A DNA stretch of 64,000 bases from IMG/VR virus record IMGVR_UViG_3300037466_003234; one strand, written 5' to 3'. Position 1 is the first letter of the stretch, and every line of letters begins with the position of its first letter. Positions 1 to 64,000 of this stretch are shown here, piece after piece. Both the position numbers and the translations under genes were made by a program. The notes under the pieces are model-generated. The model searched no databases. It saw only the letters and a list, made by a program, of their open reading frames with translations, and had not been told where the DNA came from. The DNA is from a virus (taxonomy: Duplodnaviria; Heunggongvirae; Uroviricota; Caudoviricetes).

Positions 1-60
1 ACAACAGCCTCGAAGAACTCATCGACTACTTGGACTCTCAAAGCAGACCAGCAAATTAAT

Positions 61-969
61 ATGGACGATACCGGCAAGAAACTTCTCAATTTGATGTTTC
101 GCGAGGGGGAGACTGTCTGTGTGAGCCCGAATAAGTACGGCTACCACAGCATCCCTCTCGAAGCCGCTATGGGCGACGAAAAGGTGATCCTGGTTCCTAC
201 GGAAGAATCCTGTAAAAAGCGCAATATCCCTTGGGATGACAAGGCTTGCGAGCATGTAGAGACCTCGGACCTCATCTTGGCGGCGTTAAATCCTATTGAA
301 GGCTTCAGAGAAGATAGAAACTGTAAGGCTTTTAGGAATTTCCTCATGGAAATGGACGTTGGACCTCTGAAAGAGCAGATTGCATATATCCAGAAGCTTG
401 GGCTTCCATATAGCGCTGCCGTGTTCAGTGGGGGCAAATCCATCCACTTCCTAGTGGCCTTGGAAGAGAACCTTGAGACCGAAGAGAGATGGAGGCACGT
501 CAATCACTGGATGCTTAGCATTTTAACGCTTGCAGACCAGAAGTGTCAGAATCCATCGAGAAGTATCCGTATCCCAGGAGCTTATCGTGAGAAAGATAAT
601 CCTGAGAAAAAGCAGCGTCTTGTTGAGGCAAAGGAACGTATTAAGTTTGCGGACCTCCTTGCCTGGCTTGAGAAGTTTCCAGAGGCAAAGCCTAAGCCAA
701 AGGAAAAGCGCGTAGTCAGCACAGAGGTCGATTTCGATAAGCTCAAACCTTGGGTCGTTAAAGCGTTAATTAACGGTCTCGATCCTAGGAAGGGTAGAAA
801 TCAGCAATGGTTTGCAATTGCATGCGATTTTGCTTTGGCAGGCTATACCGAAGATGATACGATGGATATACTATCGCGTTATTTTCAAGAAGATAGGGAT
901 TTTAAGGAACGTGAATGGAAGTCGGCAATTAAGTCGGGCTTCAAATACATTTACGCAAACAGGGGTTAA
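61..969 (+). CDS. Archaeo-eukaryotic primase (AEP/RepB-like) with C-terminal PriCT-like helical domain
   Basis: Motifs FLMEMD (acidic motif I), SGGKSIH (motif II) and DQKCQNPSRSIRIPG (motif III); helical C-terminus GRNQQWFAIA. Confidence 0.75.
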   Translation: MDDTGKKLLNLMFREGETVCVSPNKYGYHSIPLEAAMGDEKVILVPTEESCKKRNIPWDDKACEHVETSDLILAALNPIEGFREDRNCKAFRNFLMEMDVGPLKEQIAYIQKLGLPYSAAVFSGGKSIHFLVALEENLETEERWRHVNHWMLSILTLADQKCQNPSRSIRIPGAYREKDNPEKKQRLVEAKERIKFADLLAWLEKFPEAKPKPKEKRVVSTEVDFDKLKPWVVKALINGLDPRKGRNQQWFAIACDFALAGYTEDDTMDILSRYFQEDRDFKEREWKSAIKSGFKYIYANRG

Positions 970-970
970 A

Positions 971-1681
971 ATGTCTGAGCCGAATCATAAGCTAGATCAC
1001 ACACTTAAGGTAAAGACTGAAGATCTCGTCGATCAAGTCCATGAAAAGGATGTGGATTTGATCTCAAACCATATCTATCTTTTTGGCAGAGAAGAGTATC
1101 ACAGCGAAACAGGTGAGGAGCCAGGTGTCGAATACCTTATGGCAAATCGCTTTATTCGCAATCTGAACCTCTGCATGAGAGTTAATCCAGATACCCCAAT
1201 CGTTATCCACATGAAGACCTGTGGAGGCATTTGGGAAGAAGGAATGGCTATTTACGACGCAATCAAGTCTTGCCCATTCCCAGTCACTATTTTGTCATAT
1301 ACGCACGCTAGATCCATGTCCTCTTTGATCTTTCAGGCAGCAAATAAGCGCGTAATGATGCCCCATTCGATCTTTATGTTCCACGACGGCACGCTAGGCC
1401 TTGAGGGAACCGTGAAGCAGGTAACTAGCGCCGTTGAATTCGGTAAAGTCGCCGATGCTCAAATGATGGAAATCTACATCAATGCCATGAAAGAGCAGGG
1501 CAAATTCTGTAAACGCTCAAGAAAGTTCATTGCACAATGGATTCGCGAGCAAATGGATAAGAAGGAAGACGTATATCTTACGGCACATCAGGCTGTAGAG
1601 TACGGCTTTGCTGACGAGATCTTCGACTATAATTGGAAGAAATTAACCGATTATACCGAAGAGCAGATCCTTAGAGGTTAA
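971..1681 (+). CDS. clpP: ClpP-like serine protease subunit
   Basis: ARSMSS (Ser), MFHDG (His) and DVYLTAHQAVEYGFADEI (Asp region) match ClpP. ATG at 971 directly follows the primase stop; the track's 812 start is an upstream extension. Confidence 0.85.
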   Translation: MSEPNHKLDHTLKVKTEDLVDQVHEKDVDLISNHIYLFGREEYHSETGEEPGVEYLMANRFIRNLNLCMRVNPDTPIVIHMKTCGGIWEEGMAIYDAIKSCPFPVTILSYTHARSMSSLIFQAANKRVMMPHSIFMFHDGTLGLEGTVKQVTSAVEFGKVADAQMMEIYINAMKEQGKFCKRSRKFIAQWIREQMDKKEDVYLTAHQAVEYGFADEIFDYNWKKLTDYTEEQILRG

Positions 1682-1682
1682 T

Positions 1683-1814
1683 ATGAGTAAAGAAGAAAAG
1701 GAAATTGTGCATTGTCCATCGTCATGCCCAGGCTGCGCTTGCCATATCAGCCCGCCATGCTGGCATTGCACTGAAGGGCATGGGTTCCCAGTAGACGAGG
1801 TTGAAAATGAGTAA
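1683..1814 (+). CDS. 43-aa Cys/His-rich small protein (not in ORF track)
   Basis: Read by hand: MSKEEKEIVHCPSSCPGCACHISPPCWHCTEGHGFPVDEVENE*; fills the gap between neighbours and overlaps the next ATG. Confidence 0.65.
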   Translation: MSKEEKEIVHCPSSCPGCACHISPPCWHCTEGHGFPVDEVENE

Positions 1815-2565
1815 AATATCTCTGACAGATATAACAGCATATCCAAAGGAAATGTTCGAAGGTGTGGTTTGTCGCGCCTGCAACAATACCGGGATAGAAC
1901 TTCTTGGCGGACCATGCACCTGTGGAGGTATGTATGGAAAGCCAGCTAAGTCTGACGAGCCGTTAATTGAGAAATTAACGGAGTTTGAAACCAAGTACCG
2001 CGTGGAAGCTCACCTTTTGACGGAATTCAAAAGGATCGTGGGAAGCCTCGCCGGGCTTGAGAAGTTTATTTACGTGGAAGGGCCTGACTACTACTTCACC
2101 AAGAAGGATGGCAGCTTTGCTCGCTATCGTAGACCAAGCCATGGACTCGACAATGGTCGCTCAGAAGTGACGATCAAGGTCAAACCGGAGGGGGCAAAAA
2201 ATAACATTGTCAGAAAAGAAGTCAATTGGCGCGTGGATGCTACTCCTGAAGATGCTATCCGTGAAGGTCTTAGTCTCATGGGGTACACCCCGAACTTCTC
2301 AATCTGGAAAGGATGTCATATCTACACCTTTCAAGATGCGACTCTGGTCTTTTACACCGTCTTCGACACGACAGACGGTAAAGCTAGTAAGGCCGACAGT
2401 TTTGTGGAGATCGAAGTCTGTGAGGAGAAGGTTTCAGAGTTAACGCACGATCAGGCGATGGAAATCATCGTTAAATACGAAGAGGCTATGGCAGACCTAG
2501 GCATTACGGCTCGCCATCGTCTTAAGAAGTCCTTATTTGAGATGTATAGGAGAGATTCAAAATGA
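1807..2565 (+). CDS. CYTH-domain (triphosphate tunnel metalloenzyme) protein with N-terminal CxxC..CxC extension
   Basis: EFETKYR is the ExExK CYTH signature; downstream DYYF, ARYR, EVTIK, RKEVN and FVEIEV; N-terminal CRACNNTG...PCTCGG. Confidence 0.75.
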   Translation: MSKISLTDITAYPKEMFEGVVCRACNNTGIELLGGPCTCGGMYGKPAKSDEPLIEKLTEFETKYRVEAHLLTEFKRIVGSLAGLEKFIYVEGPDYYFTKKDGSFARYRRPSHGLDNGRSEVTIKVKPEGAKNNIVRKEVNWRVDATPEDAIREGLSLMGYTPNFSIWKGCHIYTFQDATLVFYTVFDTTDGKASKADSFVEIEVCEEKVSELTHDQAMEIIVKYEEAMADLGITARHRLKKSLFEMYRRDSK

Positions 2566-2741
2566 AGCACTTTTTGGTTTTATTGGCTATGGGGCTTGCC
2601 TCATCGTTCTTCACAGGGTCGATCTGGGCAGCCGGATCTCTTCACGTCGGAATGATATATTCCATCATTGGGTTTCCAGCCATTCTAGTGACGAGCATTG
2701 CTGGGGCGTTTTACTGCGAGAAATTAACAAGGAAGGTATAG
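2562..2741 (+). CDS. 59-aa two-helix membrane protein (not in ORF track)
   Basis: MKHFLVLLAMGLASSFFTGSIWAAGSLHVGMIYSIIGFPAILVTSIAGAFYCEKLTRKV*; ATGA overlap with the CYTH gene; the track's 2537 frame looks spurious. Confidence 0.65.
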   Translation: MKHFLVLLAMGLASSFFTGSIWAAGSLHVGMIYSIIGFPAILVTSIAGAFYCEKLTRKV

Positions 2742-2742
2742 C

Positions 2743-3765
2743 ATGACAGATAACGAAAGCAACGAGTACGAAATCGACTTTAGCGATATTGACGATTTCA
2801 TTGAGGCAGCAGACGCTTTTAAGGAAACCAAAGCAGGAAGAGTGAGAGCATTACGCGACCTAGAAGACGCGCTAGAAAAAGAGGAAGACGAAAAAGTGAA
2901 ACCAGGAACACCAACGCAATACGCAATTTACGGCGCCGGCTACATGCCGACCACGCAAACCATTAAGTCCCTTGAGTCAGGCTGCTACGACATCAGGGCC
3001 GATCAGAACGGCGTTTTCGTTGTTCCTACCCCAAAGCCAACTGGAATCTTGCTTGAGCTTCCAGAAATGCGCTCCGAAGAAGTCATTAAGACCGTGGAGC
3101 GCTTCTGGGATAGTGAAAAAGACTATAAGGAAGGTAACGATTTCGTTATGGGCGGCGCAGCTTTCAAAGCTGGCGTCATGATCTACGGACCTCCAGGCAC
3201 CGGCAAGTCCTGTACGATCAAAATCGTGTCCGATAAGCTCGTTAAGAAGGGTGGAACGGTCTTCTTTGGCCACACTCATCCAAACATCATCATGAGTTTC
3301 TTAGGAGATTTCGCAAAAATAGAACCAAATCGCAAATCGATCGTAATCCTAGAAGATATTGACTCCCTTGTAAACAACTACGGTGAGGCTGGCTTCCTTG
3401 AGATGTTGGACTCCGCAAAAACGGTGGACAATGTACTTTTTATTGCTACGACTAACTATCCAGAACGCCTTGACCCGCGTATTTATAATCGCCCTGGTCG
3501 CTTTAGCCATGTCATCAAAATTGGTCTCCCTGGCGAAGAGGCGCGTAAAGCGTACCTTAAGGCTATCCTTAAGGACCATCGCGATGTTGAAGAGATCGTA
3601 ACCAATACCGACGGCTTCACGATCGACCACTTGACCGCGTTAATTAACGCTGTCTATCGCGAAAAGAAGTCTCTTAAGACTGAAATTGCACGTCTAAAGA
3701 AGCTCTTCACGGTTAAGCCATCGTCTGACGAAGGCAAAAGGAACGTGGGCTTTGGCTGGGAATAA
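2743..3765 (+). CDS. Single-module classic AAA+ ATPase (FtsH/BCS1/Cdc48-like clade)
   Basis: Walker A GPPGTGKS, Walker B IVILEDID, second region of homology TTNYPERLDPRIYNRPGRF. Confidence 0.9.
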   Translation: MTDNESNEYEIDFSDIDDFIEAADAFKETKAGRVRALRDLEDALEKEEDEKVKPGTPTQYAIYGAGYMPTTQTIKSLESGCYDIRADQNGVFVVPTPKPTGILLELPEMRSEEVIKTVERFWDSEKDYKEGNDFVMGGAAFKAGVMIYGPPGTGKSCTIKIVSDKLVKKGGTVFFGHTHPNIIMSFLGDFAKIEPNRKSIVILEDIDSLVNNYGEAGFLEMLDSAKTVDNVLFIATTNYPERLDPRIYNRPGRFSHVIKIGLPGEEARKAYLKAILKDHRDVEEIVTNTDGFTIDHLTALINAVYREKKSLKTEIARLKKLFTVKPSSDEGKRNVGFGWE

Positions 3766-4129
3766 GTTTCAGGATGCTCTCGACGAGCATTCGGTCAATT
3801 CTAGTGAGCGACGACAAGGTAAGGACATGAGTGCCTCCGAAGTCGCCGCTCACTTCGGGGAAGAAGTTCCAGTGGAAAAGCCAATGACCGAGGAAGATCT
3901 CTACGCCATCGCTGCACGCGTTAAAAACGCAGCTAGGATGTCGGTAGGCGGGAACTTAACGGCTACAGGAGAGCAGCTCTGTAATTCGTTTGTTCACCTC
4001 TTTAAGGCTTTTTACGACTTCGCCGATACTCTCAATGATAAAGATAAGGAAAGACTTAAGGAGTTAGTGCGTAGTCAGGAGATTGTTCCTGGCGATTTTA
4101 TCGCGATGGCTACGCCAAAAAGAAAATGA
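3752..4129 (+). CDS. Hypothetical protein (probable start ATG 3827)
   Basis: Operon context; AAGG RBS before ATG 3827; ATGA overlap with the next gene. Confidence 0.6.
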   Translation: MAGNKFQDALDEHSVNSSERRQGKDMSASEVAAHFGEEVPVEKPMTEEDLYAIAARVKNAARMSVGGNLTATGEQLCNSFVHLFKAFYDFADTLNDKDKERLKELVRSQEIVPGDFIAMATPKRK

Positions 4130-4308
4130 TCGAAGTTCCATACGAAGTAACCATTAAGGGCTCTCCGCACATGGGAAGACAGATCTTTTGGGCCTATAAA
4201 CGATCAAAAGCCGTCCATAAGGCGTGGCTTGCAGCAAAAGATGCCGGCTATAAGATTCCTTGGACTGACTTCAGGGCTATCAGGATCTCGTTTGCGGAGG
4301 CTTTGTGA
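4126..4308 (+). CDS. Hypothetical 60-aa protein
   Basis: 4-bp overlaps at both ends. Confidence 0.6.
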   Translation: MIEVPYEVTIKGSPHMGRQIFWAYKRSKAVHKAWLAAKDAGYKIPWTDFRAIRISFAEAL

Positions 4309-5306
4309 CCAAGTACGACTTGACGTGGGGTGAAGCTGTAGCCATTAGAAAGGCCTTTCTGGGCGTTAATTTTGGCGAGTCTGTTAATTTTGGTCGCGAA
4401 GAGCTTATGGCCATGGACTATACGCCCTTCAGTGGCGATGAAAAGCTTATTGAAGAGACCGCTAAAATCATCAAAAGACAGACTGGGATGACCTATGACC
4501 ACATCTTTTTGACCAATGGGGCCGCAGGTGGTTGTACGATCGCCATGCGTGCCTACGCCAAAACTGGCACCGTTGGAGTGATCACCAATCCTCCTCCGTA
4601 CTTCTCTATCTATCCAACAATGATAAGTGCGGCAGGGTTAAGGCATGTTACGACGCAGAGGAGCTATAATGGTTCCAAACCACATGTAACCCTGCTCGAC
4701 TCTCCATCAAACCCTACTGGTCAGATCACAGACCCTCCTCATTGGGCTATGGCTGAGGATGTTATTTGGGATAGCGTCTATCATACCGCTGCCTACTGCT
4801 CGTTAATTCTTCCTGCGCCTGAACACGACGTTGTTGTTGGGAGCTACAGTAAGCTCACTGGCCTTAATGGGCTCAGACTGGGCTGGATTGCGACCGATAA
4901 CGACTATTTGGCAGGTATCATTGAGAAGCTAGTAGCTGCAGAGTATTGCGGCCTCAGTCGCCCATCCAAAGTGATCCTAAAGTACATTTTAGACCTTTAT
5001 AACGAAGATCCAGATCGTAATTGGGGCATGTTTGAACAGTGCGCAAGAAAGTATCTTAACAATAACCGCACCGAATGGTCAAAGCTTGAGAAGTTCTTCC
5101 ATGGAACGGCGGTTCCTGCCAACGGTATGTTCTATTATGCCCACATGGACGCAGCTTGTAAGCGCCTAATGGAAAAGGCAGGAGTAGGCTATCAGCTCGG
5201 AAGTAAGTGTGGAACTGACGATGGTTTTGGTCGATTTAACATTGGCCAAGACTGTGATCTTGTAAGAGAAGCCGTTAAATCGGTATTAAAAGCTGATAAG
5301 ATTTAA
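4305..5306 (+). CDS. PLP-dependent aminotransferase/decarboxylase, fold type I (class I/II)
   Basis: LTNGAAGG, SPSNPTG, WDSVYH and SYSKLTGLNGLRLGW (PLP lysine); RFNIG near the C-terminus. Confidence 0.85.
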   Translation: MTKYDLTWGEAVAIRKAFLGVNFGESVNFGREELMAMDYTPFSGDEKLIEETAKIIKRQTGMTYDHIFLTNGAAGGCTIAMRAYAKTGTVGVITNPPPYFSIYPTMISAAGLRHVTTQRSYNGSKPHVTLLDSPSNPTGQITDPPHWAMAEDVIWDSVYHTAAYCSLILPAPEHDVVVGSYSKLTGLNGLRLGWIATDNDYLAGIIEKLVAAEYCGLSRPSKVILKYILDLYNEDPDRNWGMFEQCARKYLNNNRTEWSKLEKFFHGTAVPANGMFYYAHMDAACKRLMEKAGVGYQLGSKCGTDDGFGRFNIGQDCDLVREAVKSVLKADKI

Positions 5307-5360
5307 TCCCATCGCTTTAAATAATTCGTTCATCAAACAATAAAGCTCAATAAAGAAAAC

Positions 5361-5391
5361 GGCCATCATAATCGATAAAATTATGATGGCC
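5361..5391. terminator. Bidirectional intrinsic terminator at the convergent junction
   Basis: Perfect 12-bp stem GGCCATCATAAT-7-ATTATGATGGCC with A-rich left flank and T-rich right flank, between convergent genes. Confidence 0.75.
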
Positions 5392-5415
5392 GCATTTCTA
5401 TTATTCATATGCTAA

Positions 5416-6450
5416 TTAGTCGCCGATTTTGCTGACACTCACATAGTTATATGGCGCACCAGAACTTAGTGTTCCGACGCCAACGATTGTGAGCACGTCG
5501 CCGACAGATAGTTTAACGACACAGCTACCGTTGAACATTCCGCTAACTGCGGAAGGCTGTTCATGAATACGCTTGATTTGAGCACCATTCTTATAGAGTT
5601 CAGCGCGACCGTTACCGCCATTGTAATAGCAGGCAACTTGAACAAGGTACTTACCAGCGACCTTACAGGTGATCTGACCGTTAGAGGTGTTGATCATGCC
5701 AAGATCGTCGGTTTCAGCAGTATTCCAAACGATAGTCGTGCCCGCGCCAAGGGATGGGTTGGTGCTGCAAGATGCAGCTGCGACAGCTGTCGTAGGAGCC
5801 TGAACCATCAAGGAAGAACTAACGTTAGTGGTCGAGTAGAACTCTTCCACAATAATAATTCCTGATCCGCCGTTACCACCGGAATTGCTTCCGTAAATAG
5901 CGCCTGCACCGCCTGCGCCAGAGTTAGCGTAAGCAGAGTGTCCGCCGTAACCCTGAGCACCGCCGCCGAACACGCCTGCACCGCCTGCGCCTGCGCGAGT
6001 TGCTGGGCTCGTGCCACCGCCGGCAGTCGTACCGCCGTTACCGCTGATAGCAATGCCTAGACCCTGGCCGTTAAGAGTTGCCGTTCCGCCGCCACCACCG
6101 CCGTTACCGATAGCTTGGCCACCGATACCGCCAGTAGCCTGAGCGAGTCCGAAAGTGGTCGTGCCGCCAGTACCACCTGTCGAGCCAGCGCCGCCGCCTG
6201 AGCCGCCCGCGCCTACGCTATAAACGTAAGATGTTGATGGGTTATTGATAATAAATTCACAATAACCGCCAGCGCCGCCGCCGTCACCACAGTAAGATCC
6301 GTTAGATCCACCACCGCCACCGCCACCGCCAACCATTCTAACACGGATATATAGGCAGTTTGCGGGCGTAATATAAGTGCCGGAGCCAGACAAAAACTTC
6401 TGCTCGGTAGGAACCGCCCCGGTTCCGTATGTTAAATTGGTAATTGCCAT
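5416..6450 (-). CDS. Gly-rich tail fibre/receptor-binding protein with C-terminal C1q-like domain
   Basis: Phage Gly-rich domain (VRMVGGGGGGG...GGGAGGY...VGAGG); C-terminal IVWN...NGQITCKVAGKYLV...LYKNG...KLSVGDVL is a C1q/TNF-like jelly roll. Confidence 0.7.
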   Translation of the reverse strand: MAITNLTYGTGAVPTEQKFLSGSGTYITPANCLYIRVRMVGGGGGGGGSNGSYCGDGGGAGGYCEFIINNPSTSYVYSVGAGGSGGGAGSTGGTGGTTTFGLAQATGGIGGQAIGNGGGGGGTATLNGQGLGIAISGNGGTTAGGGTSPATRAGAGGAGVFGGGAQGYGGHSAYANSGAGGAGAIYGSNSGGNGGSGIIIVEEFYSTTNVSSSLMVQAPTTAVAAASCSTNPSLGAGTTIVWNTAETDDLGMINTSNGQITCKVAGKYLVQVACYYNGGNGRAELYKNGAQIKRIHEQPSAVSGMFNGSCVVKLSVGDVLTIVGVGTLSSGAPYNYVSVSKIGD

Positions 6451-6474
6451 GACGGTAATTCCTTAAGTTGTTAA

Positions 6475-6828
6475 TTAAGCGCCGATGATAGCTGCGATTT
6501 CAGACTCAGAAAGACCTAGTGCTGCGAGCTTTGACTTAGCAGATGCTTTTGCAGCAGCGGAAGCTGCGGCTTCTTCAGCCTTACGCTCTTCAGCGGTCTT
6601 ATAGTTCTTAGCTTCGTCGGAAGTTTCATCGAGAGCTTCCCAATGAGCGTTAATTGCGTCCTTAACGTCTTGGGTTGGCTCTTCAAGGAACCAAAGCTGA
6701 AGCTTAGCGCTTGCGCAGTTACCGCAATACTTGTCTCCAGCATTAGCTTTCATCCAGGCTTCGACAGTGTTCATGTCTACGTTGAATGATTTCCAATCGA
6801 GTTCCATACAGAATTGTGCTTGTGCCAT
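6475..6828 (-). CDS. Putative fibre assembly chaperone
   Basis: Small protein between fibre genes ending AKSKLAALGLSESEIAAIIG, a common phage fibre-chaperone-like tail. Confidence 0.5.
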   Translation of the reverse strand: MAQAQFCMELDWKSFNVDMNTVEAWMKANAGDKYCGNCASAKLQLWFLEEPTQDVKDAINAHWEALDETSDEAKNYKTAEERKAEEAAASAAAKASAKSKLAALGLSESEIAAIIGA

Positions 6829-6853
6829 TTTATTTTCTCCTTAAATTAACGAA

Positions 6854-9499
6854 TTAAACTTCTTCTACGACCAAAGCGGCATAATTGGCCGCGACGTTAC
6901 CAGTGCTCGTATTTACGTACCAATAAACATCGATTTTATGAGTGCCAGCAGGCAACAAACCGGTCCATACGTTACAGGTTGCCTCGTTATATCCCGCTGA
7001 CGCAGATTGAGGATAGTTGTATCCACCAGCCTGAACTCCGTTAACGTAAATAGTAGTGATGATGGCACCGCCTCCGGCATTGTTATAGACCATGCCCGCA
7101 AAGGAAGCTTTAACCCTTCCGCCGCTGGTCTTGAGCGTGACGCTCAATCCAGGCATAGGAACTGGCGATGTAGAGGTAGTGGTTCCGCCAGTAGCAAGTG
7201 CTTGCGCCCACGCTTTTTGAGCAGGCAATGCGTCTTTAGTAGGAGTAGTCTTACGATTATCGCTAATAGCGCAAGACCCTACCGTAAGAGTGTTTTGTAG
7301 ATCACCATACAAGTTGGACTTAACAGAATGAATTGGCGTAATAATGTCGATTGCATCTGCAAATAAGTTGTTACCGCTATTATAGGTGACCTTTAGAGTG
7401 TGAAGACCAAGTGATAGTCCGGTGATCGACAAGCTTACAGGCACGTTACCGCTTGATGTGGAGAGCACTAATGCGCCAGTAGACGAGTTAAATGTTGACG
7501 TTGTTCCAGAAGCGTTGAGCGAAGTGAACGCGCCAGATCCAGCTATGTTGGTGCTTCCGTCAAGCGATACGGTCGCATTACAAGCCACGGACTGAGCCAA
7601 GAAACGAAGGTCTGCACCAGTTCCAAAAAACGTGTAAGTGAAATATGACGATGCGGAGCCGGTATTGAAATTATTACCCGATGCAAAGTTCAAAGTATCG
7701 ACGCCTGGAGCAGACCAAGTGCCTACATACGTGAACTCGCGATTGGACATTTTTCTCAATACGCCACTAGAAATTGGTCCAATTCCGGTGGAAGTGTTGG
7801 CGACATACGTAGCCATCACGTTGTAATCAGCCAGTTCTACGCAACCCGATGGAAGCGAAGGCTTCTTAGGCTGATGTACGTTAAAAGCAATGATCCCAGG
7901 AGCGTTTGCTGCAAACGTGGATCTAACGAATTTAACCACATGGCTTCCGTAAGGAAGACCGGATACGATCTTTTCGATTCTTTTATTGGTAGTTGCAGTT
8001 AGATTCAAGTTGCCTACACTCACGCCGTCAATAAAGACTGTAGTGGTGTCGGCAGCGCCGTTACCTGGATCTTGGCGAAGAATGTCAAGCCCAGTTCCAA
8101 TGAACGTGAAATAGGTCCAAGAGCCAGAGGCGCTATTGTATAGGGAGGTTTGATTAGCAGTTCCGAGAGAGTTGCCTCCGAGCGTAGTTACTCCGTCATC
8201 GAGAGTGAAAGCTACGTTTGCGCCAGATGAGGCTGTCATAGAGCCCAAATCATCGGAGCGGCCTGCGCCGAACTCGCGCCAGTTATACGAGCGGACCATT
8301 TCTTCGTTCGTATGGTCAGCGGAGGTCAAATAAGCTGCGGCAGAATTAACTGCTTGGAAAGCTTGTCCAATAGAGCCGTCAGACTTTTGATAAACAAGAA
8401 CACGTCCGCCACGAATGCCGGTTACAACGCTACTGTATGAAAACAAGCTTTGAGCAGAAGAAACGTATTTCTGGCCCTTAAGATAAGAAACGCCTGGATT
8501 GACCTTAACTTGTGCAGACTCGTTAAGAATTTCAAAGCCGTGAAAGTTAAAGTTACCAGCATTTCTGCGGATCTTGACGGTATGAACACCGAGAGTTAGT
8601 CCAGAAACTACCGGAGTAACTTGATTGGCTGAATAGTTTCTTGACGCTATAATCGAAGAAGGATTAGCGCCAATGTAGCTGCTAGCAGCTTCAGCGCCAC
8701 CGTCAACAGATACTCTGTAGTCAGGCGTCGTTCCGTCAAAGCGGTGTAGCGCGTTAAGTCCGGTTCCATAGAACGTGATCTCGATGAAGTCGGTAGTATT
8801 GGTCGTTAATTGAACGTACTGACCGCCGCTATCCGAAATAACGCTAGGAGCGCCAGAAACAAGGCGGACCTGTCCGTAAGTATCGTTATAAACACCGTAA
8901 ACAGCTTCACCGTTAGGTCCGATTTCATTTTGAAGCTGAAAATACTGCTGGCACGCGATACGTTCAACGCCCATTTGGGCCTTGAGGTTTTGGGTCAAAT
9001 CAACGATCGGTGCGCGATTTTGGATAGACGAATAGAACTTGCCCGAAGCAGGAGTTCCAGTACTAGAAGTTGCCGTCAAAAACATATTTTGGGCTACGAA
9101 GGCCTGGAAGGACTGGTCTAGATAGTCGTAAGCCGAAACGAAACGGTTGTCAGTTAGGAATTCAGACTCTTTCTTAAGACCCATCTTATGGGCCTGAATG
9201 TTAAGTCCAGAGACCAAAGACTGATTTAACGTTACCTGGGAAGAGGTGCCATCAGCCGCAACTGACGTGAAAGTGTAGTCGGCAGACGATCCAAGCGTTA
9301 ATTTCTTACCGTCAACGAAAAGGAAGAAGATATCGGTATTGGTCGTATCAACCGAAAAAGTGAGGTTAATTACCGTCTGAGCCGACGTAGACGTAGCATA
9401 ATAGCTAGAGATTACAGGCTGTTGCGGTGCAAACGGTAAATCGTTAGCTGTCGATTTCTTAACGTTTGCTTTACTATTGAGAGCTTGCGTAATTGGCAT
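6854..9499 (-). CDS. Virion fibre/adhesin protein, paralog 1 (881 aa, three beta-sandwich repeats)
   Basis: Three TFxGTG..DG..GLxxGxHxxK modules; clear homology to 9543-11822 and 11832-15710. Confidence 0.7.
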   Translation of the reverse strand: MPITQALNSKANVKKSTANDLPFAPQQPVISSYYATSTSAQTVINLTFSVDTTNTDIFFLFVDGKKLTLGSSADYTFTSVAADGTSSQVTLNQSLVSGLNIQAHKMGLKKESEFLTDNRFVSAYDYLDQSFQAFVAQNMFLTATSSTGTPASGKFYSSIQNRAPIVDLTQNLKAQMGVERIACQQYFQLQNEIGPNGEAVYGVYNDTYGQVRLVSGAPSVISDSGGQYVQLTTNTTDFIEITFYGTGLNALHRFDGTTPDYRVSVDGGAEAASSYIGANPSSIIASRNYSANQVTPVVSGLTLGVHTVKIRRNAGNFNFHGFEILNESAQVKVNPGVSYLKGQKYVSSAQSLFSYSSVVTGIRGGRVLVYQKSDGSIGQAFQAVNSAAAYLTSADHTNEEMVRSYNWREFGAGRSDDLGSMTASSGANVAFTLDDGVTTLGGNSLGTANQTSLYNSASGSWTYFTFIGTGLDILRQDPGNGAADTTTVFIDGVSVGNLNLTATTNKRIEKIVSGLPYGSHVVKFVRSTFAANAPGIIAFNVHQPKKPSLPSGCVELADYNVMATYVANTSTGIGPISSGVLRKMSNREFTYVGTWSAPGVDTLNFASGNNFNTGSASSYFTYTFFGTGADLRFLAQSVACNATVSLDGSTNIAGSGAFTSLNASGTTSTFNSSTGALVLSTSSGNVPVSLSITGLSLGLHTLKVTYNSGNNLFADAIDIITPIHSVKSNLYGDLQNTLTVGSCAISDNRKTTPTKDALPAQKAWAQALATGGTTTSTSPVPMPGLSVTLKTSGGRVKASFAGMVYNNAGGGAIITTIYVNGVQAGGYNYPQSASAGYNEATCNVWTGLLPAGTHKIDVYWYVNTSTGNVAANYAALVVEEV

Positions 9500-9520
9500 A
9501 TTCTACTTCCCTATATATCG

Positions 9521-9533
9521 TAAAGATTGTGGG
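9521..9533 (-). promoter_or_regulatory. Putative late promoter motif CCCACAATCTTTA
   Basis: Same motif recurs about 20-35 nt upstream of several structural genes. Confidence 0.55.
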
Positions 9534-9542
9534 CTAATTGGC

Positions 9543-11822
9543 TTAGACTTCTTCTACCGTTAAAGTACGATAGGTACCGCCAGCGTATACGCTGCCGGTA
9601 TTGGTGGACCAGAACCACATTAATTCGATCTTATGTACGCCGGCAGAAACAGGCACCTCAACGGTGCCGGCTGCGCAGGCAAAGTTACTAGTATTAACGC
9701 AAGCAGCCGCGCTCTGTGCCCCTGTTGGTTGTCCATCGACAAATGGTTGAAAATAGGCGGTAGCAACAGTGCCATTACAGCCCATGGTTACGTTGTAGGA
9801 AATACGTAATCTGCCACCATTTGTCTTGACCGTAACGGACATTTCTGGACAAGGAACGAAAGACTGGCTAGTAGTGCTTGGATTGCTAGTAATACCGGAA
9901 GCCTGAGCCCAGGCTTTCGTTTTTGTAGAATCCACCGCCGCAGAGCCGATTTTGCGGTTATCGCTCAAAGAGCACGATCCAATCGGTAGAGAGTTCTGGA
10001 TGTCCGCCCACAAATTAGACTTATGCGAGTGGATAGGAGTAATAACTGCAACGGCAGCTGGCTGGAATGCGTCCGACGTAGTTTGATTCGTTACACGGAT
10101 CTTATGTACGCCGTAAGCAAGACCTGAGATCTGAAGAATGGACCCGCCAGAAACTCCTGGCATTGTCCAGGTTGACGTTCCTGCTGTCCAAACTCCGCCG
10201 TTACTGACGGTAGCTGCACCTGTATACGCAGATCCATCTATTTGGACTGTGAGAGTTGGATTTGCACTGTAGGTAGCGTATACTTCGATACCAGTTCCAA
10301 CAAAAGTGTATTCAAAATAATCGCCGATAGTAGAGTCTGTGGTGGTGTATCCCATCGGAGTTCCACCGGTTGGGCCTTGAACGCTCCAGCTGCCTACATA
10401 GGTAAGTTCTCTCAAAGGAGACTTTGCGAGTACGCCAGTAGACCATGGACCGGTGAATCCTGCGCCTGTGGAAGCTACGTAGCTTGCCATCAAGTTGTAG
10501 TCGGCCAACTCAATACATCCAGAGGGAAGCGCTGGCTTCTTAGGTTGGTAAACTAAAAACTTAGCGATACCCAAGTTCCAGGTCACGGCAGAAGATCTAG
10601 TCCACTTAACGGTGTGGGTTCCATAAGGAAGGCCAGAGACAATTTTAACGAGTCTTGGAGAAGTGTTGCCAGACGTAGGTAGGTTGATAGCGGACGCACC
10701 ATCTACTTGCACGGTATAGGTGTCAGATCCACCACTTCCGGTATCTTGCTGAACAATATCTAAGCCAGTTCCAACGAAAGTAAAGGAGATCGTGGCGCTG
10801 TTAGCGTTGGTTTGGAGTAGTCCCTGTGAAGTAGAAGCGAACGCAGCGCTTGCAACAGCAAGGGTTGTGGTTCCATCGTCGAGAGTGAAGGCTCCGGTGA
10901 AAGTTGAGCCAGTTGTCAAGCTGAAATCGTCTGAGCGTCCAGCACCGAACTCGCGAGGGTAATAAGTTCTAGCAATTTCTTCATTGCTGTGATCGGCAGA
11001 AGTTAATGTTGCAGAAGCGGTATTGGTATATTGAACATCCTTCTTAACGCTACCGTCTGGAGTCATATAGACGAGGACGTGGCCACCGCGAGTTCCTGCG
11101 GTTCCGTAGACGTTGGTGAAGTTGGCGTTATAGCTGTCCGTAATTTGAGATGTAGCAACGGCAGATGCGCCTGAAATCCAAGCCGCACCTGGATTGATAA
11201 TTAACTGAGAAGAAGCGTTAACTACTTCAAAACCATAAATATACATGCTTGCGCCGTTATTTCTGATCTTGACGGTATGGACTCCTAGAGCAAGTCCAGA
11301 AGCGATAGATGCGACTACGTTGGTGGAGTAGAATCTGCCTGTAAGAGGGCTAACTCCTGTAACGTATACGTTCGATCCTTCAGATCCGCCATCAACAGAT
11401 ACGCGGATATCTCTTGAGGTATTGCTTTGATAATACAGAATATTTAGGCCGGTGCCGTAGAACGTGACTTCTACGTAATCGTTTGTAGTGGTAGTATAGC
11501 AATAAGGTCCGTTTTGGTCGGTAACACCTGGAGAAGCCCAGTTTCCGACAAAACGAATTAGCCCCTTATCATCGTTAAGCGGTCCCCAAACGCGCTCGCC
11601 GTTAGGTCCAAACTCGTTTTGAATTTCATAGGCTTGCTGAGTAGGAATGCGACTAACACCCATATTAACGGACAAATCCTTCGATGGATCGAGGATCTGA
11701 GCGCGGTTCTGGATAGACGTATATCCAGGCATGCCAGCTACCGTAGGTAGCGAGATGAGCGAGGAGTTATCGACGAAAGTCTGATTTGCTAAACTAATTT
11801 GTTTTCCGATAATTTTAGACAT
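9543..11822 (-). CDS. Virion fibre/adhesin protein, paralog 2 (759 aa)
   Basis: Shares SIQNR, QNExGPNGE, ADHxNEE, REFGAGRSDD and QPKKPxLPSGCxELADYN blocks with its neighbours. Confidence 0.7.
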   Translation of the reverse strand: MSKIIGKQISLANQTFVDNSSLISLPTVAGMPGYTSIQNRAQILDPSKDLSVNMGVSRIPTQQAYEIQNEFGPNGERVWGPLNDDKGLIRFVGNWASPGVTDQNGPYCYTTTTNDYVEVTFYGTGLNILYYQSNTSRDIRVSVDGGSEGSNVYVTGVSPLTGRFYSTNVVASIASGLALGVHTVKIRNNGASMYIYGFEVVNASSQLIINPGAAWISGASAVATSQITDSYNANFTNVYGTAGTRGGHVLVYMTPDGSVKKDVQYTNTASATLTSADHSNEEIARTYYPREFGAGRSDDFSLTTGSTFTGAFTLDDGTTTLAVASAAFASTSQGLLQTNANSATISFTFVGTGLDIVQQDTGSGGSDTYTVQVDGASAINLPTSGNTSPRLVKIVSGLPYGTHTVKWTRSSAVTWNLGIAKFLVYQPKKPALPSGCIELADYNLMASYVASTGAGFTGPWSTGVLAKSPLRELTYVGSWSVQGPTGGTPMGYTTTDSTIGDYFEYTFVGTGIEVYATYSANPTLTVQIDGSAYTGAATVSNGGVWTAGTSTWTMPGVSGGSILQISGLAYGVHKIRVTNQTTSDAFQPAAVAVITPIHSHKSNLWADIQNSLPIGSCSLSDNRKIGSAAVDSTKTKAWAQASGITSNPSTTSQSFVPCPEMSVTVKTNGGRLRISYNVTMGCNGTVATAYFQPFVDGQPTGAQSAAACVNTSNFACAAGTVEVPVSAGVHKIELMWFWSTNTGSVYAGGTYRTLTVEEV

Positions 11823-11831
11823 GTTAACTCC

Positions 11832-14800
11832 TTAAATTTCCCTTGCAACCAAGCTTCTTTGAATGCCGTCACTAGTTGCGGTAGAGCTAGAAACAGCCCA
11901 ATAAATGTCCACCTTATGCGTTCCAGCGGACACTGGAACGATGATTCTGTCGCTTAAGATCGTTTGATATCCACCGCCTACAGGCTCGTCGTTAATTCTC
12001 AAGCTTCCGACAGGTACTCCGTCTACGTAAATTTGAGATTTGACTACGGCTCCAGCGGTAATATTGTAAGCGTTCAAGGAATAGCTAATATCGAGAGGTG
12101 CGCCGCTAGTCTTAATAGTCAAAGACATATCTGCGCATGGTACAAGGCTAGTACTTGTAGTTGATGGGTTAACTACAGTACCAAATGCTTGGCCCCAAGC
12201 TTTTGTTGCTGACAATGCTTCCTTAATAGCGGAAACCTTACGATTGTCGCTGATACCTTGAGAGCCGACAGGAAGCGTGTTCTGAAGGTCTGCATAGGCG
12301 TTGGATTTAGCCGAATGAATTGGAGCGATAACATCCAAAGCATGCGGATAGAAAGCGGTAGCGCCCGGATTCGAGGAGATTGCAAACTTAATCGTGTGCA
12401 ATCCAAGGCTCAATCCAGATACGGACAATCCGCAAGCGTTAGTTGCGGTTCCAGACATGGCCAAGATACCAGTGGAAGCCGTAAAGCTTACGCCTGTTCC
12501 GTACACAGAGTTTGTGTATGAGGAGAAGCTCGTCGATCCATCAAGTGTTGCCTGAATGTTAATTGCAGCGCTTGGCTCTTGAAATCTGAACTCAAAGCCA
12601 GTTCCAAAGAACGTATATTGGACGTAATCGCCAACGGTTCCGCTGTTGGTCTTCCAACCGCCTGGATTGTTGACTAGATCTTGAGATACAGACCACGTTC
12701 CAGAGTAAATTGCCTCGCGTTGAGAGATGAATTTTCTCAAAACTCCAGTAGCTATGGTGTCAACACCTGCGGTCGTGTTGGCAGAGTAGTTGGCCATGAC
12801 GTTATAGTCAGCTAGCTCTACGCAGCCGGAAGGAAGCGAAGGCTTCTTAGGTTGATAGACTAGGAATTGTAGGACAGCTAAAGAGCTTGAACCGGTATTA
12901 GATCTCGTGATCTTAACGGTGTGGGTTCCGTATGGAAGTCCAGATGCAATTTTTCTAGTTCTTAGAATGTTTGCGGTTCCGATAGCTGCAAAGCTTCCGC
13001 CAGCACTTGCTCCGTCAACGAGAATGGAGTACGTATCTAGCGTTGTGCCTTCGTCGTAGCAAAGGATATCTAGGCCTGTTCCTACGAAAGTGAAGGTCAA
13101 GAAAGATCCTGCGCCGGCAAACTGAACCGCTTCTGGTAAGCTACCTGTGGTAATAGGAGTAACAGCAGATCCAACAAGAGTTGTGGTGCCGTCATCCAAC
13201 GTGAACGAAACAGACTGAGAGCTTGTGGTAATGAACGATTTTGAGAAGTCGTCCGACCTAGCTGCGCCAAATTCACGGAAGTTGTATGTGCGGACCATTT
13301 CTTCGTTGCTATGGTCTGCGCCGTTCAAGTATCCAATAGAAGCATTGACTGCTTGGAAGGCAGATTTAATGGTTCCGTCAGAGTTTTGATAAACAAGAAC
13401 GCGACCGCCCTTAGTGCCAGTAACAGACGAGTTGTAAGCAAAAGCGCTTTGCGAAGAGCTTACAAGTTTTGCTCCGGCAATGTACGAAGTGCCTGGATTG
13501 ACCTTAACGGACGAAGACTCATTGAGAACTTCGAAGCCATAGAGGATGGTGCCGTTAGCGTGGTTGTTGCGAACTTTAACGGTATGGACGCCAAGAGTTA
13601 GTCCAGAAACAAGGTTAACTACCGAGTTTTCGCTATAGTTTCTTCCCACAATAACGCTAGAATATGGGGATGCGGCGAAAATATTTGCACCTTCAGATCC
13701 GCCATCAACAGATACACGGATGTCTCTAGCTGCGGCGGCAGTATAGCACAACGTATTGAGGCCGGTGCCGTAGAAGGTATACTCTACGAAATCTCCGACA
13801 ACCAAGGTTTGCGCGTACTGGCCGTAGCCGTCGTTATTGTTACTCCAAGAACCTACGAATCTCATCATTCCGCGATCATCGTTAAGTGCGGCAAATACTG
13901 TTTCACCGTTAGGTCCAAATTCGTTCTGAAGCTGATAGATCTGCTCAATCATTACGCGCTCAACGCCCATACGAGCTTTTAGGTCTTGGGTAACGTCAAC
14001 GATAGATGCGCGGTTCTGGATAGACGAATAGAACTTGCCAGAAGCAGGGGTTCCGGTCGTGGTCGTAGCACTAAGGGTGTTGCTGGTGTTAACGAATCCT
14101 TGGAAGCCCATGTTGGTGGCTTCTTGGATGGCCATAATAGCGGTCGAGTTCGTCGAAGACGCGTCAACAATTTGAGCGCGTTGGAGAACAATGATGTCTA
14201 CAGCGACAGAGCTATAGTCGGAGTCAAGCTGGATGATGTTTCCGCTGACTTCGGTGTAGTAAGAACCTTGTGGGGTGCTTGCAGCGCTGATGTAGCGTGG
14301 GATCAACTTACCATCGACGAAAACGTCAACAGAGCCATATGGCATTGGAGGGTTAGAGTTAACGCCGACAGCGTAAGACCAGCTGAGGATGATTTGGGTC
14401 TTACCACCAACGGTAGCTACAGAGCAGTTAACTGGAGTGCCTGCGCCGTTAGAGAGCGCGTAAGCAGAGTTGAATACTCCGCCTGCAGCAGACGCAGCGG
14501 TCTTTTGCATGAAGGCTTTGTAGTTAATTAGGTTAACGGTGCCAGATCCAGAGGTCTTAGCAGCGAAGAAACGGAGATAGAGACCGGTTCCAGCGGAATT
14601 GAGGTAAGCGCTTTGGAAGGTATCAGTTTCGTTCGTTGCACGCTTTTGGGCCGTGGTCCAAGAACTTGCGTCTGGAGATGCAGCGAAAGCAACAGATGCG
14701 GCAGTGTTTGGCGTAAAGACGTTACTGCCAGAGGTAGCGTTGTCTTTGTAGTCCACCATGATTTCGGAGAACGTTGCCGATCCGAAAGCAGCAGACAAGG

Positions 14801-15710
14801 CAGCGCCGTCAACTGGGAGATTGTAAATGTCTTTGGTGTGAACAGCTTGAGAAACCGTTGCAGCTGCAGCCGTTTGGTTTGCAGCAAATGCGCTCTCAAG
14901 GGTGTAAGAGGTTTGGGAAGCTACAGCTGTGATCTTCTTCACTTCGCCAGTCGAAGGGAGATAAACAACGTCGCCAACTGCAACCGTGAAAGCTGGAGCA
15001 GAAGACATGGTAGCTGCAGTGCCGACGGTCGTGATCGTCTTGGCAGCATCGTAGCTCATGACATACATGGTCTTAGCAGCGTTATAAACTGCGTTCGTAC
15101 CAGAGGAATTAACGCCGCTGTTCGAGTTCGTTGCGTTTTCAGAGAAGAGGTCGGTAAAAGATGCGCGGAAGTTCAAAGCATCGAGATCGTCGCCGGTTCC
15201 ACTTCCAGATCCACTTCCAGAAGCGCCCAAACGAACAGATTGGCCGGCATTCATGGCCATGCCAGAGCGCCAGTAAACACGTTGAGTGCCGTCGCCAGCG
15301 TCTACGCGCTTAGCGATCAAGAACACTTCCGAGTTAGAGGCAACCACGGAAGGCATAGCTTGAGCGACTGCGGTCGTAGCCGTGCCAGCGGTACGGTTAA
15401 GTGTTGCGTACCAGATATCGCCATTGCTCAAATTAACGTTTGAGCTTCCAAGTGAGATAACCTGAGGCGAGGTACCTGCGATCTTGGAATTAACAACAAT
15501 GTTAAGATTTTCCGTAAACTGGAGCTGGGTTCCGGTGAAGGTAATCGTTCCGCCGTCCGTTAAGATAACGTTACGGTCTTCGAACAATTTGGCAAGCTCA
15601 GCGTCAACTCTTGCAAATACAGAATCGGCAGTTTCGTTAGCGCCGGAGCCGATCATGCTCTGGGCTTGTCTCAAGACGGATTGTCTTAAATCAAATTTAG
15701 TAATAGCCAT
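11832..15710 (-). CDS. Virion fibre/adhesin protein, paralog 3 (1292 aa, extra N-terminal anchor region)
   Basis: C-terminal ~750 aa homologous to the two downstream paralogs; unique N-terminal ~530 aa. Confidence 0.7.
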   Translation of the reverse strand: MAITKFDLRQSVLRQAQSMIGSGANETADSVFARVDAELAKLFEDRNVILTDGGTITFTGTQLQFTENLNIVVNSKIAGTSPQVISLGSSNVNLSNGDIWYATLNRTAGTATTAVAQAMPSVVASNSEVFLIAKRVDAGDGTQRVYWRSGMAMNAGQSVRLGASGSGSGSGTGDDLDALNFRASFTDLFSENATNSNSGVNSSGTNAVYNAAKTMYVMSYDAAKTITTVGTAATMSSAPAFTVAVGDVVYLPSTGEVKKITAVASQTSYTLESAFAANQTAAAATVSQAVHTKDIYNLPVDGAALSAAFGSATFSEIMVDYKDNATSGSNVFTPNTAASVAFAASPDASSWTTAQKRATNETDTFQSAYLNSAGTGLYLRFFAAKTSGSGTVNLINYKAFMQKTAASAAGGVFNSAYALSNGAGTPVNCSVATVGGKTQIILSWSYAVGVNSNPPMPYGSVDVFVDGKLIPRYISAASTPQGSYYTEVSGNIIQLDSDYSSVAVDIIVLQRAQIVDASSTNSTAIMAIQEATNMGFQGFVNTSNTLSATTTTGTPASGKFYSSIQNRASIVDVTQDLKARMGVERVMIEQIYQLQNEFGPNGETVFAALNDDRGMMRFVGSWSNNNDGYGQYAQTLVVGDFVEYTFYGTGLNTLCYTAAAARDIRVSVDGGSEGANIFAASPYSSVIVGRNYSENSVVNLVSGLTLGVHTVKVRNNHANGTILYGFEVLNESSSVKVNPGTSYIAGAKLVSSSQSAFAYNSSVTGTKGGRVLVYQNSDGTIKSAFQAVNASIGYLNGADHSNEEMVRTYNFREFGAARSDDFSKSFITTSSQSVSFTLDDGTTTLVGSAVTPITTGSLPEAVQFAGAGSFLTFTFVGTGLDILCYDEGTTLDTYSILVDGASAGGSFAAIGTANILRTRKIASGLPYGTHTVKITRSNTGSSSLAVLQFLVYQPKKPSLPSGCVELADYNVMANYSANTTAGVDTIATGVLRKFISQREAIYSGTWSVSQDLVNNPGGWKTNSGTVGDYVQYTFFGTGFEFRFQEPSAAINIQATLDGSTSFSSYTNSVYGTGVSFTASTGILAMSGTATNACGLSVSGLSLGLHTIKFAISSNPGATAFYPHALDVIAPIHSAKSNAYADLQNTLPVGSQGISDNRKVSAIKEALSATKAWGQAFGTVVNPSTTSTSLVPCADMSLTIKTSGAPLDISYSLNAYNITAGAVVKSQIYVDGVPVGSLRINDEPVGGGYQTILSDRIIVPVSAGTHKVDIYWAVSSSTATSDGIQRSLVAREI

Positions 15711-15745
15711 TTGTCAACCTCTAATGTTTTATATCACTAACGACA

Positions 15746-17512
15746 TTAAGCGTTTCTGAGCTTCACAAAGTGAAGAACATCACCTACTTGAAGATTGTCT
15801 CCAAAGGTGACCGCCGTATATGCCGGACCAGCGCCCGAAGCCTGCCAGTCGTTGCCAGAACCCATAAAAAGGAGCTGACCGTTTAGGTAAATTTGCAATT
15901 CTGCACCAAGGAAAGTCATGCTCGAAGGGAGCGTGACAGGAGTTCCAGAAGACGTAAGAGCGTTAATTGCGAGCTTTGCGTCGTAAATAGCGCCAGCCAA
16001 GGCAGCAAGAGCCGAGGCAGCGTCCGTAGCTCCGGTACCACCATGGGCGATACCTACTACGCCGTTAACATTTGCAGCATTTCCAGCAATGTCTCCGCTA
16101 ACTTGCGAGCCTGGGAGGGAAAGATTAGGCAAGGAAGTTAACGTGCTATTGGAAGTAGCCGTAATGTTTGATGCTTTTCCAGCAATGTCGCCCGAAACTT
16201 GGGTACCAGGAAGGTTTCCGGTGACCTGAGATGCAGGGAGTGCAAGGTTAGGAAGCGAAGTTAACGTCGAGTTGCTCGATGCCGTAATGTTAGCTGCAGA
16301 ACCGCTAATGTTTCCGCTAACTTGCGAACCCTGAACAACTAGGTTAGGGAGCGAGGTAAGGGTAGCATTGCTTGAAGCAGTGATGTTTGCAGCACTTCCG
16401 CTAATGTTTCCAGCTACTTGGGAGCCAGATAGCGAAAGGTTAGGCAACGAAGTTAACGTCGAATTGCTCGTCGCGGTGATGTTCGCGGCGCTACCAGAGA
16501 TATTGCCGACCACTTGGGAGGCAGATATGTTTCCAGTGATGCCAGCAGCATTTCCACTAATGTTTCCACTGACTTGCGATCCAGAAACCACGAGGTTAGG
16601 GAGCGAAGTTAACGTGCTATTGGAGGTAGCCGTGATATTTGCAGCATTTCCTGCGATATCGCCGGTTACGTTAGAGCCTGAAACGCTGACGTTGCTTAGG
16701 TCAATAGCGGATAGGCTGAAGTTAGCGCCATCGCTACTGAGGACGTATTGGCCAGCAGACTTAATACCGCCCAAGAGGTTATTTAACGCGTCTTGTTGGG
16801 TATTAGCGCCGGTACCACCCTCATCGATAGGCATTGCGGCCTGGGATGCGCCACCGGTAGATCCGACACCCATCATTTGACCATCGATCCAGATTTGGGT
16901 CGAGGAAACGACGATACCGACCTTAAGGTCAGCCTCAAGGTTGCCAGATGGAGCGCCAATAACGAGAGCGCCTGCAGATCCTAGCCATACAGGGTTACCC
17001 ACGTCAGCGGTGCTGAATGGAACGTCGCCTGAAGCTAAGTTATAAATACCAAAGGAATAAACGTGAATGTCATCGCCCGCCGAGACACCGACAGGAGAGA
17101 ATGCAATACCGAATGCCCAGAACTCATCGTAAGAGGCCGTATCGAAGTCAGCAGCGTAAACCTTGTTTGAGTCTTCACCCAAAGCGTTAATACCCCAACG
17201 AACCACGTAAGACGTGTTCGCCGAGAAGGATTGACCTGCTTTAAAAGTATTGGAAATCGTTGCCGAAGAGGTTGGAATTGGTGTCCAGGCCAATTGTCCA
17301 GCGCCATCGTTCGTCAACATCGTTTGAGCTGAGCCCTGTGCTGAAGGCCAGTAAACGGTGTAGTCGGAGGTAGTGTCCGAAGCTTTATGTACGATACTGC
17401 CAGAAACAGCGCCCTTCGCGCTAAAGCCAGCAGATTCGATAACGTTAATTGATAGATCGGCGGTTCTTGGTGCGCCCTTATCTAAATATAAAAATTTAGA
17501 AAATTTACTCAT
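15746..17512 (-). CDS. Fibre protein with 32-aa tandem repeats (588 aa)
   Basis: Five NITAxSNxTLTSLPNL repeats; PIDEGGTGA and GIAHGGTGAT phage fibre motifs; C-terminal LQIYLNGQ..DW..GDVL domain. Confidence 0.7.
   Translation of the reverse strand: MSKFSKFLYLDKGAPRTADLSINVIESAGFSAKGAVSGSIVHKASDTTSDYTVYWPSAQGSAQTMLTNDGAGQLAWTPIPTSSATISNTFKAGQSFSANTSYVVRWGINALGEDSNKVYAADFDTASYDEFWAFGIAFSPVGVSAGDDIHVYSFGIYNLASGDVPFSTADVGNPVWLGSAGALVIGAPSGNLEADLKVGIVVSSTQIWIDGQMMGVGSTGGASQAAMPIDEGGTGANTQQDALNNLLGGIKSAGQYVLSSDGANFSLSAIDLSNVSVSGSNVTGDIAGNAANITATSNSTLTSLPNLVVSGSQVSGNISGNAAGITGNISASQVVGNISGSAANITATSNSTLTSLPNLSLSGSQVAGNISGSAANITASSNATLTSLPNLVVQGSQVSGNISGSAANITASSNSTLTSLPNLALPASQVTGNLPGTQVSGDIAGKASNITATSNSTLTSLPNLSLPGSQVSGDIAGNAANVNGVVGIAHGGTGATDAASALAALAGAIYDAKLAINALTSSGTPVTLPSSMTFLGAELQIYLNGQLLFMGSGNDWQASGAGPAYTAVTFGDNLQVGDVLHFVKLRNA
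16076..16642 (-). repeat. Coding tandem repeat, ~96-bp/32-aa unit, five copies plus partial units
   Basis: ANITATSNSTLTSLPNL(V/S)(V/L)SGSQVSGNISG(N/S)A repeated; synonymous divergence between DNA copies. Confidence 0.85.
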
Positions 17513-17569
17513 AATTGCCCTTCCCTTCCTTCCCTAGGCATCAAATGTTGAAAAATATCTTAAAAGAAA

Positions 17570-17595
17570 GCGGAGCGGGCAAGCGCCCGCCCCGC
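17570..17595 (-). terminator. Intrinsic terminator after the 731-aa fibre gene
   Basis: GC-rich stem GCGGAGCGGGC-AAGC-GCCCGCCCCGC followed by TTTCTTTT on the minus strand. Confidence 0.7.
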
Positions 17596-17612
17596 GTTAA
17601 TTAATTAAAATA

Positions 17613-19808
17613 TTAAGCAACACCCATTAGCTGACGATCAACTTCGAGAGCGCTCGTGGATTGCACGACGCCGACCTTGAAGATCGCCTGGCCCGCTGTA
17701 GAAGGAGCGGTTACGCTGAATGCACCAGACGCAGCCAAGTAAACTGGCTTGCCGATGTCTCCAGCGTCAAATGCGGTGTCAGCAGAGGCTAGAGTGTATG
17801 GGCCGAGGAGGTAAACCTTAATGGTTCCGCCTGCGGATACAGCGCTAGCTGATACTGCGAGACCGACTACATGGAACTTATCTGCGCTAGAGGCATCGAT
17901 ATCTGCCTTATAGACGCGGCCTGCGGTTTCACCCGACATAGCCATACGAACTGCGAACGTGGTGTTTGCTGCGAAAGCTTCGCCAGCAACCATGTTAACA
18001 GCAACGCTCTGAGCCGAACCTGCGCCAGCTTCGAGGCTGTCGATACGTGCATCGAGAGCGCTCTCTGCAGCTTCAGCGCGGCTGACTTCAGCATCGATAT
18101 TCGACTGGAGAGTCGTATCAGCAGCTTCGCGAGCAGATTGTTCAGCAGAAACAGCAGCTTCGCGGTCAGCGATCTCCGTGTCGATGCGTCCGCCTAGAGC
18201 GGTATCGGCAGCTGCGCGAGCAGATGCTTCGGCATCGATGTTCGACTGAAGGGTCGTGTCAGCGTTAGCGCGGGCAGTAGCTTCAGCGGAAACTGCAGCG
18301 GTACGATCGCTGATCTCTGTGTCGATTCTTGCGCCGAGGGCAGTGTCAGCAGAGGCGCGAGCCGATGCTTCTGCGGTAACGGCAGCTTGGCGATCAGAGA
18401 TTTCCGTGTCAATACGGCCACCGAGAGCGGTGTCTGCAGCGGCGCGAGCGGTAGCTTCGGAGCTATCAGCGGCAGCGCGAGCGGCAGCTTCAGCAGCGAG
18501 GTTGCCTACGAGCTTAGCAATAGCAAGCTGGATCGAGTCTCCAGAAGCTACGGTGCCAGTCGTCGATGCAAATCCGGCAGCAAGGGAGATGCCGGTTGCG
18601 AGAGACCAGTCCATGTCACCGACCTTAATAAGGTCAGCGCCAGTGTAAGCCCAAATTGCAACACCTTCCTGAGTGTTTGGACTATCAGGAAGATCGTTCA
18701 TGACTAGGAAGGTATGGCCAGAAGCTAGAGCTTCAACTCCAGCCGTGGTTACCTTGAGGGTTCCAGCGTCGTCGTAGATCTTGAAGATCTTAGAAGAAGC
18801 GCCGTTCTTGCTAAGGAGGTATTCGCCATCAGCGAAATCTCCGATTGCCATCGTAGGAGCATCGTCATCGCTGAAAGGTAGAAGGGAAGCGAGGGCGGTG
18901 CCGTCTGCGGCAGCGTTTAGGTCAGCATCAGAAGTTGCTGCAATTGCACCTGGGCGCCATGAGAGGCCGCTTGCGGATGCGTTAATAGAGCTTTGAAGTG
19001 CAGCTTCAGCGGTTTGAGCGCGAGAAACTTCAGCATCAATTGCGCTTTGGAGGTCAGCTTCAGCAGCTTCAGCGCGGGTTTGTTCAGCGCTAATCGCGTT
19101 AGCGTTGGTCGTATCGGCAGCTGCGCGAGCAGATGCTTCAGCGTCCAATTGACCCTTATTAACAGCGTCGTGCGTAGCGGAGCCGTCGGTGACGTTGATA
19201 ACCTTATGGCTACCAGCGTCGAGGTCTGCGGTCATTGCGCGAGAGCCATCGAGCTTGAGGAAGGTTAGATCAGCAGCAGCACGAGCAGAAGCTTCTGCGT
19301 CGATGTTCGACTGCAAAGTCGTATCTGCGCTTGCGCGAGCAGACGCTTCAGCATCGATATTCGATTGAAGGGTAGATTCTGCACCTTCAGCGCGAGTTTG
19401 TTCGGCACTGATTGCGGATGCGTTAGTGCTGTCAGCAGCTTGGCGAGCAGCGATCTCTGCGCCAATAGCGCTGTCGATGCCAGACAATGCACCCTTAACG
19501 GTTGCGGCAGCTGGAGTAATGTTGGTATAGCTTGCGTCGTCGCCAACTAGCTTAGAGCCAGCGGAGCCAGAAACAGCTGATTGGATTTCCGTCTTCTTGA
19601 AATAACGGCCATCGTGGGTATGTGCATTCGTACCGTCAGCGAAATCCGAGCCATTTTGAAGAGCAATCAAATTGCCCAAAATAGCGTTCGTAAGAACGTT
19701 TCCGCTATTGCCGATCTGCAATGAGCCTACGACGAGGTTATTAGCAGACAAATCAACTGCGCGTTGAACGCCATTGATAAGTTGTGTAAGTTTTGTGATA
19801 TTAGCCAC
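17613..19808 (-). CDS. Ala-rich coiled-coil fibre/decoration protein with a YadA-like stalk motif (GTG start)
   Basis: 18-aa repeats AEASARAAADTTLQSNID; NVTDGSATHDAVNKGQL neck motif; C-terminal cement-like domain. Confidence 0.7.
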   Translation of the reverse strand: MANITKLTQLINGVQRAVDLSANNLVVGSLQIGNSGNVLTNAILGNLIALQNGSDFADGTNAHTHDGRYFKKTEIQSAVSGSAGSKLVGDDASYTNITPAAATVKGALSGIDSAIGAEIAARQAADSTNASAISAEQTRAEGAESTLQSNIDAEASARASADTTLQSNIDAEASARAAADLTFLKLDGSRAMTADLDAGSHKVINVTDGSATHDAVNKGQLDAEASARAAADTTNANAISAEQTRAEAAEADLQSAIDAEVSRAQTAEAALQSSINASASGLSWRPGAIAATSDADLNAAADGTALASLLPFSDDDAPTMAIGDFADGEYLLSKNGASSKIFKIYDDAGTLKVTTAGVEALASGHTFLVMNDLPDSPNTQEGVAIWAYTGADLIKVGDMDWSLATGISLAAGFASTTGTVASGDSIQLAIAKLVGNLAAEAAARAAADSSEATARAAADTALGGRIDTEISDRQAAVTAEASARASADTALGARIDTEISDRTAAVSAEATARANADTTLQSNIDAEASARAAADTALGGRIDTEIADREAAVSAEQSAREAADTTLQSNIDAEVSRAEAAESALDARIDSLEAGAGSAQSVAVNMVAGEAFAANTTFAVRMAMSGETAGRVYKADIDASSADKFHVVGLAVSASAVSAGGTIKVYLLGPYTLASADTAFDAGDIGKPVYLAASGAFSVTAPSTAGQAIFKVGVVQSTSALEVDRQLMGVA

Positions 19809-19897
19809 GTTAAGATCCTTCCTTCTTGACTATGTTTCAGGGATTAGACGTGTTTGCCCAATGCCCGATCCCTGTTAATAAGATTAATTCCGCCGGT

Positions 19898-20161
19898 TTA
19901 CTTGGCGGCAGATTTCTTTGATTTGCCCTTAGCCTTCTTACCTTTATTGATTGCTTCCGGGGCCTCGGAACCATGATTTTCTTGAACAATTTTAGTTGCT
20001 TCTTCGATAACGATTTGCATCTTGCAGGTAACGCCAAATTTTTCGAGTAGAAGATTGGCTTCCGTTACTGCCCTTGCGGTAATCGCGTTGATTTTCTGGC
20101 CTAGCTCAGCTGAGAGCGCGTCCACTTCTTTTTTGCTCATTTTCTCAATATTCTTTTCCAT
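19898..20161 (-). CDS. Hypothetical 87-aa protein with basic tail
   Basis: Co-oriented in the structural operon; AAGG RBS. Confidence 0.6.
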   Translation of the reverse strand: MEKNIEKMSKKEVDALSAELGQKINAITARAVTEANLLLEKFGVTCKMQIVIEEATKIVQENHGSEAPEAINKGKKAKGKSKKSAAK

Positions 20162-20171
20162 ATACGTATCC

Positions 20172-20618
20172 TTATAATTGACCTACGAGTTCCTTGCAGA
20201 GCTGTAGATCTTTTTGTGAAGAGTCAAATTCGTTAGGAACCACCACGCCAACGAAAATAACGAAACATCCTTCTGTCCATCCTGAAACCGTTAAATCAGG
20301 CTTAACATTTGTAAGAGAACCGTCGTAATTAATCCAAAGTGTGTCGCCGATATTGAAAGGTGTAGTAATATTCTCAAGTCTTCCACCGCTAATAACGGAG
20401 CCATACGCTCCAGATGGAATCGCATATAATGTGAAGCCAACCATCGATTCGACTGCGACTTCATTCTTAACGTCTACTGGTAAAATTTGACCGGAAGAGT
20501 TTGCGTATACAGGAGTGGCTTGGGCCATAGATGAGTTTGAGCCATTCTGATAGTTGGTCTCAAGTCTACGAGAGCCTGCTTTTGCAGATTTACCTCTGTA
20601 GTTAGGCGAGTACGACAT
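20172..20618 (-). CDS. Putative capsid cement/decoration-like protein (148 aa)
   Basis: Homologous by eye to domains in the 588-aa and 731-aa neighbours (GxVxxA...G...GDxxW/YL...GxL...P...VGVV). Confidence 0.5.
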   Translation of the reverse strand: MSYSPNYRGKSAKAGSRRLETNYQNGSNSSMAQATPVYANSSGQILPVDVKNEVAVESMVGFTLYAIPSGAYGSVISGGRLENITTPFNIGDTLWINYDGSLTNVKPDLTVSGWTEGCFVIFVGVVVPNEFDSSQKDLQLCKELVGQL

Positions 20619-20628
20619 CTACCTCTCC

Positions 20629-23271
20629 TTAGAAGATGTTCCATTCAGTACCGGTGCTGATGATAGAAAAAGATTCGTACTGAGTGGTCGAGATCTGCGC
20701 GTTTTGGCCGTCAATAACTTCGGTTCCATGCGCCTGGATCGTCATGAGGTTGCTTGTGGAGTCAATTTTCTTGAAGTAGAAAATCTTACCGACAACCGTG
20801 GATGCAGGAGGGAGAGTGAAAGTAACGTCGTTAGACGAACAGTCTGCGCGTAGGAAGCAATCCATGTTCGTAACGGTATAGTCGCCATTTTTAGTCGAAA
20901 TGGAAACTGGTCCACCGGCTGCGTCTGGACCTGGAGGGCCTGCTGGACCTGGCATACCTTGAGGGCCTTGCTCGCCGCCACCGCCACCAGCGCCGGCTCC
21001 GCCGCCACCGAAGGTGAATTCGAGTTCGTCGCCATCAACTAGGTCGATAAGGGTTTCAATGACGTTACTTGGAGCGTCGGTTGAGCCAACTTCAGCGTAA
21101 TCAACGTCAACGACAAGTTTTTGACCGTTTAAGAAGACTTGAAGCTTTCCACTTCCAACAGCGTAAGCGACTGGCTGGCCACCTTCGCGGGAGTTATTAG
21201 GAAGAGTGATCGTATCACCGCTCGTCATGTCGGTCGTGATCGAAACGGTTTCGTCGTAGCCAGGAGTTTCTAGCGCAGCGTTAAGTTCGCCAATAGCGTC
21301 GTCGAGCTTCTTGATCGCAAGAGTGAGATTATCTCCGTCTTGGATTGCGAAGTTACCAATTCCAACGCCGTTACGAGCAACAGCCAATGAGAATGGAGCG
21401 CCAAGGTCGAAATTAGCTGGGGCAGCCGTTGCGCCGGCAGAGTTATTCGTAACCGTGAGAATATCTGCGACTTGAGTTGCCGTAAAGTCACCAAAATAGG
21501 TGCCATTCAAGACGTTCATCAACGAGGTAGCAACGTCTGTTGCCGATTGGCCGGTCGTTACTGGCCATTCAAGACCTGTCGAGTGAACGTTTGGCTTAGG
21601 ATCAGTGCCAGAACCGTCTTTGTTTACCCAAACATAATACTTTCTGTTGTTTCCAGAGGAGTAAATGTAGAAGTATTGGTTTGAGCTTACGCTTGCAGCG
21701 TCGCCAACTCTGATCTGCGTAACTTGGGCTGCAGCAGAGGTGTTAAGCGCGTAAACATATTGAGGCTTCGATGCGGACTCGATAGGCGAGCCCACGTATT
21801 GAAGGAGGTTCTTTGGAACGTTATCGGAAATGTCTTCCGATTCACCTTGAGAGATTTCAGTTCCAAGGAAGCGAATGTAGACGCGAGCGACTGAGCCACC
21901 GTTGTCAGAGCGAAGGAATAGCCAGAAAACGTCTTCACCCTTTGGCACATCCTTACGATCAGCGATGTAGATGTGGCGAGAGGTGTTAGGAGTAGGGGAA
22001 GTCGAGTATTTGCCGAAAGCGTACTTAGCCTTTGCGCCAGTAACGCCAGTCGAATCGCCTTGATATGGCTCGACAAGGGTAATTTGAGTCAAGCTATCAA
22101 CGCTTTGGATCTGGTAATAGCCAGCATCGGTGTCAGATCCAAGCTTAATCCAGTCGCCAGCTTGAAGAGGTGCCGTCCAAGCAACGTTACCGACAGAAGT
22201 AATGATCGGGCTTGAGTTCGTAAAGACGAGGTTTGGTGTAACGGTTACACCGCGAACGAGCGTAATGTAGGCAGCCTTGTCGTCAGTAAGGGTAATGTCG
22301 GTCGAGCTTGCGTTTGCAACGAGAGTGTAAGCAAGTCGAGATCCGATAACACGGATTTCGATGTCTTCATCCCAGTTAATTTGACCTGCAGTTTCTTGGG
22401 CGTGCGTGATAGATCCACGGCCAGTAATAACCGTGTTTCCAAGGTCTTCGCGGATCGACTCAAGAGATCCAGAGGAAGACTGAGAATACCAATAGGTAGT
22501 TCCCTTGACTTCCTTGATGGAGGTCATGATCGCGTCCATCCACTCCTTCAAGCTTCCGATAGCTTTATCTCCGCCGTAGAATGGATCGACACTGTTAGAA
22601 GAAGAGTTTGAAGGGTTTTCAGAGCGGCCTTGGGTCCAGCTGAACTCATTGAATGGGTCTGAGTTAAAGCCACCCTTTCCTAGGCGACCAAAGAGTGGGC
22701 GGCAGTCATCAACAAGTACGACGTTATTCCCGGCATCGGTGACGACCATAGCGATCGGCATGACGTTTGAGGCAGGAATGGAGGTCGAGATCTTAATGCG
22801 GTAGCGAAGGATGGTTGCGCGAGGGGCGTTTTTGGTCGTTTCGTTATTGGTCGTAGGGTTCCAGAGATAGACCTGGGCAGAGGTCGCATCATCAATATAA
22901 CGTTCGTATTCTAGACCAATATAGTTAACGGCGGATGGGGCAAAAGCGCCGTCAACGATCGTATTTGTGGCCGAATTGAGCTGCTGAGGGGCGGTTCCAC
23001 TTGGGACGAGATAGAAGGTACCGGATTGACTGGAATTAACGTGAAGGATCGCGCCTGGATCGACGGTCATTTGAAGACCGGACGCAGCTCCGCCGATAGC
23101 GCCAGCCATCGAAATCGTAAAGCCACGCATGATGTAACCATTGCCAGTTCCGGTTAGAACTGCTTGAATTACTTGATCAAAATCGTTAGACGCAGCCGAT
23201 TCGACCGAGCGCATGTCGGGCGTATCTACACGCTGTTGTGATAACCAATTAACTCTACGTTGGACGGCCAT
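20629..23271 (-). CDS. Multidomain virion protein (baseplate/proximal fibre-like) with a short collagen-like segment
   Basis: GEQGPQGMPGPAGPPGP collagen triplets; C-terminal TFTLPPAS..KKID..TI..IDG fibre domain; LQVFLNGQKL..DY..GDEL domain. Confidence 0.65.
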   Translation of the reverse strand: MAVQRRVNWLSQQRVDTPDMRSVESAASNDFDQVIQAVLTGTGNGYIMRGFTISMAGAIGGAASGLQMTVDPGAILHVNSSQSGTFYLVPSGTAPQQLNSATNTIVDGAFAPSAVNYIGLEYERYIDDATSAQVYLWNPTTNNETTKNAPRATILRYRIKISTSIPASNVMPIAMVVTDAGNNVVLVDDCRPLFGRLGKGGFNSDPFNEFSWTQGRSENPSNSSSNSVDPFYGGDKAIGSLKEWMDAIMTSIKEVKGTTYWYSQSSSGSLESIREDLGNTVITGRGSITHAQETAGQINWDEDIEIRVIGSRLAYTLVANASSTDITLTDDKAAYITLVRGVTVTPNLVFTNSSPIITSVGNVAWTAPLQAGDWIKLGSDTDAGYYQIQSVDSLTQITLVEPYQGDSTGVTGAKAKYAFGKYSTSPTPNTSRHIYIADRKDVPKGEDVFWLFLRSDNGGSVARVYIRFLGTEISQGESEDISDNVPKNLLQYVGSPIESASKPQYVYALNTSAAAQVTQIRVGDAASVSSNQYFYIYSSGNNRKYYVWVNKDGSGTDPKPNVHSTGLEWPVTTGQSATDVATSLMNVLNGTYFGDFTATQVADILTVTNNSAGATAAPANFDLGAPFSLAVARNGVGIGNFAIQDGDNLTLAIKKLDDAIGELNAALETPGYDETVSITTDMTSGDTITLPNNSREGGQPVAYAVGSGKLQVFLNGQKLVVDVDYAEVGSTDAPSNVIETLIDLVDGDELEFTFGGGGAGAGGGGGEQGPQGMPGPAGPPGPDAAGGPVSISTKNGDYTVTNMDCFLRADCSSNDVTFTLPPASTVVGKIFYFKKIDSTSNLMTIQAHGTEVIDGQNAQISTTQYESFSIISTGTEWNIF

Positions 23272-23290
23272 TCTCGTTTGCCCTTTACTG

Positions 23291-23390
23291 GATAAGATCT
23301 TATCTCATTAAAGATTATGGGTTCGCGATCCCTGCTTTTATTGTTATATATCGCAAATAAGGATTTAAGGTTTGCAGGGCGCAATCTTTA
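23291..23390. promoter_or_regulatory. Divergent control region: palindrome, two late-type motifs and an AAATAAGG repeat
   Basis: GATAAGATCTTATC palindrome 23291-23304; CCCATAATCTTTA on (-) 23309-23321; AAATAAGGATTTAAGG 23355-23370; CAATCTTTA on (+) 23382-23390. Confidence 0.55.
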
Positions 23391-23421
23391 GGATATACTC
23401 TTATAAACAAGGAGACTTCCC

Positions 23422-23811
23422 TTGGGCAAAAGTAGACGTGGTAATAAGGAATTTACGAGAGAGCAGCGCCTAATCAAGGAGAATCGTCAATTAAAACAAC
23501 AAGTTAGTCAATTACGCAAACAATTGGCCAGGTTAGACTTGGACCGTTATGAAACGGTCAGAGAAATGATTGAAGAGCGCCGCCAAGAAGACAGGGTGGA
23601 AAGTGCTCAGGATCTACTTGATTCTCTTAAACAAAAATGGGCCTGTAAAGAACCTGGCTGCCAAGGATACCTAGAAATTACCGTCTATAGCAAACTCGGG
23701 CAGCCTTGGTATTTCAGAAAATGCACAGAATGCCCAAATCGTACCGTAGCCAAGAAATATACCCCTGAAGTTAAGGGTATCGTTAAGTCCTCTGAACCTA
23801 AAGAAAGTTAA
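23422..23811 (+). CDS. Coiled-coil + Zn-ribbon protein (TTG start)
   Basis: AAGGAG RBS; N-terminal coiled coil; CKEPGC...CTEC. Confidence 0.65.
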   Translation: MGKSRRGNKEFTREQRLIKENRQLKQQVSQLRKQLARLDLDRYETVREMIEERRQEDRVESAQDLLDSLKQKWACKEPGCQGYLEITVYSKLGQPWYFRKCTECPNRTVAKKYTPEVKGIVKSSEPKES

Positions 23812-23814
23812 TAA

Positions 23815-24060
23815 ATGTCAAGATTTGAAGAAGGCACCGTCGTCATCTGCGCAACTGGACAAGCTGGAACCGTGATTGATGACCAAAATAAGGATAACTT
23901 GTGGGTTCTATTGGCAAACGGAAACATCTGGCACGGTGCAGAATTCCAATGTCGCGAGCCTCAAAGCCAAGAAGATCTTGACGCTTGCCCTCTTGACGTA
24001 GATCGCTTTGAAGAGCGCGAACGCGCCCCTCGCAAACTCCGCGATCGTTCTGACGATTGA
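23815..24060 (+). CDS. Hypothetical 81-aa protein
   Basis: Follows the previous gene by 3 nt; small beta-rich N-terminus. Confidence 0.6.
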   Translation: MSRFEEGTVVICATGQAGTVIDDQNKDNLWVLLANGNIWHGAEFQCREPQSQEDLDACPLDVDRFEERERAPRKLRDRSDD

Positions 24061-24085
24061 CAAATACCGACCTGCGCGATAGTAT
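24057..24085 (+). promoter_or_regulatory. Sigma70-type promoter, leaderless geometry
   Basis: TTGACA-17-TAGTAT-6-ATG(24092). Confidence 0.75.
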
Positions 24086-24091
24086 TCTAAT

Positions 24092-24403
24092 ATGGATGCT
24101 ATCGTAGTCGCCAAAACTAAAGTCGTTATTAACAGAAAATTCGGAGGCTTCGGCCTTAGCCAGGATGCTTGGACGCGCCTAAAAGAGCTTGGATGCGAAT
24201 ACGGTCCTGAAACTGAATACGAAATGCCGCGACACCACCCTCTTCTCGTTCAGGTCGTAGAAGAGCTTGGAGCAAAAGCCAATGGCCCTTGCGCCAGACT
24301 CAAGGTTGTCGAAATTGAGCTATCTTATGAGGTTAGCGATTACGACGGAAAAGAAACCGTCGAGGTTAATGGCAATCTCTGGGACGGCGATAACTGGCGT
24401 TAA
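24092..24403 (+). CDS. Conserved phage hypothetical protein
   Basis: KVVINRKFGGFGLS...RHHPLLVQVVEELG..ANG...LKVVEI...YDGKETV is a recurrent phage family pattern. Confidence 0.7.
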   Translation: MDAIVVAKTKVVINRKFGGFGLSQDAWTRLKELGCEYGPETEYEMPRHHPLLVQVVEELGAKANGPCARLKVVEIELSYEVSDYDGKETVEVNGNLWDGDNWR

Positions 24404-25134
24404 GTTACCCAATACTTAGCGTATGGGTTTGTCATGTCGTGAGGCTGGTAATAAATTACCGCCACATCCTTCATGCCGTTTGGATAATCATTCCAAAGTC
24501 TTTTGAACCAAAAGATCGAGGCAATCCAGCACATAAGCGACACTGGTTTCATGGCCTGAATAAGGTGCCATGAGAGTCTGCGTGCGTCTGTATCGCCCTT
24601 ATCCGTTCCTTGGCAGCTGATTGCAATACATACTGCAGCGTAAAGGAACCATGGGAATGCAGCTAAGCGCACCAAATAATGGAGAGGATTGAGCTTGCTT
24701 GGGAAAGATGCGGCTACCAAGGCTGCAACTAGCTGAGACTGGCGCGGAAGAATGCTATTCAAAGACCACTTTCCATTGGATGGGTCGTTATCCATAAATC
24801 CAAAGTGCTCGAACATGCCTTTTAGGAGCGATCTAGGGATGTCGGTGATTCCCATCACTGCGCAAGCGCTTAGAACTCCGTAGTAGTCATCTGGACCTTC
24901 TTGGCCGGTCGGATACGGAGCGCGATTTAGAAGGTTGTCGTAAATGCAGGAAGAGATCTTCTTTACGTAGTCAGCCCTATCCTGCTCAGTCAACTGTCCG
25001 CTCTTTGCAAGCATGATGTAATACTCAGACGTAAACATAGGTCCATTGTCAGAACCTTGTCCTGGGCCTGCTGGATTTGGTGCGCAAAGACCATTTCCGT
25101 CGATATAAGCTGCCATTTCATCTCTAAGTGCCAT
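24400..25134 (-). CDS. Hypothetical alpha-helical protein (244 aa) under a late-type motif
   Basis: AAGGAG RBS; AATCTTA at 25152-25158 on the minus strand. Confidence 0.65.
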   Translation of the reverse strand: MALRDEMAAYIDGNGLCAPNPAGPGQGSDNGPMFTSEYYIMLAKSGQLTEQDRADYVKKISSCIYDNLLNRAPYPTGQEGPDDYYGVLSACAVMGITDIPRSLLKGMFEHFGFMDNDPSNGKWSLNSILPRQSQLVAALVAASFPSKLNPLHYLVRLAAFPWFLYAAVCIAISCQGTDKGDTDARRLSWHLIQAMKPVSLMCWIASIFWFKRLWNDYPNGMKDVAVIYYQPHDMTNPYAKYWVT

Positions 25135-25151
25135 ATAACGCTCCTTATCTA

Positions 25152-25207
25152 TAAGATTGCCGTTAATTCCTTATTTTCTTTACTTACATAAAACAGTCGG
25201 GTATTCT
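25152..25207. promoter_or_regulatory. Divergent promoter region: late motif (-) and sigma70 promoter (+)
   Basis: CAATCTTA on (-) 25152-25159; TTTACT-17-TATTCT on (+) 25179-25207; AAAATAAGGAATTAACGG on (-) 25160-25177. Confidence 0.55.
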
Positions 25208-25232
25208 GTTAATAGTTGAGTAAGGAGGTCTG

Positions 25233-25691
25233 ATGAATTTCGTTGCAATCATTCTCAAAGCCGCAAAGGCTGCCCAGGTTTCTGGAACGCTGCTTTTGGC
25301 GATCTGTGGACATGAAAGTATGGATTTCACGCTGAATTATTCAGCAAACGATAAGGGAACCCCAAGTTACGGCGTGTGCCAAGTGAAAGAAGGCACTGCG
25401 AGAATGCTTGGCTATAAAGGCCCTGCAAAGGATCTCAATAAGCCTGAACTTAGCGCAAAGTACGCTGGAATGTACTTAAAGTATCAAATTGAGCGTTATG
25501 GTGATCAAGACTGGTGTGTCTTGGCTGCCGCATATAACGCCGGATCATATAATGAGAGCCATAAGCTGCCTGGCTATCCTAGAAACCTTAAATATGTGCG
25601 TTTGGTCCAACAAAAGCTTGAAAAAGATTTGCAACCAAAATTATCGTGTGGTAAAACTGAAAATACGGAATTAGCTTACATACGCCAATAA
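25233..25691 (+). CDS. Lytic transglycosylase (SLT domain)
   Basis: AICGHES (catalytic Glu), SYGVCQV, AAAYNAG and YVRLV. Confidence 0.85.
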   Translation: MNFVAIILKAAKAAQVSGTLLLAICGHESMDFTLNYSANDKGTPSYGVCQVKEGTARMLGYKGPAKDLNKPELSAKYAGMYLKYQIERYGDQDWCVLAAAYNAGSYNESHKLPGYPRNLKYVRLVQQKLEKDLQPKLSCGKTENTELAYIRQ

Positions 25692-25721
25692 GGATTTTGG
25701 CGTTAACCCAAGGAAGGTCAA

Positions 25722-25862
25722 ATGCTGAAGTTTTTGTTAACGATGTTTTTGTTTGCCGTTTTGTTAATTGTTGCCGTAGCTGCTTTTTCGACAAAAGGTG
25801 CCTGCATCTCTTACGACAAGCAGTTTCAGAAGGTAACTCGGTGCTTTAAGATCGGAAGATAA
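25722..25862 (+). CDS. 46-aa membrane/secreted protein with two Cys (not in ORF track)
   Basis: MLKFLLTMFLFAVLLIVAVAAFSTKGACISYDKQFQKVTRCFKIGR*; AAGGAAGG RBS. Confidence 0.6.
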   Translation: MLKFLLTMFLFAVLLIVAVAAFSTKGACISYDKQFQKVTRCFKIGR

Positions 25863-25864
25863 TT

Positions 25865-26074
25865 ATGAAAGTCTACGTCGTTATTCATGGAGAAATTTAT
25901 CACGGCGGCTACGTCGTGGGCATCCGCGAAACGGAAGAAAGAGCACGCGAGCTTGCCCTTATGACCGAAACCCACTTTAAAGGTGGCTGGAAAGAAGACT
26001 TGGTTGACCGTAACTATTGGACTAACGGCGACTGCGACTATGTGATGGTTAAGGAATTTGAAGTGCTACCATGA
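25865..26074 (+). CDS. Hypothetical 69-aa phage protein
   Basis: MKVYVV...GIRETEERA pattern typical of small phage proteins. Confidence 0.65.
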   Translation: MKVYVVIHGEIYHGGYVVGIRETEERARELALMTETHFKGGWKEDLVDRNYWTNGDCDYVMVKEFEVLP

Positions 26075-26643
26075 ATGTTCTAGTGCTCGACTGCGAATAC
26101 AACCAACCTAGCGGCAAAACGATTCAGATCGGGGCAGCTGCGTTTGTTGCTCGTACCGGAGAGCTACTGGGAACTTTTGAAACATTCGTTAATCCTGGGG
26201 AGGTCATCAATCCTTTTATTGTTGACCTCACAGGAGTGACTGATCAGGATGTAATTAACGCCCCATCGATCAAAGAGGCGTATGAGATGCTAAAAGAGTT
26301 CCAGAAGAAGCATAAGTGCTTCATGAACCCAATTGTTTGGGGATCTGGATCTCGAAATGATAGTAATATGATCTGGATGGAAGCTTACCCTACCAAAGAA
26401 GAAAGGATCGTTAATCCTAACTTTATGGGCCATAGGGTAGTTGACGCTAAAGTCCTATACCAAAGCATGCAGATCTACAGAAATAAGACCATTAAAGGTG
26501 GGCTTCAGACGGTCTGCGAACGATTGGGAATTCCTTTCGATGGTCGCGCCCATACGGCGCTTGCAGATGCAATTAACACTTTTAAAGTTTGGTTTGAGCT
26601 TACCAAAATGCTCGACAGAGGCGAAAAAGAGGCAAAGAAATGA
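26071..26643 (+). CDS. DEDDh 3'-5' exonuclease (DnaQ-like)
   Basis: LVLDCEY (Exo I), IIQIGA-like TIQIGA, SRND (Exo II), AHTALADA (Exo III). Confidence 0.85.
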   Translation: MNVLVLDCEYNQPSGKTIQIGAAAFVARTGELLGTFETFVNPGEVINPFIVDLTGVTDQDVINAPSIKEAYEMLKEFQKKHKCFMNPIVWGSGSRNDSNMIWMEAYPTKEERIVNPNFMGHRVVDAKVLYQSMQIYRNKTIKGGLQTVCERLGIPFDGRAHTALADAINTFKVWFELTKMLDRGEKEAKK

Positions 26644-27134
26644 GTAAGGCACGCGTAACGAAGGCAGAACTCGAAGAAAAAATTGAACAACTTCATCAGC
26701 AGCTTGCTGAGATGGATTACGCTCATGGCGAAAAGGCCGAGGCTGCAGCGAAGAAGTTTGCTGAGCTTGAGGAAACCTATAAGCAAGAGATCGATAAGCT
26801 TAAAAAGCAACTCGCTGCGACCAAAAAGAAGCTCAAGGATAAAGACGACGCTGTTAAGATGGATTTGGTTAACAAGGATGCTGTCTGGAAAGACATTCTT
26901 AAAGACAAGGAAGCCGAACACAAAAAGCATATCGAGAGCAAAGACACGAACTTTGTATCAGCACTTGCGGCGGCAAACGGAAGAGTCACGAGTCTTAAAG
27001 TCGCTATCGCTCGACTTGCCCAGGCTGAGATTACGGCCCAGCTGATTCTGGATCGTCGCGGTCTCCACTGGAACGAGCTTAAGAGTGTGGTTGAAGTCAT
27101 TAAGGCTGTTCGCGCAGAAGGTGCTAAGAAATGA
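26640..27134 (+). CDS. Coiled-coil protein
   Basis: Heptad-rich K/E/A sequence; ATGA overlaps. Confidence 0.65.
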   Translation: MSKARVTKAELEEKIEQLHQQLAEMDYAHGEKAEAAAKKFAELEETYKQEIDKLKKQLAATKKKLKDKDDAVKMDLVNKDAVWKDILKDKEAEHKKHIESKDTNFVSALAAANGRVTSLKVAIARLAQAEITAQLILDRRGLHWNELKSVVEVIKAVRAEGAKK

Positions 27135-27265
27135 ACGTCGTAGTTAAGAAGATTCCGCCGCTAAAATGCCCCAAGTGTGGGAGCGATAGAGTTAACACCG
27201 ATTTTAGAAGGCGAGTTCGCTGCCACGATTGCAAGGCTGTCGATGGAAAGGTACTTAAAAAATGA
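27131..27265 (+). CDS. 44-aa Zn-ribbon protein (not in ORF track)
   Basis: MNVVVKKIPPLKCPKCGSDRVNTDFRRRVRCHDCKAVDGKVLKK*; ATGA overlaps on both sides. Confidence 0.7.
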   Translation: MNVVVKKIPPLKCPKCGSDRVNTDFRRRVRCHDCKAVDGKVLKK

Positions 27266-27558
27266 GAAAGATGTACGCCTGCGGCGTTGATTGGCAGCAA
27301 GAGATTGGTGAAGCTCCAGACCTAGAGGGCAAAATTCCGCTCTATTCGTCCATTCAGGAACTCATGAACAAAAGATCCTGCTGGACAGAGTGCGGGATTG
27401 TCGAGATCCAGCTATCCATGAACCATTGGGTAGTCGCTCAAAATTTAACGGCCAAGCCTAAAGCGGAAGAGCATCGTTGCTGCGACAATTCATACAAATG
27501 CTTGCGCGATAACTGTGTTAAATGCTGCTATTGCGGCGTAGAATTGCTTGGGAATTAA
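27262..27558 (+). CDS. Hypothetical protein with Cys-rich C-terminus
   Basis: CWTECG and CCD...CVKCCYCG. Confidence 0.6.
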   Translation: MRKMYACGVDWQQEIGEAPDLEGKIPLYSSIQELMNKRSCWTECGIVEIQLSMNHWVVAQNLTAKPKAEEHRCCDNSYKCLRDNCVKCCYCGVELLGN

Positions 27559-27559
27559 C

Positions 27560-28045
27560 ATGAAAATAAAAGATTTAGTTGATAGATTTTTATCATGGCC
27601 ACTGCCGGCAGACGTGTGTGCAGATCTGTGTGCTACGATGAGGGATTACCCGCATCGAAGCGGTACAACCCTACTAACTGCGGCCCAGGCAGAACAAATG
27701 CTAAACCATGTTGTCGGCCCTCTTTTCGATGAAATCTCTGACTTGCAGGAAGTTCTAGAAGATAAACGAGAAAACACCAGAAAGCTAGACATCGCCTTAA
27801 ATGGAACGGATGGAGCTGCAAAGCAAGCGAGCCTTTGCGATCTAATAGGGCAAGTAACAGAACTTAAAAAGAAAAACGAAAGTCTAAAACAGAAATTAAC
27901 ACGAGCAAACGATAAGCTCACAGAGATCAAAGAGATGTTTTACGGTCAAGGTTACGAGCTTAACCATTGGCATTATAATGGTACCGGCGAATCAATGGAC
28001 AACTTCTTCTCTGAAAACGACTGGGAACCAGAGTCCTTAGATTAA
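27560..28045 (+). CDS. Hypothetical protein (coiled-coil centre)
   Basis: GGAATTAAC RBS before ATG 27560. Confidence 0.6.
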   Translation: MKIKDLVDRFLSWPLPADVCADLCATMRDYPHRSGTTLLTAAQAEQMLNHVVGPLFDEISDLQEVLEDKRENTRKLDIALNGTDGAAKQASLCDLIGQVTELKKKNESLKQKLTRANDKLTEIKEMFYGQGYELNHWHYNGTGESMDNFFSENDWEPESLD

Positions 28046-28467
28046 GAACGATCCAAGGCAAACTGAGGAATCATCCCCACAAAGTCAAAGTTAAGCTTGT
28101 AGGTGCTCTTTACAGCGATGCTGTGAGACTCACGAGTGATCTTGGCGTTAGGGATAAATAGGATATCTTCGCCTGTCTGGCGATCCTGAATACGGATAGA
28201 AATGTAAGGAGAAGCTGCTATATCCGTAAACAATGGGCGCATATTGCTACCCTGGAGACCGCCAGACATCTTCACGCGAAGACCTTGAACGCTTCCCTTA
28301 ACGGAAATCTTTGAAGGCGCAATCTCTTGAGGGTATTCAGAGTCAATACCGTAAATCTCGGTCTCGCCGTAATCAACCGAGAAGCTGATCGACTGGACTT
28401 CCTTATACACCTTATTGTTGATGTATAACTTAATGCTTGCGCCTGTAAGAATGAGTGGTTGAGCCAT
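28042..28467 (-). CDS. Tail tube-like / tube-initiator protein
   Basis: 141 aa, beta-rich; VQSISFSVDYGETEIYGIDSEYPQEIAP matches the tube-fold pattern; baseplate operon context. Confidence 0.6.
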   Translation of the reverse strand: MAQPLILTGASIKLYINNKVYKEVQSISFSVDYGETEIYGIDSEYPQEIAPSKISVKGSVQGLRVKMSGGLQGSNMRPLFTDIAASPYISIRIQDRQTGEDILFIPNAKITRESHSIAVKSTYKLNFDFVGMIPQFALDRS

Positions 28468-30086
28468 TATTCACCCCAAACCGTTGGGTTCTCAGAGTAA
28501 GCCGTGCCCCACTTGCCCAATCCAACGTCGGATGGATAGAGAACCGTAAAGACGATGTTAATACCGGTCGCAGCGACGCTCTCAATAAGGTCTTCGGCAT
28601 AAAGGCGGCCAGAAACAACGTCTGTGATGTAGAAAGGAAAGTTTGCGCCATCGCGTGTAGGCGATGCAGGAGCCTTGTTGGCAATTAACGCCACGTCCGT
28701 ACCTGTCGGATGAGTATTTTTCACCGTATAGGCAGGGTTAATAAGAAGCGTATTGTCCGATGGGCGGGCGATATATGGAACTGGACCTTCTTGATTCTGA
28801 GTACCATAACCCAAAAGGATATAGCCTTGAGAGTCAGGGAATGCAGATGCGTCCACAACATTCACGACTCTTGACATGGTTCCATCAAGAGAGCTTGCGA
28901 GCGTGGTTCCGACATCGCTCACCGTGAAAGGCTGAGTCGTGTCGTACATATATGGACCTTGCTGGCCTGCGGCAGAGCTTTGTGGGTCCGATGGGTCGTG
29001 AAGGTGGGCAGAGCCCTTACGATCACGGCGAATAACCTTGGTAGATGCTGGCAAGAAGATCTGAAGCATACGAGCCTGAGGCTGGTAAGCTGCGGCGTAA
29101 GATAAGCGACTGTTTAGAGTCTTTCTTGCAGGGTTAAAGAATAGAACTGCGGTATCGGTTCCCTGAACGACGATTCCAGAGGTTGCTAGAGGGTTTGCTA
29201 TCTCAAAGTAGCTTGAACCTGCTGGACCACCGATGGAATTAGTAATCGTGTAGCTTCCTTCGTTAGAAGAAGAAGCGAATCCGCCGCCAAAGACGTTGAC
29301 GTAGTTTCCAGCCTCTACCTTTCCAAGCTGAGGATTTGCTCCACCGGTCCAGGTAAAGCGGGCAACGCCTCCTGGCTGAAGGGTGATCGTCCATTGGGTG
29401 GATAGATTTCCACCTGCGGAGACTGGACTATCAAAACGAAGTTCATTCTGAGCGCGACCGCCCAAAACTGTTACGGAAGACGATGGTCCAATAGTGTCGG
29501 AGATGATCTCAACGAACCCGCCGTTACCGTCATCGCGGGCGATTGCGGTTCCTTTAAAGCCAAGGTCTCTGAGGCTCTTAGTGATGGCGTCGGCGACTTC
29601 CTGAGCGGTAGCTGCGGCAATGGATGAGAACTGAGATTCTTTAAACTGAAGGGTTACAGTATTCTTATCGTCGAAATTAACAATAAGAGTGTCGCCATCC
29701 TTGAGATTATATGGTGCAAAGGCGCGGGCTTGATTGGATGCGCGAACGAATTCGTCACCAAAGATCGCGTTAAGGAGGTTGTTAATTAGGTCACGGACCT
29801 GCTTACGGTTCTTAACCTCAATACCGATCTGACGGAAAACATCATCCGAAAGACCAACGTTAACTGGGCGAACGATACCGGCATCAGCTAGGCGTTCATC
29901 GAGGTAACGACCAGATGCGGTCGTTACATAGAGCTGATCGTTAACTGCGCGGACGTTATCGATAAGATAGGCTGCGTTCCCCGATGCCAAGGCGTGGAGC
30001 ACGGCATCGACGTTCTTGCCCTTAATGTAAGGGTTAAGATACGCCCTCAGTCTCTTATACTGCTCGTCTTGGTTAGTAATTGACAT
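28467..30086 (-). CDS. Baseplate wedge subunit (gpI/gp7-like, inferred)
   Basis: Directly downstream of baseplate J; TASGRYLDERLAD.GI.RP...LSDDVFR N-terminus typical of wedge partners. Confidence 0.55.
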   Translation of the reverse strand: MSITNQDEQYKRLRAYLNPYIKGKNVDAVLHALASGNAAYLIDNVRAVNDQLYVTTASGRYLDERLADAGIVRPVNVGLSDDVFRQIGIEVKNRKQVRDLINNLLNAIFGDEFVRASNQARAFAPYNLKDGDTLIVNFDDKNTVTLQFKESQFSSIAAATAQEVADAITKSLRDLGFKGTAIARDDGNGGFVEIISDTIGPSSSVTVLGGRAQNELRFDSPVSAGGNLSTQWTITLQPGGVARFTWTGGANPQLGKVEAGNYVNVFGGGFASSSNEGSYTITNSIGGPAGSSYFEIANPLATSGIVVQGTDTAVLFFNPARKTLNSRLSYAAAYQPQARMLQIFLPASTKVIRRDRKGSAHLHDPSDPQSSAAGQQGPYMYDTTQPFTVSDVGTTLASSLDGTMSRVVNVVDASAFPDSQGYILLGYGTQNQEGPVPYIARPSDNTLLINPAYTVKNTHPTGTDVALIANKAPASPTRDGANFPFYITDVVSGRLYAEDLIESVAATGINIVFTVLYPSDVGLGKWGTAYSENPTVWGE

Positions 30087-30096
30087 TGCCTACCTC

Positions 30097-33000
30097 TTAT
30101 TGCCCAATCTGGCTGACGGAAATATCGAGGCTTGGATCGATAATGCGTGCCTTCTCAGATGGTGCAATGGTAATAATATCATGGGTGTCGTCGTACTGAG
30201 GCGAACTGATTGCCGTAGCCTTAACTCCTGGGATGGAATTAACGCTTGCGATAATCGAGGAGATCGCGATCGACTGGCCGACATCGTTAGAATCGATGAG
30301 CGAACTAACGTTGGTGCGGACCTGTTCAGCGATCTGAGCGAAAGGAACGCCGGTAGCCAAACGAATTTCGAGAGCAAGCTGAATACGGCGGACGAGAGGT
30401 TCGCGGACGAAGATCTCGGCACCTGCTGCGCCAACGCCAGAGTAGGTCTCTGGATCGCGAGGATCGCCATAGATGATGCGGTTAGCTTCAGCAATAAGGC
30501 CAGTGTTATAGCGGTAGCTGTCGAGACCGCGACGAATGACCGTATTGAAGTTGAGCTTATTGAGAGAAGTCATCTCAACGCCCGCAGCCTGTGCGATCTT
30601 GGAATACTGAGCGTTCGTATCGAAAACGAGGTAGTTTCTGCTTGGAGCGCCTGGCTCAGCAGAAGCAAGCCATACACGTTTGTAACCGTTATAAGCGGTG
30701 CCTTCTTGAACGAAGATAGCCGTTTCACGACCGTTCATGCTTGCGTTATTAACGGAAGCCATGCCTCCGGTGACGATTGCAGTGTCACGATCGATAATCT
30801 TTGCGATCGTATAGGTAGCCGCATTTGACGTGCCAAGAATGTCGCCGGTAACGACTAGGCTATCGCCTGGAACCGCAGCTTCATATTCGTAGAACTGAAT
30901 TTGTGGTCTGTGGCAAACAAGCGTCGTCGAAACGAACACGGCAGATTCATTGACAGCAGATGGGTTGACGCATTCAAGGAATGTACGACGGCCAGCTTGT
31001 GTAACCGTTACAGAGAACGGAGAAGGCACGTTAACGTTCGCAGGTGCGTTCGTTTCTTGGGCGCCAGAAGTTGTCACCGTGACAACACCGCTAGAAGCTA
31101 CGGCATTCAGGCCTGAAATACCGCCGTTAATAGCGCTGGCGACTTTTGCAGCAACCTGAGAAGCGTTGTCGCCGCTCAAAATGGCCACTGCGACCCCAGT
31201 TAATCCTACTGGGGCTGGATCGGAGTTCGAACCGTTGACATTGAACCAAACATAATACTGACCGACGTTGCCGGCAGTGTTAATTGTGAAATACTTACCA
31301 GCGCCGCTCGTTGCGAACTGGCTTCCAGGCGGAATGACGAGTTCAGCGACTTGCTGAAGCTTTGCGCCAGAGCGGATAACCATCCACTCGCCTTGGTTTG
31401 CGGAATTGAAGTCGCTACCGAAGTTAACAACGTCACCTACTTGAGCATTCTCAAGGTGAGGTTCGGTTCCAACGCCGTTCCAGTTCAAATATATGGAAGC
31501 ATTAGCTGCGTTAACTTTGAAGGAAGTCGTAGAATCAAAGCCTAAGCTGATCGAATTAACAGGAAGCGTAACGTCTTCTTCAATGACGTTAGCGTTTTCA
31601 AACCAGATAGAATCGTTGAAACGACGGATAACTCTGAACTTACCTTGGTTTAGAACCGTGAAAGGAGATCCGATGATGACCGTATCGCCTTCGGAAACGC
31701 TTGTCGTAGCCGTGAAGCTGCCTTGAACAAAGCTATCTCCAACAAGAGATGCGCCGCTCAAAGTCACAGAAGAGCTTCCAGAGTAAGATAGAGCAACGTC
31801 TGCCTGAGCGTAGGTTGCCTTAATGGAGATGACGTTCGAACTTGCAGAAGCCGAGATTCCTGGGAGAGTTCCAATGATCGAGGCAAGGGTCGTAGCCGTA
31901 TCAGCTGCCGTTGCGCCGATTGCGAAATCGGTGTCAGCAACAAAGCTTGAAGCGCCAACAGTGACCGTATCGCCTGCCGTCAAATTGCTAGTGAGCGTGA
32001 TTGAACCCTTAGAGAATTCGTTTTCAGCATCAAGGTTTAGAACTCTCAAGGTCTTACCGTCCGAACTAATACCGGTAGCCAAGAAAGTTCCATTGTTTGC
32101 GGTAACAGGGAGGCCAGAAATGGTTACTAGATCGCCAATCGATACGCCCTTGAAGTTTGCGTTGCCCGAAAGAATGATGTAATCGGCTTCACTCGTTCCA
32201 GAAATCAAATTAACGTTAATTGTTCCACCAGAAGCGTCATTGAAATCGATCGCTTTGCTGAAGAATGGGCTTGTTCCAACTCCATCCCAGCTTAAGCAGA
32301 CAAGACTTCCATGCTTTTCGACGCGGAAGGTGTTGCCCTTGGTGCGGACATGGTGTCTTGGAGCGCCAAAATAACGTTGGTTGTAGGCGCGGTTTGCAAG
32401 CTTAATGGTGCTTTGGCCGGTCGTTGGGCTATTGCCAAGAACAGTGACGCTCGTGTTCGAAGAAAGGAGCGCTTCTTTTCTTTGGAGTTCAGAAGCTTCC
32501 AAGCGGAACCATTGATCAGCAGTAACACCTTCTGCAGCTACCTTATCGACAGAGATAAGGGCGCGGACGTTGTCAAGGCGAATAGCAGCGTCAAGAACAG
32601 GTACAGCGTATTGGTTAGCCTTACCGCCAATGATCTGGATCGATCCTTCAGAGCCTAGCGTGTTCGTAGCGAGTTCTAGGCGGTTTCCGCGATCAACGAT
32701 CGTTGCGGTTCCGACAGTGCTTAGACCGCTAACTGCCAAGACGTTGATGAGGCGGCGAGCCTGATCCATCGTAGTAGGAACGAGTCTGACTTCTTCACCT
32801 GCATTGAAAGAGTATCCAACGTCGGTTGGGAGCGTGAGAGGGTTCTTGAAAGTGAATTGAGGAGATCCAGCCAAGTTGCTCGATGCGATCCAGTTAATTC
32901 CGTCAACAAGTGCGATAGCGTCGTATGCGAAGCTGCTTTCTTCAGCAGTCGATAGCGAGATCACGCCAGATCCGTCAGTGCCGCCGTCATTGACAAGCGT

Positions 33001-36000
33001 TGCAGAGACATAATCGGCTAGGTTAGAATTAACGTAAGCAGAGATGTCGGAAGCCTTTGTCGAGCTTGCTTGATAGAAGTTGATTGCAGATCCAACAATC
33101 GTTGCCTTATTCGTTTCAGAAACAGCAACGCCAGTTGGGCGCTGAACCGTGAAGCTCGTGGAAGTTGGGGTGAATCCAGACTGAGTCGAGATGCGGAAAA
33201 CGCCAGTATTAACTTCGCTGAGTTCCGTTTGAGTCGTGATGTTGACGTACTCGCCACCGTTTAGATTGAGCGCTGGGCTCGTTCCCTGGCCAGTCCAAGA
33301 GTAAGTGACTTGGTCAATACCGGCACTTGGAGTGTTAGGAGTTACGGAAACATTCCATTCGGTTGATGCGTCAATTGAGCTTGATACTGCGGCGCCAGAC
33401 TTTAGGTTAATTTTGATATTAACGTTGTCGGTAACCGTAATAACGCTTCCAACGTCAGAGTTTGCAGCAGAAGGATAGGTGTAGCCGATCTTAGTGCGAT
33501 CGCCCGAGCGGCCCCAACGAGCCGAACGATAGAGGATAGCGGTCTTTGAGGCAGATGCCTTAATGACCTTACGTGCCTGCATGAGAGCCTTGAAGTTCGA
33601 GAAGTCAAAGCCTGAACCGAATGCAGATGAGAAGTTAGAGGTCGATCCAGAATCAACGTCGTAAGCATTGAATGCCGAAGCGCTTACAGACAAGGTGCTA
33701 TTAGTGATTCCACGACGATAGAATGGGATTTCAAAGCTCTTAGAGCCTGCGTCATTGTCAACAACCACAACTGCCGTGTCGTCGCTACCGAAATCAAGAG
33801 GGCTTGCAATGAAGTAACGGTCGCCAGAGCGGAGTCTGCGGATATCTCTTTGATCGTTTAGGCCGATAGTCGTTCCAGAGATCGAGGCTTGTTGAACCTT
33901 TTCGCCATAAGCTTGGGCGTCTTTTGCCGATCCGTATGGATGGAGGATGCAGATCATGTCATTAGGATCGCGTCCGGCAAGGCTCAAGGTAGATACTGCA
34001 GAGGAAATGAAGCTATCGATTGGATCGGCAGCCGTTCCTGCAGCAAACGAGGAGTGGACGAAGAGAGGCATTTGCGCTTCTTGCTCTTGTGAGTTGTAGT
34101 AAGCAATGAGCGAATCCTTGCTGGTATCAGAAACATTTGCTTTAAATCCAAGGAGCTTACCCTGAGCGTCCATCGTAACGACGAGGAGTGATCCAGAGGT
34201 ATCTTTGGTCTTAGAGCGTATAACGAGGTATTGTTCTTGAAGAACACTGAAATCAACGCTGTCAGACTGAGCGTTAAGCTCTACAACGATTTGATCCAAG
34301 GTCTTGGTTCCGGCTTGAACGCGGAACTTCTGAGGAACGTAAGTAGAACGAAGGAACGCGATACCTTCAATAAAGACTACACCGTTTGTCGTAACGATAG
34401 CTGCATACTCATCTGGAGTAATGACTAGATCGATGCTGGAGGAAGTCTTAGCGCTTACGCGGCCTTCGAGGCGGTCATTAGTGTCAATTTCATTCGTCCA
34501 AACGATAGCATAATCGCCAACTTGAACGTTAGTGAATGCTCCAGAGATATTGGAGGTATAACGGATCGTGTTTGTGGCTGGGGTTTCAACCTTCAAAATA
34601 CTGTTTCCAGCAGCGCCGTGAGAAATGATCGTTCCTGGCTGGTCAATTAACAACCAGATATGGGCGTCAGCCGATAAAGTGATTGCGCCACCTGGAATTT
34701 GATCGCTCTCGATGCGAGCTTCAGTCTGCGTCGTGCCAGCAGAAAGCTGGTCGCCTGAAGTGAGAGGCTCGACAAGCTGGAACTGAGCGGTATTACGAGA
34801 AAGGATGAAGTCAGAAGCCTTACCTTGAGCAGATAGTCCGATAACGGAGCTAAACATACCCTTAGTGACTAGCGTAGATGTCGGATCGATCGAAACGCTT
34901 GCGCGGTTTGAGGTGCCAAGGTTTGACGTGATCTTAAGTTGTTGACCAACGATCGAAACCGTAACGCCAGTGAGCTTGCTATTAAGCACAGCTGCCCACG
35001 ACTCAAGAGAATTCGTAGCTGCAGCAACGACGTAAAGGCCAGTTGCGATAAAGTCGCCGTCGGTGACCGTGTACGTAATTGGGGCCGTACCGTCCACAGA
35101 CAAGATGAGGGTTTCGCCGCTTGCAATGCTTGCCGACCACAAGGCTTGGGCTTGGGTGAAAACAGATGCGGTCTTACCGTCTTTGCTGAGAGGGATCTTG
35201 TTCTTATAAAGGCGCAAGGTTTGGATTTCGTTAGAAGGAAGTCCAAGAAGGGCTGCAGCATCGCGACCAGAAGTCGTTGGAGATGCAGTTTTGAGCGTGT
35301 CGTTACCTTCGGTCTTTGCGCGAATGATAATATATTGACCGCCACCGGAAGTCGTAGCTTCAAATCCAAGCGTCGTGTCAGCGTTAATAGATGCGGTGAT
35401 TTCGAAAGCGGTTGCTCCACCTGGAGAACGGAAATCGGAATCAGAGAAAACGTGCTGGTAGGTCTGCTCCCCTACTGTTACGGCAAGGGTATCGCCTCCG
35501 ACAAGGTCGAAAGGAGCAGCAAGCGTACTCTGTAAGAAGGCTTTGGCAAGAGGAGCTTGGCGTCCGCCGGTAGCTAGTTGAAAATACTGTTCGCCGCCTA
35601 GAGCGCTGTCAACGATGCTTTCAAGACCAACGCCTGAAGACTTGGCTTCATATCCATTTCCGTCATCGATATAAAGAACTGCGCCATCAGAGGTCTGAAT
35701 CATTTCGCAGCTTACGATCGTGGATTGTTCGTCAGATGGAGTTGCGCCGATCACAGACGATTTCACTGCCGTTGCAGTGCCGAGGCCCTTAGAAGCTAGA
35801 GCGCGTTTGATACGGATTCTGAGTTGATCATCCGATTCGCTATCCTGACCATTGGTGAATGGAAGAGGGTTAGTAACGGTTGCGCCCGAGAAAGGAGGGC
35901 TTGCAAATGACTTGATAGCGCCACGAGGAACGTTTCCGCTCACTCCTGGCTCTTTAGCTGACACTTGAACGTTTTGAACTTCAGTTTCACCGTCCAAAAT

Positions 36001-36636
36001 AACGGCTGGAGAAGTTACGACGAACTGAACGTCAGGGCTCGTTCCTGCGGATGGCGAGAGAACGATTTCATTGATAGGGATGGATCTGTTGCCGCCCTGC
36101 GCCATAATGACGGATTCGCCCAAATTATGGAACTTGGTCGTAGGCGAGGCAAGATTAATAACGTAATAATTTCCAGACTGTACGACGGAGCTATAAACGA
36201 TAGGGCCTTCTACGTTTGGAGTTCCACGGCCAAGGTAGAGGGAGCCTGAAGCATTGAATTCAGAGGCGTCCGAGACCTTAATGGAGGTAGAGCCGATATT
36301 TGGAGGGGAAGCGCCTTCATAGATCTTGGTTGCGATCTTTTTGGTGCTGTCAGAAACCGTCACATAGCCTGTAGCAGGCTTAGCGGCGATCGGAGTAACC
36401 CTATTTTCCTGGGCAAGACGCTTTAGGGTGTCGCCGGTAGCGCGGTCAACCGAGTAATCGCGAAGGATCTGGAACACGTCGCCCGAGGCACGAGCGGTCG
36501 TAAGGGCTACGGTCTCGAAAAAGGACGTAACGGCAGAGCCCACGTTAAAGTCGTTAATTCCGACCTTAGCGGCGTAAGTGCTCAACATATCAGCTAAAAG
36601 CTGCTCGTAACTCTTTGGATTAGGCAAATCGGCCAT
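30097..36636 (-). CDS. Giant baseplate J-like wedge protein (2179 aa)
   Basis: N-terminal baseplate-J motifs (ATGDTLKRLA, V.AKEPGVSGNV, FTNGQDSESDDQLRIR, GTATAVKS) and a J-like C-terminus, separated by a ~1700-aa insertion. Confidence 0.75.
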   Translation of the reverse strand: MADLPNPKSYEQLLADMLSTYAAKVGINDFNVGSAVTSFFETVALTTARASGDVFQILRDYSVDRATGDTLKRLAQENRVTPIAAKPATGYVTVSDSTKKIATKIYEGASPPNIGSTSIKVSDASEFNASGSLYLGRGTPNVEGPIVYSSVVQSGNYYVINLASPTTKFHNLGESVIMAQGGNRSIPINEIVLSPSAGTSPDVQFVVTSPAVILDGETEVQNVQVSAKEPGVSGNVPRGAIKSFASPPFSGATVTNPLPFTNGQDSESDDQLRIRIKRALASKGLGTATAVKSSVIGATPSDEQSTIVSCEMIQTSDGAVLYIDDGNGYEAKSSGVGLESIVDSALGGEQYFQLATGGRQAPLAKAFLQSTLAAPFDLVGGDTLAVTVGEQTYQHVFSDSDFRSPGGATAFEITASINADTTLGFEATTSGGGQYIIIRAKTEGNDTLKTASPTTSGRDAAALLGLPSNEIQTLRLYKNKIPLSKDGKTASVFTQAQALWSASIASGETLILSVDGTAPITYTVTDGDFIATGLYVVAAATNSLESWAAVLNSKLTGVTVSIVGQQLKITSNLGTSNRASVSIDPTSTLVTKGMFSSVIGLSAQGKASDFILSRNTAQFQLVEPLTSGDQLSAGTTQTEARIESDQIPGGAITLSADAHIWLLIDQPGTIISHGAAGNSILKVETPATNTIRYTSNISGAFTNVQVGDYAIVWTNEIDTNDRLEGRVSAKTSSSIDLVITPDEYAAIVTTNGVVFIEGIAFLRSTYVPQKFRVQAGTKTLDQIVVELNAQSDSVDFSVLQEQYLVIRSKTKDTSGSLLVVTMDAQGKLLGFKANVSDTSKDSLIAYYNSQEQEAQMPLFVHSSFAAGTAADPIDSFISSAVSTLSLAGRDPNDMICILHPYGSAKDAQAYGEKVQQASISGTTIGLNDQRDIRRLRSGDRYFIASPLDFGSDDTAVVVVDNDAGSKSFEIPFYRRGITNSTLSVSASAFNAYDVDSGSTSNFSSAFGSGFDFSNFKALMQARKVIKASASKTAILYRSARWGRSGDRTKIGYTYPSAANSDVGSVITVTDNVNIKINLKSGAAVSSSIDASTEWNVSVTPNTPSAGIDQVTYSWTGQGTSPALNLNGGEYVNITTQTELSEVNTGVFRISTQSGFTPTSTSFTVQRPTGVAVSETNKATIVGSAINFYQASSTKASDISAYVNSNLADYVSATLVNDGGTDGSGVISLSTAEESSFAYDAIALVDGINWIASSNLAGSPQFTFKNPLTLPTDVGYSFNAGEEVRLVPTTMDQARRLINVLAVSGLSTVGTATIVDRGNRLELATNTLGSEGSIQIIGGKANQYAVPVLDAAIRLDNVRALISVDKVAAEGVTADQWFRLEASELQRKEALLSSNTSVTVLGNSPTTGQSTIKLANRAYNQRYFGAPRHHVRTKGNTFRVEKHGSLVCLSWDGVGTSPFFSKAIDFNDASGGTINVNLISGTSEADYIILSGNANFKGVSIGDLVTISGLPVTANNGTFLATGISSDGKTLRVLNLDAENEFSKGSITLTSNLTAGDTVTVGASSFVADTDFAIGATAADTATTLASIIGTLPGISASASSNVISIKATYAQADVALSYSGSSSVTLSGASLVGDSFVQGSFTATTSVSEGDTVIIGSPFTVLNQGKFRVIRRFNDSIWFENANVIEEDVTLPVNSISLGFDSTTSFKVNAANASIYLNWNGVGTEPHLENAQVGDVVNFGSDFNSANQGEWMVIRSGAKLQQVAELVIPPGSQFATSGAGKYFTINTAGNVGQYYVWFNVNGSNSDPAPVGLTGVAVAILSGDNASQVAAKVASAINGGISGLNAVASSGVVTVTTSGAQETNAPANVNVPSPFSVTVTQAGRRTFLECVNPSAVNESAVFVSTTLVCHRPQIQFYEYEAAVPGDSLVVTGDILGTSNAATYTIAKIIDRDTAIVTGGMASVNNASMNGRETAIFVQEGTAYNGYKRVWLASAEPGAPSRNYLVFDTNAQYSKIAQAAGVEMTSLNKLNFNTVIRRGLDSYRYNTGLIAEANRIIYGDPRDPETYSGVGAAGAEIFVREPLVRRIQLALEIRLATGVPFAQIAEQVRTNVSSLIDSNDVGQSIAISSIIASVNSIPGVKATAISSPQYDDTHDIITIAPSEKARIIDPSLDISVSQIGQ

Positions 36637-36661
36637 GCTCGTGAACTCCGTTTATACCCTT

Positions 36662-36673
36662 TAAAGATTCGGG
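36662..36673 (-). promoter_or_regulatory. Putative late promoter motif CCCGAATCTTTA
   Basis: 25 nt upstream of the baseplate J ATG. Confidence 0.55.
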
Positions 36674-36695
36674 TTTTGCTAAATGAGTTATATCA

Positions 36696-39287
36696 TTACG
36701 CAGCTAGCTGGAATGTAAGGGGGAATACGCCTTCGGTACCCGCCAAAATAACGCCCATAGAAATATTGAGAACCCCGCCGTTTAGCTGAATTTGGAGGTT
36801 GCTCAATCCTTGGAAGCGCGGGTCATCGTTAATTAAGGCATTGATATCATTATAGATACTTTGGGCATCGACCTCAGAAGTCATCATTCCGACCCTGAGA
36901 CCTAGGCCAAATTCAGGGTGAAGGATGTACTTACCCTTCTGGGTACCAAGCTTGATTTTGATGGCCTGAATAAGGTTTGTCATCCCGGCAGAGAAACGGA
37001 AATCGCCATAAGAATTAACAGCTAAATCGCCAGTATCGGTCAAAAGCCAGTCAACCTTCGACATTCCGACCAAAGGATCGCCGGATAGGGAAGCTGGGGT
37101 TGGGATATTAGGATCTTGATTGACCTCGGCATTGCTAGGAATAAAGATCTTTTGTTGGCTATTGACGGTGCCAGGAAGATAGGCCTGAAGGTAGGCGCCA
37201 TCAGCAGTAACGAAGTTATCGAGGTTTGCCTCACCGTCCAAAGTGATGAGGTAGCTCGTATCCGAAAGCCTATCGATGCCAAGGATTCTGCGGGCAGACT
37301 GAACCTGACCTGAAGAGCACATAATAACGCGCTGTCCGATATAGAGGTTTTCGGTCGTGGAAACGGTAATATGTCTTCCGCTCGCATTGGAGAGAAGTGG
37401 CAAGGTAAAGCCGTTCTCGTCAATATAAGGATCGCGAAGATTGTTTAGAGTAACGATTTCAAGCCAACGCTGAGCGTCGCCAAGGTAACGAAGGGCGATT
37501 TCCTCAATCGTAAGGCCGAATGGAACTGGAACAAGGATCTTGCTATTTGGGATCTCAAAGTTAATTCCTGACAGATCAGCAAGGCCTGCGACGAATTCCA
37601 TACTGGTCTGGCGGTTGAGGTCGTCGATTTCAGTCGTTGCGGTCAAAATGTCGTAAGACTGGATCGCCTCATAGAGAGTCTTTAGAATGTCGTACTCATC
37701 AACCGTCATTGCTTGAATGCGAGCCGTTGGAGCAGGTCTATTGTAGATTTCGCTGTAGAAAGACGAGCCAGCGCCGAAGTTATTGGAAAGCTGGAGGGCA
37801 AGCTCCTGCATCGTCGCTCTGAACTTCTTAAGATCATCTACCGTAAGGGATCTAGCGTCCGCAATAACGTCATTTACAGCGCTTTGCTGGGCATTATTGA
37901 GCTTCATGCTGTAAACAGGCACGCTGTTCATAAGGCTGAAGTTCTTTTCTGGGTTTCCAAAGATATTAGCGGTTGGATCAATTGATTGCGCACTTGCGGC
38001 CTTTGCGCCAAGTTGTCCGCCCGACACTGCGGCGAGGCTCAAACCTTCGCTTGTAGCTGAGCTTGCGGCGATAAGGGCTAGAGCAGACTTAACGGCAGGA
38101 TCGCTTGTCGTAGTCGAAATCGAGCTAGAAATCGTGTTAATAGAATCCTTGATCGCAGATGCGTAATCGCGCTGGATCTGGAATGGAAGGTCTGCGGCGG
38201 TCACGGCAACGCCTGCCAAATCCTTCACGAGAAGCGAGGTTTGGCGTAAAACGTCGAGAGGCGTCTCAACGTCAGAGCGCACGGCGCCGATCAAGTTGAG
38301 CGCAGCTGAAGTCGTTTTACGAGCTTCCGTAATGGTATTCAAAATTCGCTGAAGGATGCCTGGGGAAATGGAATTGATGTCAGGCTTTGCAAACGAGACC
38401 TTCTGCTTTAGGTCTACGCGGCGCCAAGCCTTAAGCTGGAAGCTATAAAGAACTTCCGTAGGCTTATTCTGGCTTTGCTGCCAGTTGAACTGCATTGGCG
38501 TAACAACGAACGATTGGTTTTGCTTTGGAATGTCCAAAACAAGGCGCCAGTAGGCATTCTTTGGATCTTTCTTAGCTTCAGCATATTGCTCAAGGAATTG
38601 CTGAAGAGCCATGGCTTGATAGTAGCCAGTGCTTTGGCCAAGCATTCTGTCGTTTTCAGGCCTTGCGGTCTGAGGCTTATTGGCAGGGTGATTGGAGGTA
38701 GCCGAATTAATGACCCTAGTTGCCTGATCGACAAGGCTTCCAAAAGCTTCAATGGTTCCACCAAAAATGGACTGAAGCGGTGATGGGCTTGTTGGAGGCG
38801 TCGTAACGCTACTTCTATGAGCCCATACGCCCATGGTGCCTTGGGCATTGATGATCTTAAAGCGGACGCCTGAATGCTCTTCCACAACGCCGCGAAGGGT
38901 TGCCGAGGCATTGATGGCAAATTGGTCCGTAATCGTTAATTGTTGAGGGGTGATTGGAAGCTGGAACACCCATTGAGATCCCATTGGGGTGAACTCGATA
39001 ATGGAGTTTCCGGCGGATCTTACTGAAATATTTGGGGAAGTTCCACCATTGACGACAGAATTATCCCTGCTGTCAATAACGATGAGGCGGTATGGGAAAA
39101 GCTTATCCCAATAGTTGGGCTGGATCGTAACATATGGAAAGAACGTGGAATTTTGCTTAGACCATGGATATCCGCCGCCAGACGACGCACGTTGCTGTGC
39201 CCCAGACAAAGCGTTGATCGCGTTGTTAAATAGGCCATCAGTTGCGCTTTGGGCTGCAGAAGCTAAATTATCGAGTGGTCCAATCAT
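36696..39287 (-). CDS. Baseplate protein with LysM-like and C-terminal gp25/GPW-like domains
   Basis: TIEEIALRYLGDAQRWLEIVTLNNL (LysM-type); GDLAVNSYGDF...AIKIKLGTQKG...HPEFG...INDDPRF (gp25-like). Confidence 0.65.
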   Translation of the reverse strand: MIGPLDNLASAAQSATDGLFNNAINALSGAQQRASSGGGYPWSKQNSTFFPYVTIQPNYWDKLFPYRLIVIDSRDNSVVNGGTSPNISVRSAGNSIIEFTPMGSQWVFQLPITPQQLTITDQFAINASATLRGVVEEHSGVRFKIINAQGTMGVWAHRSSVTTPPTSPSPLQSIFGGTIEAFGSLVDQATRVINSATSNHPANKPQTARPENDRMLGQSTGYYQAMALQQFLEQYAEAKKDPKNAYWRLVLDIPKQNQSFVVTPMQFNWQQSQNKPTEVLYSFQLKAWRRVDLKQKVSFAKPDINSISPGILQRILNTITEARKTTSAALNLIGAVRSDVETPLDVLRQTSLLVKDLAGVAVTAADLPFQIQRDYASAIKDSINTISSSISTTTSDPAVKSALALIAASSATSEGLSLAAVSGGQLGAKAASAQSIDPTANIFGNPEKNFSLMNSVPVYSMKLNNAQQSAVNDVIADARSLTVDDLKKFRATMQELALQLSNNFGAGSSFYSEIYNRPAPTARIQAMTVDEYDILKTLYEAIQSYDILTATTEIDDLNRQTSMEFVAGLADLSGINFEIPNSKILVPVPFGLTIEEIALRYLGDAQRWLEIVTLNNLRDPYIDENGFTLPLLSNASGRHITVSTTENLYIGQRVIMCSSGQVQSARRILGIDRLSDTSYLITLDGEANLDNFVTADGAYLQAYLPGTVNSQQKIFIPSNAEVNQDPNIPTPASLSGDPLVGMSKVDWLLTDTGDLAVNSYGDFRFSAGMTNLIQAIKIKLGTQKGKYILHPEFGLGLRVGMMTSEVDAQSIYNDINALINDDPRFQGLSNLQIQLNGGVLNISMGVILAGTEGVFPLTFQLAA

Positions 39288-39308
39288 ATACCGTTAATTC
39301 CCTACCAT

Positions 39309-39321
39309 TAAAGATTGTGGG
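39309..39321 (-). promoter_or_regulatory. Putative late promoter motif CCCACAATCTTTA
   Basis: Identical 13-mer to 9521-9533; 21 nt upstream of ATG 39287. Confidence 0.55.
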
Positions 39322-39347
39322 GAAGACATACATGATATATCAGGCTT

Positions 39348-39893
39348 ATGAGAGCCTTATATTCGTTAATTGCAAGCATTCTGATTGTGACGGCCTGCAG
39401 CACGATCCAGCCCAAGCTTGCGCCCGAGTATGATGGTGTCGATCCTAAGCTTCAGAGCTATGTTGACGAATTTTTGGCGCTAAGTAAGCTAAATCACGTA
39501 ACTTTTAAGCATAGCGTCACAGTGGGATTTAAGCGTCTCAGCGGAAGTATTGTGGGAATGTGTACCCATGGCGGACTCTGGAATGAGATCGATATTGATC
39601 CAAGCTTTTGGAATTATTCAACAAATCTAGAAAAGACCGCACTCATCTACCATGAATTAACGCACTGTTACTGCAACCGAGGCCACGACCACGGTAAGGG
39701 CGAGGAATACGGAACCCTTGACCAAATGGTTAAAGAGGTCGATCTCTGGCATGGCGGCGAGGTTCCAGGGCGCTACCCAAAGGATTTCTGCCCTACAACC
39801 CTTATGTATCCCCGCGTTCTCGATAATGAATGTATGCAAATGCATTATAACGATTACGTGAAAGAAATGTTCGATCGCTGCAGTCCTTGGTAA
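39348..39893 (+). CDS. Lipoprotein zinc metallopeptidase (HExxH)
   Basis: Lipobox IVTAC; YHELTHCYCNRGH zinc motif; TLMYP Met-turn-like. Confidence 0.75.
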   Translation: MRALYSLIASILIVTACSTIQPKLAPEYDGVDPKLQSYVDEFLALSKLNHVTFKHSVTVGFKRLSGSIVGMCTHGGLWNEIDIDPSFWNYSTNLEKTALIYHELTHCYCNRGHDHGKGEEYGTLDQMVKEVDLWHGGEVPGRYPKDFCPTTLMYPRVLDNECMQMHYNDYVKEMFDRCSPW

Positions 39894-39899
39894 AAATTC

Positions 39900-39927
39900 T
39901 TGCCAAAATAAGGAAATAAGGCATAAT
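39900..39927 (+). promoter_or_regulatory. Sigma70-type promoter containing a perfect AAATAAGG x2 repeat
   Basis: TTGCCA-16-CATAAT-8-ATG(39936); the spacer is AAATAAGGAAATAAGG. Confidence 0.55.
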
Positions 39928-39935
39928 ATTTTTCC

Positions 39936-40370
39936 ATGGAGCTTATCGCTAGCAACTTGGAAGATAACGATTGCATGATTGTGGCGGCATATAACGCCCT
40001 GATCCTCGCCGGAAGGGAAGCTGACTACAAGACTATCCAATTTTTATGCTTAGCAAACGGCTGGTACAACCCAGAAGGCGGTTTCTCAAGCCAGTTCGTA
40101 GACGATCTTTTCGATAGGCTGAATATTGCCAAAGAGGTTCCTGAAGGGACCACGACGGCGGACATTAGAGAAAATGTGAAAGCGGGCATTCCCTACGTTA
40201 TTCTCTGCAAAGATCTCCATAAAGGCGGCGGGCACGCCATGGTCGCGGTTAAGGGCGAAAAAGGCGTGAAGATCGTTAATCCAGACCATTTCTTTAAGGG
40301 CTGGAGAACTATCTGCAAGCTTCTTAAGCGCGGACGAATCGATCTAAACGCTTACGAAATATCTTTGTAA
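39936..40370 (+). CDS. C39-like papain-fold cysteine peptidase
   Basis: NDCMIVAAYNAL (Cys), GGHAMVA (His) and IVNPD (Asp). Confidence 0.65.
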   Translation: MELIASNLEDNDCMIVAAYNALILAGREADYKTIQFLCLANGWYNPEGGFSSQFVDDLFDRLNIAKEVPEGTTTADIRENVKAGIPYVILCKDLHKGGGHAMVAVKGEKGVKIVNPDHFFKGWRTICKLLKRGRIDLNAYEISL

Positions 40371-41686
40371 AGTCTCGCCTTACTCGTAGACGTATACTTA
40401 GCAGGAACAACATCGTTGAGCGTAACAAGGGTTCCCTGAACAGACTTAACAGCGCGTTGAAGTTCTTGCTGACCTTCTGCCATAACGAACACGATGTCGC
40501 CTGGGGATAAGAAGCTTGGGTCCACGACGTTGACCATATTAGTGCCGTTACCGCCTGCCATAAGGAGTGTAGTTGGTAGAATGCTTTGGTAAGTAGCCGT
40601 GCTCTCTTGAGTGCCCTTCTTAATGGAATCTTGAGCACTTGCGGCAGACTGCATACTTGTTAGTTGAACCAGCGACCCACCGAGAGCATTAAGCCTTAGG
40701 GCTAGAAATCCGTAGCGCTTTCCATAGAGGCCACTGCTTGAGGTGAGATCCCCAGTGCTGAGATCCTGAACGACTGTGCCTAAGATCGTGTTGAGTTGGG
40801 AGAGGCGAGTTGTAACGAAGGTTGAGCGAGCTTGAAGTGCAGACTGAAGAGCGTTCAGTTGAACAGAATGAAGCTTTGTAGGAGCTACGTTACCGGTATC
40901 GAAGTCTGGGTAGGCAAGCCAGGTATTCAAGGCTGGCAAGATCGTGTTATTGATATTGTCAATCGCAGCTTGGTTAATTGCAGTGTTATTCTTGTCGGCA
41001 GGAACAGCTGCAGCTTCGGCCTGAAGTAGCGCTATAAGGCTATTGACCGCAGTGACCATGTTGGTCTTCAGAGTAACTACGGCGTCATAGGTAACCAACG
41101 TTGGAGCCCCTGGAGTCCAAATGCCCCCACCAGCAACACAGGTTGACTGAGTCGTATATGATGGGAAGCTACAGGAACCCGCAGATGTATCCATATGCTG
41201 GCCTGTTGTGTTCTCAGTGTCGGTGTTTGACTGCGCTGATGCGATGTATGACAGAAGCGAAGTGATCAGGTCTTGCTCGCTCGTAATCGTGCTAGGATAG
41301 GCCTCAGAATAGTTCTTACCTAGGGCATATCCGTTTGCGTAAGGCTTTACCTTGGTCCAGACGTTATTTGACGAGGAAAGGCTTGGAACTGATGTGGACG
41401 TATCGTTTGGAAAGAAGAAGTTTCTGAGCTTTTTATTGGCAGAATCGATAACGTCTTGCTCGGTAATTGTAGTTCTTACCTTACCGTCAAGCTTAGACAA
41501 TTCCACATGATAAGCGTCAATCAAGGAATTAACAGGGACGAATAGGTTCTTGTTGGCAGTATCCAACTTCTGAACACTTGCAATCGCAGTTTGAAGCTGT
41601 GCCTTCGCCTGATCCAGAGCTTTCATCTCCGTATCGGCGCCAACGATCTTCAAAGAAAATGCAATTCTATCGTCCTGTGCAATCAT
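40352..41686 (-). CDS. Virion-associated helical protein (444 aa)
   Basis: In the baseplate operon; contains a CSFPSYTTQSTCVAGGGIW Cys module. Confidence 0.6.
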   Translation of the reverse strand: MIAQDDRIAFSLKIVGADTEMKALDQAKAQLQTAIASVQKLDTANKNLFVPVNSLIDAYHVELSKLDGKVRTTITEQDVIDSANKKLRNFFFPNDTSTSVPSLSSSNNVWTKVKPYANGYALGKNYSEAYPSTITSEQDLITSLLSYIASAQSNTDTENTTGQHMDTSAGSCSFPSYTTQSTCVAGGGIWTPGAPTLVTYDAVVTLKTNMVTAVNSLIALLQAEAAAVPADKNNTAINQAAIDNINNTILPALNTWLAYPDFDTGNVAPTKLHSVQLNALQSALQARSTFVTTRLSQLNTILGTVVQDLSTGDLTSSSGLYGKRYGFLALRLNALGGSLVQLTSMQSAASAQDSIKKGTQESTATYQSILPTTLLMAGGNGTNMVNVVDPSFLSPGDIVFVMAEGQQELQRAVKSVQGTLVTLNDVVPAKYTSTSKARLYKDIS

Positions 41687-41958
41687 TAGTGAACTCTAAG
41701 TGGGCGAATAAACAAGGTGGGGAGAAGACGTAGTCCGTCTCTTCTTTCCTTATCGGTTCCATCGTTAATCATCTTAAGTAGGCTTACCAAAATCTTTTCG
41801 TATATTTGCTGAGCCTTATCGTTGTCGAGGGTAAAATGTCCGTCGTCACAATAAAGGTCTCCACCTAAATGTATCACGGAAGTCGTCTTTTCGGCGTCCA
41901 TAATTTCAGGGAGCGTATAACCGCGATATGGATTTTTAACGTTTTTCTTCTTTGCCAT
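41686..41958 (-). CDS. Hypothetical 90-aa protein
   Basis: TAATG coupling to the next gene. Confidence 0.6.
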   Translation of the reverse strand: MAKKKNVKNPYRGYTLPEIMDAEKTTSVIHLGGDLYCDDGHFTLDNDKAQQIYEKILVSLLKMINDGTDKERRDGLRLLPTLFIRPLRVH

Positions 41959-41959
41959 T

Positions 41960-42532
41960 TTACCCCACTAACATCTTGAGTGTCAGGATTGTTGTTAAAT
42001 CGTAAAGCGTGTGAGTTACCATCATGGTTCCGAATCCACGCCTTTCTCCTACCATAACAGAAAAAGGAATATAAGCCGATAAGAAAATAGCGGGCCAGAA
42101 ACCTTGGTACAAGTGACCGCTAGCAAATGAAAGCATTACAAAGCCCATGGCCAAGAAATGGACAGGCGCGGCGTATATAGAATCGCCAATTAACCTGCGC
42201 AAAAGAACCAATGGAAGGCCGTGACAGGCATCTTCCCAGAAAACAGTTAACGTTCCCTGCCAAGGAAGTGACGTGACGTTTTTAATTGCTTCTTGGGAAG
42301 CTGGGGAAAGGTGTGGCGCGAACTTGAGGACCAAGTAGCGATAGATCGAAATGACGATAAAGATCTTGATCCAGCGCACGATAATGCCCTTATCGACTTT
42401 CAAAAGATCTTTGTTTCCAGACGCATACGCGATCCAGATCATAAAGAGGCCTTGAAGCCAGTAAGGATACATATGCGATGCAAATTCTGAAAACGTCATA
42501 AAATCCTTATGAGGCCGTGACCTTATTTGCAA
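41960..42532 (-). CDS. CPBP (CAAX/Abi) family intramembrane metalloprotease
   Basis: Hydrophobic helices; FWEDACHG (EE-type motif), FASGHLYQG (FxxxH) and HTLYD (HxxxN/D). Confidence 0.75.
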   Translation of the reverse strand: MQIRSRPHKDFMTFSEFASHMYPYWLQGLFMIWIAYASGNKDLLKVDKGIIVRWIKIFIVISIYRYLVLKFAPHLSPASQEAIKNVTSLPWQGTLTVFWEDACHGLPLVLLRRLIGDSIYAAPVHFLAMGFVMLSFASGHLYQGFWPAIFLSAYIPFSVMVGERRGFGTMMVTHTLYDLTTILTLKMLVG

Positions 42533-43568
42533 ATCCAGAAATAACGGAGCTAATCACAGGAATACCTAGATTTCCGGTTCCCATGATCATGGCGCTGAGT
42601 AGAACGACCGGCTGGCCGCCTGCTCCGCCAAGAGCAACGTTTCCGTCCAAAGTAATGTTTGAGGCCTTAATCTGAGCCATGCTTTCGGCTTCGACCTGGA
42701 ATTGGCTACCTTTGACCTTAATTTCAGACTGAGCGTTAATTGCGAGCTTCTGACACTCAAGACCTGCCGATCCGCTAGCCTTGGCTATGAGATCGGCGCA
42801 CTGGAGGTTAAAGTTCTTAGTAGCCGTGATCGCAACGCTCTCAGTCGCAGTCACATTGAAGTTCTTTTTGGTGGTATTTGAGATGTCGTCGTCTGCGGAA
42901 AGGCTTGCTTTACCGTTCTTATCGAGGCGCTGCTTGATCGTTTTGTGATCAACCTGATAGGAGCCATCCTTTTCGATCTTGATCGTCGTAGGAGTCATCT
43001 TATCGTCAATGGCCTTGCCAGAATTGTCCGTCGGACCCTTGAACGTGAGAGTGGTGCTGCCGTCAGTCTCCACCTTGATGTTAACGCCGTTATATTCGCC
43101 CTCAAGCCTTGGACCATCATCTTTAAGGGTAGTCTTACGGTCTGGATGCGTTAATTGACCAACAATAATTCCCTTCTCAGAAACGCCGTCCATACACAAA
43201 ATGAGAACGATCGCGCCATCTTGACCCTTAAGGCTTTCCGCCTCGCCCTTACGAGTCTTTTTCTTTTTGGTGCGAAGGGTTTTCTCAAAGAAGTCGGCAA
43301 TCGATCCAAGACCTTCTGCTGATAGGCAATTGCGGTATAGAATCGTAGTTGCGCTCTTATCTTCTTGCTGCTCAACAACGATAACGTCGTATTCAGGAGC
43401 AAGGTTTGATCTATTCTTAGGATCGTTAACAGGGTAGGAAGCAACGACAACACCTACGCGCATAGCGTAGTTCTTATAGGACTTATTAAAGCCCTCCATC
43501 GCAGCCATCGTGTCGTGACCTAAAAGGCCAGATGGCAACACTCCGCCGTTATCAAGTAGGTTAGACAT
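42507..43568 (-). CDS. Baseplate central spike (gp5/gpV/VgrG-like)
   Basis: N-terminal OB-fold (RVGVVV..PVND..YDV.V); C-terminal beta-repeat; directly after the hub gene. Confidence 0.7.
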   Translation of the reverse strand: MSNLLDNGGVLPSGLLGHDTMAAMEGFNKSYKNYAMRVGVVVASYPVNDPKNRSNLAPEYDVIVVEQQEDKSATTILYRNCLSAEGLGSIADFFEKTLRTKKKKTRKGEAESLKGQDGAIVLILCMDGVSEKGIIVGQLTHPDRKTTLKDDGPRLEGEYNGVNIKVETDGSTTLTFKGPTDNSGKAIDDKMTPTTIKIEKDGSYQVDHKTIKQRLDKNGKASLSADDDISNTTKKNFNVTATESVAITATKNFNLQCADLIAKASGSAGLECQKLAINAQSEIKVKGSQFQVEAESMAQIKASNITLDGNVALGGAGGQPVVLLSAMIMGTGNLGIPVISSVISGFANKVTAS

Positions 43569-45382
43569 TACTTAACCTTCTTTCCGCCCGGCTGAGGGAA
43601 TGGATTGTTATCGCTGAAAGGTCCGTCTGGATTTTCTGGTCTATAAACCGTATCTTGCGACTCAGAGACACCCGGAAGGATCTTATTGTTCTTAGCGTCG
43701 TCTTTTCTAGTAGAATCGCCGTTGGTGAACGCCATGTCAGGATAACGAACGCCGTTAACTCCGCTTGTGACGGAGAGGCCGTTGGTTAAATGTAGAGTCG
43801 TTCTGAACATTTTCATGGATCTCTCAACGCTGATACTGCAGCTATGGCTCACTTGCTCGACATGATAAACCACGCCGTCAAATTCCACATTGTCTCCGAC
43901 CGCGATCGGATCGACAATTCCTGCACATGTCAAGGTGCCGTTAGGCCTTAGATGCTGACCAATAACCGCGTCACCAAGGATCTTGGCCCATTCAGGGCTT
44001 CTATATTCCTTATGATTATCGCTAGGTTCGTCAAATGCACTGGTAACAACGTAAGGTCTTAATCCGCTCCTCTTAACATCTTCAATATCATAGACGTAAT
44101 TGGTCTTAGCGATCTCCAGAGCTTGGGAGGCACCGTTAATTCCGACCGAGGTTTGACCGAAATACTGAACGAAGTTAATTCTTGCAGCCTCTTCGGTACC
44201 AAAGTCTTCGTCGAAGACAAGGGCTGGACTGATCTTCCAACGAGGAAGGTTCATGAACTTTGTAACTGAAGCCGAGCCAGTGAAATCGTCATTTGTGAAT
44301 GGGATCTGTCTAAAGACAACCGTAGGCATGACGCGGCCAGACTTTGAGACCCTAAAGCAGGTGTAAAGCTCGTTAAGTGGAGCATTTGTGTATTGGTTTA
44401 GAATTGACCAAGTCTTAACGCTATTCCAGTATTCAGCCTTAAGCCAAGAGTCGCCTGCGCACTCAATTGGCGTATACCAAAAGCGAGGGAACTTCTCGTA
44501 AATGCCCTGAGGGTTCATTCCATCGGCCAAGGATTGCGCCGAGCCTGAAGCGTATTGCTGGAGCCCGAATAGATAGTTGTAAACGTCCTTGGCGGCCTTA
44601 GCGCCTTTAACGCCAAGAAGATCGCCCACAAGCTGCGGAATGAAGAAATGGGTATTTCCGGTTCTAACGATACCGTTCTTATCAACTCTTCCTTCTTCAG
44701 AGATGCCGTTACCGATGAAGCTCTGAATTAACACGGCGATTAGGGTCTGTACGTTCGTATAACCCTTCTCATTGACCAAGTTTGCCCAATCCTTACCGAT
44801 GAAGCTTGCGAATAGAAGCTCGTTCTTTCTGTCTTGGTTTGGATCTACCAAGTAAGGATTGAAATAAATCGTGTTATTGAATTCAGTAAAGGCAAAGCCT
44901 GTAATCCTGAACATGACCGTCTTTGTGCCGCTGCTAGGATCTGATACGACCACTCTGCGGCAGCTTTGAACCTTGAATACGCCCTTGAAGCCGTCTTTGA
45001 CGCCGTTGATTGGCTTTTTAGCTCTAGCGTTGTTTGCAACGCGGCGAGCGTCGGTAGGCCAGTTTAGCATATTGACGATCATAAAATCGCCAGGGGCAAC
45101 TTGCGTCTTATAATTAACGTCAGTGAAAAGGAGCGTTGCTGATACGGAAGGAGTTAACGCTGACTTTGCGGAAGTTGTTGTAACTTGGATACAATCGTTT
45201 TCCACGACAAGAGGATCTCTAACGTCAGAGCTTGGAGTGACAGTGTTTCTGAACGTATCGCGGTTTTCCCAACGAACGAACGTAAGAACCCAAGAAGGGC
45301 TTGATTGATGAACCAAGTCCTCTTCCCCTTGGCCAGAGCCAAATGGGCCTACCGGATATGTGTAAGCTCTTTTGTCTGACAT
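43568..45382 (-). CDS. Baseplate hub (gp27/gpD-like)
   Basis: Position after the tape measure gene; GTLTCAG..IAVGDNVEF..YHVEQVSH is typical of hub C-termini. Confidence 0.7.
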   Translation of the reverse strand: MSDKRAYTYPVGPFGSGQGEEDLVHQSSPSWVLTFVRWENRDTFRNTVTPSSDVRDPLVVENDCIQVTTTSAKSALTPSVSATLLFTDVNYKTQVAPGDFMIVNMLNWPTDARRVANNARAKKPINGVKDGFKGVFKVQSCRRVVVSDPSSGTKTVMFRITGFAFTEFNNTIYFNPYLVDPNQDRKNELLFASFIGKDWANLVNEKGYTNVQTLIAVLIQSFIGNGISEEGRVDKNGIVRTGNTHFFIPQLVGDLLGVKGAKAAKDVYNYLFGLQQYASGSAQSLADGMNPQGIYEKFPRFWYTPIECAGDSWLKAEYWNSVKTWSILNQYTNAPLNELYTCFRVSKSGRVMPTVVFRQIPFTNDDFTGSASVTKFMNLPRWKISPALVFDEDFGTEEAARINFVQYFGQTSVGINGASQALEIAKTNYVYDIEDVKRSGLRPYVVTSAFDEPSDNHKEYRSPEWAKILGDAVIGQHLRPNGTLTCAGIVDPIAVGDNVEFDGVVYHVEQVSHSCSISVERSMKMFRTTLHLTNGLSVTSGVNGVRYPDMAFTNGDSTRKDDAKNNKILPGVSESQDTVYRPENPDGPFSDNNPFPQPGGKKVK

Positions 45383-45384
45383 AA

Positions 45385-47835
45385 TTACTTAGAAGTCCTT
45401 CCGGCCTGCTGCTGCGTTACTGGTGTGGAGTATTGCTGCATAACCTTCTTGACGGAATCAAGATAGTTACCGTTACCACTCTTGGCGTCTTCGAGAGCCT
45501 TGAGCAACATTGCGTTCATCTCACGGATCTGATCGGTAAAAGCTGCAGCAGACTTTGCTGCCGCATCCATTCCGCCGCGCATTTCATTGAAGTTCTTAAG
45601 AACCGTGCCGGCATCGCCTGCCATAGCAGCGATTGTATTATCTTCCATACGGCCAGAAGATCCTTGGGTCTTTTTAGTAACGACAGCTTCACGATCGCGC
45701 TGAGTGTCGGCCTGGCCAGGAATATCTCCGATAGCGCCGCTCATGCGAGATTCTGCCGTTTGAACGTCGCCATATCCGCGCTCAACGTTTTGATAACTTC
45801 CGACCATGTAATAATCCTTCTGAACGTCGTCAGAGAACTCATGAAGGTTATCTTTAGTAATTTTCTTACCAGCCTTAGCTTGCGCTGCCTTTAGGCGATT
45901 GACTCTTTCGTCATAATCCTTAAAGCGGCTCATGGACTTTTGGTTAAGTCCAGAGATTTTGCCAACAAGTTCTTTTGGAGAGATTCCAGCGCTCTTTGCG
46001 GCACCCTGAACTAGGAAATTGTCTTCGTTAAGCTGATCTTCTGGGATCTGCATCAACGATTGCTTTTCGATGGTCGAAAGCTTGTTGAGATCAGGATCGC
46101 TCATGAAACCTGCAGCACGCATGACGCCGCGTGGACCTGTGGTTTCGGACGACATCTTTTGATACTCTTGGTAGGCGCCTCTAGCGGATTCGATGCCCTT
46201 TGAGGTATTTTCATTCATGAAACTACCAAACTTAGCTGCGATACGCTCGAAGTCGTCTTGATTGCTAGTTCCGCTCTTTGCGATTGCCTCTGCAGCAGCT
46301 TGCGTAAACTTACGATTTTCTTCAGCGAACTTGCTGTCATCAAGGCCAAGTTTCATACCTTCAGCTAAAAGCTTAATGGTAGCTTGCTTGGTAGATTCAC
46401 TTCCGCCGATACTACCGCTCAAGGTTCCGAGCACTTGGCCAGCGTTTGTGAGATCCATGCCACGTTGAAGCTGAAGGCCAAATCCAGAGTCGCGAGCCAT
46501 GCGAGTAGATCCGCCAGCACCTAAGATGTTGCCGGACATTTCCATAGCCATCTCTGGCGTAAATCCATTACCGATAGCTCCGCGCATGAAACCGTTTGAG
46601 CCATACATCTGATCGTTGTTAAATCCCAACGAGCGCTGGAACTGAAGGTTGCGCATGAAGTTCTGCTCATAGTCAGCAGACGCAGCCTTCTTATAAGGAT
46701 TCATGTTCTTTTCAGACTCAATACCGCCTTGATAGTCACCGGCAACTTGTTGCGCAACCATCGACTCGTACTGTTGCTTATAACGTCCGCCGATGAAAGG
46801 CAGCTGCGATAGCCCTAAAGCTCTTTCTCTAGGATCTGCTCTGAGCAATCCTGTGATAGCGCCGCCTGCGCCGCCCAATGCGCCAAAGATACCTGCACCA
46901 GCCGCAGTTCCAACGCCTGGGAAAAGGGCCGTTCCTAAGCCTGCGCCGATACCTGCGCCGGAGGCCATACCCGCACCGCCCCACTTGAGCATGTTTCCAG
47001 CTAGGCCCATTTTGTCAGCGGTCATACCGCTGTTCATGGCTTCTAGCGCTCTTGAAGCTGAACGCGCACGTTCTTGAGTCCAAAATGACTCAAACGCACT
47101 TCTACGACCATAGATGTTCTGAACATCTTGGCCCATAAAACCTTGAGTAGCGCTACCCATTGCGGCAGCGGTCTGAATAGGCATTCTTCCATATGCCCTG
47201 TAAGAATCGCCAGCCATACCTAGACCAACACCCAAAGTGCTGATAGCGCCGCCTGCGGCGCCAATCATGCCAGCTGGACCCATAGCTCTGAGGAAATTTC
47301 CTCCCTGGCCCATTAGTCCGCCCATGCCGCCGGTCTTGTATGCGTCTACTAAATTTCTAACGTCGAGATCGCCCTTTTGCTTCGTATTGAGCATTTGGTT
47401 TAGAACGGCATCGCGCTGCTTATAGCCTTCGCGTTGGCTATAGAGATTTGCCTCAACCCTTGCGATCTTCTCTTTAATTCTTAGTTCTTCTTCGGAACCT
47501 TTAACTGCCTCAGCCTGGAGCTTCTTTAGCTGATCGAGCTTACCCACACGTTCATTGATAAACTTTGCGAGCTTTTCCTGGCCTTGAGCTTCTCTCGTAA
47601 TTGAGGCTTCAAGTTCACGGCGAGCCTGATGGGAACTACGCTGAAAGGCGTCTGAGCCGGGCCTAGACATGGTCCCGCCAAAACCAAGATTGTCTAGGCG
47701 CTGGGCCGTCGCGCCCTGCATTCTAGCCATATCTGAAGGCTGATAGATCTCACGCAACTTTTTCTGCATGGATTCTACAGACTTATCAAAGTCAGACGTA
47801 TCAAATTTTGCTTTAAACTCGACTTCTTTTCTCAC
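45385..47835 (-). CDS. Tape measure protein (GTG start)
   Basis: 816 aa, helical Ala/Gly/Met-rich; begins EFKAKFDTSDFDK; immediately upstream of hub and spike. Confidence 0.8.
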   Translation of the reverse strand: MRKEVEFKAKFDTSDFDKSVESMQKKLREIYQPSDMARMQGATAQRLDNLGFGGTMSRPGSDAFQRSSHQARRELEASITREAQGQEKLAKFINERVGKLDQLKKLQAEAVKGSEEELRIKEKIARVEANLYSQREGYKQRDAVLNQMLNTKQKGDLDVRNLVDAYKTGGMGGLMGQGGNFLRAMGPAGMIGAAGGAISTLGVGLGMAGDSYRAYGRMPIQTAAAMGSATQGFMGQDVQNIYGRRSAFESFWTQERARSASRALEAMNSGMTADKMGLAGNMLKWGGAGMASGAGIGAGLGTALFPGVGTAAGAGIFGALGGAGGAITGLLRADPRERALGLSQLPFIGGRYKQQYESMVAQQVAGDYQGGIESEKNMNPYKKAASADYEQNFMRNLQFQRSLGFNNDQMYGSNGFMRGAIGNGFTPEMAMEMSGNILGAGGSTRMARDSGFGLQLQRGMDLTNAGQVLGTLSGSIGGSESTKQATIKLLAEGMKLGLDDSKFAEENRKFTQAAAEAIAKSGTSNQDDFERIAAKFGSFMNENTSKGIESARGAYQEYQKMSSETTGPRGVMRAAGFMSDPDLNKLSTIEKQSLMQIPEDQLNEDNFLVQGAAKSAGISPKELVGKISGLNQKSMSRFKDYDERVNRLKAAQAKAGKKITKDNLHEFSDDVQKDYYMVGSYQNVERGYGDVQTAESRMSGAIGDIPGQADTQRDREAVVTKKTQGSSGRMEDNTIAAMAGDAGTVLKNFNEMRGGMDAAAKSAAAFTDQIREMNAMLLKALEDAKSGNGNYLDSVKKVMQQYSTPVTQQQAGRTSK

Positions 47836-47861
47836 GTTATCTCCACCTTTAAGGCCACATT

Positions 47862-47990
47862 TAAGATTGTAATTATGACCCCTTAGGCTCTTATCTCCTT
47901 ATATCAGAGCTAAATGGTTGATTTAATTAGTATGTTAATTACGGTAAATAAGAAAATAAGCTTGACCAAAACATTCCGGTCGGCTATTTT
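47862..47990. promoter_or_regulatory. Divergent promoters: late motif (-) and leaderless sigma70 promoter (+)
   Basis: ACAATCTTA on (-) 47862-47870; AAATAAGAAAATAAG 47946-47960; TTGACC-17-TATTTT-6-ATG(47997). Confidence 0.65.
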
Positions 47991-47996
47991 ATATTT

Positions 47997-48176
47997 ATGC
48001 CTAGAAAGAAAAAGAAGACAAAGCCACAGCCTAAGAAGAAGCCAGATCCAAAGAAAACCCATGTGGAAACGCTACTTTACTATACCGAAAGAAATATTAC
48101 CGGATGCGGTAGCGAACTTGACGTGCTCTTTACTGCTCAGGCCAAGAGGCTCAGGGAGCTTCTGGAGAGTTTATGA
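47997..48176 (+). CDS. 59-aa Lys-rich protein (not in ORF track; replaces 47914-48198)
   Basis: MPRKKKKTKPQPKKKPDPKKTHVETLLYY...RELLESL*; promoter geometry and ATGA overlap. Confidence 0.7.
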   Translation: MPRKKKKTKPQPKKKPDPKKTHVETLLYYTERNITGCGSELDVLFTAQAKRLRELLESL

Positions 48177-48358
48177 AATACCTAAGGGCCTACGTTAAAG
48201 CATTTGTCACCCTGTTCACAGGAATGGGCGTAGTGCTTTTTGCTATTAAGTCCATGTTTTTCCAAGACTTTTTAGCAGATTACTTCTTTTACGTTGTGAC
48301 CGTAGCCGCCGTTAGTGGACCAATTTCAGTGATTCTCAACAAAAAGGACTCAACTTGA
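48173..48358 (+). CDS. Small two-helix membrane protein
   Basis: Two hydrophobic segments; overlaps both neighbours. Confidence 0.65.
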   Translation: MKYLRAYVKAFVTLFTGMGVVLFAIKSMFFQDFLADYFFYVVTVAAVSGPISVILNKKDST

Positions 48359-48846
48359 AGTATTTTATTATTGCCTTAATTACACTATTTTCGCTAAACT
48401 CCTACGCTGACGAAGGCTTTCTCGGCTTTGGGGTAGGTATTGCAAATAGCGCCAAACACTCCGCCGGGGAAGTCAAGGTCTTTAACCTTGGCCTAAGGGA
48501 GGACATTTGGAATGGTATCTATTGGCAATACAAGCTCGGTTTTTGGGGTGACGGATCTGGAAATCCACACAGGAGCAGTAGTCTTTATGCTTCTACTGGT
48601 CCTGGCCTTCTTGTGGATCTTCATCCGGTCGAGATTAGAACTGGCTGGAGTTTGGCGGCGATTAGTTCGCCCGACAGTTACCTGGGAGGTAGGTTTCCAC
48701 AATTTAACGGCGAACTCTATCTTGGTCTTAGGGACAATCACGGCAATGGTATTGGCGTTCAGTATGAACATGTCTCTAGCGCGGGCATTGTTACTCCTAA
48801 CCAGGGCAGAGATTTCTTCATTCTTCAGATAAGCCAGAGGTGGTAA
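48355..48846 (+). CDS. pagL: PagL-like outer-membrane beta-barrel (lipid A 3-O-deacylase family)
   Basis: Signal peptide ending SYA-DE; amphipathic strands; YEHVSSAGIVTPNQGRDF matches the PagL HxS(N)AG...PNxG motif; terminal aromatic W. Confidence 0.7.
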   Translation: MKYFIIALITLFSLNSYADEGFLGFGVGIANSAKHSAGEVKVFNLGLREDIWNGIYWQYKLGFWGDGSGNPHRSSSLYASTGPGLLVDLHPVEIRTGWSLAAISSPDSYLGGRFPQFNGELYLGLRDNHGNGIGVQYEHVSSAGIVTPNQGRDFFILQISQRW

Positions 48847-49344
48847 ATGAACGACTCTGAATTTAACGTTCTCCTTAAAGAAATGGTAGAAGGCATTTTG
48901 TTAGCTTTCAACAAATTTGACATAATGAATGAAAGCGTTAGCAGCCTTAATGCTGGTAGCCTCTATTATTTTGTTCAAGGGGTAAATAACAAGCCAACTT
49001 ACTATTGGCCAGACGGAAGTCTCTCTAGCAAAAAACCTAACGATGGAGAGACTTGGACAAAGCCTAATTTCACTGGCGGCCCTACGGAGACTTGGCAGTG
49101 GGATGATTACATAGGTCAATGGGTGAACATTACCAATCATCCAAATGGCAGACAGACGCACAGACAAGCCGCGAATCAAGGTTATGCTGCCGTGAGTGGC
49201 TCAACCTACCTGCTTCCAGATGATTACGGAATGGTTGAAGCCAAAATTGATTGGGCAAAGCCAGCTCTTAACTGCGAGTGCGGCTCTGAAAAATGTGGAT
49301 CTAACAGACATTCAAACTGGTGTCCAAAATACGATAATACATAA
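48847..49344 (+). CDS. Hypothetical protein with C-terminal CECG..CG..HSxWCP metal-binding motif
   Basis: CECGSEKCGSNRHSNWCPKY. Confidence 0.65.
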   Translation: MNDSEFNVLLKEMVEGILLAFNKFDIMNESVSSLNAGSLYYFVQGVNNKPTYYWPDGSLSSKKPNDGETWTKPNFTGGPTETWQWDDYIGQWVNITNHPNGRQTHRQAANQGYAAVSGSTYLLPDDYGMVEAKIDWAKPALNCECGSEKCGSNRHSNWCPKYDNT

Positions 49345-49346
49345 GT

Positions 49347-49613
49347 ATGAAAGAAGATACTCACTTCATCTTTGCACTAATCGTCATGCTTGGGCTTTTT
49401 ATGTCCATGCTTTTAGTGCTTTATGAGGATGGAGTATCTTTCGCTCTACTTAAAAAATTACGCTGTAAGTTAAGACTGCATAAGTTTGATAAGAAAATAG
49501 CAACAACGAAGATGAAGCTATACTATTGTACTTACTGCAAGACAAAGAGGGTTCATCCACCTCTCAAGGTGATTCAGGGTGAAAAGAAAGACATGGGAAG
49601 TTTCAAATTTTAA
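49347..49613 (+). CDS. Small membrane protein with C-x-x-x-x-H...CxxC motif
   Basis: N-terminal TM helix; LRCKLRLHKF...YCTYCK. Confidence 0.6.
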   Translation: MKEDTHFIFALIVMLGLFMSMLLVLYEDGVSFALLKKLRCKLRLHKFDKKIATTKMKLYYCTYCKTKRVHPPLKVIQGEKKDMGSFKF

Positions 49614-49622
49614 GGAGAAGAC

Positions 49623-50003
49623 ATGAGAGCTAACGACTACGTAAAACTGGCTACCGTTACTGAATCTAAGGATTTTGCCGCAATCAGCAGAAGATTTGAC
49701 GATGTTGATACCATTCGCCTTTGCCACGCCATGATCGGCCTATGCACCGAGGCTGGAGAGTTTCAGGATGCCGTTAAGAAGTCTTTGTTTTACGGCAAGC
49801 CTCTTGACCGCACTAACCTCGCCGAAGAGCTAGGCGACATCATGTGGTACGTCGCTATTGCGTGCGACACACTGGGCGTCAATCTCGAAGACGTTATGGA
49901 AAAGAATATCGCCAAACTAAAGGCACGCTACGGCGATAAGTTCACTGAACAAGCTGCCTTAAACCGTGACCTAGAAACCGAGAGAAAGATCTTGGAAGGA
50001 TGA
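49623..50003 (+). CDS. mazG: MazG-like nucleotide pyrophosphohydrolase
   Basis: GLCTEAGEFQDAVKK...EELGDIMWY...NIAKLKARY. Confidence 0.85.
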   Translation: MRANDYVKLATVTESKDFAAISRRFDDVDTIRLCHAMIGLCTEAGEFQDAVKKSLFYGKPLDRTNLAEELGDIMWYVAIACDTLGVNLEDVMEKNIAKLKARYGDKFTEQAALNRDLETERKILEG

Positions 50004-50119
50004 GTTGGGTAATTAGCGCCGTAATCGTAATTGCGCTCATCGCATTCCTAGAATACAAAGGAGTTCCTGTACATGAAATCTTTACTAATGTTGATTCTGA
50101 CGATTGGGATTTTGAGTAG
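50000..50119 (+). CDS. 39-aa single-TM protein (not in ORF track)
   Basis: MSWVISAVIVIALIAFLEYKGVPVHEIFTNVDSDDWDFE*; ATGA overlap with mazG. Confidence 0.5.
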   Translation: MSWVISAVIVIALIAFLEYKGVPVHEIFTNVDSDDWDFE

Positions 50120-50252
50120 CTGTTCGCACGGAGTGACCAAACACCTTCGTTCGAACTGTGAGTCCGCAAACAAAAAGGGTAACACCTGCGAACTCAACAC
50201 GCTTTGCTACTGCGAAGATCTACCCGAACATCAAGTTCGTGAGCGTAACTAA
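50073..50252 (+). CDS. 59-aa Cys-rich lipoprotein (not in ORF track)
   Basis: MKSLLMLILTIGILSSCSHG (lipobox LSSC); AAGGAG RBS; four further Cys. Confidence 0.65.
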   Translation: MKSLLMLILTIGILSSCSHGVTKHLRSNCESANKKGNTCELNTLCYCEDLPEHQVRERN

Positions 50253-50812
50253 CACTTCAGGGCCTTAGCTACAGCGCTTTTGGTAAGACCTACCTCAAGG
50301 GCGATTTTAGAGTAGCTAAGGCCTTTTTGTTTCAACTCCTTAAGCTTATCCCTATCGCACTGGACTGGACGACCTAGTTTTACTCCCTTCTCGCGAGCTG
50401 TATCTACTCCAGCCTGCACACGCTCTCTAATAATGTCGCGCTCAAGCTGAGCCATCGCCGCAATAATGGAGTACATTGCTTTACCCATAGGCGTACCGGT
50501 ATCAATGTTTTCTTGATAACTAATGAAATTAACGCCAAGGCTATTGAACTCGTCAAGGGCATTCACAAGGAATTGGCTTGAGCGGGCAAAGCGGTCAAAG
50601 CGCCAAACCAAAACTACGTCGTGTTGGCGCTTACGGACAGCGTCTAGCATGGCGTCTAACTGCGGTCTTTTCGTTTTAGAGCCACTAATGCCTTGATCAT
50701 GGTAGATCGTATAGGTCCAACCACGAGCCTGCGCATAGGCCTCTAAATCCTTCAATTGAAGGTCAACAGATTGTTTCTTAGTGGATACGCGGACGTAAAT
50801 TGCTGCTCTCAT
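50249..50812 (-). CDS. Serine recombinase, resolvase/invertase type with C-terminal HTH
   Basis: AIYVRVST (catalytic Ser), DQGISG, VWRFDRFARS, ERDIIRERV..G...A..KG...GRP and an HTH; ATG 50812 fits the promoter geometry. Confidence 0.9.
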   Translation of the reverse strand: MRAAIYVRVSTKKQSVDLQLKDLEAYAQARGWTYTIYHDQGISGSKTKRPQLDAMLDAVRKRQHDVVLVWRFDRFARSSQFLVNALDEFNSLGVNFISYQENIDTGTPMGKAMYSIIAAMAQLERDIIRERVQAGVDTAREKGVKLGRPVQCDRDKLKELKQKGLSYSKIALEVGLTKSAVAKALKC

Positions 50813-50818
50813 GCTTAG

Positions 50819-50847
50819 AGAGTACAGCTGCCCGGTGGAAAAATCAA
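50819..50847 (-). promoter_or_regulatory. Leaderless sigma70 promoter of the resolvase
   Basis: TTGATT-17-TACTCT-6-ATG(50812). Confidence 0.7.
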
Positions 50848-50855
50848 GTCTTTTT

Positions 50856-51017
50856 TCAACCCCTCTTGGAGGTCTTATGCTTAGGCTTTTTAACGCCGTA
50901 CTTCTTGTAGGTCTTCCTGTTCTCACCCCTATTAGGGCGACAGAAATTACAGCGAAGGTCAAACCTACGCTCACGGTCGTCTACAGTATTGTTAGTGTTA
51001 GTTTTATCTTTTTTCAT
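50856..51017 (-). CDS. 53-aa basic protein with CxxC (not in ORF track)
   Basis: MKKDKTNTNNTVDDRERRFDLRCNFCRPNRGENRKTYKKYGVKKPKHKTSKRG*. Confidence 0.55.
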   Translation of the reverse strand: MKKDKTNTNNTVDDRERRFDLRCNFCRPNRGENRKTYKKYGVKKPKHKTSKRG

Positions 51018-51026
51018 AGAATAAAT

Positions 51027-51067
51027 AGGCAGGGGAGCCTACTCTAGTACCACTCCTCACCCTGCCT
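51027..51067 (-). terminator. Hairpin downstream of the tRNA-like RNA (possible terminator/processing stem)
   Basis: AGGCAGGG...CCCTGCCT 8-bp outer stem followed by ATTTATT on the minus strand. Confidence 0.4.
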
Positions 51068-51090
51068 CTCGTGCTAACAGCCGTTAAAAT

Positions 51091-51223
51091 TGGTGGAGTC
51101 GCAGAGGAGCTGCCCCTCTGGTTACCGCTACTGCAGGTGGGACTCGAACCCACGATCTCCGGCGCAAGGCCGGGTTTTAACCTACTAAACTACTGACTCT
51201 TCGCGGGCTTTCTACTCGACCCC
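51091..51223 (-). ncRNA. 133-nt nested double tRNA-mimic RNA (Ala-identity shell around a second tRNA core)
   Basis: GGGGUCG/CGACUCC acceptor (G3:U70) + A + encoded CCA; outer T-like arm CAGAGG-GGCAGCU-CCUCUG; inner D arm GUUU/AAAC, CCGGC-CUUGC-GCCGG arm, AGAUC linker and canonical T arm GUGGG-UUCGAGU-CCCAC. Confidence 0.75.
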
Positions 51224-51433
51224 ATTTATAGATTGCTTCTCAGCGTCAATCATCCTGCTTATATCAGAGACTATAAAAGCCCTTATTCTGGGCATTGGCT
51301 TGGCTATACCGCTAGCCCACCTGTCTACCGTGGTCCTATGCACTTCGCAACGATCCGCTATTTTATCCACGCCCAGACTGGATACGGCGTCCCTAACGAA
51401 TTGGGCGAATTCTTCATCGCTATAGACTTTCAT
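51212..51433 (-). CDS. XRE-like helix-turn-helix protein (73 aa)
   Basis: LGVDKIADRCEVHRTTVDRWASGIAKP HTH; ATG 51433 by ATGA coupling. Confidence 0.75.
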   Translation of the reverse strand: MKVYSDEEFAQFVRDAVSSLGVDKIADRCEVHRTTVDRWASGIAKPMPRIRAFIVSDISRMIDAEKQSINGVE

Positions 51434-51630
51434 GCTATACGCCAAACCTGATAACAGCGCTTGGTGTAGCAATCATTGGCTTCCAGATTTCTCCAAGGTG
51501 GAACGCCCAGAATAACGAATCCTGCGCGGTGGTAAGGGCTTTCCATCTTAACCACTCTCATAAACAGGAGTTCGAGCGGCAGTGTAAAAAGATTAGACAC
51601 TTCTTTCAAGGCAAGTTCTTTTAAAGACAT
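51430..51630 (-). CDS. Hypothetical 66-aa protein
   Basis: GAGG RBS before ATG 51630. Confidence 0.5.
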   Translation of the reverse strand: MSLKELALKEVSNLFTLPLELLFMRVVKMESPYHRAGFVILGVPPWRNLEANDCYTKRCYQVWRIA

Positions 51631-51637
51631 ATTAACC

Positions 51638-51976
51638 TCAAATCGTGGTGTTAAGATAGGCCTTGGCGATCTCACTACTGAGCTTTCCAGCTGCCGTAGA
51701 CGTGTCTGGTTGGCTCAGAATGCTTACTCCAACAGCCCTTGCTACCATATGGGCGGATACGCCCTCTTCGTCCTTCAGGCAGCGAAAATAACCGCCTCCT
51801 GGGCCGCGCTTAACGTCCACAAGGCCAGCGATGCGAAGCTGGCGCATGATCTGTTCCATGAAGTTTTCCGTCGTTCCGACTTCGCGAGCCAAGTCGGCAG
51901 ATCGAGCCGGCAAAGGCTTAGATCTGAGGGCGGACATGGTATTGATCGCGATCTCCAGCTTCTTGTTAATTTTCAT
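51638..51976 (-). CDS. Rrf2-family winged-helix transcriptional regulator
   Basis: ADLAREVGTTENFMEQIMRQLRIAGLVDVKRGPGGGY; no Fe-S Cys triad; upstream TTGAAT-17-TAGTCT promoter. Confidence 0.85.
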   Translation of the reverse strand: MKINKKLEIAINTMSALRSKPLPARSADLAREVGTTENFMEQIMRQLRIAGLVDVKRGPGGGYFRCLKDEEGVSAHMVARAVGVSILSQPDTSTAAGKLSSEIAKAYLNTTI

Positions 51977-52042
51977 ATTTTGCTTATCTCCTTAATTCCT
52001 TATTTGTAGACTAAACCACTTTGGTCAGGAATTCAAGCAAAT

Positions 52043-52074
52043 AAAAAGGGCCGGTACTGTCTTTGTACCGGCCC
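52043..52074 (-). terminator. Intrinsic terminator
   Basis: GGGCCGGTAC-7-GTACCGGCCC 10-bp stem followed by TTTTT on the minus strand. Confidence 0.8.
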
Positions 52075-52120
52075 CACAGAAGGAGGGTATGATTCGCGTG
52101 ATTAGTTCAATTTCTATATA

Positions 52121-52378
52121 TCATGGCCCTGGATAGTTTTCGGGCTTATTTTTTACTTCAGTATAACCATAGAATTTTGTTAAGGAATCAATAGCGTCAT
52201 GGATCTCTTGGGGCCAGCCAGTGATCTCGCCGATCCAATAAGCTACGACGATACAGGGCACCATGGTGGCCGTTGCCATGACGGAAACTACCTTGCGAGG
52301 ATCATTGTTGCCGTGCTCACGGTACCACTTTTGAATAAATTCCTTATTTAACAGATACTTATTACAATCTTCAGTCAT
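52121..52378 (-). CDS. Hypothetical 85-aa protein
   Basis: ATGA coupling to the deaminase gene. Confidence 0.6.
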   Translation of the reverse strand: MTEDCNKYLLNKEFIQKWYREHGNNDPRKVVSVMATATMVPCIVVAYWIGEITGWPQEIHDAIDSLTKFYGYTEVKNKPENYPGP

Positions 52379-52731
52379 AGCTTGCGAAGTGCTCCCTCGT
52401 CGGTGTAGAAAACGTTCTTTACCCCACATAGGGAGATTAGCTCTTGGCAATGCTTGCAAGGTTTCGCACAAGCCCATTCACCATTCTTGTATTCCCTAAA
52501 AACATACAAATCAGCGCCTTCCAAGTCTTCCTCTGAGCAACCCAGCATAGCGTCGAACTCTGCATGGATCTGCTTAAAGGGATGATTGGACTTTGGATGG
52601 GTCTTAAGCTTGTTAAAACCAACGCTAATGACCTTATTCTTCTTAACGAGAACTGCCCCCATCTTCCACTGATGGTGGTCGGACTTCTTACTGATGATTC
52701 TGGCCAAAGCCAGGAAGGAGTCTGACTTCAT
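52375..52731 (-). CDS. Cytidine/deoxycytidylate deaminase family protein
   Basis: HAEFDA and AKPCKHC zinc motifs. Confidence 0.85.
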   Translation of the reverse strand: MKSDSFLALARIISKKSDHHQWKMGAVLVKKNKVISVGFNKLKTHPKSNHPFKQIHAEFDAMLGCSEEDLEGADLYVFREYKNGEWACAKPCKHCQELISLCGVKNVFYTDEGALRKL

Positions 52732-53633
52732 TTGGTGAATTCAGTAATATTTTCGTTCTCAAGCGTCTTGCGATACTGGAGCCATCCACGGAAGTTACCG
52801 GAACGCTCCTCAGCATCCTCTTCACCCATTGCCATAGCCTGGTGCTCGGCTGGAGAGGCGTGAATAGGGACTTGACCTAGTAAACGATCGTAAAGCTGGA
52901 AATCCTGCTCTGGCGTGGTTTCGGTACCGTCATGATTCTTATAAGACACGCGAGCGCACTTAGCGACTGAGCGTCTGATGAGGTCGTTGTCATATTTCCA
53001 GCCGTAATTAATGTTCATCTCGAAGCTTCCATCTTCATGCTGAATACGATCAACTACTTCATGGTATTGCTCAGACTGAAGAGATTCATTAATGAATGGT
53101 AGATGCCATTCGCCTTCCTTAAGCTCCCTTGGCTTATTAAGGAAGTATTGACCATACATCTGGTCAGCCAAAGCTTGGATCTCAGGCTGCGCAGCTGGAT
53201 GACAGCGAAGGGCGAAGAAGTTATTATAATCGGTAGCCGTACAGACCACTGTAATGTGCGCCCAAGGCTCTAGGATGCGATTTGCGTACTGCTTATGGAC
53301 TTCTAGGTCAGCCAAGGCTTGAGCCTGTTCTACGGCAGAATCGCGAGCTTTAAGCCACGCAGCTACAGCGGCAGCTTCCTGTTCCCCGGAAAGCGCTTCG
53401 CCTCCCTGCATGCCCTTTTGGTTCTTGGTAAAAGCTAAAGGTATGACTGGATTGTCGATCACTTCCTGAATCTGGCGCTTCACAGGAATAGCGCGAGAGG
53501 AGGAGGCGTTACGCGAGAACACGCGATGGGTCATGAACTCAGCGTGAATGAAACGAGGATAGGTAAGAACGAACGTGGTCAAACGAACGCCGTTAGGTGC
53601 AACTGAATCACAAATGATTTGAGCTTTGATCAT
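52728..53633 (-). CDS. thyX: FAD-dependent thymidylate synthase
   Basis: HAEFMTHRVFSRNASSSRAIP, NFFALR..AQPEIQALA, CARVSY and HASPAEH. Confidence 0.9.
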   Translation of the reverse strand: MIKAQIICDSVAPNGVRLTTFVLTYPRFIHAEFMTHRVFSRNASSSRAIPVKRQIQEVIDNPVIPLAFTKNQKGMQGGEALSGEQEAAAVAAWLKARDSAVEQAQALADLEVHKQYANRILEPWAHITVVCTATDYNNFFALRCHPAAQPEIQALADQMYGQYFLNKPRELKEGEWHLPFINESLQSEQYHEVVDRIQHEDGSFEMNINYGWKYDNDLIRRSVAKCARVSYKNHDGTETTPEQDFQLYDRLLGQVPIHASPAEHQAMAMGEEDAEERSGNFRGWLQYRKTLENENITEFTK

Positions 53634-53642
53634 GTTAATTCC

Positions 53643-54128
53643 TTACTTAAGGCCCCATTTTGAGGCGAGAGGTTTTCTGGTAGCTTTAGGAATGGACTTG
53701 TTCTCAAGATAGGCCTTGCCGTCCAAATGATCGATCTCGTGCTGGACGCAAACGGCATAAATACCCTGGAATACTCTGGACTGAGACTTTCCTTCTTCAT
53801 CTTCGTAATTAACCTGTACCCATTGAGCGCGGTCAGGAACGATAACGTAGTCGCCAGGAGCGGAAAGACAGCCTTCTCTCATGTTTGCTGGAGCGCTAGA
53901 TGACGAAGTAATCACTGGGTTAACGAAATTGAAACGCTTTCCGTCAGGGCCTTCCATGACGAACATGCGCTGACTCAGACCTACCTGATTGGCAGCTAGG
54001 CCCATACCGTGATGCTCGCTCATGGTATCCCACATAGCGTCGAGTAAGGTTTTAAGCTCTTCGCCAAAGACGGTGACCTCCTCGGTCTTCTCAAGCAAAT
54101 GTGGATGTGGGAACTTAAGGATTTCCAT
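53643..54128 (-). CDS. def: Peptide deformylase
   Basis: GMGLAANQVG, EGCLS and QHEIDHLDG. Confidence 0.95.
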   Translation of the reverse strand: MEILKFPHPHLLEKTEEVTVFGEELKTLLDAMWDTMSEHHGMGLAANQVGLSQRMFVMEGPDGKRFNFVNPVITSSSSAPANMREGCLSAPGDYVIVPDRAQWVQVNYEDEEGKSQSRVFQGIYAVCVQHEIDHLDGKAYLENKSIPKATRKPLASKWGLK

Positions 54129-54279
54129 CGATCATTTCTTCCGTGGTCTTAAAATGGATGCCGATTGATTCTGTAGATTCAACGACGGTCTTATAGGCTT
54201 TGTACCCCATAATAGCGAGCACTCCTACCCACACAGATGCGTAAAACAAGTCTGCAACAACGTTTCTTTCCCTAGCCAT
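54115..54279 (-). CDS. Small single-TM protein
   Basis: GGAG RBS; one hydrophobic helix. Confidence 0.55.
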   Translation of the reverse strand: MARERNVVADLFYASVWVGVLAIMGYKAYKTVVESTESIGIHFKTTEEMIDGNP

Positions 54280-54280
54280 A

Positions 54281-54622
54281 TCAAAATCTCCAGTTGAACT
54301 GGATATTGTACGAACTGCGCGTAACTTCATTTGTAATCCTGTCACAAACGCCAAAGTTCGGTAGGTTAAAATTTAGCCTCTTATCCTTGGCAGTCTTATA
54401 TGCAAACCCAGCCATTCCTAAGGCCGAGTATTCCTCTGTAGTTAATATCATTCTTGCTTTTTGATCTAAAAGCCTAACGCTATTATCTTCAGCTTTATCA
54501 ACCTGGGTTCTAAGCCCAATCTGGCGGGTTCCCGCATCCAATGCCTTATTGCAGGCATCGTTATAGTTGCCCTGAGTGCTTACGCAGATAGCAACGATTG
54601 CGGAACTAACCAGCCCAGCCAT
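54281..54622 (-). CDS. Hypothetical, possibly exported protein
   Basis: GGAG RBS before ATG 54622; hydrophobic N-terminus. Confidence 0.55.
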   Translation of the reverse strand: MAGLVSSAIVAICVSTQGNYNDACNKALDAGTRQIGLRTQVDKAEDNSVRLLDQKARMILTTEEYSALGMAGFAYKTAKDKRLNFNLPNFGVCDRITNEVTRSSYNIQFNWRF

Positions 54623-54624
54623 AA

Positions 54625-54831
54625 TTAATCTCCGTGAGTTTCGCTCCAATAGGCAGCGTCAAGCTCTTCATCGACGACTTTATTTTGCATTTCGGAATCC
54701 ATGATCTTATCCAGGGTTTCCCAGTAATGAGACTTGTTTTCCGATTCGGTGTTAATTAACTCTCCAAGGTTCCTCAGAGCCTCTTTCGATGTTAATTTAC
54801 CCTTCTGCCAATCCAAACACACGATGCACAT
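54625..54831 (-). CDS. Hypothetical 68-aa protein (MCIVC start)
   Basis: TAATG coupling. Confidence 0.65.
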   Translation of the reverse strand: MCIVCLDWQKGKLTSKEALRNLGELINTESENKSHYWETLDKIMDSEMQNKVVDEELDAAYWSETHGD

Positions 54832-55079
54832 TAATCCATACTCCCATTGGTCCAGTAAAACGGATCTAACGGTTGATCGTCACTAGACGCTTTCTTTTCT
54901 TTCTTCTCTGGAAAAGGAGGGCAGCCTTGATAATAATCAATCTTAGTTTGTGTTAAATCCTTAAATTTAAGGTTTGAGTCCTTACACTTCTTGCAGCGTC
55001 TACCATGAAGCGAATATTGGTTATAAACGTCATCTTGCTCTTTATGGCCACAATAAGTGCATTCGATCTCTACTTGCAT
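54831..55079 (-). CDS. Zn-ribbon protein
   Basis: CTYCG...CKKC. Confidence 0.7.
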   Translation of the reverse strand: MQVEIECTYCGHKEQDDVYNQYSLHGRRCKKCKDSNLKFKDLTQTKIDYYQGCPPFPEKKEKKASSDDQPLDPFYWTNGSMD

Positions 55080-55405
55080 TATTTCTTATCCAGTAAAATT
55101 TGCAGTGTTTGTCCAACCTTTTCAAGGAGTTGGTTAACAAGCAGTGCGTAAAGTTCATCTTCCATCATATGCTGCGGCATGTAATTAAGAAAATAACCCG
55201 GACAGACTGCTTCTGCAAGCTTTAAAAGACGCTCTCCGTCTTCTTCACATTCAAGGTCATACCAATCATGGGCGCAGCAAACGTAAGCCTGCGCGATCCT
55301 GTCTAAAGGATAGACAGCCATGTTGGCAGTGTAATGAGCTTCCATTTCCTGAAGCTCTTCCATCCACTGCCTATGTTCTTCGGGAATATCTCCGTGATAG
55401 TTCAT
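55079..55405 (-). CDS. Hypothetical 108-aa protein
   Basis: AAGGAATTAAC RBS; TAATG coupling. Confidence 0.65.
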   Translation of the reverse strand: MNYHGDIPEEHRQWMEELQEMEAHYTANMAVYPLDRIAQAYVCCAHDWYDLECEEDGERLLKLAEAVCPGYFLNYMPQHMMEDELYALLVNQLLEKVGQTLQILLDKK

Positions 55406-55414
55406 GTTAATTCC

Positions 55415-56578
55415 TTAGTGGAAATCGGTATTTGACTTATCGTCCAAGTAGTCTTCCGATACCCACTTGAGCGCTTTCTTATTCCCCTCATTGCTATAAT
55501 TATCACAAGCCTTGATCACGATTCCTTCGCGAACCTTTTGCGTAGGGCAATAAACGCTATTTCCCTTAGTTAAGGAATAAGCGTGTTCCTTATTGTAAGG
55601 ACCGCGATAGAGAACCGTTACGTACTCAAAACCACGCTCTTTGGCGAAAGCTTCGACTTCATCTGGCTTCAGCCAGGTTTGCTTGCCAGTGGAAGGATCG
55701 AAAACCTTCACGTCAAACAATACGAAGCGATGCTCCTTAAGGCCATATTCGTAGTTCTTTTGGATGCCTGGGCCAATGATCTCGCCATAGACGGTCTCAT
55801 TTTCCTTAAGCTTGCTAAATACGTCCATGGTCTTAAAAGTGAGACCATAGATATCTTCGCCATAAAAGCCGTTGTAGGCCGACTTGGAGGAGATATCGAC
55901 ATTGTTAGATCCGTAGACGTTCTCGTAGCCGCCCGCAAATCCTAAGAACTTCTTAATCTTCTTCCACAACGTGTTCGTTTGATAAGGAAGCTTTCCAGCA
56001 CGAGCGTTGGTACCATGGAGCTTCTCTTGGATGCAAACCTGCTCACCTTCTTGGAAAAGGTCAGGGAACCACTTAATGTTGTCGAGACCGTTGTACTTGT
56101 GGAACAATGGGTGCTCGGTCTTCTTATTGCGCTGCTTATCCTTGCCAATGGTTTGGGCAAACTTTGGCGCAGGTGGCTCGTACTTAACGATGTTAAGATG
56201 CTCTGCCAAGTCCGTCTCAAGGGTTGCGTACTCAAGATCAATTAACGACGTGAGATCTGCAGGGTTTGCGATCATGCCTTGGGAGGCAAGGCCGCGAATA
56301 CGGATCTGGCGAACACGCGACTTATTGAGCTTGATCTTAGGTGGAACCATGACGCCGTCTTCATTCTTCACCATTGGGAAGAGCAGAGCTTCCACTTCTG
56401 GAGGCAATACGGAGTCGATAGGGATATAAACTACGCAATCGCCGACTTGATAGCGGCCCTTTGGAACCACGACCTGGAAGCCGTAAACCCAAGCTACTTC
56501 TAGGCGCTCAGCGTTATTGTGCGGCGTAATGTTAACGATGCGAGTATATGGAACTTTGTAAGTTGAACCTTCAGACAT
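55415..56578 (-). CDS. ATP-dependent RNA ligase, Rnl2/DRB0094-like with N-terminal OB (tRNA-binding-like) domain
   Basis: EKLHGTN (motif I), YGEIIG, FVLFDV, VREGIVIK and K..S..YL; N-terminal HNNAERLE..GFQVVV...SQGM. Confidence 0.9.
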   Translation of the reverse strand: MSEGSTYKVPYTRIVNITPHNNAERLEVAWVYGFQVVVPKGRYQVGDCVVYIPIDSVLPPEVEALLFPMVKNEDGVMVPPKIKLNKSRVRQIRIRGLASQGMIANPADLTSLIDLEYATLETDLAEHLNIVKYEPPAPKFAQTIGKDKQRNKKTEHPLFHKYNGLDNIKWFPDLFQEGEQVCIQEKLHGTNARAGKLPYQTNTLWKKIKKFLGFAGGYENVYGSNNVDISSKSAYNGFYGEDIYGLTFKTMDVFSKLKENETVYGEIIGPGIQKNYEYGLKEHRFVLFDVKVFDPSTGKQTWLKPDEVEAFAKERGFEYVTVLYRGPYNKEHAYSLTKGNSVYCPTQKVREGIVIKACDNYSNEGNKKALKWVSEDYLDDKSNTDFH

Positions 56579-56588
56579 GGAAATCTCC

Positions 56589-56744
56589 TTAAAAGATCAC
56601 TTGAAAAATCAATTCACTGTTAATTCTTACGACATTGATCATCACAGATTCTTCTGTGCCTTCACATTCAACTCTGTCTTTCACAGTCTCGTCTTCTTCG
56701 ACCTTAGACATCAAAGTACGAAGTTCTTTTAAAGTTATATGCAT
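56589..56744 (-). CDS. Hypothetical 51-aa protein
   Basis: TAATG coupling with the PNKP gene. Confidence 0.45.
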   Translation of the reverse strand: MHITLKELRTLMSKVEEDETVKDRVECEGTEESVMINVVRINSELIFQVIF

Positions 56745-57628
56745 TAGAAATCTCCTTCTGCGCAGGCAAAGCAGGTGAATCCACGGCGGCGCCATAGATC
56801 GACCACTTGTTTTCTGTCATCAATAAAGAACAAAGGCTTAAAGCGAGTCAGGATCTCGAAATCAAGGATGATCTCCTTGGCAACGAAGTCTTGGCGATGG
56901 TCTCCACGGCAACGCATATAGAGATGGTTCGTAGGAAACTCATAGCGCTCAAGCCATTCACGTGTGCCTCGCTGATAGTCATCTGGGCGACCAGAAGCGA
57001 AGACGATTGGAAAGACTCCAGAGAATCGATCGATCAACACAGCTACAGGAACGTTTGGGGTATCTTCCGAAAGGTTAACGAAAAACGACTTCCAATCCTT
57101 CTTTTCGCCGGCAGGCTTGCGAACATGGTGAAGGCGGTGCTCGATATTGCAGAGCGTGCCGTCCAGATCACAAATGACAGCCAGTTCCTTAACACCTTCT
57201 GGGTAGACGAAGTTAATACGATCGGCTTCATCTGGCTCTGGGCGCTCATACTTACTGAAAAAGGTGTTCAAAGCCTGGTTAGCTGCGGACTTATCCTTAA
57301 TCGTTGGATGGTTTTCACGAGCCACCGCACGCTCAAAGCAGACCTTGCGAGGCTGATGGAGAACGGTAATAACGACTTCGTATCCTTTTGTTCTAGCAGC
57401 TTCGATGAAGAACTTGCGCTGATCCTTGCTGAAGTTCATGCGGTCCACGACCACAGGCTGACCTTGAGCTAGGGCATTTAGAAAGATACCTCTATGTTCC
57501 TTACCTTGAGTGTCTTGGTTGATGTAAACCGTATTTGCACCGTGGTCGCCATCTTCATGGATTAGCTTGTGGGCAAGGGTAGATTTACCAGAGCCAGGAG
57601 GACCAACTAAAATGTGAAGTAAACTCAT
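56744..57628 (-). CDS. pseT: Polynucleotide 5'-kinase/3'-phosphatase (T4 PseT-like)
   Basis: GPPGSGKST P-loop, VVVDRMN and RAVAR lid; HAD ICDLDGTL, SGRP, MRCRGD.R.D..K and FIDDR.QVV.LWR. Confidence 0.9.
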   Translation of the reverse strand: MSLLHILVGPPGSGKSTLAHKLIHEDGDHGANTVYINQDTQGKEHRGIFLNALAQGQPVVVDRMNFSKDQRKFFIEAARTKGYEVVITVLHQPRKVCFERAVARENHPTIKDKSAANQALNTFFSKYERPEPDEADRINFVYPEGVKELAVICDLDGTLCNIEHRLHHVRKPAGEKKDWKSFFVNLSEDTPNVPVAVLIDRFSGVFPIVFASGRPDDYQRGTREWLERYEFPTNHLYMRCRGDHRQDFVAKEIILDFEILTRFKPLFFIDDRKQVVDLWRRRGFTCFACAEGDF

Positions 57629-57634
57629 AATACG

Positions 57635-57663
57635 AAGATAACGAAAATAAGGAATTAGGTCAA
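57635..57663 (-). promoter_or_regulatory. Leaderless sigma70 promoter of PNKP
   Basis: TTGACC-17-TATCTT-6-ATG(57628); the spacer carries AAATAAGGAATTAGG on the opposite strand. Confidence 0.75.
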
Positions 57664-57670
57664 CACTATT

Positions 57671-58702
57671 TTAGACAATATAGAGCCAAGCCATGTCCAT
57701 AACGATATCTTTATAGATTTCACACACAAAATCGTCAGCCCAAGCGCGATTAGGCTCTTCTCTAAGTGTTGATTTTTCCTGAGCAATATAAAGCTCCTGA
57801 AGACCTTGCTCAATCATTTCAAAGACTTGTTCGGGAGGAAGCTGTCCAGTCTTGATTTGTAGCAAAAGTTCCCTATCTGGTCTTGGGAATGTGATTTGCC
57901 CAGTCTCAAGAAGTTCTTTAGCCTCGTTATTCACTCTGACAGCATGGGAAAGGGCTTTCCAATCCACTCCGCCTGCCAAATGGGCCTTGTGGGCGCGTTG
58001 TCCGTATCCGTCTAGCATTTTACCCACAATCTCACGAGCATACTTAACGGTAGCGTGAAATGGGATATTGCGTCCGTTAACGCTCAAATGCGGGGCGTCC
58101 ATCTCTCCTTTTGGACCCTTAAGCATGACGATCTCAACTAAAGGAGTTTTCTCAAGAGAAATTAGCTCGGAACACTCTTTTACCAAATCTTCTATGCCTT
58201 GAGCGTGGTGAAGCAACTTTGTTTGAGGATGAATAACATAAAAAATATCAAGCTTATGTGCCACTCGCTTCAGGGCGTCCATTCTAGAGCCCTTAATGCC
58301 ATACTTAGCAGCTTGCTGGCGGGCGTACCCAACGAACGCATTGACGTTCTTATTCAAAAGTTCAAACCTATTCTCGTAAATGCGATCCATGATCCACATA
58401 AGGCATGGATCTTGGAAAGTGTACATGTCACGAGGGGCGAAAAGAACGTCTAAAGCCACCGTCTGGCCTTCCACCAATAGATCCAGATAACGATCGAGAC
58501 TGAAGAACTCCATATCTACGTCGTCTTTATTGTTTCTTTCACACTCTCTCTTAGGCCTAGAGGTAGCAATTGTTCCCTTATAAGTATGGAGAATGATTTC
58601 ACGATCCGTAGGCAAATAGATGCCCTTCAGATCCAGGTCTGAATTGGGCGTATCGGTGCCGTAAAGGTGCGATCCAAACTTAAGCTCGAATATTTTTCGC
58701 AT
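57671..58702 (-). CDS. Predicted nucleotidyltransferase (Pol beta superfamily, T4 NrdC.11/YcgL-like)
   Basis: FGSHLYGTDTPNSDLDLKGIY (GS-x-D-x-D), GQTVALD and DWKALSHAVR. Confidence 0.8.
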   Translation of the reverse strand: MRKIFELKFGSHLYGTDTPNSDLDLKGIYLPTDREIILHTYKGTIATSRPKRECERNNKDDVDMEFFSLDRYLDLLVEGQTVALDVLFAPRDMYTFQDPCLMWIMDRIYENRFELLNKNVNAFVGYARQQAAKYGIKGSRMDALKRVAHKLDIFYVIHPQTKLLHHAQGIEDLVKECSELISLEKTPLVEIVMLKGPKGEMDAPHLSVNGRNIPFHATVKYAREIVGKMLDGYGQRAHKAHLAGGVDWKALSHAVRVNNEAKELLETGQITFPRPDRELLLQIKTGQLPPEQVFEMIEQGLQELYIAQEKSTLREEPNRAWADDFVCEIYKDIVMDMAWLYIV

Positions 58703-58925
58703 GTCGTATCTCCACCTTAATGCTAGGGTCAAAATTAAAAATACTACCAGCGATTCCGGTTACAACGCATTCTATCCAATTGTCGCCGTTTTCTTGATCA
58801 GGATACTTATCGTAAAACTCATCAATAAAATTAGTGACATCCTTAAGTTTCCTAAAGGTTCTGATCTTTGCAGAACAATCCTCGACATAGTGAACCATGT
58901 GGAACTTCTTAGATTTCTTTTTCAT
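58680..58925 (-). CDS. Hypothetical 81-aa protein
   Basis: ATGA coupling to the upstream HAD gene. Confidence 0.55.
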   Translation of the reverse strand: MKKKSKKFHMVHYVEDCSAKIRTFRKLKDVTNFIDEFYDKYPDQENGDNWIECVVTGIAGSIFNFDPSIKVEIRHAKNIRA

Positions 58926-59446
58926 AAAGGCAAGTCCGCTCCACTTCCTTGACCGCCCAAGATATCGATCGCCTTAAGACATGCGTCTAAGGTAAGTCCA
59001 GTAGCCCAAGACGTGGCTACGACCTTGCCGGCCTGCTCATAACCATTTCCGATAAAGTTATCGTCCAAGATAACGAATTCAGTCACTTCTGGATGATCTT
59101 CTAACCACTCGTTAATTTCGAATCCACGCTCTCTATTGAAAGAGCTTGGAGTTTTATCGATCACGCGAGAAGAATCGATTCCGTAACTTGCCAAATGCGA
59201 CTTCAGCCATTCTAGGTCGTAAAGATTTCTCCAAGTGCTTGAAATAACGATCTTAACGTCGTCTTCGCACTTATCCAAAATATATTGGAAGTTGGATGTG
59301 CAGACGTGGCAAAGAGTGTTGTTTACACGGAACTCTCTTCCAGCCTCAGGATCGGTCTCCATAAGCTTCTTTTTCTTTCTACTCTCCATAATAAAGGAGG
59401 CAGAAGAGTTTAGAACACCATCAAAATCTAGAAAAATAACTTTCAT
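58922..59446 (-). CDS. HAD-superfamily protein (RNA-repair-associated 'Swiss Army Knife'-like HAD)
   Basis: IFLDFDGVLN, IVISSTWR, RGFEINEWL and FVILDD. Confidence 0.8.
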   Translation of the reverse strand: MKVIFLDFDGVLNSSASFIMESRKKKKLMETDPEAGREFRVNNTLCHVCTSNFQYILDKCEDDVKIVISSTWRNLYDLEWLKSHLASYGIDSSRVIDKTPSSFNRERGFEINEWLEDHPEVTEFVILDDNFIGNGYEQAGKVVATSWATGLTLDACLKAIDILGGQGSGADLPL

Positions 59447-59910
59447 TTTGCGGCCTCTGCTTTAAAGAATTCAACTATATCGCACCAAATACTGCGATGA
59501 TACTTACTGTACTTGAAATGAATGAACTTGCCGCCATTCGCCTCAAACTTGGCTTTCCACTTAACGTCGTTATCATCGATAAGATAACCGCCAACAAACA
59601 AGCCCTTATCTTGGGTCATATGGATCTTCTTGATAAGCTCAGGGAAATGAAGACCAATCCACTGAACCTTCTCCTGGTAGGAGTGAGCGCTTTCTGCCAA
59701 TGGCTGAGTTAGGATGTGAACATCGTATCCGAGCCTAATCAGGGCTCTCACTCCAGTCAAAGCTCCCTCGATAGGCTTAAGGGATAGAAAGAAACCTGGC
59801 TCGTACATCGCATGAACGCTGAACTCATTAGTCTTCTCGCCATTAAATACCGGATGTCCGGTAAAATCAGCGATTGTATCGTCCATATCTACGTAAATGA
59901 TCTTATTCAT
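59443..59910 (-). CDS. 5'(3')-deoxyribonucleotidase (NT5C-like HAD)
   Basis: IYVDMDDTIADF, PIEGA, ILT.P, EKVQWI..HF, DK.L..G.YLIDD. Confidence 0.85.
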   Translation of the reverse strand: MNKIIYVDMDDTIADFTGHPVFNGEKTNEFSVHAMYEPGFFLSLKPIEGALTGVRALIRLGYDVHILTQPLAESAHSYQEKVQWIGLHFPELIKKIHMTQDKGLFVGGYLIDDNDVKWKAKFEANGGKFIHFKYSKYHRSIWCDIVEFFKAEAAK

Positions 59911-59912
59911 AT

Positions 59913-60398
59913 TTACGTATTGTCGCTATTTTCATTATTTTTGTCAACTATCTTATCAATTTTCTGCATTCTACGATTTTTATGGAACTCTTCATAGTAA
60001 GATCTGTTGTCTCGATAATGCTTCTTCGAGTACTCTCTCATCCTTATAAGTCGAGTTTCTCTGTTTTTATGATAGCTTATACGATTTCTTTCATCTACCT
60101 TCTCTTTGTTGTTTTCGTAATACTCCTTTTTATACTCCCTCAATTTATCCTTATTATTTAAGCGATATTCCTTGGCTTTTTCCTTAAATCTTTCCTTGTT
60201 AGCTTCCTGATACTGCTTGATTCTTTCCTTGTTGGCTTGATAATATTCCTTGGCTTTTTCCTTAAGTCTTTCCTTGTTTTCTTCGCGATAGTTAGCCATG
60301 CAAGACTTACATTTAGTGCCATAGCCGTCTTTTTTAGTTCTATCTTTAGAAAAGAAAGAATAGTCTTTAGGAACATTGCAACAATAACAGGTTTTCAT
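59913..60398 (-). CDS. HNH-homing-endonuclease-type N-terminal region without a nuclease domain
   Basis: KTCYCC..K..FSKDRTKKDG...CKSC followed by YxxxNKE helical repeats; no HNH motif before the stop. Confidence 0.6.
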   Translation of the reverse strand: MKTCYCCNVPKDYSFFSKDRTKKDGYGTKCKSCMANYREENKERLKEKAKEYYQANKERIKQYQEANKERFKEKAKEYRLNNKDKLREYKKEYYENNKEKVDERNRISYHKNRETRLIRMREYSKKHYRDNRSYYEEFHKNRRMQKIDKIVDKNNENSDNT

Positions 60399-60404
60399 AG
60401 GTTT

Positions 60405-60433
60405 ATTTTCCCTAAATCGTTATTTTTAGTCAA
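60405..60433 (-). promoter_or_regulatory. Leaderless sigma70 promoter
   Basis: TTGACT-17-GAAAAT-6-ATG(60398). Confidence 0.6.
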
Positions 60434-60438
60434 GCAAA

Positions 60439-62133
60439 TTAAGCTTCGCAGGCAGCGCACTCTTCCTTGGATCTTGAAGCCAGGTCTCCGCGAAGAACGC
60501 CTTCGGTCCTTAGGTAGTACAAGGACTTAAGACCTTCCTGCCATGCCGCGACGTGGACCTCGTGGATGTATTTAGGACTCGCGTTACTTGCGAAGAACAA
60601 ATTAACGCTCTGACCCTGATCAATGAACTTAACGCGCTGTGCGGCTTGCTTAACAATAGCGTGTTGATTAATTTCACGAGCGGTTAGGAATACTGCCTTC
60701 TGCTCATCCGTCAGAAACTTCAAATGCTGGACAGATCCAGACTGCTCGTTAATTGACTTCCATACTTCTGGAGTATTCTTACCAAGGCTTTCGAGAAGCT
60801 GCTCAAGAACAGCATTTTTACGAATAAATGTTCCCTTAGCAGATTTCTGACTAAAGATATTGGCCGCAATAGGCTCAATACCTGCGCTATGTCCGCCAGA
60901 GATAGTGGAGTTCGACACTGTAGGCGCTACAGCTACCAAGTGGGTATTGCGGCGATTGAAACCCTTGCACCACTCAGGCTCGCCCTTCTCTTTAGCAAGA
61001 ACGGCGGTTTCCTTCTCAGCATTGTTCTTAATAGTTCTAAAGATATTTGCATTAAACATCATGGCTTCAAAACTATCAAACGGAATCATTTTCTTCTGAA
61101 GGAAAGTATGCCAGCCAAGGACTCCTATGCCGATCGCACGACCCTTGATAGCTGAGCGACGAGAGGATTCTAGTCCAGGCATACCTTCGGACTTAACGAT
61201 GTACTCTTCGAGAACTGCATCCAAGAAACGAACGGAGACTTCGACCACGTCCGAATCCTTCCACTCTTCCCACTTAACGAGATTGAGCGATGATAGGCAG
61301 CAAACAAAGCTATGGTCCGGGTCCGTATGAAGGAAGATCTCGGTACAGATATTTGTAGTTTTAACCGACAGACCGTTCGCCTTGTAGCACTCTGGATTCA
61401 TCTTATTAACGTTATCGCTAAAGAACAGGTAGGGCTCACCAGTCTCCACGCGAGCCTTAAGGATCTCCTGCCAAAGAAGGCGCTTCTGCTGGTCACCTGC
61501 AAGCATGGATTGCATCCATTCGTCCGTGATGCAGACGCCATGGTTCAGGTTCAAGCAGCGACGATTCATGTCTCCAGTAGGACGACGGATGTTAATAAAC
61601 TCTTCGATATCCAAATGTGTGACCGGTAGAAATGCTGCCGAGGCACCGCGACGAGTAGATCCCTGACTCACCGATACTGTGGTAGAGTCGTAAACCTTAG
61701 TCCAAGGAATTACTCCTTCGGATTTTCCGTTCCCCCTGATAGGAGCACCACGACCTCGAACATCCCCCAGATAAATGCCCACGCCAGCGCCGTTCTTGGA
61801 AAGCATGGCAAGCTCGTGTGATTTTCTAAAAATTGAGTCAACGCTATCCCCAACGTGAATGCTATTGCAAGAGATAGGAAGACCACGGTCAGTGCCCATA
61901 TTACTAAGAATAGGAGAAGCAGGGCAAAGCCAGTTGTTCCACATGGCTTCGAAGAATTTTCCTGACCAGTATTCTGAGTCTTCATAGTATCTCCCTGCAG
62001 CGCCCGCGACCCTTACGTACATGTCGCGAGGCGTTTCTCCAGGCAGCATATAGCCGCCCTGAAGCGTTTTGTAACCTTCTTCGCCCATCCACTGCGGGGC
62101 CATATCGTTCGCTTTCAACTCATCTAATGTCAT
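60439..62133 (-). CDS. nrdA: Ribonucleotide reductase class I alpha subunit (short, no ATP cone)
   Basis: ISCN, TNICTEI, CCLSSLNL, APTVSNS, DQGQSVN, SLYYLR and C-terminal CAACEA. Confidence 0.95.
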   Translation of the reverse strand: MTLDELKANDMAPQWMGEEGYKTLQGGYMLPGETPRDMYVRVAGAAGRYYEDSEYWSGKFFEAMWNNWLCPASPILSNMGTDRGLPISCNSIHVGDSVDSIFRKSHELAMLSKNGAGVGIYLGDVRGRGAPIRGNGKSEGVIPWTKVYDSTTVSVSQGSTRRGASAAFLPVTHLDIEEFINIRRPTGDMNRRCLNLNHGVCITDEWMQSMLAGDQQKRLLWQEILKARVETGEPYLFFSDNVNKMNPECYKANGLSVKTTNICTEIFLHTDPDHSFVCCLSSLNLVKWEEWKDSDVVEVSVRFLDAVLEEYIVKSEGMPGLESSRRSAIKGRAIGIGVLGWHTFLQKKMIPFDSFEAMMFNANIFRTIKNNAEKETAVLAKEKGEPEWCKGFNRRNTHLVAVAPTVSNSTISGGHSAGIEPIAANIFSQKSAKGTFIRKNAVLEQLLESLGKNTPEVWKSINEQSGSVQHLKFLTDEQKAVFLTAREINQHAIVKQAAQRVKFIDQGQSVNLFFASNASPKYIHEVHVAAWQEGLKSLYYLRTEGVLRGDLASRSKEECAACEA

Positions 62134-62348
62134 TATTCTCTCCCGCAAAGATCGCATTCAGCGTCGTTGTCAGAATGATTATGAAAATTGGTTTCATACA
62201 ACTTGTCGTAGTTGTAAAAAGCTTCTTGCTTAGTTTTTCCAAATGCCGATCTTCTATTGTGAATAGCTAGAACGCTAAATACGCGATAGCCTCCATCTAC
62301 TGATTCGAACATAATCTCATCTACGATTCCAAAATCTCTAAAATCCAT
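62133..62348 (-). CDS. Hypothetical 71-aa protein between nrdB and nrdA
   Basis: TAATG coupling with nrdA; ends CDLCGRE. Confidence 0.55.
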   Translation of the reverse strand: MDFRDFGIVDEIMFESVDGGYRVFSVLAIHNRRSAFGKTKQEAFYNYDKLYETNFHNHSDNDAECDLCGRE

Positions 62349-62350
62349 AA

Positions 62351-63310
62351 TTAATCCCAAATCTTGCTAAAATCAATCGTTCCCTTGGAGTAGTCCGTTA
62401 CTCGTTGAGCGAAGAAATCAGCATGTGAAACCCCTGCACTCATGATGTCGAACCATGACATGCGTTGCAAGGAGTCCTTATCAATATTTTTCCAATTCGT
62501 CTTAAGTCCAAGATCAGTCAGCTTGGTGTTCGCACGATGCCTAATGAAGTTCTTCATGTCTTTCGCTGTCAAGCCTTCTGGATCACCGAGTTCAAAGACC
62601 TTGTCGATAAAATTGTCCTCAAGCTCAACGGTCAGACGTGCGGCGTCGTAAATATCCTTCTTAAGCTCATCAGTCCAGATCTCTGGATACTCAGAAATTA
62701 ACGTTCTAAAGAGCCAACAGCCTGCTTCTGAGTGCAAACTCTCGTCTTTGATCGAAAAAGCAATGATTTGACCAAGTCCTTTCATCTTATTGAAACGACT
62801 GAAGTTCAAAAGCACAGCAAAAGAAGAGAAAAGGTTAACTCCTTCATTGAATGCGGAGAAAATAGCGAGCGATTTAGCAATCTCTTCCTTAGATTTGCCT
62901 TTGGTAGTGATCAAGCGGTCGATCTTAGCCTTAGCGGTAGGCTCATGAAGGAATGCTGAGAAGTCCTCAAGGCCCAAAGACTGGTTCAGATAGGCATATG
63001 CCACGGCATGGATCGACTCCATAGAGGAAAACGATGCCGACATCATCTGAATCTCTGGCTTTTTGAACCACTTGGCAACCATTTGCGACCAATACTCGCC
63101 AATGAAGACCTCTGATTGCGTAAAGCCTTTCAAGATCTGGCCAATAACGTTGCGCTCGGCGTCCGTTAAGTTCAATTTCCAATCGTTAATGTCTGAAGCC
63201 ATGGCAATTTCGGTGTGCAGCCAGTGGCTTTGTTGCTGGAGTTCCCAGTATTTATATGCCTGCTCGTACTCAAAAGGCGCGTAGGTCGGCCTTGGATTCA
63301 TCAATCCCAT
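62351..63310 (-). CDS. nrdB: Ribonucleotide reductase class I beta subunit
   Basis: FTQSEV, ESIHAVAY, EGVNLFSSF, DESLH and DFFAQRVTDY. Confidence 0.95.
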   Translation of the reverse strand: MGLMNPRPTYAPFEYEQAYKYWELQQQSHWLHTEIAMASDINDWKLNLTDAERNVIGQILKGFTQSEVFIGEYWSQMVAKWFKKPEIQMMSASFSSMESIHAVAYAYLNQSLGLEDFSAFLHEPTAKAKIDRLITTKGKSKEEIAKSLAIFSAFNEGVNLFSSFAVLLNFSRFNKMKGLGQIIAFSIKDESLHSEAGCWLFRTLISEYPEIWTDELKKDIYDAARLTVELEDNFIDKVFELGDPEGLTAKDMKNFIRHRANTKLTDLGLKTNWKNIDKDSLQRMSWFDIMSAGVSHADFFAQRVTDYSKGTIDFSKIWD

Positions 63311-63341
63311 CTCAACACTCCAAATTCAGCTGTAACAATGA

Positions 63342-63788
63342 TTATTCTAGGTAGTAAACGGTGGCGTCGTAGTCGCTAAAAACTTCTTTAAGAATCGTCT
63401 CAATCGTATTCCAATCACCGCCGGCAAGCCCAGCGCCGATCTTAGGAAGAGCGATAGAAAGACCCTTATCTTTTGCAAATTCTTTGACGGTCATCATTGC
63501 GATGCGAATTCCATCGTAATCGGCATGACAAATGCCGCGAGGAAGGTAAGCGTCTTGAGTGGCACAGTTGGCAATGTAGTGTTCGCCGCTACTAAGCTTT
63601 ACGAATTGGACTTCGCCAAGCTCCCAACCTTCATTTGCATGCTTTTCTAGGTAACGTGCCCGCGCTTTTGGGTACTTCGTAGCCACAATTTTGGCCACGC
63701 CAGATCCGAACCCGCCCTGGCAGTTGCAGCCATGAGCAATAATGTCGGCTCCAGAGTCAAATAGGTCGCCCTTTACCAAATTAATCAT
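63342..63788 (-). CDS. Macrodomain (ADP-ribose-processing) protein
   Basis: GDLF..IIAHGCNCQGGFGSGVAK..KYP, IANCATQ and ALPKIGAGLAGGDW. Confidence 0.9.
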   Translation of the reverse strand: MINLVKGDLFDSGADIIAHGCNCQGGFGSGVAKIVATKYPKARARYLEKHANEGWELGEVQFVKLSSGEHYIANCATQDAYLPRGICHADYDGIRIAMMTVKEFAKDKGLSIALPKIGAGLAGGDWNTIETILKEVFSDYDATVYYLE

Positions 63789-63927
63789 TGCAACAATCCT
63801 CCTCACTCTCTTCCTGAAGCTCCAAAAGGCATTCTGCGCAGGGTTTATTCCCCTCTTCATCGCAAAAGCAGCTTGGAACGGCTACAGAGAGTGCCAGGTT
63901 GTCGTCACAGCGATAACAAATCGTCAT
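63781..63927 (-). CDS. 48-aa Cys-rich acidic protein (not in ORF track)
   Basis: MTICYRCDDNLALSVAVPSCFCDEEGNKPCAECLLELQEESEEDCCND*; promoter geometry upstream. Confidence 0.65.
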   Translation of the reverse strand: MTICYRCDDNLALSVAVPSCFCDEEGNKPCAECLLELQEESEEDCCND

Positions 63928-63933
63928 ACCCTG

Positions 63934-63982
63934 AGAATATCATCAGGGCATTTCTGGATCAAGGGAAAATAAGAAAATAAGG
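63934..63982 (-). promoter_or_regulatory. Leaderless sigma70 promoter with adjacent AAATAAG(A/G) x2 repeat
   Basis: TTGATC-17-TATTCT-6-ATG(63927); AAATAAGAAAATAAGG on (+) at 63967-63982. Confidence 0.7.
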
Positions 63983-64000
63983 TTATTCACTGACGAGGTC

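Follow-up and report, generated by a model that had tools for sequence, protein, structure and literature searches.

The stretch of DNA analysed here (64,000 nt; referred to as the window) comes from a large soil phage, which carries on its minus strand a gene for an RNA of 133 nt, placed after an Rrf2-like gene and before a convergent block. The features of this RNA gene and of its flanks are listed below, in the main from the 5' to the 3' side of the RNA.

51091..51223, minus strand: whole RNA gene, 133 nt; tmRNA-type tRNA-like shell with nested tRNA-like core (sequence, CM R1/R2, shell covariation)
51224..51235, minus strand: 12-nt leader of the GCAAUCUAUAAAU type (YAAUCUWUWWWU), directly 5' of G1; kept in 7 of 7 members
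51217..51223, minus strand: outer acceptor 5' strand GGGGUCG (G1, G2, G3), pairing with 51095-51101
51207..51216, minus strand: D-loop analogue AGUAGAAAGC, 10 nt, without a D stem
51203..51206, minus strand: helix-2 analogue 5' strand CCGC, pairing with 51125-51128
51134..51195, minus strand: nested tRNA-like core (Rfam tRNA, 39.6 bits; stems covary)
within 51134..51195, minus strand: acceptor of the nested core, CAG/CUG, 3 bp (sequence)
51174-51190, minus strand: D arm of the nested core
51159-51173, minus strand: anticodon-like arm of the nested core with the 5-nt loop CUUGC (sequence)
51137-51153, minus strand: T arm of the nested core
51125..51128, minus strand: helix-2 analogue 3' strand GCGG (shell covariation)
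51102..51124, minus strand: UAAC linker and T-arm analogue CAGAGG-GGCAGCU-CCUCUG; 6 pairs, 4 with double changes in L037
51091..51101, minus strand: outer acceptor 3' strand CGACUCC, A73 and encoded CCA; UCC-A-CCA invariant in all members
51086..51090, minus strand: AUUUU trailer directly after the CCA; A(A)UUU follows the CCA in 6 of 7 members
51019..51067, minus strand: downstream hairpin with U-rich tail; conserved, one compensatory pair, terminator-like scan match

When the sequence was read directly, all elements drawn in the earlier note were found in place. The outer stem GGGGUCG/CGACUCC comprises 7 bp with G3:U70 and is completed by A73 and the encoded CCA. The D-loop analogue measures 10 nt in every shell member and follows the pattern AGYAGANNGN, and the loop of the T-arm analogue follows the pattern NGCRRCN. 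Pseudoknots and a tag reading frame are absent; the interior consists of the nested core, which with its 62 nt caps the helix-2 analogue of a one-piece RNA whose gene order is standard and not permuted. The interpretation of the outer shell as the tRNA-like domain (TLD) of tmRNA holds for the alanine set, the lacking D stem and the helix that leaves where tmRNA helix 2 exits, and the shell has in common with tmRNA the 7-bp acceptor, G3:U70, A73, CCA, the stemless D-loop, helix 2 and the T arm. The minimum free energy (MFE) fold of the window RNA alone is unremarkable (z = -1.26). It extends the outer hairpin to 8 bp; the form with a 6-bp stem and a 7-nt loop is the right one, because L011 and L041 mismatch the would-be seventh pair.

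ARAGORN reports neither a tRNA nor a tmRNA in the window, and the tmRNA models (RF00023/RF01849) give no match in the window at gathering score. The RNA is neither a tRNA nor a full tmRNA, as had been stated before, and a full-length match to an existing Rfam family, which the earlier note had named as an outcome against its reading, was not obtained. The nested core exceeds the gathering score of the Rfam tRNA model (RF00005; 39.6 bits vs 29) over model positions 5-66 and is devoid of a 7-bp acceptor, a 3' end of its own and a 7-nt anticodon loop; among the members only L041 has both the 7-bp acceptor and the 7-nt loop. With the tmRNA model, the L011 copy gives no match at E <= 10 and the G001 copy none at E <= 1. 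The alphaproteobacterial model alpha_tmRNA returns weak matches of 12.4 and 8.1 bits, the latter to the 3' half of the window RNA; these hint at mimicry of an alphaproteobacterial tmRNA. The T-loop GGCAGCU differs from UUCRANY, the D-loop analogue is without the usual GGAUUCGAC motif, and the loop pattern resembles the alpha_tmRNA consensus GGCgGUA at weak scores only. A two-ended alignment to the tmRNA model with a skipped middle, as obtained for L039 (23.9 bits, E 3.7e-8) and for the TLD-only tmRNA of mycobacteriophage DS6A (34.7 bits), was not found for the window shell. Binding of SmpB was described to depend on interactions between D-loop and T-loop (PMC3968760), and because both are non-consensus here it is uncertain whether the window RNA is bound by SmpB; a SmpB gene was not found in the near-identical phage G001.

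Searches with CM R1 and R2 over the loci of related phages yielded one copy per phage. Together with the window, seven versions of the RNA share a single syntenic slot in related soil phages (L039, L011, L041, L037, L029, G001 and the window), and the shell stays constant while the interior is swapped. The L039 version is a mini-tmRNA of 69 nt that consists of the tRNA-like domain without any interior, and it has the slot and the 12-nt leader in common with the window RNA. L011 carries the shell with a plain hairpin in place of the whole tRNA module. In L041 the shell encloses a complete gene resembling tRNA-Thr(UGU), for which ARAGORN reports tRNA-Thr(tgt) and which forms a complete cloverleaf with a 7-bp acceptor, discriminator A and a 7-nt anticodon loop, and which has a pyrimidine at position 37 and A at position 8; the Rfam tRNA model does not report this core at E <= 1. 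The remaining versions (L037, L029, G001, window) contain decayed tRNAs: L029 and L037 retain a 7-nt anticodon-like loop, YUUGUUA, and the cores of G001 and L029 are devoid of G18G19 and of the T-loop signatures. The 5-nt loop and the 3-bp inner acceptor pointed out in the earlier note are thus present, but since the L041 core is complete and L029 and L037 have 7-nt loops, they are decay states and not a designed feature. The shell acceptor of L037, GGGCCUG/CAGGUCC, recurs in the canonical tmRNA (401 nt) encoded by L020/L023, a related phage, and the L037 T-loop (UGCGACU) is intermediate between those of L039 (UGCAAUU) and of the window (GGCAGCU). Although the two do not align significantly, position, leader, topology and these intermediate loops suggest that the shell is homologous to the canonical tRNA-like domain of L039.

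Further related loci came from an alignment-based neighbour-protein search, and searches with single neighbour proteins added nothing new. The shell was not found in L013, L016, L017, L021, L022, L027, L028, L033, L034, L038, L043 and L044, and because most related phages have nothing in the slot, the RNA is dispensable. Exact and degenerate DNA patterns retrieved from IMG/VR only G001, the contig of L011 and chance matches, and the genome contigs of 185,579 prokaryote species contain no copy. The contig for P0068 shows a gap of 210 nt at the corresponding place.

The comparison of five homologues supports all three shell helices by covariation. All 17 shell pairs are standard in 100% of the cells (86.6% in shuffles, 43-49% in slid controls), and double compensatory changes affect 9 shell pairs vs 2.1 in shuffles, a value reached by none of 500 shuffles. 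While G1-C72, G2-C71, G3-U70, A73 and CCA are invariant in these homologues, the outer acceptor pairs 4:69, 5:68 and 6:67 covary in L037, and pairs of the helix-2 analogue include C-G/U-A, G-C/G-U and C-G/U-G/G-C/A-U. The outer acceptor and CCGC/GCGG both covary; a lack of such covariation had been named in the earlier note as an outcome against its reading. In the nested core, pairing reaches 94% in the anticodon-like and T stems, where 4 pairs covary. The identity of the shell with the window amounts to 88-98% in three of four aligned relatives and to 61% in L037, and the flanking genes of the same phages share about 70-73% at the DNA level and 40-65% at the protein level. The changes that separate the window from G001 are concentrated in the inner core. 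Because seven versions share one slot and one leader and the shell pairs covary, the RNA is not a product of chance. Judged by such comparative evidence and not by fold energy, the 133-base RNA gene is real, and the comparison shows that the alanine identity set, the CCA, the T-arm analogue, the leader and the trailer are under selection.

Beyond the 12-nt leader the upstream sequence is unrelated among the seven members, whereas the leader itself is conserved. A contig from an independent soil run (X5) is identical over 51084-51234 and then differs upstream. A role of the leader as a repeated phage promoter was considered and dropped, as TCTATAAAT with <=1 mismatch occurs 8 times in the window vs 17 expected; a consistent -35 element was not found. 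The AUUUU trailer may represent a 3' processing site with an RNase E-type cut, and the downstream hairpin, which in L029 is followed by UUUUUU, is likely the terminator of the unit.

In the comparison with known RNAs some candidates were rejected. Folding of the T4 stable RNAs rnaC and rnaD (species 1 and 2) gave a different architecture. For the RNase P-processed antisense RNA of the P1/P7 C4 type, only chance interior complements of 9-11 nt were found in the window and L011, together with no match to Rfam C4. A possible tag frame of 10 codons in L011 (AUG-GAA-...-GUU-UAA) is located within a paired arm, terminates in AV and is matched by nothing comparable in the other members, and it was therefore rejected as a family feature.

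A tag-less form of tmRNA is already known in phages, and the nested tRNA is a new variant of it. The lack of precedent that the earlier note had implied does not apply, since in the accounts of PMC4131195 and PMC11915505 the tmRNA of DS6A is described as 'TLD only' (CDS-less; tmRNA Website tmID 11587; Mao et al. 2009 as cited there). According to the same accounts, a DS6A-like TLD-only RNA expressed in E. coli strongly inhibits tmRNA, perhaps via titration of SmpB. Like the DS6A RNA, the window RNA is a phage-borne, one-piece tRNA-like domain with an alanine-type acceptor, without tag frame and pseudoknots, in which a short interior replaces a body of 300 nt, and L039, linked to the window by slot and leader, behaves as DS6A does against the tmRNA model. 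The window RNA differs from it in its divergent D-loop analogue and T-loop, which leave it without a tmRNA-model match, in its 6-bp T stem and in the 62-nt nested module, and DS6A ends in CUA instead of CCA. With SsrA (RF00023) and the alphaproteobacterial two-piece form (RF01849) it shares G3:U70, A73 and CCA, the stemless D-loop analogue and a helix 2 between D-loop analogue and T arm; the alpha_tmRNA consensus ACCCGGG-GGCgGUA-CCCGG-CGcCUCCACCA also has an AAC/ACC-type linker and a GGCRG-type T-loop, and L020, the phage whose acceptor recurs in L037, encodes a full tmRNA. Unlike these tmRNAs, however, the window RNA has no pseudoknots, resume codon or tag and comprises 133 nt vs about 350-400 nt; its gene order is standard and not permuted, and it lies below every model threshold. 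Reduction to a presumably non-tagging tRNA-like domain is also known for the tag-frame-less tmRNAs of jakobid mitochondria and some plastids (RF02544; PMC11915505, PMC3590771), but these belong to organelles, are permuted in most cases, are accompanied by SmpB and contain no nested tRNA. A tRNA gene inside a tmRNA gene is on record for a permuted tmRNA gene with an intact tRNA-Ala (PMC11915505), but that tRNA lies in the segment removed between the pieces, whereas here the tRNA caps helix 2 and no longer works in most lineages.

The reading that we consider moderately probable is that of a phage gene for a tag-less tmRNA derivative ('mini-tmRNA') that would act on host trans-translation. The earlier proposal of a chargeable tag-less RNA for ribosome rescue or as a decoy is, as a prediction, the best available one. 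The shell would represent the tRNA-like domain of a tmRNA ancestor that has lost pseudoknots and tag reading frame and retained the full alanine set G1-C72, G2-C71, G3-U70, G4-C69 and A73, with helix 2 capped by a copy of a phage tRNA-Thr(UGU)-like gene, intact in one relative and decayed in the window. At the end of a leftward operon transcript, the RNA would be excised by an RNase P cut at G1 and by an endonuclease and exonucleases at the AUUUU trailer. It is probably alanylated; charging would be accomplished by the host AlaRS, and EF-Tu and possibly SmpB would bind the RNA. Action on host trans-translation would most likely consist in SmpB titration or tag-free rescue: SmpB may be titrated away from host tmRNA, as proposed for the DS6A-like TLD-only RNA, or the RNA may enter stalled ribosomes and donate alanine without a degradation tag. 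In tmRNA, SmpB stands in for the anticodon and D stems, and helix 2 acts as the mimic of a long variable arm (PMC3968760); the nested tRNA would occupy the place of this mimic.

The main rival is a scaffolded tRNA decoy, which we regard as possible but unlikely and in which the nested tRNA body does the work: its conserved anticodon-like loop would lure an anticodon nuclease or some other defence or sensor directed at tRNAs, and the shell would serve only processing and stability (RNase P, CCA, charging, EF-Tu protection). The loop YUUGUUA/CUUGY is kept in five lineages, the nested stems covary, and the core resembles the phage's own tRNAs. Moreover, a few kb upstream, the same strand of the phage and its relatives encodes a tRNA-repair set (Rnl1-like ligase, Pnkp, RlaP), and T4 uses a set of such kind against the PrrC anticodon nuclease. 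However, L011 has a hairpin in place of the tRNA module and L039 no interior at all, and because both keep the shell or tRNA-like domain, the shell is the constant part; the window loop is 2 nt short, the signature losses in G001 and L029 also speak against it, and no nuclease target was identified. That the interior is instead a tRNA gene travelling in a carrier transcript, excised by RNase P and a 3' nuclease, supplied with CCA and working as tRNA-Thr(UGU) while a two-piece shell is left behind, appears quite improbable. The cloverleaf of L041 with its ARAGORN call, the absence of any other tRNA-Thr from G001 and the precedent of the permuted tmRNA gene are in line with it, but the residues at positions 37 and 8 of the L041 core and the silence of the Rfam model on it are not, and no working tRNA is obtainable from the window because of the 3-bp inner acceptor and the 5-nt loop.

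A relic or a site acting at the DNA level, i.e., either a tRNA pseudogene whose flanks pair by chance or a site at which a serine recombinase attaches or recombines the DNA, without RNA function, is already disfavoured and to our judgement very improbable. In the window, G001 and L029 a serine recombinase gene does lie downstream at a distance of 120-290 nt, tmRNA genes often serve as integration sites (PMC11915505), and the window-G001 differences are concentrated in the inner core. Yet the recombinase is absent from L011, L037, L041 and L039, the shell is better conserved than the flanking genes in three of four relatives, and both strands of each shell helix covary, which a DNA site would not need. 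Least credible of all is the resemblance of the inner module to a YrlA-like bacterial Y RNA, a tRNA mimic tethering Ro60, which the earlier note had suggested and which we abandon. YrlA RNAs (RF02553) are likewise non-decoding RNAs with a tRNA-like module and do occur in phages, and YrlA of M. smegmatis is cut by RNase P and receives CCA (PMC4201824). They are recognized by model score, a neighbouring Ro60 (TROVE) gene and the Ro-binding stem GNCGAAN0-1G (PMC4201824); the window RNA, in contrast, reaches 18.5 bits (E 0.66), owing to its T arm, vs a gathering score of 69, G001 has no TROVE/Ro60 gene, GNCGAA does not occur in the RNA sequence, and the terminal stem of the window RNA is an acceptor with CCA overhang and not a Ro-binding helix.

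Next to the preferred reading of a mini-tmRNA stands a more speculative extension, which we judge unlikely: the chimera may constitute a new type of functional unit, in which an alanine-charged tag-less tmRNA head is physically joined to a tRNA body with the conserved anticodon-like loop YUUGUUA. Some factor would recognize this loop, and ribosome entry or SmpB capture would depend on that recognition. If this were true, the RNA could divert an anticodon nuclease to itself as a harmless bait, or could report tRNA damage as a sensor, and with an interior that is exchanged between tRNA, hairpin and nothing, the shell would be a natural 'tRNA scaffold' on which phages display different RNA effectors.

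Phage-borne tag-less tmRNA heads are barely studied, with DS6A as the one published case, and standard tools do not annotate them; the window RNA escapes both ARAGORN and Rfam. The slot offers a graded natural series, from the canonical TLD-only form via the divergent shell and the shell with a complete tRNA to the decayed tRNAs, that shows how tag-less RNAs evolve and which of their parts are selected. It makes testable whether phages shut down or bypass host trans-translation, whether SmpB binds a tRNA-like domain with a non-canonical pair of D- and T-loops, and whether a tRNA-like frame serves in nature as a scaffold that displays other RNA modules. In annotation practice, an Rfam tRNA match without acceptor stem, as the one over model positions 5-66 here, may lie within a larger RNA.

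The 133-nt RNA encoded at 51091-51223 (minus strand) is probably a genuine mini-tmRNA, i.e., a tag-less tmRNA reduced to the tRNA-like domain (TLD). Its outer shell encloses a nested tRNA-like core:

Elements of the RNA read from the sequence, 5' to 3', within 51091-51223 (-)
GGGGUCG, outer acceptor, 5' strand
AGUAGAAAGC, linker after the acceptor 5' strand
CCGC, helix, 5' strand
GAAGAGU, internal loop between helix and core, 5' side
CAG-UA-GUUU-AGUAGGUUA-AAAC-CCGGC-CUUGC-GCCGG, core, 5' part
AGAUC-GUGGG-UUCGAGU-CCCAC-CUG, core, 3' part
CAGUA, internal loop between core and helix, 3' side
GCGG, helix, 3' strand
UAAC, linker, then hairpin CAGAGG-GGCAGCU-CCUCUG
CGACUCC-A-CCA, acceptor 3' strand, discriminator and CCA

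Across the whole window ARAGORN called no tRNA or tmRNA, and the sole Rfam match within the RNA was the core (51134-51195), which matched tRNA with 39.6 bits (gathering score 29) over model positions 5-66 only, i.e., without the acceptor stem. The single-sequence fold retains the outer stem and the hairpins with an unexceptional z of -1.26, and the window sequence taken alone cannot decide whether the structure is real. The resemblance of the inner module to YrlA suggested in the earlier note was not borne out, the window RNA reaching 18.5 bits where the gathering score is 69.

Homologues were searched with a gapped DNA pattern on a metagenome collection, with an alignment-based query using the Rrf2-like neighbour followed by contig look-ups, and with the shell covariance models R1 and R2. 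Seven versions were found, all from one syntenic slot that related phages share and each immediately preceded by the 12-nt leader YAAUCUWUWWWU (7/7); the slot was empty in most other relatives examined. The window's version recurs on a contig of an independent soil run (X5) that is identical across 51084-51234 and different upstream. The second is that of G001, the closest relative found (IMG/VR, 170,122 bp), whose RNA is 95% identical to the window's; nearly all differences fall within the inner core, one of them compensating (inner T stem, U:A to A:U). The same shell occurs in L029 (version 3, 22 Logan contigs), around a core with the 7-nt loop CUUGUUA, in the loci L041/L042 (version 4), where helix 2 holds a complete cloverleaf with a 7-bp acceptor that ARAGORN calls tRNA-Thr(tgt) and that the MFE fold of L041 directly yields within the shell, and in L011 (version 6), where the interior is swapped for an unrelated hairpin of ~17 bp. 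Version 5, L037, has a divergent shell (GGGCCUG...CAGGUCC-A-CCA, hairpin AUGGAG-UGCGACU-CUCCAU) around three hairpins with the loop UUUGUUA, and version 7, L039/L040, is a 69-nt RNA, GGGGCUG-GCAAGGACUCGAC-(7-bp hairpin)-ACAU-CUGGG-UGCAAUU-CCCAG-CAGCUCC-A-CCA.

Shell statistics draw on the five usable versions of the seven, with few independent changes. Standard pairing holds for all 17 shell pairs in 100% of cells, compared with 86.6% in shuffles and 43-49% in slid controls, and nine pairs show double compensatory changes, mostly contributed by L037 (shuffles 2.1, with 0/500 reaching 9; slid controls 0-1). The structure is real: the outer acceptor and the CCGC/GCGG helix do covary, so the absence of covariation that the earlier note named as refuting its drawing is not seen. 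Within the acceptor, G1-C72, G2-C71, G3-U70, and G7-C66 are constant while 4:69, 5:68, and 6:67 covary, and A73 and CCA are invariant in all five sequences, the pattern expected if selection acts on alanine identity. The nested anticodon-like and T stems are 94% paired, four pairs having double changes. Shell identity to the window's is 88-98% in L041, L029, and G001, but 61% in L037. For comparison, DNA identity is ~70-73% in the genes flanking the L011 RNA, and shared proteins are 40-65% identical.

The topology of the shell is that of the tmRNA TLD, in agreement with the tmRNA-like outer part recognized by the earlier note, and four observations link it to tmRNA beyond analogy. Both ends of the L039 RNA, which contains the D-loop motif GGAYUCGAC, align to the Rfam tmRNA model, skipping a 326-nt middle, at 23.9 bits (E 3.7e-8), as do those of the TLD-only tmRNA of mycobacteriophage DS6A (34.7 bits). 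The T-loops are graded from UGCAAUU (L039) over UGCGACU (L037) to GGCAGCU (window). The L037 shell shares its acceptor sequence with a bona fide tmRNA of the same wider phage group, namely the canonical 401-nt tmRNA of a more distant relative (L020:9821-10221, = L023; Rfam 65.5 bits, tag AELDSQDSLYEEYEELQAA). Finally, the top clan match for the shell's 3' half is alphaproteobacterial tmRNA, whose consensus ACCCGGG-GGCgGUA-CCCGG-CGcCUCCACCA resembles the shell's ACCAGAG-GGCAGCU-CUCUG-CGACUCCACCA; these matches are weak (12.4 and 8.1 bits) and hint at an alphaproteobacterial host as a lead, not a result. The window shell matches no tmRNA model tried and is therefore regarded as a divergent tag-less mini-tmRNA variant outside RF00023, linked to the canonical domain of L039 by position and structure, without significant alignment. 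The nearest known counterpart is the DS6A RNA (L045:99-181 = JN698994 28478-28560, unannotated in the GenBank record), which ends in CUA rather than CCA; partial parallels exist in organellar tmRNAs without a tag and in a permuted tmRNA gene whose intervening sequence contains a tRNA-Ala (PMC11915505). The novel features are a tRNA lodged in helix 2, a divergent shell escaping all models, and an evolutionary series at one locus.

The window belongs to a ~170 kb soil or rhizosphere phage, in which the RNA closes a leftward gene block:

Genes around the RNA
57671-58732 (-), RlaP nucleotidyltransferase
56744-57628 (-), polynucleotide kinase-phosphatase Pnkp
55415-56578 (-), Rnl1-like RNA ligase, followed by peptide deformylase, ThyX, dCMP deaminase, and the Rrf2-like regulator
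51638-51976 (-), Rrf2-like regulator, then two small ORFs and the RNA
3' of the RNA, conserved hairpin with U-rich tail, then serine recombinase 50249-50803 (-), then opposite-strand genes

This conserved structured RNA gene, with its invariant alanine identity set and CCA, is preceded by a conserved AU-rich leader and followed by an AUUUU trailer and, downstream, a terminator-like hairpin. RNase P would cut at G1, and an endonuclease and exonucleases would trim the 3' end to CCA. Minihelices bearing G3:U70 are known AlaRS substrates, so alanylation by AlaRS would be expected, and the charged RNA could then be bound by EF-Tu. In E. coli, a DS6A-like TLD-only RNA acts as a strong tmRNA inhibitor, chargeable or not, perhaps via SmpB titration (PMC4131195; PMC11915505). 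By analogy, the likeliest function, which we propose tentatively, would be interference with host trans-translation during infection or its tag-free replacement. The main rival explanation regards the shell as a mere processing and stability scaffold and the nested tRNA body as a decoy for a tRNA-directed nuclease. It is favoured by the conservation of the nested anticodon-like loop and by the proximity of the repair genes for Pnkp, Rnl, and RlaP; relatives in which the interior is only a hairpin (L011) or is absent (L039) speak against it. The repair trio (55415-58732) is encoded, like the RNA, on the minus strand and is kept in related phages.

The nested core resembles the phage's own tRNAs. 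Its D arm and anticodon stem are similar to those of G001 tRNA-Arg and tRNA-His, whose T stem GAGGG/CCCUC recurs exactly as the inner T stem of the G001 RNA, and the T-loop in the window is the one found in G001 tRNA-Ala. L041 represents the intact state (7-bp acceptor, D-loop GG, T-loop UUCGAUA, 7-nt loop UUUGUUA); in the window and G001 the anticodon-like loop is 2 nt shorter and most of the acceptor is gone, and G18G19 and the T-loop signature are lost in G001 and L029. Decoding is doubtful even in L041, given its U at position 37 and A at position 8. By analogy with tmRNA, in which this helix mimics a long variable arm, the nested module would sit at the helix tip, remote from the SmpB binding place (PMC3968760).

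Elsewhere in its genome G001 encodes nine ordinary tRNAs; genes for tmRNA, SmpB, and Ro60 were not found in it. Its tRNA-Arg(CCG) and tRNA-His have identical acceptor and T arms, and its tRNA-Ala(UGC) shares the shell's acceptor 5' strand, yet has 5:68 and 6:67 mismatched. A 72-nt tRNA-like gene of G001 with a 6-nt anticodon loop is reported by ARAGORN as 'tRNA-???'. These tRNA observations concern L026:283-354, L026:164-239, and L025.

The Rrf2-like regulators of the window and of G001 are just 46% identical amid neighbours of 90-100% identity, which points to a recent gene swap. An 86-aa HTH-like ORF (51212-51472, -) ends with a UAG on RNA nucleotides 9-11. The leader contains UAA in L029, L041, L011, and the X5 contig, terminating the upstream ORF in L029 and L011; in the window and G001 it reads CAA, so the ORF continues into the RNA, an overlap that is lineage-specific rather than conserved. 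Mobile-type genes adjoin the RNA as a serine recombinase/DNA invertase in the window, G001, and L029 (L029:5841-6404) and as an HNH-endonuclease-like ORF beginning 9 nt past the CCA in L037 (L037:6370 onward); neither adjoins it in L011, L041, or L039. In L041, ~370 nt 3' of the RNA (L041:5427-5796) carry no called gene and may contain more structured RNA.

Follow-up and report, generated by a model that had tools for sequence, protein, structure and literature searches.

A small HTH gene of a tailed phage ends inside a tag-less mini-tmRNA, probably by recent and incidental read-through

Results

The window, i.e. the whole 64-kb stretch of DNA analysed here, belongs to an uncultured soil phage with a genome of about 170 kb, whose nearest cultured relative found is Myxococcus phage Mx1 with 31.5% identity in one structural-region protein. 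The locus comprises a gene for an Rrf2-family regulator, an orphan gene, a gene for a small helix-turn-helix (HTH) protein, the gene of a tRNA-like RNA into which the HTH frame runs, a GC-rich hairpin and a serine resolvase gene (Table 1). The start codon of the HTH gene (ATG) shares bases with the stop codon (TGA) of the 66-aa orphan gene, and the three protein genes upstream of the RNA are likely an operon. No terminator-like site was found between the HTH gene and the RNA.

Table 1. Features at the HTH gene/RNA junction of the window phage (positions in the window; L042, syntenic 177-kb phage; X5, soil contig)
Feature	Position	Strand	Remarks
Tag-less mini-tmRNA, 133 nt, tRNA-like domain only	51091..51223	-	alanine identity, encoded CCA
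Acceptor stem, 5' strand	51217..51223	-	G1 at 51223; holds G3 of G3.U70
Unpaired 9-nt D-loop equivalent, AGUAGAAAG	51208..51216	-	contains the UAG serving as HTH stop
Outer T arm, 6-bp stem and 7-nt loop GGCAGCU, preceded by AAC	51102..51120	-	as in one class of phage and permuted tmRNAs
Acceptor stem, 3' strand, with discriminator A and CCA	51091..51101	-	discriminator A and CCA, 51094-51091
Degenerate tRNA body (D, anticodon and T arms)	51134..51195	-	Rfam tRNA 39.6 bits; ARAGORN none
Small HTH protein gene, 73 aa	51212..51433	-	accessory; close homologues only in the window phage and its ~95%-identical relatives
CAA codon (Gln67)	51233..51235	-	-12..-10 relative to G1; TAA stop here in two other lineages
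Read-through tail QSINGVE and stop	51212..51235	-	final 12 nt are RNA nt 1-12; outside the conserved HTH core
AT-rich 11-nt 5' leader	51224..51234	-	identical in X5, similar in L042; CAATCT in the window, TAATCT in both others
66-aa orphan gene	51430..51630	-	in X5 its C-terminal YQVWR abuts the RNA leader
Rrf2-family regulator gene	51638..51976	-	upstream anchor of a variable cassette; precedes the RNA in L042 too
GC-rich hairpin 3' of the RNA	51027..51067	-	terminator-like in the window; kept in L042 with compensatory changes
Serine resolvase gene	50249..50812	-	downstream of the RNA; absent at this place in L042

The HTH gene reads from 51433 to 51212 on the minus strand and ends with the codons AAT GGG GTC GAG TAG. 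Position 51223, G1 of the RNA, is the first base of the GGG codon; GGG GTC GAG TAG therefore corresponds to nt 1-12 of the RNA and the stop codon to nt 10-12. The sequence-only reading from which this work started had placed the stop inside the RNA in precisely this register, and its coordinates were exact. By itself, the coincidence of G1 with the first base of a codon is a 1-in-3 event. The non-overlapping gene that precedes the RNA in a related phage (L042, see below) uses the same frame relative to G1, so that the register is also inherited.

Judged by its sequence, the 73-aa protein is a small HTH protein, as proposed previously: it gave a weak match to Pfam HTH_23 (E 0.004, below the cut-off) and 61 phmmer relatives. 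In the alignment of homologues the family shares the core A..RW.G..P with invariant A26, R38, W39 and P46. Aligned with 15 homologues, the window protein reaches further at its C-terminus than any of them, and conservation does not extend to the overlapped tail. BLAST against cultured phages returned no match for HTH. Each of the four homologues that could be traced in its genomic context is directly followed by a protein gene, and no RNA of the present type matched beside any of them. One of them, P0014 (L343:1501-1695), is located between PagL and dUTPase genes in a phage of similar gene layout; the HTH family thus occupies different places in such phage genomes. Neither a functional nor a genomic tie of the HTH protein to this RNA or to ribosome rescue was found, its homologues being unlinked and one phage with the RNA (G003) giving no HTH match.

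The RNA is predicted to close with an acceptor stem of 7 bp (51223-51217 with 51101-51095), which includes G1-C72, a G2-C pair and the wobble pair G3.U70 and continues into A73 and an encoded CCA end. Folded alone, the RNA yielded pair probabilities of 0.93-0.99 for its stems; in the context of the precursor those of the acceptor stem were 0.6-0.7. A precursor fold that broke the acceptor stem was an artefact of cutting the downstream hairpin and disappeared when the hairpin was kept whole. Seven other phage mini-tmRNAs, with the window RNA excluded, served to build a covariance model. Its sole match in the 64 kb of the window was this RNA (42.2 bits; E about 2e-7 by a rough calibration), and it located a single copy in each of two further phages, namely G002, which is about 95% identical to the window phage, and G003, the complete record of the 177-kb phage. 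Across ten sequences, 98% of the acceptor and T-stem cells were paired, two-sided changes occurred in 6 of 13 pairs and G3.U was present in all ten; the set had been picked by a pattern fixing part of the 3' end, so that the invariant columns are partly built in, and the two-sided changes are not.

When viral contigs were searched with the 3'-end pattern, the same arm appeared, among the matches listed, in three kinds of RNA, namely permuted tmRNAs called by ARAGORN, full tmRNAs passing Rfam RF00023 (L238, L308) and at least seven distinct tag-less RNAs of 73-89 nt. The GUAGA D loop, the AAC linker and the GGCAGCN T loop are common to the window RNA and the two Rfam-positive tmRNAs, and the GUAGA motif occurs also in mini- and full tmRNAs without any overlap. 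Within its 133 nt, the window RNA contains neither a tag-like reading frame nor a pseudoknot domain, and it was negative with both ARAGORN and RF00023. By its structure, it is a real RNA of the class of tag-less mini-tmRNAs, one more phage mini-tmRNA that had gone unannotated.

Other assignments were considered and rejected. A full-length tmRNA (RF00023) would require an mRNA-like domain with resume codon and tag, which is missing here. For a bacterial Y RNA, the YrlA model gave 18.5 bits where the cut-off is 69, and G002 yielded no TROVE (Ro60) match. The layout of T4 rnaC and rnaD looks unrelated.

For the P2 helix leaving the tRNA-like domain, a candidate of 4 bp exists in which C-G is replaced by U.G in G002; its pair probability is 0.01, and L042 folds a longer stem. 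By energy alone the P2 helix and the nested fold are not favoured, the nested model reaching -39.4 vs -48.4 kcal/mol. BLAST against cultured phages matched the window RNA only at its inner tRNA T arm and left another mini-tmRNA unmatched; a pattern scan of GTDB returned no homologue; the matches listed from a metagenome pattern scan were mostly due to chance, the sole gain being a second copy of the L042 RNA (L183); and all six matches of a 5'-end pattern scan were chance matches.

In place of an mRNA-like domain, the RNA holds a tRNA body with a 5-nt anticodon loop and 3 bp of acceptor. It is not a canonical tRNA, since it lacks a 7-bp acceptor and a 7-nt anticodon loop with U33 and purine 37 and was not called by ARAGORN. 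This body varies between close relatives: the G002 RNA differs from that of the window at 12 positions, mostly in the tRNA body, where the D-loop GG is lost and a T-loop base gained, with a compensatory change in the inner T stem. In L042 the body is absent and an unrelated stem stands in its place. The closest sequence is the phage's own tRNA-Arg(CCG) (L019:1249-1324), with a score of 50 for both alleles and of 46-49 for the best foreign ones among 46 tRNAs. The body may thus have been captured from the phage's own tRNA cluster, although the margin is small. A tRNA body replacing the mRNA-like domain is possibly a new RNA variant; no description of one was found. The more lasting point is this RNA itself, with an interior that is exchangeable around a fixed shell.

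Homologous loci were compared from the side of the RNA. The subtype is represented by at least three lineages among the matches listed, and in all three its shell occupies one syntenic place after the Rrf2 gene. What precedes it varies: L042 has a 95-aa gene there, X5 has the 66-aa gene, and in the window the 66-aa gene is followed by the HTH gene. The phage L042/G003 is syntenic (177 kb; Rrf2, RNA, hairpin, PagL-like gene), and its putative tape-measure protein is 47% identical to that of the window phage. Here the shell follows an unrelated 95-aa ORF with a TAA stop 9 nt before G1, and the complete G003 record gave no HTH match. The junction reads AAG TAA TCT TTT ATT GGG GTC GAG TAG in L042 and AAG CAA TCT ATA AAT GGG GTC GAG TAG in the window.

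The third lineage is known from a contig of a soil run (X5), which is 100% identical to the window over 51084-51234, including the RNA, and then diverges. Its junction, TAG TAG TAA TCT ATA AAT GGG, contains three stops in frame, at distances of 15, 12 and 9 nt from G1. The flank translates to YQVWRRV followed by three stops and matches the C-terminus of the 66-aa gene (YQVWRIA* in the window); hence, the 66-aa gene abuts the RNA there, with no HTH gene between them and a stop 15 nt before G1. This evidence comes from a single 191-nt contig of depth 5, in which 30 flank letters were compared and one other frame is open across them. Homologous loci without the overlap, which the sequence-only reading had itself named as refuting its proposal, were thus observed in both lineages.

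The overlap is kept in G002 and apparently, where letters could partly be compared, in X2 and X4, with no restoring stop seen. In G002 it lies inside a 370-bp block that covers the whole HTH gene and shows zero differences (0 in the 210 nt of HTH), and outside the block the other neighbouring genes differ by 1.4-11% and Rrf2 by 46%. This distribution of differences points to a recent exchange rather than to long selection, and because the block is identical the overlap in the window phage and in G002 was counted as one event. Upstream ORFs of other mini-tmRNAs stop before G1, at a distance of 1 nt (L223), 3 nt (L294), 5 nt (L240/L301) or 10 nt (mycobacteriophage DS6A); mechanical ORFs crossing the RNAs of L257, L294 and L295 were left out of this comparison. 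A 72-aa ORF of L240 with a TTG start that ends at nt 12 of the RNA was rejected, because in L301, the sister locus, its frame stays open across the RNA; the 44-aa ATG ORF common to both loci accounts for the 5 nt given above.

Several further observations were made in the neighbourhood. Within the Rrf2 gene, 46% of the columns differ from G002 between flanks that are about 97% identical, i.e. an allele swap, and the same stretch is replaced in X2. The hexamer TCTATA is found at both ends of the HTH gene, which is only suggestive, since the X5 sequence does not correspond to a clean deletion from one copy to the other. Both the window hairpin and its counterpart (L042:3873-3912) are preceded by TAGCAC; because the L042 copy has no U tract, termination may not be the hairpin's only role. 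Shortly after the mini-tmRNA, both phages have a small and very basic ORF that contains a CxxC motif and gave no Pfam match (50856-51017; L042:4111-4266). Co-oriented genes upstream of the RNA, at 53643-58702, encode a peptide deformylase, an RNA ligase, a PNKP and an RlaP-type nucleotidyltransferase.

Discussion

We consider it probable that the overlap is an incidental and recent read-through into a conserved phage mini-tmRNA. The HTH gene would be a recent addition, placed between the 66-aa gene and the leader of the RNA, and would have lost, or never had, a stop at the junction, which would have left it with a tail of seven residues. With CAA instead of TAA, the frame continues until it reaches the UAG of the D-loop motif; as this UAG at nt 10-12 is part of GUAGA, any in-frame read-through would stop there. 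A recent accident can still be under selection.

In tmRNAs, the 5' ends are made by RNase P, G3.U provides the alanine identity and the D loop contacts SmpB (PMC3985003). For an RNA with a tmRNA-type tRNA-like domain, a cut before G1 would leave a stop-less HTH message if both are co-transcribed. The operon transcript would be cut there by the host RNase P, and the processed message, non-stop after Asn70, would need rescue; its product would be three residues short and could be tagged. Uncut messages would give the full-length HTH protein, and the net effect would be a lower HTH yield that is tolerated, a partial loss rather than an either-or decision. The earlier idea that maturation creates a non-stop HTH mRNA thus remains plausible as a by-product, given a stop downstream of the processing site and tmRNA-type features, and provided that gene and RNA are co-transcribed. 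The accompanying claim that RNA processing and full-length synthesis are mutually exclusive was too strong. Under coupled translation, the stop would be transcribed while the 3' strand of the acceptor is still about 110 nt away, and since the stem cannot close until that strand is made, full-length protein is possible from an uncut message.

The same geometry had been interpreted as an evolved switch, in which RNase P maturation removes the HTH stop and the truncated regulator is tagged by tmRNA and degraded, linking the regulator to RNA processing or to trans-translation status. Because the mini-tmRNA may block tagging, the amount of HTH protein could, like that of ArfA, serve as a readout of rescue capacity. 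The exact geometry, the lack of a terminator-like site between gene and RNA and the same logic proposed for Carsonella smpB-ssrA and selB-selC speak for it, and the truncated protein would keep its whole core, as an ArfA-like sensor requires. We nevertheless regard such a switch as quite unlikely, because L042/G003 and X5, the two other lineages with this RNA, lack the overlap, the four traced homologues stand before protein genes instead of such an RNA, the published cases pair a protein with its own RNA partner and no such link is seen for HTH, and the stop derives from a motif that the RNA keeps regardless. Less likely again is a trans-translation sensor arising from a single recent stop-loss: maturation of the decoy would produce the non-stop HTH message, host tmRNA would destroy the product, and near-complete HTH would accumulate only once the decoy had titrated SmpB, in an ArfA-like circuit.

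Incidental read-through would be of little consequence if the RNA were transcribed from its own promoter inside the upstream gene, with TAATCT at -12..-7 as -10 element and a start at or next to G1; the T-to-C change in the window would then weaken this element and remove the stop together. The sequence AG-[T/C]AATCT recurs in three lineages behind three different upstream genes, 6 nt before G1, which is the usual -10 spacing. A consensus scan found no promoter there, however, and its 1 site in the region compares with 1.5 expected by chance; no shared -35 element is evident, the hexamer is explained as stop codon plus leader, other mini-tmRNAs have no such hexamer at that distance and tmRNA 5' ends are normally processed. 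We consider an own promoter improbable. Least likely, and very improbable, is that the RNA is a decaying or non-tmRNA element, such as a tRNA remnant or a Y-RNA-like RNA, that escapes RNase P and leaves no non-stop message. The missing score with the Rfam tmRNA model, an outer T loop without the usual UUC, an inner tRNA body without D-loop GG and with an extra T-loop base in G002, and the weak YrlA match would fit such an element. Against this, the outer shell is near-invariant between phages whose putative tape-measure proteins have diverged to the degree given above, its T loop is that of real tmRNAs, the YrlA score is far below cut-off with Ro60 not found in G002, and the inner T-stem change is compensatory.

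Incidental read-through can be compared with several known systems. In Candidatus Carsonella ruddii, the ORF upstream of ssrA, smpB, ends inside the 5' end of the tmRNA gene and a non-stop mRNA is expected (Mao et al. 2009; Hudson, Lau and Williams 2014, PMC4131195); this overlap is present in only half of the strains and the C-terminal extensions look random (PMC4131195). The window shares with it a stop inside the 5' end of a tmRNA-type gene. In Carsonella, however, the protein is the RNA's own partner, giving a feedback logic, whereas the HTH protein is accessory and the phage RNA has no tag frame. For selB-selC of Proteobacteria and Nitrospirae, the stop lies inside or beyond the downstream tRNA and processing has been proposed to repress the full-length protein (Mukai 2021, PMC8124441); close relatives have the stop in front of the tRNA (PMC8124441). 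That overlap is widely conserved and joins cognate partners, whereas the present one is confined to one recent lineage.

A stop-less message made by RNA processing is also a feature of arfA, whose mRNA is cut by RNase III. ArfA is made from the processed, stop-less mRNA and repressed by trans-translation (PMC10107115). It is a conserved rescue factor; in contrast, the HTH protein is not a rescue factor and its layout is not conserved. Both the overlap layout (Carsonella smpB-ssrA, selB-selC) and the class of the RNA (DS6A) are already published, and a literature search for overlaps of this type in phages found nothing specific.

The RNA itself is best compared with the 'TLD only' (CDS-less) tmRNA of mycobacteriophage DS6A, which was proposed to inhibit host tmRNA by titrating SmpB (PMC4131195, PMC11915505). 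Both are phage-encoded and have an alanine-identity acceptor, a stemless D loop, a T arm and no tag frame. The DS6A RNA measures about 80 nt; its T loop is of the standard kind (UUCGAUU), its hairpin is simple, and the upstream gene, gp33, ends 10 nt ahead of G1. The window RNA differs in its 133 nt, 6-bp T stem, GGCAGCU loop and degenerate tRNA body, and model R1 gave no score on the DS6A mini-tmRNA. By analogy, its most likely role, which we favour by a little, would be that of an alanine-chargeable, SmpB-binding competitor of host tmRNA. No smpB was found in G002 or G003.

Under incidental read-through, the locus offers a clean natural case of how such overlaps may originate: an accessory gene lands before a tRNA-like gene without a stop of its own and is caught by the D-loop UAG. 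It also advises caution, in that overlaps with a stop inside a tRNA need a check of homologues before regulation is inferred. The three junction states (CAA with overlap, TAA without overlap, no HTH gene) form a test set for RNase P-made non-stop messages.

Other RNAs encountered

Phage tRNA-like RNAs of 117-118 nt with G3.U70, CCA, two T arms and an extra hairpin were met at L005:435-551, L006:5283-5399 and L017:5982-6099; they were negative with ARAGORN and Rfam. Other alanine-identity RNAs, of 130-139 nt, are located at L012:3618-3756 and L076:2501-2630. In layout the L012 RNA resembles that of the window, having a long stem and an inner T arm in addition to a tmRNA-type shell, but its T loop is standard.

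No mini-tmRNA of the window type was found in Mx1. This phage encodes a full-length tmRNA (L362:1501-1877; 46646-47023; Rfam 117.7 bits) with the ARAGORN tag VNTNVFGSQMMAAA. The record leaves this tmRNA unannotated and has a short CDS, named 'Hef-like endonuclease', covering its 3' part. Finally, one viral contig (L295) carries a 73-nt mini-tmRNA 2 kb from a ROOL RNA (275-798 and 2790-2862).
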